A stretch of DNA of 35,155 bases from an uncultured Gammaproteobacteria bacterium (GTDB lineage: Bacteria; Patescibacteriota; Patescibacteriia; UBA9934; GWF2-40-263). A program made the translations under genes and the position numbers. The stretch covers positions 1 through 35,155 of the forward strand of contig CAZPPQ010000003.1 of assembly GCA_964588505.1 (NCBI GenBank). The letters are read 5' to 3'. The notes beneath the pieces were generated by a model. It did not search any database. It had not been told where the DNA came from and worked only from the letters and a program-made list of their open reading frames with translations. Every line of letters begins with the position of its first letter. Within the stretch, counting starts at the first letter, position 1. Shown piece by piece: positions 1 through 35,155 of the stretch.

Positions 1-94
1 GCGACAGCATTAATTTCCTTGTCAGGGAGAAGCGAAAGTTCGCCTGACTCCCGAGCAGGCCGCCAAAGCGGCCATCGAGTACTTGCAGTAGCGT

Positions 95-152
95 GCGTGT
101 CCGGGCGGAAGAGGGAACTTCTTCCTCTCCGCTCGGGCGCGTTTTTGTTTTT
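95..152 (+). terminator. Rho-independent terminator of the upstream (out-of-window) gene
   Basis: GC-rich imperfect stem gcgtgtccgggcgga...tccgctcgggcgc followed by a long T tract. Confidence 0.7.
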
Positions 153-170
153 CTCTTTTTCCTCTTTTTC

Positions 171-200
171 CTATAAGCTATAAGCTATCACCTATAAGCT
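171..200. repeat. CTATAAG heptamer tandem repeat
   Basis: ctataagctataagctatcacctataagct; its reverse complement matches 22508-22537 at 29/30 positions. Confidence 0.85.
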
Positions 201-222
201 GCGTTTTTTTGCTTGCCGCCTT

Positions 223-1638
223 ATGTTATCCCTTTACAACACCCTCACACGCCGATTGGAGGAGTTCCATTCGATCAAACCGAAAAAGGTTTCGATGTAC
301 ACTTGCGGACCGACCGTGTACTGGTTCGCGCACATCGGCAACCTGCGCGCGTATATTTTTTCCGACATTCTTCGTCGCAAGCTCGGCGCGGACGGATTTG
401 ATGTAACGCTCATTATGAACATCACGGATGTCGGGCACTTGACGGACGACGCGGACAATGGCGAGGACAAGATGCTCGTTGCTATGCGGCGCGAAGGGAA
501 GACGGCTTACGAAATCGCGGAGTTTTACACCGAAGCGTTTTATCGCGACCTGGAGCGTCTAAACATCGAGCCGGCGACCAAGTTTGTGCGTGCGACCGAC
601 CACATCAAAGAGCAGATCAGGATGATCCAGCAAATTGAGAAAAATGGATTCTCGTATCAAACTTCGGACGGCGTCTATTTTGATACCTCGAAGTTGAAGG
701 ACTACGGCCGTCTCTCGGGTCAGAAGCTTGAGGAAAAGAAGGCCGGCGCGCGCATTGAGGTCGGCGAAAAACGGAATGCCGCGGATTTTGCGCTGTGGAA
801 GTTTTCTCCGGCTCCCACCCCCTCCAACTCCCCCTCGGGCAGGGGGAGAGGCAAGCGCGAAATGGAGTGGAAGTCGCCGTGGGGTGTCGGATTCCCGGGC
901 TGGCACATCGAATGTTCGGCTATGTCTCGAAAATATCTCGACGTGCCATTTGATATTCACACTGGCGGAATTGATCACATTGCCGTTCATCATGAAAACG
1001 AGCTGGCGCAAACCGAAGCCGCGGACGGCAAGCTCGAGGCTCATGTGTGGATGCACAGCGAATTTGTGACCGTTGACAATGGAAAGATGTCAAAGTCGCT
1101 CGGCAACTTTTATACGATTGACGATCTTGTAAAGCGCGGATACGACCCGCTCGCGTATCGTTACTTTGTGCTCGGCGCGCACTATCGGACGAAGTTGAAT
1201 TTTACATTCGAAGCGCTGGACGCGGCGCAGAACGCGCTTTTTCGTTTACGGGAAACCGTGCGTGCTTGGGATACCAAAGGCAAGGTCGGCTGTGCAGAAT
1301 ATGAAAAGACGTTTGCGGAAGCGATGGATGACGACCTGAATACTCCAAAGGCGCTCGCGGTGGTTTGGGATTTGATCGGAGATACGGCTCTTCCGAAGTC
1401 GGCAAAAACCGCTTCACTCCTCCGGATCGATCAGGCGCTTGGTCTCGGACTCTCTGCTTTTGTCGGAAAATTGGTCGTGGTTCCGGATGAGATTCTCGCG
1501 CTCGTTGAAGCTCGCGAGCAGGCTCGAGCCAAAAAGGAATGGGAGGAATCCGACCGTCTGCGCGAGGAAGTCGTGACAAAAGGATTTTTGGTTGAGGATA
1601 CGCCGAGCGGCCCGATCGTCCGGAATGTGGTAAAATGA
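223..1638 (+). CDS. cysS: Cysteinyl-tRNA synthetase
   Basis: CGPTVY, HIGN, DFALWK, PGWHIECSAM, HHENE and KMSKS motifs. Confidence 0.98.
   Translation: MLSLYNTLTRRLEEFHSIKPKKVSMYTCGPTVYWFAHIGNLRAYIFSDILRRKLGADGFDVTLIMNITDVGHLTDDADNGEDKMLVAMRREGKTAYEIAEFYTEAFYRDLERLNIEPATKFVRATDHIKEQIRMIQQIEKNGFSYQTSDGVYFDTSKLKDYGRLSGQKLEEKKAGARIEVGEKRNAADFALWKFSPAPTPSNSPSGRGRGKREMEWKSPWGVGFPGWHIECSAMSRKYLDVPFDIHTGGIDHIAVHHENELAQTEAADGKLEAHVWMHSEFVTVDNGKMSKSLGNFYTIDDLVKRGYDPLAYRYFVLGAHYRTKLNFTFEALDAAQNALFRLRETVRAWDTKGKVGCAEYEKTFAEAMDDDLNTPKALAVVWDLIGDTALPKSAKTASLLRIDQALGLGLSAFVGKLVVVPDEILALVEAREQARAKKEWEESDRLREEVVTKGFLVEDTPSGPIVRNVVK
813..850. repeat. REP-like palindromic element inserted in frame in cysS
   Basis: ctccccct-cgggc-agggggag 8-bp stem at 828-848; encodes PTPSNSPSGRGR right after DFALWKFSP. 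Confidence 0.7.
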
Positions 1639-1673
1639 TATGAGAGGCGCTAAAGGCATTGAAGAAATGAAAT

Positions 1674-2153
1674 ATGGATAAAAAAATCCTTTCTCCCACG
1701 GAACAACCATTTCGTCCGCCGGAGATTTTTCCGGAATCGGAGGAAAAATTAATAACCGGAGAAGTTCGGCCACAGGCGGAAGTTGTTGAAGGGTCGGAAG
1801 CTCCGGTAGAGCTTTCTGAACAGCAAGAACATACTCCGGAAGCAGAATCGGAATCAGCCGAGCCGGAACAGGAACCTCAAAAAGACGAGCTCATTGTCAA
1901 AGTCGAGTCCATTCTTTCGGACGGACTTGAAGATGTATTCAAAAAAATGTTGAAACCGACGCAGGACGCTTTCAGGCGTGAAGGCGAAGAGCTTGCTGTC
2001 CGACTGAAAGAAATGCTCGGCCACGGAAAACTCGATAAAGCTTTGGCAAACAGACAGATCACGCGCTGGCTTCGCGGCATTCCTGATGTGAACGCGTTGT
2101 TTTTGGAGCAGGCGGCCAAAATTAAGACGGACAAATTCAGCAACATCGCATGA
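1674..2153 (+). CDS. Hypothetical protein (acidic low-complexity N-terminus, helical C-terminus)
   Basis: 159-aa ORF whose stop overlaps the next start (ATGA). Confidence 0.8.
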   Translation: MDKKILSPTEQPFRPPEIFPESEEKLITGEVRPQAEVVEGSEAPVELSEQQEHTPEAESESAEPEQEPQKDELIVKVESILSDGLEDVFKKMLKPTQDAFRREGEELAVRLKEMLGHGKLDKALANRQITRWLRGIPDVNALFLEQAAKIKTDKFSNIA

Positions 2154-4705
2154 TTATTTTTCAACTGCCATTTTCACTCGCCGATTCTGAATCCATCGTG
2201 CTTGTCGGAGAGAGCGCGGTTTTTCCCATGGATATCCTCATAGTCCTCGGAGGAATTTTTGTTGTTGTCGCGGCTATAGTCCTCGTGCTTCAAATCATCC
2301 GACACAAGCTTCGCGTGAAGCATTCCACATTTGATCGCATCACCTATCTCGTCACACGGCCCAAGTATCGGCACAGCGAGGAATCCCAGCGCGCGCCGGA
2401 AAAAGAGAAGGTGATCGAGGCGATCGGAGCCGCGGAAACTTTTTTTACCGCGATCGGCGGATTAAAGGAGCAGAAAGGATGGAAGGCGTGGCTGTTCGGC
2501 CGCAACGACGAATTCGGTTTTGAGATCGTGGCGCAAGATAAGATGGTGAAGTTTTATGTGACGGTTCCGGCTTCGGCGCGCACATTCATTGAACAACAGC
2601 TTTCGGCCGCCTGGCCGGATGCGTTTATGGAAGAAGTTGAAGACTATAACATCTTTCAGCCGACGAGCGTCATTGTCGGGAGTCATATCAAACTAAAGCG
2701 TCATCATGCGTTTCCAATCAAGACATTTAGAAAGATGGACGCGGATCCGCTTTCGGCCATGACGAATGTTTTGGCAAAGATTCCAGAGAACGAGGGCGCC
2801 GCGTTTCAATTTTTGGCGCGCTCGGCCCCGCCCGTGTGGCGCAAGCGCGGGATCGAGATCGCTCACAATATCCAGCAGGGAATGAAAGTGGATGACGCAA
2901 TGAAAAAAAAGAAGTCCGGCGAGCTTTCAAAGTGGATCGCGGCGATCGGATTTAGCAAGAAATCCGATGAGCAGAAAAAAGAATACAGGCTGTCCCCGCA
3001 GGAAGAAGAGGTCGTGAAAGTGATCGAGGAAAAGGCGAGCAAGGCCGGTATGGATGTGTGTGCGCGGCTGATTGTTTCCGCGTCAAACGCGGCGCAAGCG
3101 CAAACCACGCTTGAAAATATGCTGAACGCGTTTTCGCAATACAGTGTGTTTCAGTATGGCAATATGTTCGTGAAATCTGTCCCTTCTTCCAAAATGGATT
3201 TGGGCCGCCGATTTATTTATCGCCTGTTCGACGAACGCCAGTCGTTTGTGCTGAACACCGAGGAAATGGCGAGCTTGTGGCATCTGCCTTTGCCATGGAC
3301 TGAAACGCCGAACATCCAATGGCTCGGCGCCCGTCGCGCTTCAGCTCCGCCAAATGTTCCAGGTCCGGAAACCGGCGATATTGAGATCGGATACAATTTG
3401 TTTCGCGGAGTGAAGACGCCAGTGTGGATCAAAAAGGACGACCGTCAGCGCCATCTGTACTTGATGGGCAAATCAGGGTCCGGAAAATCTCAAATGATCG
3501 CCAAGCTCGCGATTCAGGACATTAAAAAAGGATACGGCGTGTGCGTCGTGGACCCGCACGGCGATCTTATTGAGCAGATTTTGGGCAACATTCCGCGCGA
3601 GCGCGTGGATGATGTCATTGTGTTTAATCCGTCCGACATCGAACGGCCAATGGGACTTAATATGCTCGAAGCGAGAGAAGAGGGCGTGAAAGATTTTGCC
3701 GTGCAGGAAATGATCTCCATTTTTTACAAGTTGTTTCCGCCGGAGATGATCGGCCCAATGTTCGAGCACGATATGCGCAATGTGATGCTTACTTTGATGG
3801 CAGACCCGGAGAACCCCGGGACAATCGCGGAAATTCCGCGTATGTTCACAGACGAGGCGTTTGCCAAAGAATGGGTCGCAAAGCTTAAGGATCCGGTCGT
3901 TAAATCGTATTGGGAAAATGAGGTCGCGAAAACGAGCGATTTCCACAAGTCCGAAAAGCTCGGGTATCTTGTTTCCAAAGTTGGACGGTTCGTGGAAAAC
4001 GAAATGATGCGCAACATCATCGGCCAGACGCATTCGAGTTTTGATTTTCGCGACATTATGGATAAGCAGAAAGTGTTGCTCGTGAATTTATCAAAGGGCA
4101 AGACCGGCGAGGTGAACGCGAATCTTCTCGGGCTCATCATCGTTTCCAAACTGCAGATGGCCGCGCTTTCCCGCGCCGATATGCCGGAAAGCGAGCGCAA
4201 AGATTTTTATCTGTACATTGACGAGTTTCAGAATTTCATCACGGATTCGATCGCAACCATTCTGTCCGAGGCGCGCAAGTACCGGCTTTGTCTCACGATT
4301 GCGCATCAGTACATCGGCCAGCTCGTAAAGGACAATGACTCCAAGATCAAGGACGCAGTGTTCGGCAATGTCGGCACTATGCTTGTGTCCCGCATCGGGC
4401 CGGAGGATGTGGAGACGCTCGAAAAAGTGTACGCGCCGGACTTCAACGGTAATGATTTGATCAACTCGGACAAGGTGACATGGTACACGAAGATGATTAT
4501 AGACAACGCGCAAGCAAGACCTTTCACTCTGAACTTTGCCATGGTGCCGAGAGGGGACGCGGAATTGGCGGATGCGGTCAAGGAATTGTCTCGGTTGAAG
4601 TACGGACGCGACCGTACGCTGGTCGAGGAAGAAATTTTGGAGCGCACCCAACTTGGATCATCCGGTGGTGAAGCGTTAGGGGAGTTTGGGAAGTCGAGCT
4701 TTTAG
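2150..4705 (+). CDS. Membrane-anchored VirD4/TraD/TrwB-like (HerA-FtsK clan) ATPase
   Basis: N-terminal TM helix, Walker A GKSGSGKS, VVDPHGD, Walker B LYIDEFQ, EARKY, AHQ; the true start may be the Met at 2228. Confidence 0.88.
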   Translation: MIIFQLPFSLADSESIVLVGESAVFPMDILIVLGGIFVVVAAIVLVLQIIRHKLRVKHSTFDRITYLVTRPKYRHSEESQRAPEKEKVIEAIGAAETFFTAIGGLKEQKGWKAWLFGRNDEFGFEIVAQDKMVKFYVTVPASARTFIEQQLSAAWPDAFMEEVEDYNIFQPTSVIVGSHIKLKRHHAFPIKTFRKMDADPLSAMTNVLAKIPENEGAAFQFLARSAPPVWRKRGIEIAHNIQQGMKVDDAMKKKKSGELSKWIAAIGFSKKSDEQKKEYRLSPQEEEVVKVIEEKASKAGMDVCARLIVSASNAAQAQTTLENMLNAFSQYSVFQYGNMFVKSVPSSKMDLGRRFIYRLFDERQSFVLNTEEMASLWHLPLPWTETPNIQWLGARRASAPPNVPGPETGDIEIGYNLFRGVKTPVWIKKDDRQRHLYLMGKSGSGKSQMIAKLAIQDIKKGYGVCVVDPHGDLIEQILGNIPRERVDDVIVFNPSDIERPMGLNMLEAREEGVKDFAVQEMISIFYKLFPPEMIGPMFEHDMRNVMLTLMADPENPGTIAEIPRMFTDEAFAKEWVAKLKDPVVKSYWENEVAKTSDFHKSEKLGYLVSKVGRFVENEMMRNIIGQTHSSFDFRDIMDKQKVLLVNLSKGKTGEVNANLLGLIIVSKLQMAALSRADMPESERKDFYLYIDEFQNFITDSIATILSEARKYRLCLTIAHQYIGQLVKDNDSKIKDAVFGNVGTMLVSRIGPEDVETLEKVYAPDFNGNDLINSDKVTWYTKMIIDNAQARPFTLNFAMVPRGDAELADAVKELSRLKYGRDRTLVEEEILERTQLGSSGGEALGEFGKSSF

Positions 4706-4824
4706 CCGTTCCTTTCAGACTGCTTGATGCGGATCCATTGATTTTTTTCGCAACCATGGTATCATTGTTCGGCTGGTAAACCTGTCGGGCGCGTTCTTTT
4801 CATCCCGAAAGAAAGGAGAAAGTC

Positions 4825-6060
4825 GTGGAGAATCGTCTTCCAGACATTCCGGATCCTTTGCATCCGATTATTGTCTCCAAGACTCTGACCGTCGCGGACG
4901 GGGAGTCTGGTATTACGATTAAGGACGATCGATACGAAGTTCTGATTTCGCAAGTTTTATTGGTGGCAGGCGCTGATGTGTCGCTTACGTGCGTCTTCAA
5001 TCGCGGTTCCGTTCTTGTCCGAAATTTGGAGCTTGGCAGAAAGTTGAAATCCAAGAATCATGGTGTTGATCCGAAGAGTGTCTTCGTCGTGTACGAACAC
5101 ATCTATAGCGCCATTCGCGGACTTCGCGCCATTCCCGGACGACATGATGTTGAAGTCCGGCGGATTACCGAGTGGCAGAGGACGCTTCGGTGGATGTTGC
5201 AAACATCAGGGCAACTCAAAGATGCGTCTGCGAGCGCGGTGAAGGCGTACCAAGAGGTCGGGCAAAAAACCGCGGCAGATGAGGCGATGGTGCGCAATCC
5301 GGCCAAAGTCAAGGCTCTCGAACGTATGCGAAAAGCGACGAGCGTGACAGACTCGCGCGGACGCAAAAATCCGGGTCGTATCCCGCCGCTTCTCTGGAGC
5401 TCGAGCGATTTGCTTGCCAGACGTCAGAGCGCCGCGCGGGGTATTTCGCACAGGATGGACGGAAGGATTTACGTCCTCGTGTGCTATCTCGATCGGCTTT
5501 TGCGGATCCGCGACCAGTATGAAACCATGGTCGGAAATCTGCTCGGCTCCGGCATTTTGCGCGGCAAGTGCACGGTCAGGAACGCACTGGAGGCAATGAT
5601 TGATCGGCTTCGGAGATCCGCGAGAGAACTCGCTGACGTGCACGTTCAGCCGTTTGGCGGAAATTTCCTTAACATCGCGGGTTGCTTAAAAAATGCCGCC
5701 GACTGTTTGGAGTTAGGGCAGTTAAGCGATACGCGCCGCCATCTCGAAACAGTGCAGTCCAAACTTTATCTTATGGATGCGCGGCGCGAGCTAGAGGAGG
5801 TCCGTTCGACGCTTGCATCCTATTTTGATTCCGGCGTTCATCCGTCGTCTGAAGCGCGTCGCGCGCTTGAGATGAAGATATCAGCTCTGAAAAAGTGGCT
5901 TCGTCATATTTGCGATACGCGCTCTTTTGCCACAGACAGGAATCCGATCGAACAAGTTGATGCGGCATTGGGTCTTTTCGATCCGGGCAAAGAGATACAA
6001 GAGGGATGGCTTTCGGATGTCCGCCTTTGTTTGAAAAGGGCGTGCGCCGAGTGCGATTAG
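4825..6060 (+). CDS. Hypothetical protein (411 aa, predicted helical)
   Basis: Long ORF, GTG start with SD gaaaggag, followed by a terminator. Confidence 0.8.
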   Translation: MENRLPDIPDPLHPIIVSKTLTVADGESGITIKDDRYEVLISQVLLVAGADVSLTCVFNRGSVLVRNLELGRKLKSKNHGVDPKSVFVVYEHIYSAIRGLRAIPGRHDVEVRRITEWQRTLRWMLQTSGQLKDASASAVKAYQEVGQKTAADEAMVRNPAKVKALERMRKATSVTDSRGRKNPGRIPPLLWSSSDLLARRQSAARGISHRMDGRIYVLVCYLDRLLRIRDQYETMVGNLLGSGILRGKCTVRNALEAMIDRLRRSARELADVHVQPFGGNFLNIAGCLKNAADCLELGQLSDTRRHLETVQSKLYLMDARRELEEVRSTLASYFDSGVHPSSEARRALEMKISALKKWLRHICDTRSFATDRNPIEQVDAALGLFDPGKEIQEGWLSDVRLCLKRACAECD

Positions 6061-6066
6061 CTTCTG

Positions 6067-6099
6067 CGGCATGGAGAAATCCGTGCCGTTTTTTGTTTT
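6067..6099 (+). terminator. Rho-independent terminator
   Basis: cggcatgga-gaaa-tccgtgccg followed by a T tract. Confidence 0.8.
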
Positions 6100-6246
6100 C
6101 TGAAGCCGTAAAAATATTCTTGTTTTTTCATTCTTCAACGATTATACTTAAGGGACCTTCGCAAAAGGTCTTATGGAGTCTATTCAACGATTCTATTTCG
6201 AAATTCAGTCGTTTCACTTCAAAAGCGCATTCAGGAACAGACTCCT

Positions 6247-8313
6247 ATGATCGGTACGCGCATTGCTTACGAAAAAGAATTGAACCCGGAACAGTTGGAG
6301 GTTGTGTTGCACGGCGACGGGCCGTGTTTGGTTTTGGCCGGAGCCGGATCCGGAAAGACGCGGACGATCACCTATCGCGTTGCATATCTGATCGAACATG
6401 GAGTACGACCAGAGCGGATTTTGTTGTTGACATTTACGAATAAGGCATCGAAAGAAATGCTCGGGCGCGTGGAGACATTACTCGCGCGCAGCGGGAAGGC
6501 CCCTAAGGGCATTTGGGGCGGCACGTTTCATTCGATCGCGAGCCGCCTACTGCGCTTATTTGCGCGAGATGCCGGAATATCTCCATCATTCACGATTTTT
6601 GATCAGGATGATTCAAAGGACTTGATTAAGCGTTGCTCGGCTGATGTGGCCGCCGGATTCACGTTCCGCAAAATGCCGTCGCCATCGGTTTTGCAATCCA
6701 TCATCAGTTACAGCCGCAACGCGCAGACGCCGATTCGCGAAGCGGCGATCAAAAAATATCCTCAAGGCCGCGAGTTTGCCGCGCTCGCCGAGCGCATTGC
6801 CGAGCTGTACGAGACAAGGAAGCGCCAAGCTCATGCGTTGGATTTTGACGATCTTTTGACAATTTTTCGCGATTTGCTTGTTCAAAATTCTGTTGTTCGC
6901 GAGCGGCTTGCCGGACAGTTCCATTATATTTTGGTTGATGAATATCAGGACACAAACACGGTCCAGGCCGAGATCGTCCGGATGCTTTCGTCCGTGCACC
7001 GCAACCTCCTCGTGGTGGGAGACGACGCGCAAAGCATCTATTCATTCCGCGCTGCGGATATCCGCAACATCCTCAAATTTCCTGATGCGTTTGCAGAAAC
7101 AAAAGTTTTTCGTCTTACGGCGAATTATCGTTCTTCGCCGCAAATTTTGGATGTCGCGAACGCCATCATCAAACAAAATGAAGAACAATTTTCGAAGGAA
7201 CTGCGCGCGATCCGGTCAACGCAGGAAAAACCGTGCGTGGTGCCGGCTGGAAGCGATGCACAGGAGGCTCAATACATCGGCGAGCACATCGCGAGGATAA
7301 TGGAAGCCGGAAGCGCGCCAAAAGAGATTGCGGTGCTGTTTCGCGCCGCATTTCACTCCCAGCCGCTTGAAATGGAATTGATGCGCCGCGGCATTGCGTA
7401 CGAGTATCGCGGAGGCATGAGATTTTTCGAGCGAGCGCACATCAAGGATGTGGTTGCTCACCTGCGGATTTTATCCAATCCGAAAGACGAGACCGCGTGG
7501 ATGCGCGCGCTCGGCCTTCTTGACAGTGTCGGTCTCGTGACAGCTCAAAAGTTGTTCGAACAGATCCGGAGTTTTGAAACGCTTGAAGAGATTCTGGACT
7601 GGAGGCCCCAATCGGAAAATCGAGTGACACGCGAGTGGGAGCGTTTCACGAACATGATAAAAAAGGTGACAGCAGTATCAGCTCCGGCCGCGGTTATTCG
7701 AACGTTGGTTGCCGATGGATACCGCGCGTACGTCGAGGCGGAATATCCGGACGCGCAGGATCGTCTGGAGGATATCGAACAGTTTGCATCGTTCGCCGAA
7801 GCCTCTGGAAATCTAACCTCATTTTTAGAGGAAGTCGCGCTCACGGATTTGTTCGGATTGCGTCAAGCGGAATCTGATTCCGGAGATCGAGTGGTGCTCT
7901 CGACCATCCATCAAGCAAAAGGATTGGAATGGCCGGTCGTGTTCGTGATGGGGCTTTCTGACGGAAAGTTTCCGAATCCGCGCGCGCTTGAGGAAGACGG
8001 CGGGCTTGAGGAAGAGCAGCGGCTGTTTTATGTTGCAACGACTCGCGCCGAGCGGCAATTATTTTTTACCTATTCATCGCTTTCCGGGCGCGGCGAGTCT
8101 TTGTCGTATGTTCAACCGTCCGTATTTTTACAAGATCTTCCGCAACACACGGTAGAATATGTAAAGTTGCGGGTTTCGCAACAACGGTTTCGGCCTACAA
8201 TCTCGAACAACGGATGGGACAGTGAACCGACGATCGTGCTGGATGATTTAGGCGAGCGTCCGGCAAAGCCGATCCCGAACCGCGAATTCCTGCCGGACAT
8301 TGAAGATTTATGA
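6247..8313 (+). CDS. UvrD/PcrA/Rep family SF1 DNA helicase
   Basis: LAGAGSGKT, LTFTNKA, VDEYQD, VGDDAQSIYSFR, NYRS, TIHQAKGLEW, RLFYVATTRA. Confidence 0.96.
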   Translation: MIGTRIAYEKELNPEQLEVVLHGDGPCLVLAGAGSGKTRTITYRVAYLIEHGVRPERILLLTFTNKASKEMLGRVETLLARSGKAPKGIWGGTFHSIASRLLRLFARDAGISPSFTIFDQDDSKDLIKRCSADVAAGFTFRKMPSPSVLQSIISYSRNAQTPIREAAIKKYPQGREFAALAERIAELYETRKRQAHALDFDDLLTIFRDLLVQNSVVRERLAGQFHYILVDEYQDTNTVQAEIVRMLSSVHRNLLVVGDDAQSIYSFRAADIRNILKFPDAFAETKVFRLTANYRSSPQILDVANAIIKQNEEQFSKELRAIRSTQEKPCVVPAGSDAQEAQYIGEHIARIMEAGSAPKEIAVLFRAAFHSQPLEMELMRRGIAYEYRGGMRFFERAHIKDVVAHLRILSNPKDETAWMRALGLLDSVGLVTAQKLFEQIRSFETLEEILDWRPQSENRVTREWERFTNMIKKVTAVSAPAAVIRTLVADGYRAYVEAEYPDAQDRLEDIEQFASFAEASGNLTSFLEEVALTDLFGLRQAESDSGDRVVLSTIHQAKGLEWPVVFVMGLSDGKFPNPRALEEDGGLEEEQRLFYVATTRAERQLFFTYSSLSGRGESLSYVQPSVFLQDLPQHTVEYVKLRVSQQRFRPTISNNGWDSEPTIVLDDLGERPAKPIPNREFLPDIEDL

Positions 8314-8852
8314 TCTCCCGAGTTCACGATCAGAAAAGACATTCTTGGAGAGCTGTTTTTTGGAGCCTATTGATCTTTTTTTTATTTTTAGCGATTTTTG
8401 GATCCAGCGTTTATTTTTTTCGCAAGGCCCAAAGAAACGACTTAGCAAAAAAAGCCGAAGATAAAGATGTTCAGATTTTTGATCGTACGCCATTGCCTAT
8501 TGTTGAAGACGCAGAGGCGAATTTATTGAACCTCAAAACAGGGATTGTGGCAGGAACCGCTGTACGCCGTCTCGTTTCAGATGATGAATTTATCCATACG
8601 ATCAAATCGCAATTGCCGATCATTGATCCGGCCGTTTCTTTTTATGAAGGATGGCTCGTCCGTACGGTTCCATATGGATTTTTTTCAACAGGGGAAATGG
8701 TTGTCAGCGATGAAGGGCAATTTGTTTTAGAATGGAAAGGGAATTCGCCGGCTGATTATTCCGGATACGATAAAGTTGTCATAACGATTGAAGCACGAGA
8801 CGGGAATCCGGATCCATCCGAGCATATTTTGGAAGGGGTGTTTGGACAATAA
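8310..8852 (+). CDS. Single-pass membrane protein with an RskA (anti-sigma-K) C-terminal-like domain
   Basis: N-terminal TM; YEGWLV...VVITIE..DGNPDPS.HILEG pattern resembles RskA C-terminal domains. Confidence 0.6.
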   Translation: MISRVHDQKRHSWRAVFWSLLIFFLFLAIFGSSVYFFRKAQRNDLAKKAEDKDVQIFDRTPLPIVEDAEANLLNLKTGIVAGTAVRRLVSDDEFIHTIKSQLPIIDPAVSFYEGWLVRTVPYGFFSTGEMVVSDEGQFVLEWKGNSPADYSGYDKVVITIEARDGNPDPSEHILEGVFGQ

Positions 8853-8949
8853 ATCGCCGGAGTCAATCTCCTCAACATTGCTTTTCCTTGGTCCGGACTT
8901 GTCGCCGGCCTCGGCGGAAAAGCAATGTTTTCGGGATTGACCGCGATTT
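8851..8949. repeat. Long structured hairpin element, copy 1
   Basis: Nested stems aaatcgc/gcgattt, gtcaatctc/gggattgac, aacattgcttttcc/ggaaaagcaatgtt; core shared with 10117-10197. Confidence 0.8.
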
Positions 8950-9270
8950 TTAATAGTGGAGCAGATTTCGCGCGAGTTTTCGCAGTCGTCGTCGGCTGAA
9001 TGTTGTGTTGAACCGATGTGCGAACGAACGCGCGTATTTTTTTTGGCGATGGGCCATGAAGGAGAGTGGGAGTGATTGATACTTGAGGACGAGAGAATGC
9101 ATAAGAAGTTTTGATGAGTGAGCGCGAGGTATGGGGCTTCAAGCGATAAGGTTCCAGAAGGCCGGGGATGGTTCCAAAGGAGGAGGATGGACTCATGCTA
9201 GGACAACGGTCGCTTATGCCCAAAGCCTCGTATCTCGCGCCCAGATTTTAAATTGAATAAATTTAACCAA

Positions 9271-9301
9271 GCCATGTCGAGGGCCTTTGACAAGCTCAGG
9301 C
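9271..9301. repeat. REP-like element of the ccttcgacaagctcagg type
   Basis: gccatgtcgagggcctttgacaagctcaggc, near-palindromic, just downstream of lexA. Confidence 0.55.
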
Positions 9302-9321
9302 AATATTTTTTTGATGAGTGT

Positions 9322-9942
9322 TTACACCGGCTGGAATTTGCGGATGACTGCGCGGACGACCCCTTGGATGATGCAGTCTTTTACATAAATTGGCTTCATC
9401 GTGCTGTTGGCCGGCTGGAGGCGTATGCGGTTGTGTTCACGATAGAATCGCTTGAGCGTGGCGAACGCGTTATCGAGCAGCGCAACGACGACCTCGCCGT
9501 CGCGTGGCGACGGATTGCGCTCGACGATCACATAATCCCCGCTGAAGATACCGTCTTCGATCATGGATTTTCCTTTGACGCGCAGAATGAATGAGTTTGC
9601 GCCATCCACTACGAATTGCGCTGGAACGGCCATGGTTTCTTTTTCTTCGACTGCCTCGATCGGGAGGCCTGCCGTGATAAGTCCAACGAGCGGGAGGACG
9701 ATCGCGACACCATTGAACGGATTTTTCGGTTTCACGATTTCAATTGAACGCGCCTCGCCGTCCTCGCTCATTGTAATGCCCCCTTTTTCAACGAGCGTTT
9801 TGATGTGTTGATGAACGGTGGCTGGGGAAGAAAGGTGAAAGTGCTCCGCTATTTCGCGATAGCTCGGCGCGTAGCCTCGATCCTCGATGTGCTCGCGAAT
9901 AAAGGCGAGGATTTCCGCTTGTTTTTTTGTGAGTGGGGACAT
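9322..9942 (-). CDS. lexA: SOS repressor LexA
   Basis: N-terminal wHTH (PSYREIA), AG cleavage site (ITAGLP), catalytic Ser (GKSM) and Lys (TLKR). Confidence 0.97.
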   Translation of the reverse strand: MSPLTKKQAEILAFIREHIEDRGYAPSYREIAEHFHLSSPATVHQHIKTLVEKGGITMSEDGEARSIEIVKPKNPFNGVAIVLPLVGLITAGLPIEAVEEKETMAVPAQFVVDGANSFILRVKGKSMIEDGIFSGDYVIVERNPSPRDGEVVVALLDNAFATLKRFYREHNRIRLQPANSTMKPIYVKDCIIQGVVRAVIRKFQPV

Positions 9943-9944
9943 AT

Positions 9945-9985
9945 TTTAGGCGTTAGGCTTTAGGGATTTAGGCGTTAAATCCCTA
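9945..9985. repeat. TTAGG-core heptamer repeat and hairpin in the lexA leader
   Basis: tttaggc gttaggc tttaggg atttaggc; stem tagggattta/taaatcccta. Confidence 0.6.
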
Positions 9986-10006
9986 ACTCCCTGTGATTAA
10001 TTATAT

Positions 10007-10048
10007 GTTCACTTTATGTTCGTATCGTATACCGAACAACAACCGAAC
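10007..10048. promoter_or_regulatory. Putative LexA operator(s), spaced direct repeats
   Basis: GTTC-N7-GTTC at 10007-10021 and CCGAA-N6-CCGAA (TTCGG-N6-TTCGG on the minus strand) at 10032-10047, upstream of lexA. Confidence 0.65.
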
Positions 10049-10080
10049 GCAAGCGTGTAAGATTCGCGGAGTTTTCGGGG

Positions 10081-10089
10081 TGTGGATAA
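10081..10089 (-). promoter_or_regulatory. Perfect DnaA box
   Basis: tgtggataa is the reverse complement of TTATCCACA, in the lexA/metK intergenic region. Confidence 0.45.
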
Positions 10090-10116
10090 GTCTATCGAGT
10101 ATTGATTTCAATTTTA

Positions 10117-10197
10117 AGCCGAGTCCTCGGTATTGCTTTTTCTAGGTCCTGACTTGTCGCCGGCCTCGTCGGGAAAGCAATACCTTCGGCCTCGGCT
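10117..10197. repeat. Long structured hairpin element, copy 2
   Basis: agccgag/ctcggct and ggtattgctttttc/gggaaagcaatacc stems; core ggtcctgacttgtcgccggcctcg shared with copy 1. Confidence 0.8.
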
Positions 10198-10244
10198 GGA
10201 GATGATTGCCAAAAGCCGACGCTAGGTGTTAGATTTATTGCGCT

Positions 10245-11285
10245 ATGAAACGCGCGGCCGAGGTAAGATTAGAGGGTCATCCGGACAAAGTATGCGACCA
10301 GATCGCGGATGCGGTCGTGGACGAGTTTTTACGCCGTGATTCGGAAGCCTCGGTTGATCTGCGTGTTTTCGGGTCGCACGGTTTGCTTGTTGTTGGCGGC
10401 GAAGTTTTTTCTCGCGCGGATTTTGACATGGCCGCTCTCGCGAAATCAGTGTATGCGGAGATCGGATACTCGGATGAGCTCGAAATATTCGTCAACATCG
10501 GCCATCCGTCTGCGGAAATGAAATCCATCTGCGGACCATCGGATACCGTCATCGTGCAAGGGTACGCCACAAAAGAGACTCGCGAGCTTCTTCCAAAACC
10601 GCTTGTGTATGCGCGGCTGATCGCAAAGCGTCTGGATGACGCGCGAAAGAATGATCCTGCGTTTTCTTGGCTCAAGCCGGACGGCAAAGTGCAGGTCATC
10701 ATGGAGAAAGACCGCCTGATCGCATTAACAGTGCTTGCCGCGCATGCTCCGGAGATTGATGTGAAAGATGTTCAGACGACTATTTTGGATTGCGTGGTCG
10801 GATCAGCGATCGGCGAAGAGCCGTCTCAAATTTTTATCAATCCGGCCGGTCCTTTTACCGTAAGCGGTTTTCTCGCGGATGCCGGAGTGAGCGGTCTTGC
10901 GGCAGAGCCGGACACATACGGCGGATTGATTCCGCACGGCGACAAGCCGTTTTCCGGAAAAGATCCGCGTAAAGTCGAGCGCGCCGGACTTTACGCGGCA
11001 CGCGCCGCGGCCTGTTTTCTTATACGACAAGAGATGGCTGTTTCGGCGGCCGTCACCGTCGCCTATACGTTAAATCGTTCCGAACCGTTGTTTGTCGAGG
11101 CGCGCGGCATCGGGGAAAAATCGCGCGGCGCGAAGATGGATCTCTCGGCGCTCGTCAAGCAACAGTTTGATTTCAGGCCCGAGGCGATTGTCGAGCGATT
11201 TGATCTTGCAAAACCGATCTATCGGAATCTTTCCGTGTACGGCCCATTCGGCCGCGAAGATGTTCCGTGGGAGGCCGAGAGATGA
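10245..11285 (+). CDS. metK: Divergent S-adenosylmethionine synthetase (MetK) homolog
   Basis: EGHPDK, GYATKET, PDGK, INPAG, DTYGG and FSGKD retained; GAGDQG and GLTGRK motifs degenerate. Confidence 0.8.
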   Translation: MKRAAEVRLEGHPDKVCDQIADAVVDEFLRRDSEASVDLRVFGSHGLLVVGGEVFSRADFDMAALAKSVYAEIGYSDELEIFVNIGHPSAEMKSICGPSDTVIVQGYATKETRELLPKPLVYARLIAKRLDDARKNDPAFSWLKPDGKVQVIMEKDRLIALTVLAAHAPEIDVKDVQTTILDCVVGSAIGEEPSQIFINPAGPFTVSGFLADAGVSGLAAEPDTYGGLIPHGDKPFSGKDPRKVERAGLYAARAAACFLIRQEMAVSAAVTVAYTLNRSEPLFVEARGIGEKSRGAKMDLSALVKQQFDFRPEAIVERFDLAKPIYRNLSVYGPFGREDVPWEAER

Positions 11286-11298
11286 TACACTAAAAAAG

Positions 11299-12192
11299 AT
11301 GTCCTTCTCTATGAGCATTGAGTCTTTTCCCTTGCCGGAACAATCGTCGGCGGAAATAAAACTGATCGAAGATCCGGAAGTAACGGCCGCGGATATTTTT
11401 GGCGATTTGCCAGAAGTCGGCGGCAGTAAAATCATCCTTCAAAGACACGAACGCTCTACAAGAAAACTTTCTGGAAAAGAGGGTGAGCGATTAGGCAGTT
11501 TAACTCCGGAATCTTCCGAGAGTGTCTACATCCACGCGCGGCGAATTTTGAGAGAAATGTTTGCGTCCGTTAAAGAAGAAGAAAGGCGGGGAGTTTATTT
11601 TTTGGTTGTCGGGAGTGATACAAAATTCAGAGGTCAGGGAATGAGAAGTCTCGAAACGGCCAATCAGGTTTTACGTGCGCTGAAAGACGAGTTGGATGAA
11701 GAGCGGATGGATCAAGATCGTGTACTCAATAATTTCTCAAAGACAAAACACGCAAGCCCGATTTCTCGCGCGCGGGAGCCACAATTTCTTGATGATTCGC
11801 CAACATTCGTGGCGTTCCTTAAGCAAAAATACGGTGAGATGACTCCGGAATTTTGGCAAGCTTTTGAGGAAGATACACATAAAGGAGAACGGCAGAAGTT
11901 CAAAGCAGAAGGCCCGGACGAGATGGACAAAAGATTTGTCGGTTACGTTCGAGCCCTCTCAAAATATGCCGTCTATTTTCATAAGAATCATCCGGGCGCA
12001 CGCCTAGTGATTTGGTGCGTTTCTCATTATGATACTGTGAGCCCGTTTCTTAAGAGGCATATCACGAAAACAGATCCGCTTCAGCCTGTTCCGATCGATT
12101 ACGGGGCGGGGATCAGCATCGAGATTGATCCGCAAGGAGCTGTTTCCAGTCGATTTCGAGGTAAAGAGTATTGTGTTGATTTTAAGAATTGA
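11299..12192 (+). CDS. Histidine phosphatase superfamily-like protein
   Basis: IILQRH, R..ETA and VSH motifs matching the RHG...SHG pattern; start moved to ATG 11299 (or 11311) to avoid overlapping metK. Confidence 0.65.
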   Translation: MSFSMSIESFPLPEQSSAEIKLIEDPEVTAADIFGDLPEVGGSKIILQRHERSTRKLSGKEGERLGSLTPESSESVYIHARRILREMFASVKEEERRGVYFLVVGSDTKFRGQGMRSLETANQVLRALKDELDEERMDQDRVLNNFSKTKHASPISRAREPQFLDDSPTFVAFLKQKYGEMTPEFWQAFEEDTHKGERQKFKAEGPDEMDKRFVGYVRALSKYAVYFHKNHPGARLVIWCVSHYDTVSPFLKRHITKTDPLQPVPIDYGAGISIEIDPQGAVSSRFRGKEYCVDFKN

Positions 12193-12198
12193 TTGTTT

Positions 12199-12717
12199 AT
12201 GTTACAGAAATTTTGCGACGGGGAATTCGTGTTCAAAGAGTTCACAAAAGAATATGTCGTCCATCCAAAGGGCCTTTTTATCGTGGCTCCTTCTGGAAGT
12301 GGAAAGACGCATTTCATGAAAAGGCAAAAGGAGAAAGATTGGATTGACGGGGATGTGATTTGGACAGCGACCGGAGCTCATCCGACGACCGCTTGGTGGA
12401 ACGAATCTCTTGAAGTAATTTTTGAGATTAACGAGAAGAGCGATATCATCACGAGCCAAGCCAGAAAGTTGGGGCTGTGGATTATGGGTGCGTCGAATGC
12501 GTGGCTTGTTCCGGATGCGATTATCCTTCCGGATTGGAAAACTCACCAACATTATATTCAAGAACGGGAGAAGAACAATTACGACGGCGGGGCCACGAGT
12601 CGCGATTTCGCGAAAGTGTTTGCGCATCGGGGAGATTTGAAGAAGTTTGCGCGAAAGAATCATGTAAAAATTTTTAAGACGGTCGAGGAGGCCGTTGAAC
12701 ATTTAACAAAAAGTTGA
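12199..12717 (+). CDS. Small P-loop NTPase, kinase-like protein
   Basis: IVAPSGSGKT Walker A followed by WIDGD, as in NMP/gluconate kinase-like folds. Confidence 0.65.
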   Translation: MLQKFCDGEFVFKEFTKEYVVHPKGLFIVAPSGSGKTHFMKRQKEKDWIDGDVIWTATGAHPTTAWWNESLEVIFEINEKSDIITSQARKLGLWIMGASNAWLVPDAIILPDWKTHQHYIQEREKNNYDGGATSRDFAKVFAHRGDLKKFARKNHVKIFKTVEEAVEHLTKS

Positions 12718-12721
12718 CCTT

Positions 12722-13357
12722 ATGAATCGCATTTCATTTCTCACACCACTTATTTTTAGCCTTCTTTTTCTCGGTGCGGGATGCGCTTGGTCTGACAGCG
12801 GAAAGTCGAGAGTCCCGGAAACTCCTGCCACGGCCTTAAATTCCTCACCATCTGAAACATCTGTGACTATTCCAGAAAAAATATGGTCGGTTCCAACCAT
12901 CCTTCCGAGCACGGAAATGGAGAATAAAGTCGTCCGGATTTCCACGCCAAAAGGCGATATAGCGTTCGAGTTGTTCCCAAAGACCGCGCCGCTCACGGTT
13001 TCAAATTTTGTGAATCTGGCGAATGGCGGATTTTATGACAGTCTTGTTTTTCATCGTCGAGAGGAGGGATTCGTTATTCAAGGAGGCGATCCGAACGGAA
13101 ATGGGACCGGCGGTCCGGGATACACGTTTGCGGACGAGCTGAATGACAGTTATTCATACAAGCGCGGAATGGTCGCGATGGCAAACCGCGGGCCGGATAC
13201 GAATGGATCGCAGTTTTTCATTATGCTCGCCGATGTTCCGCTCCCGAAGAATTATTCCATTTTTGGCCGTGTGATTTCCGGAATGGATGTCGTTGACAAG
13301 ATTCAGATCGGAGATGTGATGACGAAAGTCTCCGTGGAGTCAGCGAACAAAAAATAA
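12722..13357 (+). CDS. Cyclophilin-type peptidyl-prolyl isomerase, exported (possible lipoprotein)
   Basis: Signal peptide ending LGAGC; FHR, FVIQGGDP, AMANRGPDTNGSQFFI, FGRV. Confidence 0.95.
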   Translation: MNRISFLTPLIFSLLFLGAGCAWSDSGKSRVPETPATALNSSPSETSVTIPEKIWSVPTILPSTEMENKVVRISTPKGDIAFELFPKTAPLTVSNFVNLANGGFYDSLVFHRREEGFVIQGGDPNGNGTGGPGYTFADELNDSYSYKRGMVAMANRGPDTNGSQFFIMLADVPLPKNYSIFGRVISGMDVVDKIQIGDVMTKVSVESANKK

Positions 13358-13375
13358 ACCGCCGAAGTTCGGCGG
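13349..13375 (-). terminator. Terminator between convergent genes
   Basis: ccgccgaagttcggcgg hairpin with an A-rich tract on its left side. Confidence 0.65.
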
Positions 13376-13388
13376 CAAGTATTTGTGG

Positions 13389-13703
13389 TTACTTGTGGGC
13401 AGGGGCATCTCTCGGGGCGAGCGCCGCGGAAACATTCACCGTGCCCAGGACAATAACGATCCCTTTGATTTCTACGCCAGCTGACACGCGCGCGGCATTG
13501 AAATTGTTGAAAGCGTTGGGGCCGATATAGATGCGTCCGTCGTCGACGCGGATGTCCACGGACGCGCTTTCAGAAAAAATCAGCCTCTCTTTCGATATGT
13601 CCGCCAAAGCTTCAAAGGCTTTTTCGCGGCTTGCGATGGAAAGATTCCGAACGGCCGCATGTTGGTCTTTCGGAATACACAAGAACGTGATGGATCTTAG
13701 CAT
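13389..13703 (-). CDS. Hypothetical protein (104 aa)
   Basis: Strong SD aaggagg, own promoter and terminator. Confidence 0.7.
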   Translation of the reverse strand: MLRSITFLCIPKDQHAAVRNLSIASREKAFEALADISKERLIFSESASVDIRVDDGRIYIGPNAFNNFNAARVSAGVEIKGIVIVLGTVNVSAALAPRDAPAHK

Positions 13704-13738
13704 CTTCTTCCTCCTTTTTGATTGATGGACTGTGACAG

Positions 13739-13767
13739 AAGATACGCGTGTCTATATTTTTTGTCAA
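13739..13767 (-). promoter_or_regulatory. Sigma70-type promoter
   Basis: TTGACA-N17-TATCTT on the minus strand. Confidence 0.7.
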
Positions 13768-13801
13768 AGGGAGGGATGTTATTTGTGTTATAATATCTCC
13801 T

Positions 13802-15196
13802 ATGCCGCGACTCATCACGGAAAAAACATTTTTTCAATTTCTCAAATGCCCGACATGGGTGTATTTTGACGCGCACGAACCGACGAAGCCACACGATCCG
13901 CTTTTTCTTAAATTGCTTGATGACGGATTGATTCCGGAGGTTGAACGAAAGACGCTCGCCTCGCGCGCGGATTTGGCAGAAGTTGCGGCGGAAGATATGG
14001 AGGAAGCGTTTCTTGAAACGCTCGCGTTTATGCGTGAAGGTCGGCAGACGATTTATCACGGAATTTTGATTGACAAACATTGGGTCGGACATCCGGATGT
14101 GCTGGAAAAAGTCGAGGGAAAGTCCGCGTTTGGAAATTATTATTATGTGGCCGCTGACATCAAGCGATCGCGTCTCATCCGCGATGATTACAAATTTCAG
14201 GGATGTTTTTACGCCGAACTCCTTCGGATCATCCAAGGGGTAAAACCACAGCAGGGGTATGTTATCACGCCGGATGCGGTTGTTCTTTCGTATCTGATCG
14301 AATCGTTTGAGACCGAGTTTCATCTCACGCTTGCCGAGATCGAGGCGATCGTGGCCGGAAAAAAGCCCGTGCATTTTTTGACATCCGGATGCAAACAGTC
14401 GCCGTGGTTTCGCGAATGTCGGCGCGAGTCCGAAGTCTGCGACGATCTTTCCGCGTTGAATCGTATCTGGAGGAAGGAAGTATCGTATTTGCAAAAGGGG
14501 GGCGTGCGCACGATCCAAGAAATGTCCCGAGCGTCCGTTCACGAGCTTCAGCGCGTTGCGCCGGATATGGATCCGACGCGGCTCGAATGGATTCGTGATC
14601 AGGCCGTCGCGTTTAAAGAGAAACGCCACATCGTCCGCGGGCGCGTATTGCTTCCGGAATCGCGCATTGAACTGTATCTTGACATCGAGAGCGATCCGCT
14701 TCGTGATTTTGATTATCTGTTCGGGATTTTGATCGTTGAAAATAATCGTCCAGAGTATCGCGCGTTTTTCGCCGAATCTCCGGATGATCTTCCGAAGATA
14801 TGGAAAGAATTTTTGTCGTTTCTAGAATCCTACTCGGACGCGCCGATTTTTCATTACGGCCGTTTTGAATCGGAAGTTTTGCACAGGTTTGGAGAGCGGT
14901 ATGGCTGGTCGGTATTTTTTGACGCCGGACTCGACGGACGTCTTGTGGATTTGCTGTATGTGATGCGTCCAGCCATCGTGTTTCCGCTGGCGTTTTATTC
15001 TCTCAAAGATATCGCGACGTACATCGGGTTCGCGTGGCGGGCGCATGACGCGTCCGGAGCCAATTCCGTTTTATGGTTTGAGGATTGGCTGAAATCAAAA
15101 GATCCGGCGCTCAAGAAGAAAATTTTGGATTACAATGAGGATGATGTGCTTGCGACATGGAAAGTTGAGCGTTGGCTCCGCGAACAGGCGGGATGA
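13802..15196 (+). CDS. TM0106-family RecB-like nuclease with C-terminal RNase H-like domain
   Basis: N-terminal CP motif, PD...DIK nuclease motif, YLDIE and YSLK...YNEDDV. Confidence 0.88.
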   Translation: MPRLITEKTFFQFLKCPTWVYFDAHEPTKPHDPLFLKLLDDGLIPEVERKTLASRADLAEVAAEDMEEAFLETLAFMREGRQTIYHGILIDKHWVGHPDVLEKVEGKSAFGNYYYVAADIKRSRLIRDDYKFQGCFYAELLRIIQGVKPQQGYVITPDAVVLSYLIESFETEFHLTLAEIEAIVAGKKPVHFLTSGCKQSPWFRECRRESEVCDDLSALNRIWRKEVSYLQKGGVRTIQEMSRASVHELQRVAPDMDPTRLEWIRDQAVAFKEKRHIVRGRVLLPESRIELYLDIESDPLRDFDYLFGILIVENNRPEYRAFFAESPDDLPKIWKEFLSFLESYSDAPIFHYGRFESEVLHRFGERYGWSVFFDAGLDGRLVDLLYVMRPAIVFPLAFYSLKDIATYIGFAWRAHDASGANSVLWFEDWLKSKDPALKKKILDYNEDDVLATWKVERWLREQAG

Positions 15197-15211
15197 TAGC
15201 CCTTATCTCAT

Positions 15212-16222
15212 GTGAAAAGGAGGAATTCCGAAAAATCAAGGTTCGTGATTGTGGTTCTCCCGATCTTTCTGATTGGGATCTTGTTTTCGTGTGCATACGG
15301 ATGGATGTTGCGTGAGCAATGGGTTGCGTTGAAAATGGGGATTACTTTTTCGATTCCATACGCTCGCTATTTGGGTTTGGATTGGCAGGACGCGTATCTC
15401 AAAATGATCGGCGATCTTGGCGTGCGGCATGTGCGCATTCCGGTGTATTGGTCCGCGGTCGAATACGCTCCGGAGCGGTTTGATTGGAGCGAGCTTGATT
15501 GGCTTATGAAAGTTTCAGAGCAAAATGGCGTGGCCATTACGCTCGCGATCGGAGCAAAAGTTCCTCGATGGCCCGAGTGTTTTATTCCGGAATGGGCACA
15601 GGCGCAGGATGTAGACGCAAGAAACGCGTCGCTTCTTGATTTTCTCAATCAAACGGTCGCGAGATACCGTTCATCTCCGGCATTGGAGCGGTGGCAAGTG
15701 GAGAATGAGCCATTTTTTCCGTTCGGCGTGTGTCCAGCAACGAGCAGCCATCAGGTTGCGCGCGAAATTTCCGTTGTGCGCGCCACTGATCCGGCGCACC
15801 GGATTCAAACGACCATGAGCGGCGAATGGGAGCCATGGTTTTACGCGACCGTTTCCTCGGACACACTCGGTTTTTCTCTGTATCGAACAAGCTGGTTCGA
15901 GCTGTTTGGGTATCTGCGTTATCCTCTGCCGCCGTTGATGTATCGTTTGCATGCCTTTGCCGCCCGTTTATTTGTCAAAGAGGTTGTCATTTCCGAGCTT
16001 CAGGCCGAGCCGTGGTTTCCGGATTCGTTCCGTTCGCGACCGATTGAAGATTGGTATCAAGTGTTCGGAGCTGACGAACTCCGCGACAATATCGCATTTG
16101 CAAAACGCACGGGCATTTCAGAGTTTTATTTGTGGGGGGCCGAGTGGTGGCTGTATATGAAGGAGCAGGGAGATGATCGCCTGTGGGATGCCGCGGAACA
16201 GGAGTTTTTGAAACAGCGATGA
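15212..16222 (+). CDS. Membrane-anchored clan GH-A glycoside hydrolase (GH5/GH42-like)
   Basis: TM helix; VRIPVYW, WQVENEP (acid/base), ISELQAEPW (nucleophile). Confidence 0.8.
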   Translation: MKRRNSEKSRFVIVVLPIFLIGILFSCAYGWMLREQWVALKMGITFSIPYARYLGLDWQDAYLKMIGDLGVRHVRIPVYWSAVEYAPERFDWSELDWLMKVSEQNGVAITLAIGAKVPRWPECFIPEWAQAQDVDARNASLLDFLNQTVARYRSSPALERWQVENEPFFPFGVCPATSSHQVAREISVVRATDPAHRIQTTMSGEWEPWFYATVSSDTLGFSLYRTSWFELFGYLRYPLPPLMYRLHAFAARLFVKEVVISELQAEPWFPDSFRSRPIEDWYQVFGADELRDNIAFAKRTGISEFYLWGAEWWLYMKEQGDDRLWDAAEQEFLKQR

Positions 16223-16293
16223 GGAACTGCTATCATCTAAGCCAACGTCGGCAATCTCCCCTTTCCCCTTCGCCCAACACCTAAAGCACAATT

Positions 16294-16869
16294 ATGTCCA
16301 AAGAAATCGTCCTTGATATTGAAACAGAAAATACGTTCCAAGAAGTCGGCGCTTACGATCATACCAAGCTTACGATTTCCGTGATCGGCGTGTATTTTTA
16401 CGAAACGGACGAGTATCGCGCTTATGAACAGCACGAGTTTTTCGAGCTCTGGCCGAGGCTTGAGCGGTGCGACCGCATCATCGGTTATAACTCCAAATCT
16501 TTTGACATCCCGATCATGCATAATTATTACACCGGTGACTTGATGTGTATTCCACATCTCGATATTTTGGAGCAGATCGAAAAATCGCTCGGATTCCGTC
16601 TCAAGCTCGACGATGTGGCGCAATCATGCCTCGGACACGGAAAGACCGGTCATGGCCTGCAGGCCGTTGAATGGTGGCGCCAAGGCGAAAAGGAAAAAGT
16701 GAAAAAGTATTGCCTCGACGATGTTCGCGTGACGAAAGAAGTGTACGAGTATGGGTTGAAATATAAGGCTCTTGCGTATGAGGATCGTCTTGGAGGGCGC
16801 AAGGGAATCCCTGTGGATTTCGCATTCGTGCCAACGACATCGTCCCTTAATCTCACTATGCCGTTTTGA
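16294..16869 (+). CDS. RNase H-like / DEDD exonuclease (YprB-like)
   Basis: LDIET, GYNSKSFD, KLD and YCLDDV motifs. Confidence 0.85.
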   Translation: MSKEIVLDIETENTFQEVGAYDHTKLTISVIGVYFYETDEYRAYEQHEFFELWPRLERCDRIIGYNSKSFDIPIMHNYYTGDLMCIPHLDILEQIEKSLGFRLKLDDVAQSCLGHGKTGHGLQAVEWWRQGEKEKVKKYCLDDVRVTKEVYEYGLKYKALAYEDRLGGRKGIPVDFAFVPTTSSLNLTMPF

Positions 16870-17097
16870 GGTCAAAAACTCCCTAATCTTCGAACGCGAG
16901 GAACGATGCTCATCAAAGCCAAAATTGAGCGTCGTTTTTTGATAAAAATTGTGGATAGATTCGCTTTTGACGCAATGGAAGCGCGCCGATAAAATAGAAA
17001 GCAACCATTGATTTGTCGTCGGTGGAAAAAAGAAAAGTGGGGAGAATTTTGATTCTCTCTGATTAGTTTTTAATTCGATTGTTTGCGCTCGCCGCCT

Positions 17098-20000
17098 ATG
17101 TCTGAACCAATCATGGACCAAACTAGGAAGCCAGAGACCATCCTCGTCACTTCCATTTTGAAGCGAAACGGAAAAGAGGAACCGTTTGATTTTTCGAAAC
17201 TGCGCCGTTCCATTGAATGGGCTTTGGAAACTTCAGGTATGAAGTGCGAGACTGTGTCCGTTGAGAAGATTTTGGCCCAGGTCATCACGCGTTTGAATAA
17301 ATATTTTGACGGCCATCGCGTTCCGACATACGGCGACGTGCGCGATCTCATCAATCTTACATTCATTGATTTTAATCTCGGATTCGTTGCCAGGACATAC
17401 ATGGGTTTTAAAGCAGGTATGATTCAACAAAACCGTACGCCGCGTTACGGAAACGGGATTTTGGTTCAACGATATTTCACAAGGCCGGACACGCACCCGT
17501 TTGACGCGGTTTCGTGGGATCGACGTGATGCGCGCCTCACGAATGAGAAGGGAAAAGTCGTGTTTGAACAGTTGGGCGTCGAAGTACCTACGACATGGTC
17601 ACAGACAGCGACGAATGTGGTTGTCTCAAAATATTTTCGCGGAAAAGTCGGGATGCCGGAAAGGGAATCCTCGGTGCGCCAAATGGTCGGACGCGTCGCA
17701 TCCACTATCGCTCATTGGGGCCGTTGTGACGGATATTTCAAAACAGAAGAGGATGGAAAGACATTTGAAGCGGAACTTATTCATCTGCTTGTGAATCAGA
17801 TGGCCGCGTTCAATTCGCCGGTCTGGTTCAATGTCGGCGCCAATCCGTTTCCGCAATGCTCGGCCTGTTTCATTAATTCCGTGCAGGACGATATGCGTTC
17901 CATTCTCCAGCTCGCGTACACCGAAGGGATGCTGTTCAAAGGCGGATCCGGCACAGGATCAAACCTTTCCACTCTTCGCTCGAGGCAAGAGTATCTGAAC
18001 GGAAGCAACGGGCGGGCGTCAGGCCCGGTTTCGTTTATGAAGGGATATGACGCGTTTGCCGGAGTGATCAAGAGCGGAGGAAGGACGCGCCGCGCGGCAA
18101 AGATGGTCATTTTGAACGCGGACCATCCGGATATCGAGGAATTCATCACCTGCAAGATGGAAGAGGAAAAAAAGGCTTGGGCGCTGATGGACGCCGGATA
18201 CGACGGCTCGATTGACGGATCGGCTTATGCTTCGATCTTTTTCCAAAACGCGAATAATTCCGTGCGCGTGTCGGATGATTTTATGCGCGCGGTTGACGAG
18301 GACAAGGAATGGGTGACGCACGAGGTGACGACCGGCAAGCCGAGCCTTTCGTACCGCGCCAAAGATTTGATGCGTAAAATCGCCGAGGCGACATGGCAGT
18401 GCGGGGATCCAGGTATGCAGTTCGATACCACGATCAACCAGTGGCATACCTGCAAAGCGTCCGGACGGATCAACGCGAGCAATCCTTGCAGCGAATATAT
18501 GTTTTTGGACGATTCGGCCTGCAATCTCGCCTCGCTTAATTTGATGAAATTCCGCCGCGAAATCAACGGCGAGTTTGTGTTTGATGTCGAGGCATTCAAA
18601 AAAGCGAATGAAATTATCATCACGGCCATGGAAATCATGGTCGGAAATTCGAGCTATCCGACGCCGGCCATTGAGCATAACAGTTTTGAGTTCCGCACGC
18701 TCGGCATCGGATATGCGAACCTCGGGGCTCTGCTTATGAGCCGCGGGCTTGCGTACGATTCGGATGCCGGACGTAATTTGGCCGCGGCCATCACTTCGCT
18801 TCAGAGTGGCCATTGCTACGAACAGTCCGTAGAAATAGCGAAAAATATCGGCCCGTTCGCGCAATATCCGTTGAACGCGTCATCTATGACGCAAGTGATG
18901 CAAATGCATCGCGACGCTTCTTATCATATTCCTTCGGACGGTGTGCCCATGGATTTGCTGTTCGAGGCGCGCAAGGCATGGGACAACGCGCTCGCCGGCG
19001 CGCAGGCGCACGGAACCCGGAATGCGCAGATTTCCGTGTTGGCGCCGACCGGAACCATTGCGTTTTTAATGGATTGCGACACGACCGGCGTTGAACCCGA
19101 TATCGCGCTCGTGAAGTACAAATGGCTTGTCGGAGGAGGCATGCTGAAGATAGTGAACAGTACGGTAACAGAGGCGTTTAAGAGGCTTGGATATGCGGAT
19201 GTCGAGGCCGCGGACATTCTGAAATATATTGACGCGAACGACACGATCGAGGGTGCACCGCATCTTAAGGAAAGCCATTTATCGGTGTTTGATTGCGCGT
19301 TCAAGCCGGCCAAGGGTATGCGGACGATTTCGTATATGGGTCACTTGCGTATGATGGCCGCGGTTCAGCCGTTCATTTCCGGCGCGATTTCCAAGACCGT
19401 GAATATGCCGCACGAGGCGACGGTCGAAGAGATCGAGTATGTGTATCGGGAAGCGTGGCGCATGGGGATAAAAGCCGTGGCTATTTACCGCGACGGGTCC
19501 AAGCGCCAGCAGGCTCTGACAACTTCAAAAGAAAAGGACGCCAAAAAAGCGAACGGCGACCGGAAAGAAAGTCCGGCAACGGCCATTGTCGCGACGGCTG
19601 AAGGCAAGCCGCGCCGCCGCCGCCTCCCGAACGAGCGCAAGTCCATCACGCATAAATTCACGGTCGGGAATCACGAGGGCTACATTACGGTCGGGCTCTA
19701 TGATGATGGAACACCTGGTGAATTGTTCGTAACGATTTCAAAGGAAGGATCGGTCATCAGCGGATTGATGGACAGTTTCGCGAAAGCGGTTTCCATCGGA
19801 TTGCAGTACGGCGTGCCGCTCGACGTGCTGGTCAATAAATTTGTTCATGTCCGCTTCGAACCGTACGGATTCACGAACAATCCAAACATCCGGATCGCGA
19901 AGTCCATCGTTGACTATTTGTTCCGATGGCTTGCAATGAAATTTTTGTCCGAGGAGGCCCAGCGGAGCGTCGGGATCAATCTGCCTATCGCGATCGAGGT

Positions 20001-20241
20001 CGGGGAGAATCATGATGTGTCGCTCGTTCACACCCAAACACACGAAGATCCGTCGGTTGTCGAGGCTCCAGCAGAGCCGCAAGCCAATCTTTTTCAGTCC
20101 AAAGCAAAAAATTTTTACTTGACCGGCACGTTTGACAATCAATCTGATGCGCCGGTCTGCGACACCTGCGGTTCCATTATGGTGCGAAATGCCTCGTGCT
20201 ATAAGTGTTTGAATTGCGGATCTACGAGTGGATGCAGTTGA
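17098..20241 (+). CDS. nrdJ: Class II (adenosylcobalamin-dependent) ribonucleotide reductase with N-terminal ATP cone and C-terminal TSCPD/zinc-ribbon region
   Basis: ILKRNG..EPFD ATP cone; CSACFI, NPCSE, APTGT, ISKTVN, YRDG; C-terminal CxxC...CxxC...GCS. Confidence 0.95.
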   Translation: MSEPIMDQTRKPETILVTSILKRNGKEEPFDFSKLRRSIEWALETSGMKCETVSVEKILAQVITRLNKYFDGHRVPTYGDVRDLINLTFIDFNLGFVARTYMGFKAGMIQQNRTPRYGNGILVQRYFTRPDTHPFDAVSWDRRDARLTNEKGKVVFEQLGVEVPTTWSQTATNVVVSKYFRGKVGMPERESSVRQMVGRVASTIAHWGRCDGYFKTEEDGKTFEAELIHLLVNQMAAFNSPVWFNVGANPFPQCSACFINSVQDDMRSILQLAYTEGMLFKGGSGTGSNLSTLRSRQEYLNGSNGRASGPVSFMKGYDAFAGVIKSGGRTRRAAKMVILNADHPDIEEFITCKMEEEKKAWALMDAGYDGSIDGSAYASIFFQNANNSVRVSDDFMRAVDEDKEWVTHEVTTGKPSLSYRAKDLMRKIAEATWQCGDPGMQFDTTINQWHTCKASGRINASNPCSEYMFLDDSACNLASLNLMKFRREINGEFVFDVEAFKKANEIIITAMEIMVGNSSYPTPAIEHNSFEFRTLGIGYANLGALLMSRGLAYDSDAGRNLAAAITSLQSGHCYEQSVEIAKNIGPFAQYPLNASSMTQVMQMHRDASYHIPSDGVPMDLLFEARKAWDNALAGAQAHGTRNAQISVLAPTGTIAFLMDCDTTGVEPDIALVKYKWLVGGGMLKIVNSTVTEAFKRLGYADVEAADILKYIDANDTIEGAPHLKESHLSVFDCAFKPAKGMRTISYMGHLRMMAAVQPFISGAISKTVNMPHEATVEEIEYVYREAWRMGIKAVAIYRDGSKRQQALTTSKEKDAKKANGDRKESPATAIVATAEGKPRRRRLPNERKSITHKFTVGNHEGYITVGLYDDGTPGELFVTISKEGSVISGLMDSFAKAVSIGLQYGVPLDVLVNKFVHVRFEPYGFTNNPNIRIAKSIVDYLFRWLAMKFLSEEAQRSVGINLPIAIEVGENHDVSLVHTQTHEDPSVVEAPAEPQANLFQSKAKNFYLTGTFDNQSDAPVCDTCGSIMVRNASCYKCLNCGSTSGCS

Positions 20242-20305
20242 GAGAGATTGTTTTGAACAGCCGCATCAGCTAAACCATCTCTAAAGTTTGTTCATAAATG
20301 ATTTT

Positions 20306-20557
20306 ATGACCGATCAAGATGTCTCGACAGGAGAAATTATGGAGTTTCTCCAAAAAAATATGATGTTGAGAGACAAAGTAAAAGATTTCGTCCGACAGGA
20401 ACTTGGACAGACAGAATCGAGGATCTTGACATCCGTTGATAGATTTGCAAAATTGCACGAGACATTGGATCAGGAATTGGTTGCTTTGCGCGACATGTAT
20501 CATCGTTTGGAAGAACAGATGGAAATGATAGAACAGAAAGTCGGTATTTTTGTTTGA
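20306..20557 (+). CDS. Small coiled-coil hypothetical protein
   Basis: Heptad-like ORF between nrdJ and the Nudix-CobO gene; stop overlaps the next ORF. Confidence 0.65.
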   Translation: MTDQDVSTGEIMEFLQKNMMLRDKVKDFVRQELGQTESRILTSVDRFAKLHETLDQELVALRDMYHRLEEQMEMIEQKVGIFV

Positions 20558-20559
20558 AA

Positions 20560-21549
20560 ATGCAATCATTTTTTGTTTCAGCAAAAGCGCTTCTCATCAA
20601 CCCTCGCGGGATGATTTTGGTTTTGCACGAAAAGGAGAAAGATCGTTGGGAGTTTGTCGGCGGCCGGATAGATGACGGCGAGCGGCCTGAAGAGTGTTTG
20701 GCGCGGGAGATTCGCGAGGAGATTGGAGTTTTGATGAATACAAGTCGTGCGGACGTTTTTTACACAGACCGATTTTTGACAAAAAAAGGCGCGTCGGTTT
20801 TGCGATTGTTTTTTTTGATTCCGGATGGTGAGATTCATCCGATTTTGACCGCGGAGCATGACCGATTCGCATGGGTGGATCCGAAACAGCCTTTGTCGGA
20901 AGAGATGAGAAAAGATGTCGGAGATGTGTTCGCGCGGTATTGTGAGCACGAAGGGATTGTCGTTTCCGCCGATGTTCCGCGCGCGCACGAAGGGTTCGGG
21001 CTTATTCAAGTGTTTACCGGAAACGGAAAGGGAAAAACGACTGCCGCGCTCGGGGAGGCGATTCGCGCGCTTGGCGCCGGAAAGCGCGTCGGGATCGTGT
21101 ATTTTGACAAAGGCGGCGACCACTATTCGGAGCGTCGGTTTTTACAGTCTTTGGTCCTGTCAACTACCGGCTGTCAGCTACGAGCTGTGAGTTATGTTGC
21201 TACCGGCCGTGACCGGATGGATTTGTCCACAGGACGATTCGACTTTTCGATTACGGAAGCTGACCGAACAGAAGCCGAACGCGGGTTGCAAGCGGCCCGT
21301 GATTTTTTTGAAGAGGGCCGCGATCTTGTTATTTTGGACGAGGTTAATTCGACCGTGAGTCTTGGAATGATTGATGAACAGGCAGTGCTTGATCTTTTGG
21401 ATGAAAAGCCGGAAAAGATCGAGGTTGTGATGACAGGCCGTGCGGCGCCGGCATCATTTTTGGCGCGCGCGCATCTTGTGACAGATATGCGCCTCCGAAA
21501 GCATTATTTTTATTCTGGCGTTAAGGCAAGGGAAGGGCTTGATTATTAG
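20560..21549 (+). CDS. cobO: Nudix hydrolase - cob(I)alamin adenosyltransferase (CobO/BtuR) fusion
   Basis: Nudix box GGRIDDGERPEECLAREIREEIG; CobO motifs VFTGNGKGKTTAALG, LVILDE, MTGR, REGLDY. Confidence 0.9.
   Translation: MQSFFVSAKALLINPRGMILVLHEKEKDRWEFVGGRIDDGERPEECLAREIREEIGVLMNTSRADVFYTDRFLTKKGASVLRLFFLIPDGEIHPILTAEHDRFAWVDPKQPLSEEMRKDVGDVFARYCEHEGIVVSADVPRAHEGFGLIQVFTGNGKGKTTAALGEAIRALGAGKRVGIVYFDKGGDHYSERRFLQSLVLSTTGCQLRAVSYVATGRDRMDLSTGRFDFSITEADRTEAERGLQAARDFFEEGRDLVILDEVNSTVSLGMIDEQAVLDLLDEKPEKIEVVMTGRAAPASFLARAHLVTDMRLRKHYFYSGVKAREGLDY
21157..21191. repeat. Five tandem CT-NNN-AG-type heptamers inside cobO
   Basis: ctgtcaa ctaccgg ctgtcag ctacgag ctgtgag. Confidence 0.6.
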
Positions 21550-21585
21550 AAAAACATTTCCAATGAAAATTTGAAATGTCTTGAT

Positions 21586-21671
21586 TGGTCGGGCTGGCGG
21601 GATTTGCCAGCCTTTGCGTAAGTCTTCGGCTGGTCCGCCGAAGCTTTAGCGAAGGCGGAAACCCGCGGCCT
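21586..21671 (-). pseudogene. 3' fragment of tRNA-Pro interrupted in the T-loop by a 53-nt paired REP element
   Basis: 21586-21606 and 21660-21671 are identical to the intact tRNA; the insert 21607-21659 is two inverted ccttcgctaaagcttcgg-type hairpins. Confidence 0.85.
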
Positions 21672-21681
21672 TATGACAATA

Positions 21682-21758
21682 TGGTCGGGCTGGCGGGATT
21701 TGAACCCGCGGCCTCTTGGTCCCGAACCAAGCGCGCTAGCCAGCTGCGCCACAGCCCG
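21682..21758 (-). tRNA. tRNA-Pro (anticodon CGG), CCA encoded
   Basis: CGGGCTGTGGCGCAGCTGGCTAGCGCGCTTGG-TT-CGG-GA-CCAAGAGGCCGCGGGTTCAAATCCCGCCAGCCCGACCA forms a cloverleaf. Confidence 0.97.
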
Positions 21759-21869
21759 ACCTTATTGTCATAAATGGGGCTCGTCGGTTTGGCTTTGCCA
21801 GACATCGCCGAGCCCGTCTCGACGGCTTAGAGTCAAGCAGTTGGCTCTTCGCTCGGTCTCGACTCCCTC

Positions 21870-21902
21870 ACCAAGCGCACTAGCCAGCTGCGCCACAGCC
21901 CG
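21870..21902 (-). pseudogene. 5' fragment of tRNA-Pro (33 nt)
   Basis: 32/33 identical to 21726-21758; breaks off in the anticodon loop. Confidence 0.85.
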
Positions 21903-21914
21903 ATGATAGCGAAT

Positions 21915-21944
21915 ACTATAAAGGAGATTCCATCGCAGAGTCAA
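21915..21944 (-). promoter_or_regulatory. Putative promoter for the tRNA-Pro locus
   Basis: TTGACT-N18-TATAGT just upstream of the outer 5' tRNA fragment. Confidence 0.5.
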
Positions 21945-21992
21945 GGTTGTTTTCTTTCTCCGGATGATTCTTTATAATATCGGAATCTTTCT

Positions 21993-22523
21993 ATGTTTTT
22001 ATATCTGGTTTATTTAATCGTATTTTTTTTGCTCGCGTCGCTTGCGTATGCCGCCTCGCGCGGCGCGCCGTGGGTGCCGACATGGAAGCGCGACATCGCG
22101 CGGCTTTTGCCGCTTTTGAATTTGAAGCCCGGGCAAAAGATGTATGAGCTCGGATGCGGGGACGGGCGCGTGTGTCTTGCGGCCGCAAAAGGGAACGGCG
22201 CGGAAATTGTTGGTGTCGAGCTTTCGTTTTTGCAATGGGCGATTGCCGAGCTTACGAGACGCCTAAAAGGAATTCGGAACGCGAGATTTGTCTGGGGCGA
22301 TATTTTCAAGCAGGATTTATCGGACGCGGATGTTGTGTACATTTTTTTGATGCCAAAGTTTTATGAAAAATTACGACCGAAATTTCAGAAAGAATTGCGG
22401 CCCGGCGCGCGGGTCGTAAGTTATGTATGGCCGATCGTCGGATGGAATCCGCTGGTTGTTGATGAAATCGCCGGGGAATCGAAGATTTATGTGTACGAGA
22501 TTCCCCAAGCTTATAGGTGTTAG
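21993..22523 (+). CDS. Membrane-anchored class I SAM-dependent methyltransferase
   Basis: TM helix, APWVPT, ELGCGDGR, GVE, GDIF, ADVVYIFL, LRPGARVVS. Confidence 0.9.
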   Translation: MFLYLVYLIVFFLLASLAYAASRGAPWVPTWKRDIARLLPLLNLKPGQKMYELGCGDGRVCLAAAKGNGAEIVGVELSFLQWAIAELTRRLKGIRNARFVWGDIFKQDLSDADVVYIFLMPKFYEKLRPKFQKELRPGARVVSYVWPIVGWNPLVVDEIAGESKIYVYEIPQAYRC

Positions 22524-22670
22524 CTTATAGCTTATAGAGGTCATGTGGGCGACGAATTACGAATCAGTACTAATACACGAATCCTCTTTTTTATTCGTTA
22601 TATTCGTATTTATTCGTAATTCGCCGCAGTCGTGATTTTCCTATAAGCTATTTCCTATAACCTATAAGCT
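22508..22670. repeat. Composite nested inverted repeat (heptamer arms outside, ACGAAT arms inside)
   Basis: agcttatagg...cctataagct outer arms; cgaattacgaat...attcgtaattcg inner arms. Confidence 0.8.
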
Positions 22671-22676
22671 TTTCAG

Positions 22677-22720
22677 AAAAAGATAACCCCCGCGGTTCCA
22701 GTGTGGAACGCGCGGGGGTT
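22677..22720 (-). terminator. Rho-independent terminator
   Basis: aacccccgcg...cgcgggggtt stem preceded by an A tract. Confidence 0.7.
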
Positions 22721-22736
22721 TATGCAAAGACGAGAG

Positions 22737-23792
22737 TTATTTTTGTAGAAGAGCCTGTCTGACTTGTGCGTCGCATACTGCCGATCTCACAAGTTCTTCG
22801 AGCTCCTCGAGAGTCAATGTGGTTGCTGGCTTGTCCGTGTGCGTGGACGAGCCGTTGTGAAGCGCGCCGGCCTTGGCATGGAAGTACCAGTGCTTGGCCT
22901 GGCCAGTAAGTTCTACATCCACTTCTTCTCTCACAATTTTGCAGAGAGTCGCGAACGTTGCACTCATGGCATCGCCATCGTTCGGCGGTCTCGAGTGCAT
23001 GATGTCGTTTTCCCGGCACCCGACATAGAACGCGATCTCCGGTATGAAGGGTTTGCCCTTCGGGCCGGAGAAAATGTTCATATGTCCATCGCTGTGGCGT
23101 TGGACAATGATGTCCGCCTGACGCATTGCGCGCAACCACTTGTGCATGGACTCGAGGTCCGTCCGCACAAACGCCACACGCAAGTCGCCCATCTTGACCA
23201 TCTTCCCGTGCGCCTCGAATTCCTTCGGACACACGCGATGGAACTCATCCCCCTGTTTCAGATTTGCCTCGACCATCGCCTGTACAAAATTGAGGTAGAG
23301 GCCGAGCGCATCCTTATCCACTTCGCGGTAGGCCTGCAGAGTCTTGAGGACAGTAGCGACACTCAACATTTCTTGTCCAGCCTCGGTGTCGCTCTTACGC
23401 ACATTGATGAGCAATGTTCGGACGTTTGGCCAGCGGTCAATTTCGAGAAATCGCGCCACCAGATCCGCCGAACATGTGTTCGGTAGACGACCCTCGATTC
23501 TGTGTTCGTCGAATTCACCATGGCCGATCCCGATGAACACAACACGGTTGAGCGCGATCTTTTCCTCGACGCAGTGCGTGAGTGCAGATTCGTAGCTCGG
23601 CTCGAACCGGATGACCGGCGGATTTTCGAGAGTCCAGTACCACTTGCGCTGGCCGAAAAGTTTGATCAGAGCCATCGCCACAAGTTCGTCCAGATGAGGA
23701 CGAAGATGAGTTACAATGTGCGTGATTTTTTGCCGTCGCGGTTTTTCCACGCAACCCCCGTCCTTCTTCTCCGGCCCTTGTTCGATTCTCAT
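22737..23792 (-). CDS. DHH/MYG1-like putative phosphoesterase
   Basis: IVTH..PHLDE, IGIG.GEFDEH and CSADLV resemble MYG1/DHH motifs; start set at the ATG with SD ggagg. Confidence 0.6.
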   Translation of the reverse strand: MRIEQGPEKKDGGCVEKPRRQKITHIVTHLRPHLDELVAMALIKLFGQRKWYWTLENPPVIRFEPSYESALTHCVEEKIALNRVVFIGIGHGEFDEHRIEGRLPNTCSADLVARFLEIDRWPNVRTLLINVRKSDTEAGQEMLSVATVLKTLQAYREVDKDALGLYLNFVQAMVEANLKQGDEFHRVCPKEFEAHGKMVKMGDLRVAFVRTDLESMHKWLRAMRQADIIVQRHSDGHMNIFSGPKGKPFIPEIAFYVGCRENDIMHSRPPNDGDAMSATFATLCKIVREEVDVELTGQAKHWYFHAKAGALHNGSSTHTDKPATTLTLEELEELVRSAVCDAQVRQALLQK

Positions 23793-23883
23793 TCTGTGCC
23801 TCCGGTTCTGCTCGCGTTTCCGCGGCAAAACATATGAAAAGATCGTTCGTCTTCGGCCGAAAATGGCCCGTGAAAGACTCAAA

Positions 23884-23912
23884 AAGATACCACACTTTGC
23901 TCAAATTGTCAA
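23884..23912 (-). promoter_or_regulatory. Sigma70-type promoter
   Basis: TTGACA-N17-TATCTT, the same hexamers as at 13739-13767. Confidence 0.7.
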
Positions 23913-23958
23913 CCCTCGATATAATCCGCGTAAGATATTAACATCACTTTTTTATCGT

Positions 23959-24408
23959 ATGACAATCGAAGAGCTCCTTCATCACCTTGAACAGAACACC
24001 CAACTCACGGTTTTGAATTCCCCCTTTTTTTACACAGGCAAAGCGCGCGTCGTGTTGGATGGGGGGGATACGCGCGTGTGGCTGTATGGCGAGGACGGCG
24101 ATGTGCTTGCCATTTCTCCAGATGCCGAAGAGATTGTCTCGTTTGAAACTATTGATACGGATGTTGAGCCACAGGACGGAATGGTGCTGTATCAAGGGAA
24201 CGAATTTGAGTTCAGTTACGAAGACAATGGCGCAGTAACGGAAACAGAAGGCGCGGTCGGAATCGAAGAGGGAGACAGCTATGGAATCAATGATTACGAA
24301 TCGGATGCCGGAGAAATCGTCCGGTTCATCACGAATCATAATACAGGCGACAGGCAGGCGCTGTTCGGAAAGATTGTGGTTGAGGAGGACATCCTGCCAG
24401 CCGCATAA
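23959..24408 (+). CDS. Acidic beta-rich hypothetical protein (possibly DUF4178-like)
   Basis: Protein-like ORF from MTIEE; the upstream extension overlaps the divergent gene. Confidence 0.7.
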   Translation: MTIEELLHHLEQNTQLTVLNSPFFYTGKARVVLDGGDTRVWLYGEDGDVLAISPDAEEIVSFETIDTDVEPQDGMVLYQGNEFEFSYEDNGAVTETEGAVGIEEGDSYGINDYESDAGEIVRFITNHNTGDRQALFGKIVVEEDILPAA

Positions 24409-24418
24409 TTCGGTTATC

Positions 24419-25576
24419 ATGTCCAAAATTTTTGTATTCATCTTGATCGGCGTCACATTAGTGATGTCATTTGTGTTCGGCACGTATGTCGTGCTCGGAA
24501 AATTCAGGCCGGATTTGGAGCTCCTCCGCATGGCCAGCGCGATGTCTCGCACCCAGTCTGTCGAACAAAAGACCGGTATGACGTGGAGCGATGGGAATGG
24601 AGAGCTGGCGACCCTGCTCGCGTCCGGAACAATCTTGTGGAAGCCTTCCGGAGCAGTGGAACACGACACGAAGTTTCGGGTGATTCGATTGATCGGCGGG
24701 CAAAGTTATACGGACTTGTCTGGAGAAATTCGCGCATCAGAATCCGGAACATTTTTAACATACGATCCGCCAGGTCCGTCCGTAACCGGCGTTTCGTTTT
24801 CTGAACCGAACACATGGGTCTTATTTGGTCCAGGCGAGTTTGCCGCGTGGGGGTCGGTGTTTCCGCGCATGGATATCCCGCTTTTGAGAGAAGGAGGAAG
24901 TTCTTGGACTCTTGACGCGCTTCAGCGTTTTCGTGTTGTTGTGGCGAAAGCCGATGCGCTTGTCCCAACTTCAAAAGCTCGAAAAGAAACGATCAACAGA
25001 GTGAAGACGCGCATGTTTGACGTCGCGTTTGATCCCGATGCTTTGCGCAGTTTTTTGTTGGATGTTTCGCGAGCAAGAACAGGCGAGGAGCCGTCGAATG
25101 AGGATCGGCTGGCGATCGAGGCTGACGTCCGCGCATGGGCGAGCTTGAATTACACTGTGTGGATTGGAGAAAAAGATCATCGTCTGTATCGCGTGCGCGC
25201 CGAAGGAAAGCTGGCCAGCTTCCTTTCTGATTTTTCGAATTACGACCGTCCGTTTGTGGTTTCCGCGCCGGACCGCTCGCTCGCGTTTGATCAAATTTAT
25301 TCCCGCACGCTCGGCAAGCTTCCAGAAACGAAAGTTTTACGAACCGGAGCGGTCGCGAGCCAATTTTTATCGTCCGTTTCGGTTTCACTGCCGACATTCA
25401 ACATTACCACCGCTGATGTGGACGGCGACGGACTTGATGCTCTGCTTGAAACTTTTTACGGAACGGATCAACGAAATTCGGACACGGATCGCGACGGTGT
25501 TTCGGATGGGGACGAAGTCCGCGCCGGCAGAAATCCAACCGGGCGCGGGCCGCTGTTTGGGTTCGGGTTGCGGTAA
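24419..25576 (+). CDS. Membrane-anchored surface protein with C-terminal DxDxDG calcium-binding repeats
   Basis: N-terminal TM; DVDGDGLD..LE...GTD..NSDTDRDGVSDGDEV..G.NP. Confidence 0.8.
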   Translation: MSKIFVFILIGVTLVMSFVFGTYVVLGKFRPDLELLRMASAMSRTQSVEQKTGMTWSDGNGELATLLASGTILWKPSGAVEHDTKFRVIRLIGGQSYTDLSGEIRASESGTFLTYDPPGPSVTGVSFSEPNTWVLFGPGEFAAWGSVFPRMDIPLLREGGSSWTLDALQRFRVVVAKADALVPTSKARKETINRVKTRMFDVAFDPDALRSFLLDVSRARTGEEPSNEDRLAIEADVRAWASLNYTVWIGEKDHRLYRVRAEGKLASFLSDFSNYDRPFVVSAPDRSLAFDQIYSRTLGKLPETKVLRTGAVASQFLSSVSVSLPTFNITTADVDGDGLDALLETFYGTDQRNSDTDRDGVSDGDEVRAGRNPTGRGPLFGFGLR

Positions 25577-25581
25577 ATTTT

Positions 25582-25608
25582 ATAGGTCCTATCGGACCAA
25601 TAGGATCT
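25582..25608. repeat. 9-mer tandem repeat abutting the ftsI start codon
   Basis: ataggtcct atcggacca ataggatct atg. Confidence 0.5.
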
Positions 25609-27378
25609 ATGGAAGAGGAAAAGAATCATGGACGGTGGTTCGTCGCGTCAGGCACGACACAGACATACACGCGCCGCGCGCGCTTGTTGCGTCTCGCGTT
25701 TGCATTGCTTGCGGCCATCATTTTGATGCGCGTCGCTCTTCTGCAAGTGTTTGATCACGATGTCTACAGGGCTCTTGCAAGCGGTCAACATGAGCTGTTT
25801 GAACAACTTTTCCCAACACGCGGCTCCATTTTGGCGCAAGATCTCAAAGATAAGACAACCGTAACGATCGCGATGAACGAGCAGGCAGGATTCATTTTTG
25901 CCGAACCGCGGAATGTAAAGGATCCAGAGGGTGTTGCGCGAAAGCTCGGAACATTGCTCGGATACGAAGAAGATAAAATCGCGGATCTTTGGAGGAGACT
26001 GTCAGATAAGCAGGACCCGTATGAGCCGATAGAGCATCGGGTGCCGAGCGAGGTGATGGAAAAGATTAAGAGACTCGAACTCTCGGGCGTTCGCGCGTCG
26101 CTTGAAACCGTGCGTTTATATCCGGAGCGCACGCTTGGCGGTCATATGCTCGGATTTTTAGGATATGATGAGACCGGCCGCCAAACCGGCAAATACGGCA
26201 TTGAAGGATATTTTGAGCGGGATCTTGCAGGCAAGATGGGGTTTCTCAAGTCCGAGCGCGATATTTCCGGAAGGATTATCGCGCTCGGCGAACGCTCGCT
26301 TGAGCCGGCGGTTGACGGAAGCGATGTTATCCTTACGATTGACCGAACAATCCAACATATCGCCTGCACCGCGTTGCAGAAAGCTGTCACATCGTATCAG
26401 GCCGATGGCGGCAGCGTTGTCATCATAGAACCTTCCACAGGAAAAGTGCTCGCTATGTGCGGTGCGCCGGATTTTGATCCGAATCTGTACCGCGAAACTG
26501 CGGATTTGAATGTTTTTAATAATCCGGCCACTTTTAAGGCGTACGAGCCAGGCTCGATTTTCAAGCCGATCACTATGGCCGCGGCGCTTGACTCCGGAGC
26601 CGTCTTACCGTCAACTTCATTTGAAGATACAGGCGCGATTGAAATAGACGACAAAACGATCAGAAATTCAGACGGGGTCGCAAACGGGCCGCAGACCATG
26701 ACGCAAGTTCTCGAAAAGTCGTTGAACACCGGCGTGATTTTTGCCATGCGCAAAACAGGACGCTCGGCATTCGTGGATTATGTGAAGCGGTTCGGATTCG
26801 GACAGGCGACCGGCATCGAGCTTGAGACAGAGGTTGCCGGCAATATCAGCTCGCTTAAATCAAAAGGGGAGATTTTCGCGGCAACGGCTTCGTTTGGTCA
26901 GGGGATTACCGTGACGCCTTTGCAAATGGCCAGCGCGTTTGCGGCAATCGCGAACGGCGGTGTTTTGAAACAGCCATACATCGTTGAAGAAATTCGTCGT
27001 TCGGATGGGTCTGTTGAAAAACGAGAGCCAAGGGATATCCGGCGCGTGATTGAAACGAAATCAGCCCGCCTGCTAAGTGCGATGCTTGTTGCCGTTGTTG
27101 AAAACGGACACGGAAGACGCGCCGGCGTTCCCGGATATTACATGGCCGGAAAAACCGGAACCGCGCAGGTTGCGAAAAAGGACGGAGTCGGATATGAAGA
27201 GTGGACAAACATCGGATCGTTCGGCGGATTCGGTCCGGCAGAGAACCCGCGGTTTGCCATGGTTACTCGTATTGACAATCCGCATGATGTCCCTTGGGCC
27301 GAGACAACCGCTGCCCCGTTGTTTGGGGAAATCGCCGCGTTTCTGCTACAGTATTTCGAGATCCCCCCGACACGATGA
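25609..27378 (+). CDS. ftsI: Class B penicillin-binding protein (FtsI-like transpeptidase)
   Basis: TM, RGSI, R.YP, GIE, EPGSIFK (SxxK), SLN (SxN), KTGTAQ. Confidence 0.9.
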   Translation: MEEEKNHGRWFVASGTTQTYTRRARLLRLAFALLAAIILMRVALLQVFDHDVYRALASGQHELFEQLFPTRGSILAQDLKDKTTVTIAMNEQAGFIFAEPRNVKDPEGVARKLGTLLGYEEDKIADLWRRLSDKQDPYEPIEHRVPSEVMEKIKRLELSGVRASLETVRLYPERTLGGHMLGFLGYDETGRQTGKYGIEGYFERDLAGKMGFLKSERDISGRIIALGERSLEPAVDGSDVILTIDRTIQHIACTALQKAVTSYQADGGSVVIIEPSTGKVLAMCGAPDFDPNLYRETADLNVFNNPATFKAYEPGSIFKPITMAAALDSGAVLPSTSFEDTGAIEIDDKTIRNSDGVANGPQTMTQVLEKSLNTGVIFAMRKTGRSAFVDYVKRFGFGQATGIELETEVAGNISSLKSKGEIFAATASFGQGITVTPLQMASAFAAIANGGVLKQPYIVEEIRRSDGSVEKREPRDIRRVIETKSARLLSAMLVAVVENGHGRRAGVPGYYMAGKTGTAQVAKKDGVGYEEWTNIGSFGGFGPAENPRFAMVTRIDNPHDVPWAETTAAPLFGEIAAFLLQYFEIPPTR

Positions 27379-27380
27379 AA

Positions 27381-27480
27381 GGCTCTAGGCTTTGGGCTCT
27401 AGGTCTCGGCTCTGCATTTTCTTTGTCAGCCCACAAAGAAAATGGGGCGTGGGTTTAAGAAGGGGGGGAGACCCCTTTAA
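27381..27480. repeat. GGCTCTA heptamer repeat followed by two small hairpins
   Basis: ggctcta ggctttg ggctcta; cattttctttgt/acaaagaaaatg; aagggg/cccctt. Confidence 0.5.
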
Positions 27481-27492
27481 AAATATTGAAAT

Positions 27493-28794
27493 ATGAAATA
27501 TTTTTTTCAATCCATTCTCGCATGGTTAGCGAAACGCGTCATAACGAAGTATGCTCCGGTTGTCGTTGCTGTGACAGGATCGGTCGGAAAAACGTCTACG
27601 CGCAACGCGATCGCGGCGGTGCTCGCCGCGAAGTTTCGCGTGCGTTCGCCGAAAGAAAATTACAACAACGAGTTTGGCGTGCCGCTCACGATTATCGGCG
27701 CTATGTCACCAGGACGATCTGTCTTCGGGTGGCTTGCTGTTTTTATGAAAGCCGCCGGATTGTTTTTCGTCCGCGACCGATCGTATCCGAATATGCTTGT
27801 GCTTGAGTTCGGGGTGGATCATCCTGGTGATATGGTACATTTATGCGATCTCGCACGGCCTAATGTCGCCGTGTTTACAGCTGTCTCGCCTGTGCACGCG
27901 GAACATTTCGGGTCTCTTGAGGCTTTGATAAAAGAAAAGGCCGTGATGATCAAAGCCGTGCCAGAGGATGGACTGGTCGTGCTGAACGCGGATGATCCAA
28001 AAGTGATGGCAGAGCAAGGCGCGGCAAAAGCCAGCGTCCTTACATTCGGTTTTTCCGCGATTTCCGATATTCGCGGAGAGAATGTGAGTATGAAGACGCG
28101 CGAAGACGGATTTTTTGAAGCGCACGAGATATTTGCCGAGTTGTCGTTCGATGTGATTGATGATGATGGACGCGAGACGGTCAGGCTCGAAAACAGATTG
28201 GGCGCAGGAGTGATGAACGCCGTCCTTGCGGCTGTTGCGGTCTCGAAGCATTTCGGTATAACGCTTGAGGAAATCATTCCGCTCGTAAAAAACATTCCAA
28301 TCCAGCCGGGACGATTGAATTTGCTTGCCGGCATCAAAGGCTCGCTTATCTTGGATGATTCCTACAACGCCGCTCCGGCATCTATGAATGTTGCGCTTGA
28401 AGCGCTCGGAATGTTTTCTCCATTTGAATCTTCTCGTCGTATCGCGGTTTTGGGAGCTATGGCCGAGCTCGGAGCATATAGCGCGGAGGCCCATCATGAG
28501 GTTGGCAAACGTGCGGCTCATGTCGCGGATTTGTTGGTTGTTGTCGGAGAAAAGGCGAAAGGGATTGCCGTCGGCGCAAAAGGGGCCGGGCTTATGGATG
28601 CGCAGATCCAGTGGTTCGCGGATTCGATTGAGGCCGGGCGGGAATTGGACAGGCAGATAAGCAAGGGCGACATCGTGCTCGTGAAAGGTTCGCAGAGCGC
28701 GCGTATGGAGTATGTGACAAAAGATCTTATGGCCGACTCGCTTCGGGCTTCGGAGTTGCTCGTGCGGCAGTACGGGAAGTGGCTGAAGGAATGA
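27493..28794 (+). CDS. murF: UDP-N-acetylmuramoyl-tripeptide--D-Ala-D-Ala ligase
   Basis: VTGSVGKTST, NYNNEFGVPLT, LEFG, DDSYNAAP, LGAMAELG, VKGS. Confidence 0.95.
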   Translation: MKYFFQSILAWLAKRVITKYAPVVVAVTGSVGKTSTRNAIAAVLAAKFRVRSPKENYNNEFGVPLTIIGAMSPGRSVFGWLAVFMKAAGLFFVRDRSYPNMLVLEFGVDHPGDMVHLCDLARPNVAVFTAVSPVHAEHFGSLEALIKEKAVMIKAVPEDGLVVLNADDPKVMAEQGAAKASVLTFGFSAISDIRGENVSMKTREDGFFEAHEIFAELSFDVIDDDGRETVRLENRLGAGVMNAVLAAVAVSKHFGITLEEIIPLVKNIPIQPGRLNLLAGIKGSLILDDSYNAAPASMNVALEALGMFSPFESSRRIAVLGAMAELGAYSAEAHHEVGKRAAHVADLLVVVGEKAKGIAVGAKGAGLMDAQIQWFADSIEAGRELDRQISKGDIVLVKGSQSARMEYVTKDLMADSLRASELLVRQYGKWLKE

Positions 28795-28880
28795 GTTTTG
28801 AAAGACTCTTGCGTATTTTTTGTGTTTAGTTAAGATGAGTTGGCTGTACTCACACAGAACCACAAAAAGGAGGATGAACC

Positions 28881-29408
28881 ATGTCAGACAATGTAAGAGT
28901 AGAAACATTGAGACGTCTGATTCTGGACAGCGTCGATCCTGCCACGGGTTCTCAAGAAAACGAATCACCGGAAGCCGTATTGGCACGAGAGTGGTTTGAG
29001 GCTGGATTTTCTCGCGAAGTGCTGTTCGAACTCATTCTGGTTTTTTTCGAAACGCTGTTAGTGGCGTTGAGGGACAGAAAAGCTGAAGCGGTTTTGCGCG
29101 GCCTGCGTCTGGCCGGACTCATTGCTGACCCTCTGCTTTACGACCCGGTGCTGTCCGTGTACAATCTTGCGCCCATCGCGATAGAACCAAAGCTTGCCAC
29201 GGATATTCGTTTGCAGGCGCTTGAGGCGCTTTGGAAGATCAGCGCGGCTGGAGTGCGGAAGGATCCGGTTCTCGCCGCCCGGGCAAAAGCTTTTTGGCTC
29301 GCGCTCATTGAGATCAAGCCAGTGTCGAGCGTGTTCTCATTTATGCCCAAAAGAGATTTGGACAAAGCCGAGGCACGCCGTATTATTGACGGGACTTTCG
29401 GCGGTTGA
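28881..29408 (+). CDS. Hypothetical helical (HEAT-like) protein
   Basis: SD aaaggagg, own terminator. Confidence 0.7.
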   Translation: MSDNVRVETLRRLILDSVDPATGSQENESPEAVLAREWFEAGFSREVLFELILVFFETLLVALRDRKAEAVLRGLRLAGLIADPLLYDPVLSVYNLAPIAIEPKLATDIRLQALEALWKISAAGVRKDPVLAARAKAFWLALIEIKPVSSVFSFMPKRDLDKAEARRIIDGTFGG

Positions 29409-29418
29409 GCTCTCTTTT

Positions 29419-29447
29419 CCGGACATCAATATGTCCGGTTTTTGTTT
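29419..29447 (+). terminator. Rho-independent terminator
   Basis: ccggacat-caat-atgtccgg followed by a T tract. Confidence 0.8.
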
Positions 29448-29507
29448 GTTGGGGTCATTGTTGGGGTCAGGTCTTGGGATGTGAATTTGTTCAGGCCATG
29501 TTATGAG

Positions 29508-29533
29508 ATAAAAAATCGGCCGATGGGCCGATT
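29508..29533 (-). terminator. Rho-independent terminator
   Basis: A tract followed by aatcggcc...ggccgatt. Confidence 0.7.
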
Positions 29534-29547
29534 GAGTCTAGCGTCTC

Positions 29548-29961
29548 TTATTTAACAATTTGGAGATGTCTGTGGCCGTGCCTGATTGGTTGTATGCCAG
29601 TGAAACCTTCAAGACGCGTGAGAACCTCACCGTTTTTGGTTATGATCGCGAGATCCCTCCCGAACTCTTCTGCATCGAGAGCGACGAAGAACAAAGCAAT
29701 GGCGCGGCGAAAAAATTCTTCAATCGATCCCTCTGTCTGTTCAGCGCGCAGGTTTAGGGCTTCTCCTAACTGTTTGCTAATGTTGATTGTTAAGATGTAG
29801 CGCTCATCTTTCAATGACGCGATTGGAGAAGGTTGCGGATTGGCTTTTGGCGAGGGAAAAAAGAAACTGGAAAGACAAAGCGAGATTATCCCAATGATTC
29901 CAAACATCCCAGCGCCCACTAATATCATGAGAAACAAATTACCCCAATAGTCTTCTCTCAT
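29548..29961 (-). CDS. Membrane protein with ribbon-helix-helix-like domain
   Basis: N-terminal TM, then LTINISKQLGEALNLRAEQTEGSIEEFFRRAI (CopG/RHH pattern); SD ggagg. Confidence 0.6.
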   Translation of the reverse strand: MREDYWGNLFLMILVGAGMFGIIGIISLCLSSFFFPSPKANPQPSPIASLKDERYILTINISKQLGEALNLRAEQTEGSIEEFFRRAIALFFVALDAEEFGRDLAIITKNGEVLTRLEGFTGIQPIRHGHRHLQIVK

Positions 29962-30056
29962 ATTGATTCCTCCATGGGTTGGGGGTTAAAAGAACGCCAC
30001 GTCAAGACGTTATAGCAAAAGAAATAGAAACGTCAAGGCTTGACTATGTTTGTGGA

Positions 30057-30083
30057 ATAAAAAACCGCCAAGATGGTTGGCGG
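30057..30083 (-). terminator. Rho-independent terminator
   Basis: ataaaaaa followed by ccgccaa-gatgg-ttggcgg. Confidence 0.7.
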
Positions 30084-30400
30084 AAAGTAGTAAATGTTGT
30101 CAACGGCGCGGAAGTGGATCTTCTGGCGACCGAATCGCGAATGACCATTGCTGTTCTTTGTATTGTTCTCGAAGAATCCTGCGAAGCTCATCGTAACTTG
30201 TCGCAGTTACAACGACAGGCTCTCCTTCTCTTGTATCGAGCAAGGCAATGTGCTCTTTTTTTGGAAGTACGATTTGGGAATGCTGTATTTTTACAGCATA
30301 TCATAAACTTTTGGTTAACGCAAAAAAATATCGCGTATGCCGCAGGGCATGCGCTCGCATAATTACCAAAATACCGTCCGGCAAAAACCGAACGGTATTT

Positions 30401-30476
30401 TGGTGACCCTACCGGGACTCGAACCCGGGTTTGCTCCGTGAGAGGGAGCCGTCCTAAACCGCTAGACGATAGGGCC
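30401..30476 (-). tRNA. tRNA-Glu (anticodon CTC), CCA encoded
   Basis: GGCCCTATCGTCTAGCGGTTTAGGACGGCTCC-CT-CTC-AC-GGAGCAAACCCGGGTTCGAGTCCCGGTAGGGTCACCA forms a cloverleaf. Confidence 0.97.
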
Positions 30477-30530
30477 GCGAAAAAGGTGCGGCTATAATAG
30501 GCGATGGCGGCGAAGAAATCAAGAGATGGA

Positions 30531-30564
30531 ATAAAAAAATACATCCCGTAAAGTAAGGATGTAT
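30531..30564 (-). terminator. Rho-independent terminator
   Basis: A tract followed by atacatcc...ggatgtat. Confidence 0.7.
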
Positions 30565-30570
30565 GGCGTG

Positions 30571-30810
30571 TTAGGCCTTCGGAGCCTCGTCAATGTGGAT
30601 GATATTTCCCTCGAATTGTGCAGGATTTAGTGGATTTTCGTTGGGTCCGAAGATGTTCATAAGATCGAACATCTGGAAACGGCAGAATCCACGTTCATCT
30701 TCATTGAGAAGTTGTGGTTCTATATTGCGATCGATAAAATGATCGGCATAAGTCGCGCGTCCTTCCCGTGTCAATTGAACCCACACAAAATCGTTTACGT
30801 TGATTTGCAC
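30571..30810 (-). CDS. Small phage-like hypothetical protein
   Basis: NVNDFVWVQLT..G...D..GF..FQ..DLM..FG pattern recalled from phage hypothetical proteins; GTG start with SD aaaggag. Confidence 0.65.
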   Translation of the reverse strand: MQINVNDFVWVQLTREGRATYADHFIDRNIEPQLLNEDERGFCRFQMFDLMNIFGPNENPLNPAQFEGNIIHIDEAPKA

Positions 30811-30923
30811 GATTTTCTCCTTTGATTGGGACAATTCCCAAGTAAAGGCTTATCATTTTTTCTTTTTTTCTGTCAAGTTAGTGAACTACTTCACTTCGCC
30901 CTTGTCGGAGTTTCATTAGGGGA

Positions 30924-30956
30924 TAAAAAACACATCCCATGATGTAGGGATATGTG
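30924..30956 (-). terminator. Rho-independent terminator
   Basis: A tract followed by cacatccc...gggatatgtg; similar to 30531-30564. Confidence 0.65.
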
Positions 30957-30963
30957 CGACGTT

Positions 30964-31422
30964 TTAGGACTTTTGCACAACTTGGAAGTACGCATCGATG
31001 ATGCCGGTATCATCCGGAATCACCATAGAATCGAATCCTTGTTCTTCCGCCGTGTCATCGTCTTCTTGTTCATCCGGTTTCTTCGTTTCGTTCTCTTCCA
31101 TCATTGCCATGGTCCTTTCCAAGATCCTCCCAATGGTCTCGAGAACTTTTGCACTCACTTTTTCGCAGGTGACAGAGGAGTAGTCAAGCCTGAATGGCTC
31201 CCCCATAGCTTCAAGGATCTGATTCAGAAGGTACGCGAGGTAGGCTATATAGGCCGGATCATTGTGGTGTGTGGAGAGCAAAGGAGTAGCATCAAGTCGT
31301 TTGTTCCAAGATCCGATGTTTCCGTATACGTTCTCACGGCGGATCGTTCCAACGCAATTAATGCAAATTTTTTCTCCTATCTGAAGTCCTCGAAGCGAAA
31401 AAGGGACTCTAAACTGAGACAT
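30964..31422 (-). CDS. Hypothetical protein with acidic C-terminus
   Basis: SD gaaaggag, own terminator. Confidence 0.7.
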   Translation of the reverse strand: MSQFRVPFSLRGLQIGEKICINCVGTIRRENVYGNIGSWNKRLDATPLLSTHHNDPAYIAYLAYLLNQILEAMGEPFRLDYSSVTCEKVSAKVLETIGRILERTMAMMEENETKKPDEQEDDDTAEEQGFDSMVIPDDTGIIDAYFQVVQKS

Positions 31423-31496
31423 GACTGACTCCTTTCCTATGGGCTTATGGGATGATTCCCAAACAGAGTTTTACGCTTGTTCCTTTATTCTCTCAA

Positions 31497-31526
31497 CAAA
31501 AAATCTCTCCTTGCAAGAAGGAGAGA
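31497..31526 (-). terminator. Rho-independent terminator
   Basis: A tract followed by tctctcctt...aaggagaga. Confidence 0.7.
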
Positions 31527-31540
31527 CAAGAGAGATGCGT

Positions 31541-32113
31541 CTAGCGGCGCGCGAATTTTGTTGAAGTACCGGGCCGTGAATGAATTATCACGACTCCGGC
31601 GAAGCGGCCGATCGGAGTACGGACGATCTCAACGCGCTCGCACGATTTGAGGTTGACCGGCTTGCCCGTGTCGAGACAGAGGAACCGACCGTCGAGGTGT
31701 ACGCGCCAGCGTTGGTTGAACATGCGTCCGATGTTTTCGCGATAGAAGATCGCGAGTTGTGTGCGTCCGCGTTCGACATTGCTGTAGTATTGCACGGTCT
31801 CGCAGGCATCATACGCGACGCATTTTTCCGGTGTTGCGTAGACATCGCACATGGGCCGCGTGGCGCAGGCCAGCTGAAATCCTTTTCGTCCGGTCGGATC
31901 CGTGTTCACGATCCAGTCGGTTCCGAATTGGGTCAGAACAAACTCCGGATTGGCAACGATCAGCGCGGCCGATTGAGATCGAACAGAAAGCGGCGGGCTG
32001 ATTGGTCTTGTCAGAACGACCGCGTTCTCACGCGCTCTCGTGATCTGCCCGGTTGTGGCGCACGCAGTCAGAAAAGAAAAAAAGATCAGAATGAACTGCT
32101 TTTTTGTTTGCAC
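31541..32113 (-). CDS. Putative Cys-rich lipoprotein
   Basis: Signal peptide with lipobox LTAC, six further Cys; SD aaggagg. Confidence 0.7.
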   Translation of the reverse strand: MQTKKQFILIFFSFLTACATTGQITRARENAVVLTRPISPPLSVRSQSAALIVANPEFVLTQFGTDWIVNTDPTGRKGFQLACATRPMCDVYATPEKCVAYDACETVQYYSNVERGRTQLAIFYRENIGRMFNQRWRVHLDGRFLCLDTGKPVNLKSCERVEIVRTPIGRFAGVVIIHSRPGTSTKFARR

Positions 32114-32143
32114 TTTCTTCCTCCTTGGTTGAATGCGGAGGCA

Positions 32144-32172
32144 AGCATATCAGAAGCGATTTTTCTTGTCAA
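32144..32172 (-). promoter_or_regulatory. Sigma70-type promoter
   Basis: TTGACA-N17-TATGCT. Confidence 0.6.
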
Positions 32173-32185
32173 TCGCAACCGTTCG

Positions 32186-33301
32186 TCATCGGACAGATTG
32201 ATAGCCGCCAGGTATGCCGTGCGGAGAGAATACGATTTGCCACAGCTGATTTTGGCGCGCGCGGAACGAGCCGGCGCAGGAAAGCAAATAAAACCGCCAC
32301 AGGCGGAAGAACCGGTCTCCGTATGTTTCGCGGAGCGACGGCCACGCGCGTTCGAAATTCGCATCCCATGCCATGAGCGTTTTGTCATAATCCGTTCCAA
32401 AGCTATGCCAGTCTTCCATCACAAACAATCCTTCGGCCGCACGCGTGATTTGCGCGGCAGATGGGAGCATGGAATTCGGGAAAATGTATTTTTCGATCCA
32501 CGGATCCGTGGATCGCACGGATTGGTTTCCGCCGATCGTGTGGAGGAGAAAGATTCCGTCCGGAGCAAGGCATCGTCGAACCATACTCATGTACGTCCGA
32601 TAATTTTTGTATCCAACATGCTCGAACATGCCGAGTGAGACGATGTGATCGAACACACTGCGCGTATGACGATAATCTTGCAGGAAGATTTCAACCGGCA
32701 GTCCTTTGCATCGTTCGCGCGCGAGTGTTGCCTGTTCTTTTGAGATCGTGATCCCGACGACGCTCGCGCCGTAGCGTTCAGCCGCAAATGACGCGAAACT
32801 TCCCCAGCCGCATCCGATATCCAGCACGCGCTGTCCGGCTTTGAGGCCGATCTTCCGGCAGACAAGATCAAGCTTCGCTTCCTGCGCTTCATCGAGCGTT
32901 GTCGCTTGCGACCAGTAACCGCAAGTGTAGGTGAGGCGTGCGTCAAGCATGGCGCGATACAGATCATTGCCAGCATCGTAATGCGTTTCGCCGACGCGAA
33001 ATGTGCGGCGCCCTTTTTGGCGGTTTGAAACAGAGGCAACAATCCAGCTCCAGATGAGAGCCGCGTTCGGACGCAAGGCCGAACGCGCGTCGGCACGCAC
33101 GAGACGCGCAATAAGCTCATCCAACCGTTCGCAATCCCACCAGCCATCCACATAGGATTCGCCGAACCCAAGTGTGCCGCCGCGAAGGACGCGCGCGTAA
33201 AATGCGTCGTTGTGTATTTGTAGATCCCACGGCCTGGTTCCGTTGAGTTTTACATCAGCCGTTTCAAGGACCGAGAGAATGGGATGCGGAAATGTATTCA
33301 T
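32186..33301 (-). CDS. cfa: Cyclopropane-fatty-acyl-phospholipid synthase
   Basis: GFGESYVDGWW, HYDAGNDLY, YTCGYW, LDIGCGWG, SLGMFEHVG, KYIFP, YLLSCAGSF. Confidence 0.95.
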   Translation of the reverse strand: MNTFPHPILSVLETADVKLNGTRPWDLQIHNDAFYARVLRGGTLGFGESYVDGWWDCERLDELIARLVRADARSALRPNAALIWSWIVASVSNRQKGRRTFRVGETHYDAGNDLYRAMLDARLTYTCGYWSQATTLDEAQEAKLDLVCRKIGLKAGQRVLDIGCGWGSFASFAAERYGASVVGITISKEQATLARERCKGLPVEIFLQDYRHTRSVFDHIVSLGMFEHVGYKNYRTYMSMVRRCLAPDGIFLLHTIGGNQSVRSTDPWIEKYIFPNSMLPSAAQITRAAEGLFVMEDWHSFGTDYDKTLMAWDANFERAWPSLRETYGDRFFRLWRFYLLSCAGSFRARQNQLWQIVFSPHGIPGGYQSVR

Positions 33302-33358
33302 AAGACTCGCGACCTCATAAACATAACATAATGCGAGAAATATGTTATACTCTCTATT

Positions 33359-35014
33359 ATGCCTTTGGAGGAATTACTTTTTCAAATCGGGGCCATTATT
33401 GTTATCGCTTCCGGCCTTGCCATGGTTGCCCACCGCTTGCGCCAGCCGCTCATCATCGCGTACATCCTGGCAGGTGTTGTTGTTGGTCCGAGTTTATTCG
33501 GGATCGTCCGGTCCTCTGAAATGTTCGACGCACTCTCGCAAATTGGTGTCGCGTTTTTGTTGTTCACGATCGGCCTCGGGTTGAATTGGCGCAAAGTGCG
33601 GGAGGTTGGAAGCATCGCGTTCGCGGCAGGAATCGGACAAATCGTTTTGACCGCTCTTTTTGGGTTCGTCCTTTCGCTGTATCTTGGATTCCCGCTTCTC
33701 ACGAGCCTTTATCTTTCGATCGCGCTTACCTTTTCGAGCACCATCATTGTCGTGAAGCTCCTAATGGATAAAGAGGAGATTGACACGTTGTACGGTCGCA
33801 TTACAGTCGGAATTCTCCTCGTACAGGATTTTGTTGCCATGCTTCTCTTGCTTGCGATCGGAGCAATCGGCCGCGGGGCCGGTGTGCAGGATATCTTGAT
33901 TCAGTCGCTTCTCAAAGGACTCATTGTTCTGCCGATCCTCTGGATTGTCTCCGCAAAACTCATCCCGCGCATCGTCGCATACGCGGCGCGATCGCAGGAG
34001 CTTCTGTTCATGTTCGCCATTTCCTGGTGCTTTCTCGTAACTGGTGTTTTCGCGTGGTTCGGATTCGGATTTGAGTTTGGCGCGCTCATGGCAGGCGTTT
34101 CGCTTTCCGGCACGCTCTTTCATCGTGAAATGACAACGCGTGTCCGTCCGATCCGCGACTTTTTTCTCATCATTTTTTTCATCGTGCTCGGGACACATCT
34201 ACAGATTTCATCGCTCAAGGATTTGTGGATCCCGCTTGTCGTGTTTTCCATTTTTGTCCTGATCGCGAAGCCGGTGATTGTTCTGATTTTGACGCGCGCG
34301 TTTGGGTATCATCCGCGCACCGGCTTTCTCACGGGCGTTTCGCTCGCGCAAATTTCTGAGTTTTCGTTCATCCTTCTTGCGGCCGGAATCGCGATGAATC
34401 ATCTTCATCCTGATGCTCTCGCACTCATGACCGAAGTCGCGATTATCACGATCGCGTGCAGCTCCTATGGAATCGTTCACAATGAGAGCCTTTATGAGCG
34501 TCTGATAAAATTTCTCTGCTGGTTTCGACCGTCATGTGCAAAAGCCGGCAGGCATATAAAAGAAAAGAAGGAAACGAGCCGTGTCATCATGTTCGGATTT
34601 CATCGCCTTGGCACTGGCGCGCTCGAGATGATCCGTTCGTTGCACCGGCCGTATCTCATTGTGGATTTTGATCCGCAAGTAATTCGCGACTTGCATATCC
34701 AAGGCGAGCCGGCAGTGTACGGTGATGCGGCAGACGAGCACTTTCTCTCCGAATTGCAAGTCGAAAATGCCACGTCAATCATTTCAACGATTCCGGATGC
34801 CGGAGTAAGCTTGTCCATCCTTTCTTATTTACACCGTAAACGGTTTCGCGGAGCCGCGATTGTCTGCGCGAGGACGCACGAGGAGGCCGAGTCGTGCTAC
34901 AAGGCCGGCGCGACGTATGTGCTTGTGCCAAACCTACTCGGAGGAGAGAAGTTCAGGGAGATGCTGGAGGAAAAGGGGTTCGGCAAAATCGCATGGGCGC
35001 GAAAGAAGAAATAG
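33359..35014 (+). CDS. CPA2 (KefB/KefC-like) cation:proton antiporter with TrkA-N/KTN domain
   Basis: Many TM helices, FSST, LLVQD, AQISEFSF; C-terminal GFHRLG...YGDA. Confidence 0.92.
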   Translation: MPLEELLFQIGAIIVIASGLAMVAHRLRQPLIIAYILAGVVVGPSLFGIVRSSEMFDALSQIGVAFLLFTIGLGLNWRKVREVGSIAFAAGIGQIVLTALFGFVLSLYLGFPLLTSLYLSIALTFSSTIIVVKLLMDKEEIDTLYGRITVGILLVQDFVAMLLLLAIGAIGRGAGVQDILIQSLLKGLIVLPILWIVSAKLIPRIVAYAARSQELLFMFAISWCFLVTGVFAWFGFGFEFGALMAGVSLSGTLFHREMTTRVRPIRDFFLIIFFIVLGTHLQISSLKDLWIPLVVFSIFVLIAKPVIVLILTRAFGYHPRTGFLTGVSLAQISEFSFILLAAGIAMNHLHPDALALMTEVAIITIACSSYGIVHNESLYERLIKFLCWFRPSCAKAGRHIKEKKETSRVIMFGFHRLGTGALEMIRSLHRPYLIVDFDPQVIRDLHIQGEPAVYGDAADEHFLSELQVENATSIISTIPDAGVSLSILSYLHRKRFRGAAIVCARTHEEAESCYKAGATYVLVPNLLGGEKFREMLEEKGFGKIAWARKKK

Positions 35015-35055
35015 TGTGCCACACTGAATTTCTGACTTCCTACGCGGCCCCTCGA

Positions 35056-35095
35056 CCCGACCGAACGACTTGAGTCGTTCGGTCGGGCGGGCAGG
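35056..35095. repeat. REP-like perfect palindrome
   Basis: cccgaccgaacgact-tg-agtcgttcggtcggg (15-bp arms) followed by cgggcagg. Confidence 0.75.
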
Positions 35096-35155
35096 CCCGT
35101 GGAATAAATGAGAAACCTTGACCAAAAATCGTCTTTGGAGTAAGGTTCGCGGTTG

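Follow-up and report, generated by a model that had tools for sequence, protein, structure and literature searches.

What could place a complete tRNA gene inside a broken copy of itself? Few genes known are as conserved and compact as those for tRNAs, and in such genomes of about 1 Mb most of them are single-copy. In the window (the whole stretch of 35,155 nt that was analysed), an intact tRNA-Pro(CGG) gene lies between the two parts of a second, interrupted tRNA-Pro. This nested layout had been described in an initial annotation of the DNA, and each of its pieces was recovered at its position with ARAGORN, Rfam and direct repeats (table 1).

Architecture of the locus

The outer 5′ part comprises the acceptor strand, the D arm and the 5′ strand of the anticodon stem, and the place of the outer anticodon loop and 3′ stem strand is occupied by a short element, hereafter E. 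Beyond the inner tRNA, the first piece of the outer 3′ part consists of the variable loop, the 5′ T-stem strand and the first two T-loop bases; the second piece, which follows a double hairpin, holds the remaining T loop, the 3′ T stem, the 3′ acceptor strand and ACCA. Three direct repeats relate the outer copy to the inner one: 21864–21903 is a copy of 21720–21759 (40 nt, 93%), 21660–21671 of 21703–21714 (12 nt, 100%) and 21586–21606 of 21682–21702 (21 nt, 100%).

Table 1. Features of the nested tRNA-Pro locus, listed in the direction of the minus strand.
Feature	Position	Strand	Evidence
Promoter-like site TTGACT-18-TATAGT	21915..21944	-	consensus match 10/12; ends 12 nt ahead of the outer 5′ part
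Outer 5′ part, tRNA-Pro positions 1–33	21870..21902	-	32/33 identical to the inner tRNA
Element E, two hairpins, core about 21775–21866	21772..21871	-	covariance model R1, 95.2 bits
Leader arm of the clamp, 11 nt	21763..21773	-	inverted-repeat pair; 12 contiguous leader/trailer pairs
Intact inner tRNA-Pro(CGG), CCA encoded	21682..21758	-	ARAGORN; Rfam tRNA model, 69 bits
Trailer arm of the clamp, 11 nt	21671..21681	-	inverted-repeat pair; begins right after the inner CCA
Outer 3′ part, first piece	21660..21670	-	direct repeat, 12 nt, 100% identical to the inner tRNA
Double-hairpin insert of the outer T loop, 53 nt	21607..21659	-	sequence and fold
Outer 3′ part, second piece	21586..21606	-	direct repeat, 21 nt, 100% identical to the inner tRNA
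A+T-rich hairpin then T run, candidate terminator	21551..21582	-	14-nt arms, 86%

The outer copy lacks positions 39–43 and carries a G at position 33; the claim of the initial annotation that it has neither an anticodon nor a 3′ anticodon strand is borne out by the sequence. Seven bases after outer position 32 do resemble a degenerate anticodon loop, but since the same seven bases also precede free-standing copies of E, they belong to E or to its target. No other tRNA-Pro(CGG) gene was found in the genome (750 kb in 45 contigs). As the outer copy, without an anticodon and a 3′ anticodon-stem strand, cannot decode, the cell would depend on the inner one. The neighbouring genes encode a ribonucleotide reductase, a corrinoid adenosyltransferase/NUDIX protein, a methyltransferase and a penicillin-binding protein.

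The region contains four promoter-like sites versus 0.6 expected from shuffles, and the sole strong one upstream of the nest on the minus strand is the site listed in table 1, where a putative promoter had been proposed. Directly 3′ of the outer CCA stands an A+T-rich hairpin with a T run, a possible terminator as read from the letters, which the terminator scan left unflagged (too few G–C pairs). The 322-nt stretch has a folding energy far below that of shuffles (z = −8.09); in its minimum-energy fold the inner cloverleaf stands on a long stem and the outer acceptor strands are paired, as had been anticipated for the two outer halves. The 53-nt T-loop insert has no second copy within this genome, and in related genomes it has only weak look-alikes, one of which adjoins a broken tRNA 3′ end. 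Within the window, the tRNA model was the only match in Rfam 15.

Support for the assembled layout

One answer to the question would be that the nest is an artefact of assembly, generated from repeated tRNA sequence. In this genome a tRNA gene is found at the end of several contigs, and none of the Logan contigs listed runs across the whole nest, the two main pieces sharing 17 nt inside the inner tRNA. However, exact contigs from other runs were retrieved, each covering a part of the locus. Contig X1 matches 21573–21736 exactly and includes the outer 3′ part, the T-loop insert, the trailer arm and the inner 3′ half. Two contigs that stem from other studies, X3 and X5, match 21720–22200 exactly, with the inner 5′ part, the leader arm, E, the outer 5′ part and the promoter; X4 is an exact match to 21815–22182. 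Both junction-bearing halves are thereby covered by runs from other studies. Moreover, the inner and outer copies differ at one base, and similar nests occur in independently assembled relatives. The piecewise exact contigs and these nests support taking the layout as real, and an assembly artefact appears hardly credible.

Element E is a conserved structured family

The segment between the outer 5′ part and the inner tRNA had been annotated as a hairpin-rich spacer of about 95 nt. Its hairpins are real, but it is a conserved structured element rather than filler: E is a gene-less unit of approximately 92–100 nt with two adjacent hairpin domains. Three copies are present in this genome, namely the one in the window, one on contig 24 that precedes tRNA-Pro(UGG) and one on contig 5, 97 nt ahead of the tmRNA gene; nhmmer retrieved them with E-values of about 1e-23, the next match having E = 1.7.

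A covariance model (R1) was built from E copies, and the two-hairpin fold was obtained from 3, then from 19 copies, with many compensatory changes in both hairpin domains. Among 62 copies collected at the level of the order, 92.3% of cells were paired versus 70.4% in shuffles, and changes on both sides were seen in 27 of 28 pairs, a count that none of 500 shuffles equalled. Very similar values came from 27 copies found in other families of the class (92.2% of cells paired; compensatory change in 23/28 pairs), a separate set of which none had entered the construction of R1. Because each of the two alignments was made by fitting to R1, the structure has an advantage in these figures. Slid-partner controls gave 23–42% paired cells. 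The hairpin-loop motif is invariant across the class, and cmscan of 21500–22000 placed no Rfam family on E at E-values up to 10. E is a real structured family.

On the tRNA strand, the stems of E contain 47 G-U versus 20 A-C combinations (one odd pair omitted). Such an excess of G-U hints at a strand-specific single-stranded form, either RNA or DNA.

Element E in loops of tRNA genes

To describe where E occurs, genomes were searched with R1. E was detected in 17/73 genomes of the family (10/29 genera), in 25/151 genomes of a sample of the order, where one genome can have as many as 11 copies and 126 genomes gave no match, and in 27/151 genomes sampled from the class, this genome included. In the order set, 13 of the 62 copies lie directly behind the 5′ part of a tRNA-Pro, which breaks off at position 30–39, and two more (L037 and L060) lie behind shorter tRNA-Pro pieces, for a total of 15/62 tRNA-Pro loci. 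All three isoacceptors (CGG, UGG and GGG) have been struck, and in 15/15 of these loci an intact tRNA-Pro is found within 160 nt of E. Some tRNA is present within the context of about 780 nt for 24/62 copies, and a 25th copy precedes a tmRNA gene.

In the class set, 18/27 copies have a tRNA in their context. Many of them lie in a D loop, right after two conserved G (as read by eye); the targets are broken copies of Ala, Phe, Ile, Gln, Ser, Leu or Pro tRNAs, each with an intact tRNA of the same kind upstream or downstream. In a distant genome (L116), E is located exactly at 37/38 of a tRNA-Pro, and a double hairpin occupies a T-loop position equal to that in the window. Both there and at L067, E sits at 37/38 or 38/39, and the anticodon stem is intact on both sides. 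What these sites share is a single-stranded tRNA loop with a run of G just ahead of E, and tRNA genes are a target of E.

Positions 37/38 and 38/39 are those of classical tRNA introns, and E, alone or with the inner tRNA, might be a spliced intron, in which case the outer gene would also yield a working tRNA. Group I introns are indeed known in bacterial tRNA anticodon loops, according to the accessible part of bioRxiv 10.1101/2020.01.27.920355. However, the splicing endonuclease PF01974 had no match in this genome (97% complete), while the control search recovered it in 4 archaea, and the RtcB ligase family PF01139 had none either, while the control search found it in 10/14 genomes. The Rfam search that left E without a match also yielded no group I intron on it, and the size of E is below that of such an intron. 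In our own reading, 0/15 outer tRNA-Pro copies would be complete after removal of E, the one in the window having the gap and the base at position 33 described above, and an intact copy always adjoins the interrupted one. Given the missing 3′ anticodon-stem strand, a canonical bulge-helix-bulge motif is unlikely here. We consider splicing very improbable.

A mobile element without an assigned enzyme

Several comparisons between related genomes bear on whether E moves. In genome G007, an intergenic E module of about 200 nt is held in a long stem, and the same site is empty in the congeners G063 and G033. Free E copies group by genome or genus in a tree of about 100 columns, midpoint-rooted and without support values, which was used only for genome-wise clustering; the clusters of this rough tree would fit bursts of copying. 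The tRNA-Pro copy of E in G157 groups with the free copies of the same genome, and the anticodon loop ahead of it is perfectly preserved, suggesting a separate and recent insertion into tRNA-Pro. With a site that is empty in congeners and copies clustered by genome, E behaves as mobile DNA.

E shares several traits with miniature inverted-repeat transposable elements (MITEs), being short, gene-less and dispersed in 1–11 copies per genome, with filled and empty states of the same site in close relatives, both at the intergenic site and at tRNA-Pro(CGG). Free copies are enclosed by stems of 17–21 bp, the sequences of which vary among subfamilies. One free site has a short A+T-rich repeat at both sides and D-loop copies have GG at both sides, but no consistent ends could be defined.

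The genome encodes two tyrosine recombinases, both on contigs other than that of the window, two short reverse transcriptases and one Y1 (IS200-like)+HTH transposase-like gene. The Y1+HTH family is present in 84/151 genomes, with up to 11 copies; homologues were found in 18/25 E-positive versus 66/126 E-negative genomes. Its occurrence shows no clear link to that of E. No transposase, reverse transcriptase or nuclease was tied to E, the family profiled being Y1+HTH.

The two recombinases would suit another explanation, namely that the outer fragments are att scars of two independent integrase-driven elements, later almost wholly deleted. Genes for tRNA and tmRNA are classic integration sites at which partial copies are left, as described in the accessible part of PMC9897764. 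In this genome, the last 21 nt of the tmRNA gene and its flank recur 172 nt downstream, an arrangement that resembles an attachment site. The nested locus itself differs from this picture: no recombinase gene is near and the neighbours are housekeeping genes, both tRNA ends are duplicated, and the intervening material amounts to about 250 nt. The remark of the initial annotation that integration normally duplicates one tRNA end is a fair one, and no integrase gene lies near the locus. Independent scars would also leave the complementary arms around the inner tRNA unexplained. Furthermore, E has a conserved fold and also enters D loops, which to our knowledge are not a usual integrase site. Paired scars thus seem improbable.

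A helical clamp around the inner tRNA

The inner tRNA had been described as flanked by a perfect 11-bp inverted repeat. This repeat is present, but its true extent is larger: the arms are 22 nt long and 95% complementary (21671–21692 and 21752–21773), the 11-nt arms running on via GGT/ACC into the acceptor stem to form a helix of about 22 bp. Pairing between leader and trailer was examined at 15 tRNA-Pro loci, and 10–18 contiguous pairs were found in six of them, all with different sequences. A clamp of at least 10 pairs is present at 5/5 nested loci (the window, L013, L033, L036 and L039) versus 1/10 of the others (L002), and the remaining nine loci have at most 6 pairs. The same holds within this genome, where the E-linked tRNA-Pro genes have 12 and 10 clamp pairs, and the 25 other tRNAs and the tmRNA no more than 6.

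The clamp thus goes with nesting. Nests are found in relatives, and in this genome no partial tRNA copies were detected in the 600 nt around each of the other tRNAs. The clamp may be read as a device that keeps the folding of the inner tRNA separate from that of the outer halves, which are identical to it. It is perhaps also an RNase III site, and RNase III and the RNase P RNA are both encoded in the genome. Instead, the clamp could be a trace of the insertion of the module.

Which copy is the newcomer?

In the window, the inner and outer copies are nearly identical, and old and new cannot be separated there directly. Relatives are more informative. In genus g6, genome G005 has a plain tRNA-Pro(CGG) and a tRNA-Pro(GGG) side by side, adjoining a corrinoid adenosyltransferase gene as around the locus of the window, whereas its congeners G065 and G066 carry E and an inner tRNA within the CGG gene. 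The outer halves in G065 match the gene of G005 at 31/32 and 30/30 positions, i.e. 61/62 (aligned by eye), versus approximately 56/62 for the inner tRNA, which differs in the acceptor stem, D loop and T stem; the outer 5′ part in G066 is identical to G005. The outer copy in G065 and G066 is therefore the old gene and the inner one the newcomer.

The initial annotation had offered, as one possibility, that a tRNA damaged by a repetitive extragenic palindrome (REP) was repaired with a tRNA cassette bounded by inverted repeats. The cassette part, taken as a functional replacement of the damaged gene, comes closest to the evidence: it is favoured by the uninterrupted tRNA-Pro(CGG) of G005, where two congeners carry the insert, and by the G065 outer halves, which are closer to that gene than the inner tRNA is. 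REP as the damaging agent does not hold, the agent being the specific covarying element E, recurrent in tRNA loops across the class, and no generic REP.

Some observations sit poorly with a plain relic. In the ortholog from G021 (L013), E and the T-loop hairpin are placed as in the window, but the inner tRNA lies inside the T-loop hairpin; one simple insertion is therefore insufficient. In G065, G066 and G045, the inner tRNA is at the tip of the second hairpin of E. The outer halves almost equal the inner tRNA of the same genome both in the window, at 32/33 and 33/33 positions, and in G021, yet the two genomes differ from each other, so that a decaying relic would need repeated gene conversion. 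Each insert observed stands in an anticodon, T or D loop or at the tip of the second hairpin of E.

Part of this evidence would suit a functional composite RNA, that is, a tRNA-shaped scaffold with E in place of its anticodon arm, which might, for example, bind a protein or act as a decoy or regulator, and which would in addition carry the real tRNA-Pro within its transcript and frame its processing. The strongly conserved fold of E, its class-wide invariant hairpin-loop motif and the confinement of all inserts to loops point in this direction, and loop-only inserts would be equally expected from selection on the fold of the whole RNA. The outer acceptor stem is paired at 7/7 positions here and in G021, and also in G065, where its sequence is unlike that of the inner one; and the full transcript folds better than shuffles, with the z-value given above. 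Compensatory changes in E also occur between congeners at the tRNA-Pro locus: G092 and G093 differ by two compensatory pair changes, seen by eye, at loci that look orthologous and single-copy, and the fold is kept, which fits use in place as well as selection at the level of the element. The predominance of G-U over A-C in the stems could likewise reflect an RNA, but it is also expected from a strand-specific single-stranded DNA intermediate.

However, in our own reading the outer 3′ part is absent or truncated in 9/15 tRNA-Pro loci, and L037 has no outer 5′ end. E had no match in the 126 order genomes mentioned above, and close relatives can have a plain tRNA-Pro gene; the nest of G029 is devoid of E; and many E copies are free of any tRNA and are gained or lost between congeners. 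A composite RNA with a function of its own is possible but, on balance, unlikely. The same evidence bears on the anticodon-less tRNA mimic proposed in the initial annotation, which would present a real tRNA: the loop-bound inserts and the paired outer acceptor stem speak for it, and the absent or truncated outer parts against it.

Proposed origin: a resident gene broken by mobile inserts

We favour, with a probability of about 0.6, the explanation that mobile inserts broke the resident gene, of which the outer halves remain, and that the inner tRNA, carried on the 22-bp helix, is the working copy and uses the promoter of the outer gene. A resident tRNA-Pro(CGG) would have been opened at two loops. 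The anticodon loop would have received E and, directly behind it, a complete clamped tRNA-Pro(CGG), and the T loop the 53-nt double hairpin. The E family would move within and between the small genomes of the class, settling, just behind a run of G, in tRNA-gene loops that are single-stranded, namely the anticodon loop in the case of tRNA-Pro and the D loop in that of other tRNAs. Transcription from the outer promoter would cover the entire unit of about 320 nt, in which the helix made of acceptor stem, GGT/ACC and 11-nt arms would isolate the folding of the inner tRNA from the outer halves. After the action of RNase III and RNase P and the trimming of its 3′ end, the inner tRNA would be free, and the outer pieces and E would be left as by-products. 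The fold of E would be kept because it is needed for spread, as single-stranded DNA or as RNA.

Three single-step origins were also considered. Neither a tandem duplication followed by insertion nor a single crossover with a small circle fits all loci, and the same is true of rolling-circle capture of a neighbouring tRNA.

Two bolder versions are rather doubtful. E might represent a new gene-less mobile class of RNA-like character that recognises folded tRNA loops, in the form of RNA or single-stranded DNA, enters them after GG and is copied back together with a clamped spare tRNA; or the nest might be an expression device, with an E-bearing shell that controls the folding, processing or supply of tRNA-Pro.

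Comparison with known systems

Several known systems resemble parts of this locus. According to the accessible part of PMC9897764, phages and genomic islands integrate into tRNA or tmRNA genes, partial copies remain and a working copy is kept; in that same part, this paper on tRNA gene fragments covers kb-scale integrations only. The nest is like the resulting att repeats in having a tRNA gene as target, partial copies and a preserved working copy. It differs in that both ends are duplicated around a gene-less insert of about 250 nt with no integrase near, that the working copy is enclosed by the broken one and stands on a helix formed by its flanking sequences, and that the insert bears a conserved folded element which also enters D loops. 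Williams (2002) is reported to have treated the same subject.

The accessible parts of PMC4090602 and PMC4033280 report, for archaeal tRNA introns at canonical and non-canonical positions and for split tRNA genes, inserts in loops (37/38, D loop, T loop), of which a single gene may have more than one. The locus shares with these introns the insertion in loops and the occurrence of related inserts in different tRNAs. Here, however, the host is a bacterium in which no splicing endonuclease or RtcB was found, and the interrupted copy is incomplete, the work being done by a separate intact copy. ‘Transposing introns’, i.e. related inserts in different tRNAs, are known from the Thermoproteales. Bacterial group I introns, as seen in the accessible part of bioRxiv 10.1101/2020.01.27.920355, similarly place a structured element in a tRNA anticodon loop, but E consists of two simple hairpins of about 92 nt without a group I core, and its flanking exons make up an incomplete tRNA.

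Short, gene-less, hairpin-forming repeats of bacteria include MITEs, REP sequences and the Rickettsia palindromic elements. Like them, E is short, gene-less, multi-copy and patchily distributed, with filled and empty sites, and can land in genes. Unlike them, it prefers the loops of tRNA genes, has an asymmetric two-domain fold and not one long palindrome, and comes on a tRNA with a whole spare copy of its target instead of a short target duplication; no transposase was linked to it. Finally, the intervening sequences of bacterial rRNA are cut out by RNase III without religation; they too are helical inserts at loop tips, and a long helix may be a processing site in both cases. A tRNA, however, cannot work in pieces, and the part released here would be a complete tRNA and not a discarded insert.

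In the literature searched, outside of which lie most subscription journals, no nested tRNA genes and no E were found for the candidate phyla radiation (CPR) or Patescibacteria. We rate the general phenomenon as of a known kind, the disruption of a gene by a small non-autonomous element; the unusual aspects are the choice of target and the layout with a spare copy.

Implications

A gene-less element repeatedly breaks tRNA genes, and a working spare is always found inside or beside the broken copy, which amounts to a way of tolerating or exploiting gene disruption of which we found no description. The finding also matters for annotation: tRNA finders see the inner gene only and miss the shell, and assemblies may break at such loci. 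The covariance model R1 provides a concrete means to map such events throughout the candidate phyla radiation. Should the action of E be at the RNA level, it would have a bearing on the origin of tRNA introns and split tRNAs.

A second tRNA-Pro locus and variant nests

The design seen upstream in the nest of the window, where an intact inner tRNA lies between the outer 5' and 3' parts of a split copy, was found again at the tRNA-Pro(UGG) gene of the same genome (G000). There, a repeat of tRNA positions 1-38 is followed by E, the gene-less two-hairpin element, and then by a 10-bp clamp of complementary arms enclosing the intact gene, while the outer 3' part has been lost from this locus.

Positions of the features located in G000
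Feature	Contig	Positions	Locus
tRNA-Pro(UGG) with repeated 5' part, E and clamp	24	1246-1480	L002
tmRNA gene with E copy and 3'-end repeat	5	about 4069-4940	L004/L029
RNase P RNA match	23	3673-4185	
Protein with IS200-like Y1 and helix-turn-helix domains, ~290-300 aa	6	21132-22052	

Variant nests were observed in relatives. In genome G029 (L083, contig 2), a tRNA-Pro(GGG) nest occurs without E, its inner tRNA being clamped at about position 33/34 of the outer copy; the D loop and variable region of that outer copy contain G+C-rich hairpin repeats as well. At L060 (genome G045), a single outer tRNA-Pro copy has been entered by E-like elements twice: its D loop contains a diverged element and its anticodon loop a further one, whose second hairpin bears the inner tRNA at its tip. 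The 3' end is repeated together with its downstream flank.

The T-loop insert and other insertions

The 53-nt double hairpin inserted in the T loop of the window's outer tRNA copy is likewise one of a family of repeats associated with the T loops of tRNAs. A look-alike of this insert, in genome G034 (L096, contig 1), adjoins a broken tRNA 3' end lying on the opposite strand.

Beside the E module of L009 (genome G007), another insertion, ~125 nt long and unrelated to E, was noticed, with a short CTTG-like repeat at both ends; it is missing at the same site in genomes G063 and G033. The gene for the Y1 and helix-turn-helix protein is present in 84 of 151 genomes sampled from the order, in up to 11 copies, some of which are interrupted by stop codons.

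tRNA, RNase P RNA and tmRNA genes

Only 27 tRNA genes were detected by ARAGORN in the whole G000 genome, with Ser, Tyr, Trp and Phe unrepresented. On contigs 6, 17, 27, 28 and 29, five of the tRNAs are no more than ~260 nt away from where the contig stops, and tRNA-linked repeats may be break points of assemblies. The match to RNase P RNA extends over 513 nt, versus 367 positions in the model, and its score of 85.6 bits falls short of the gathering score of 100; this RNA probably contains insertions as well.

At the tmRNA gene, the E copy lies 97 nt upstream, enclosed by a 10-bp inverted repeat of its own. The last 21 nt of the gene, with 50 nt or more of the flank that follows, recur 172 nt past it. 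Between the two 3'-end repeats lies a G+C-rich stretch of ~130 nt similar to the sequence preceding the outer 3' ends at loci L060 and L058. The tmRNA gene may have become part of a similar arrangement.
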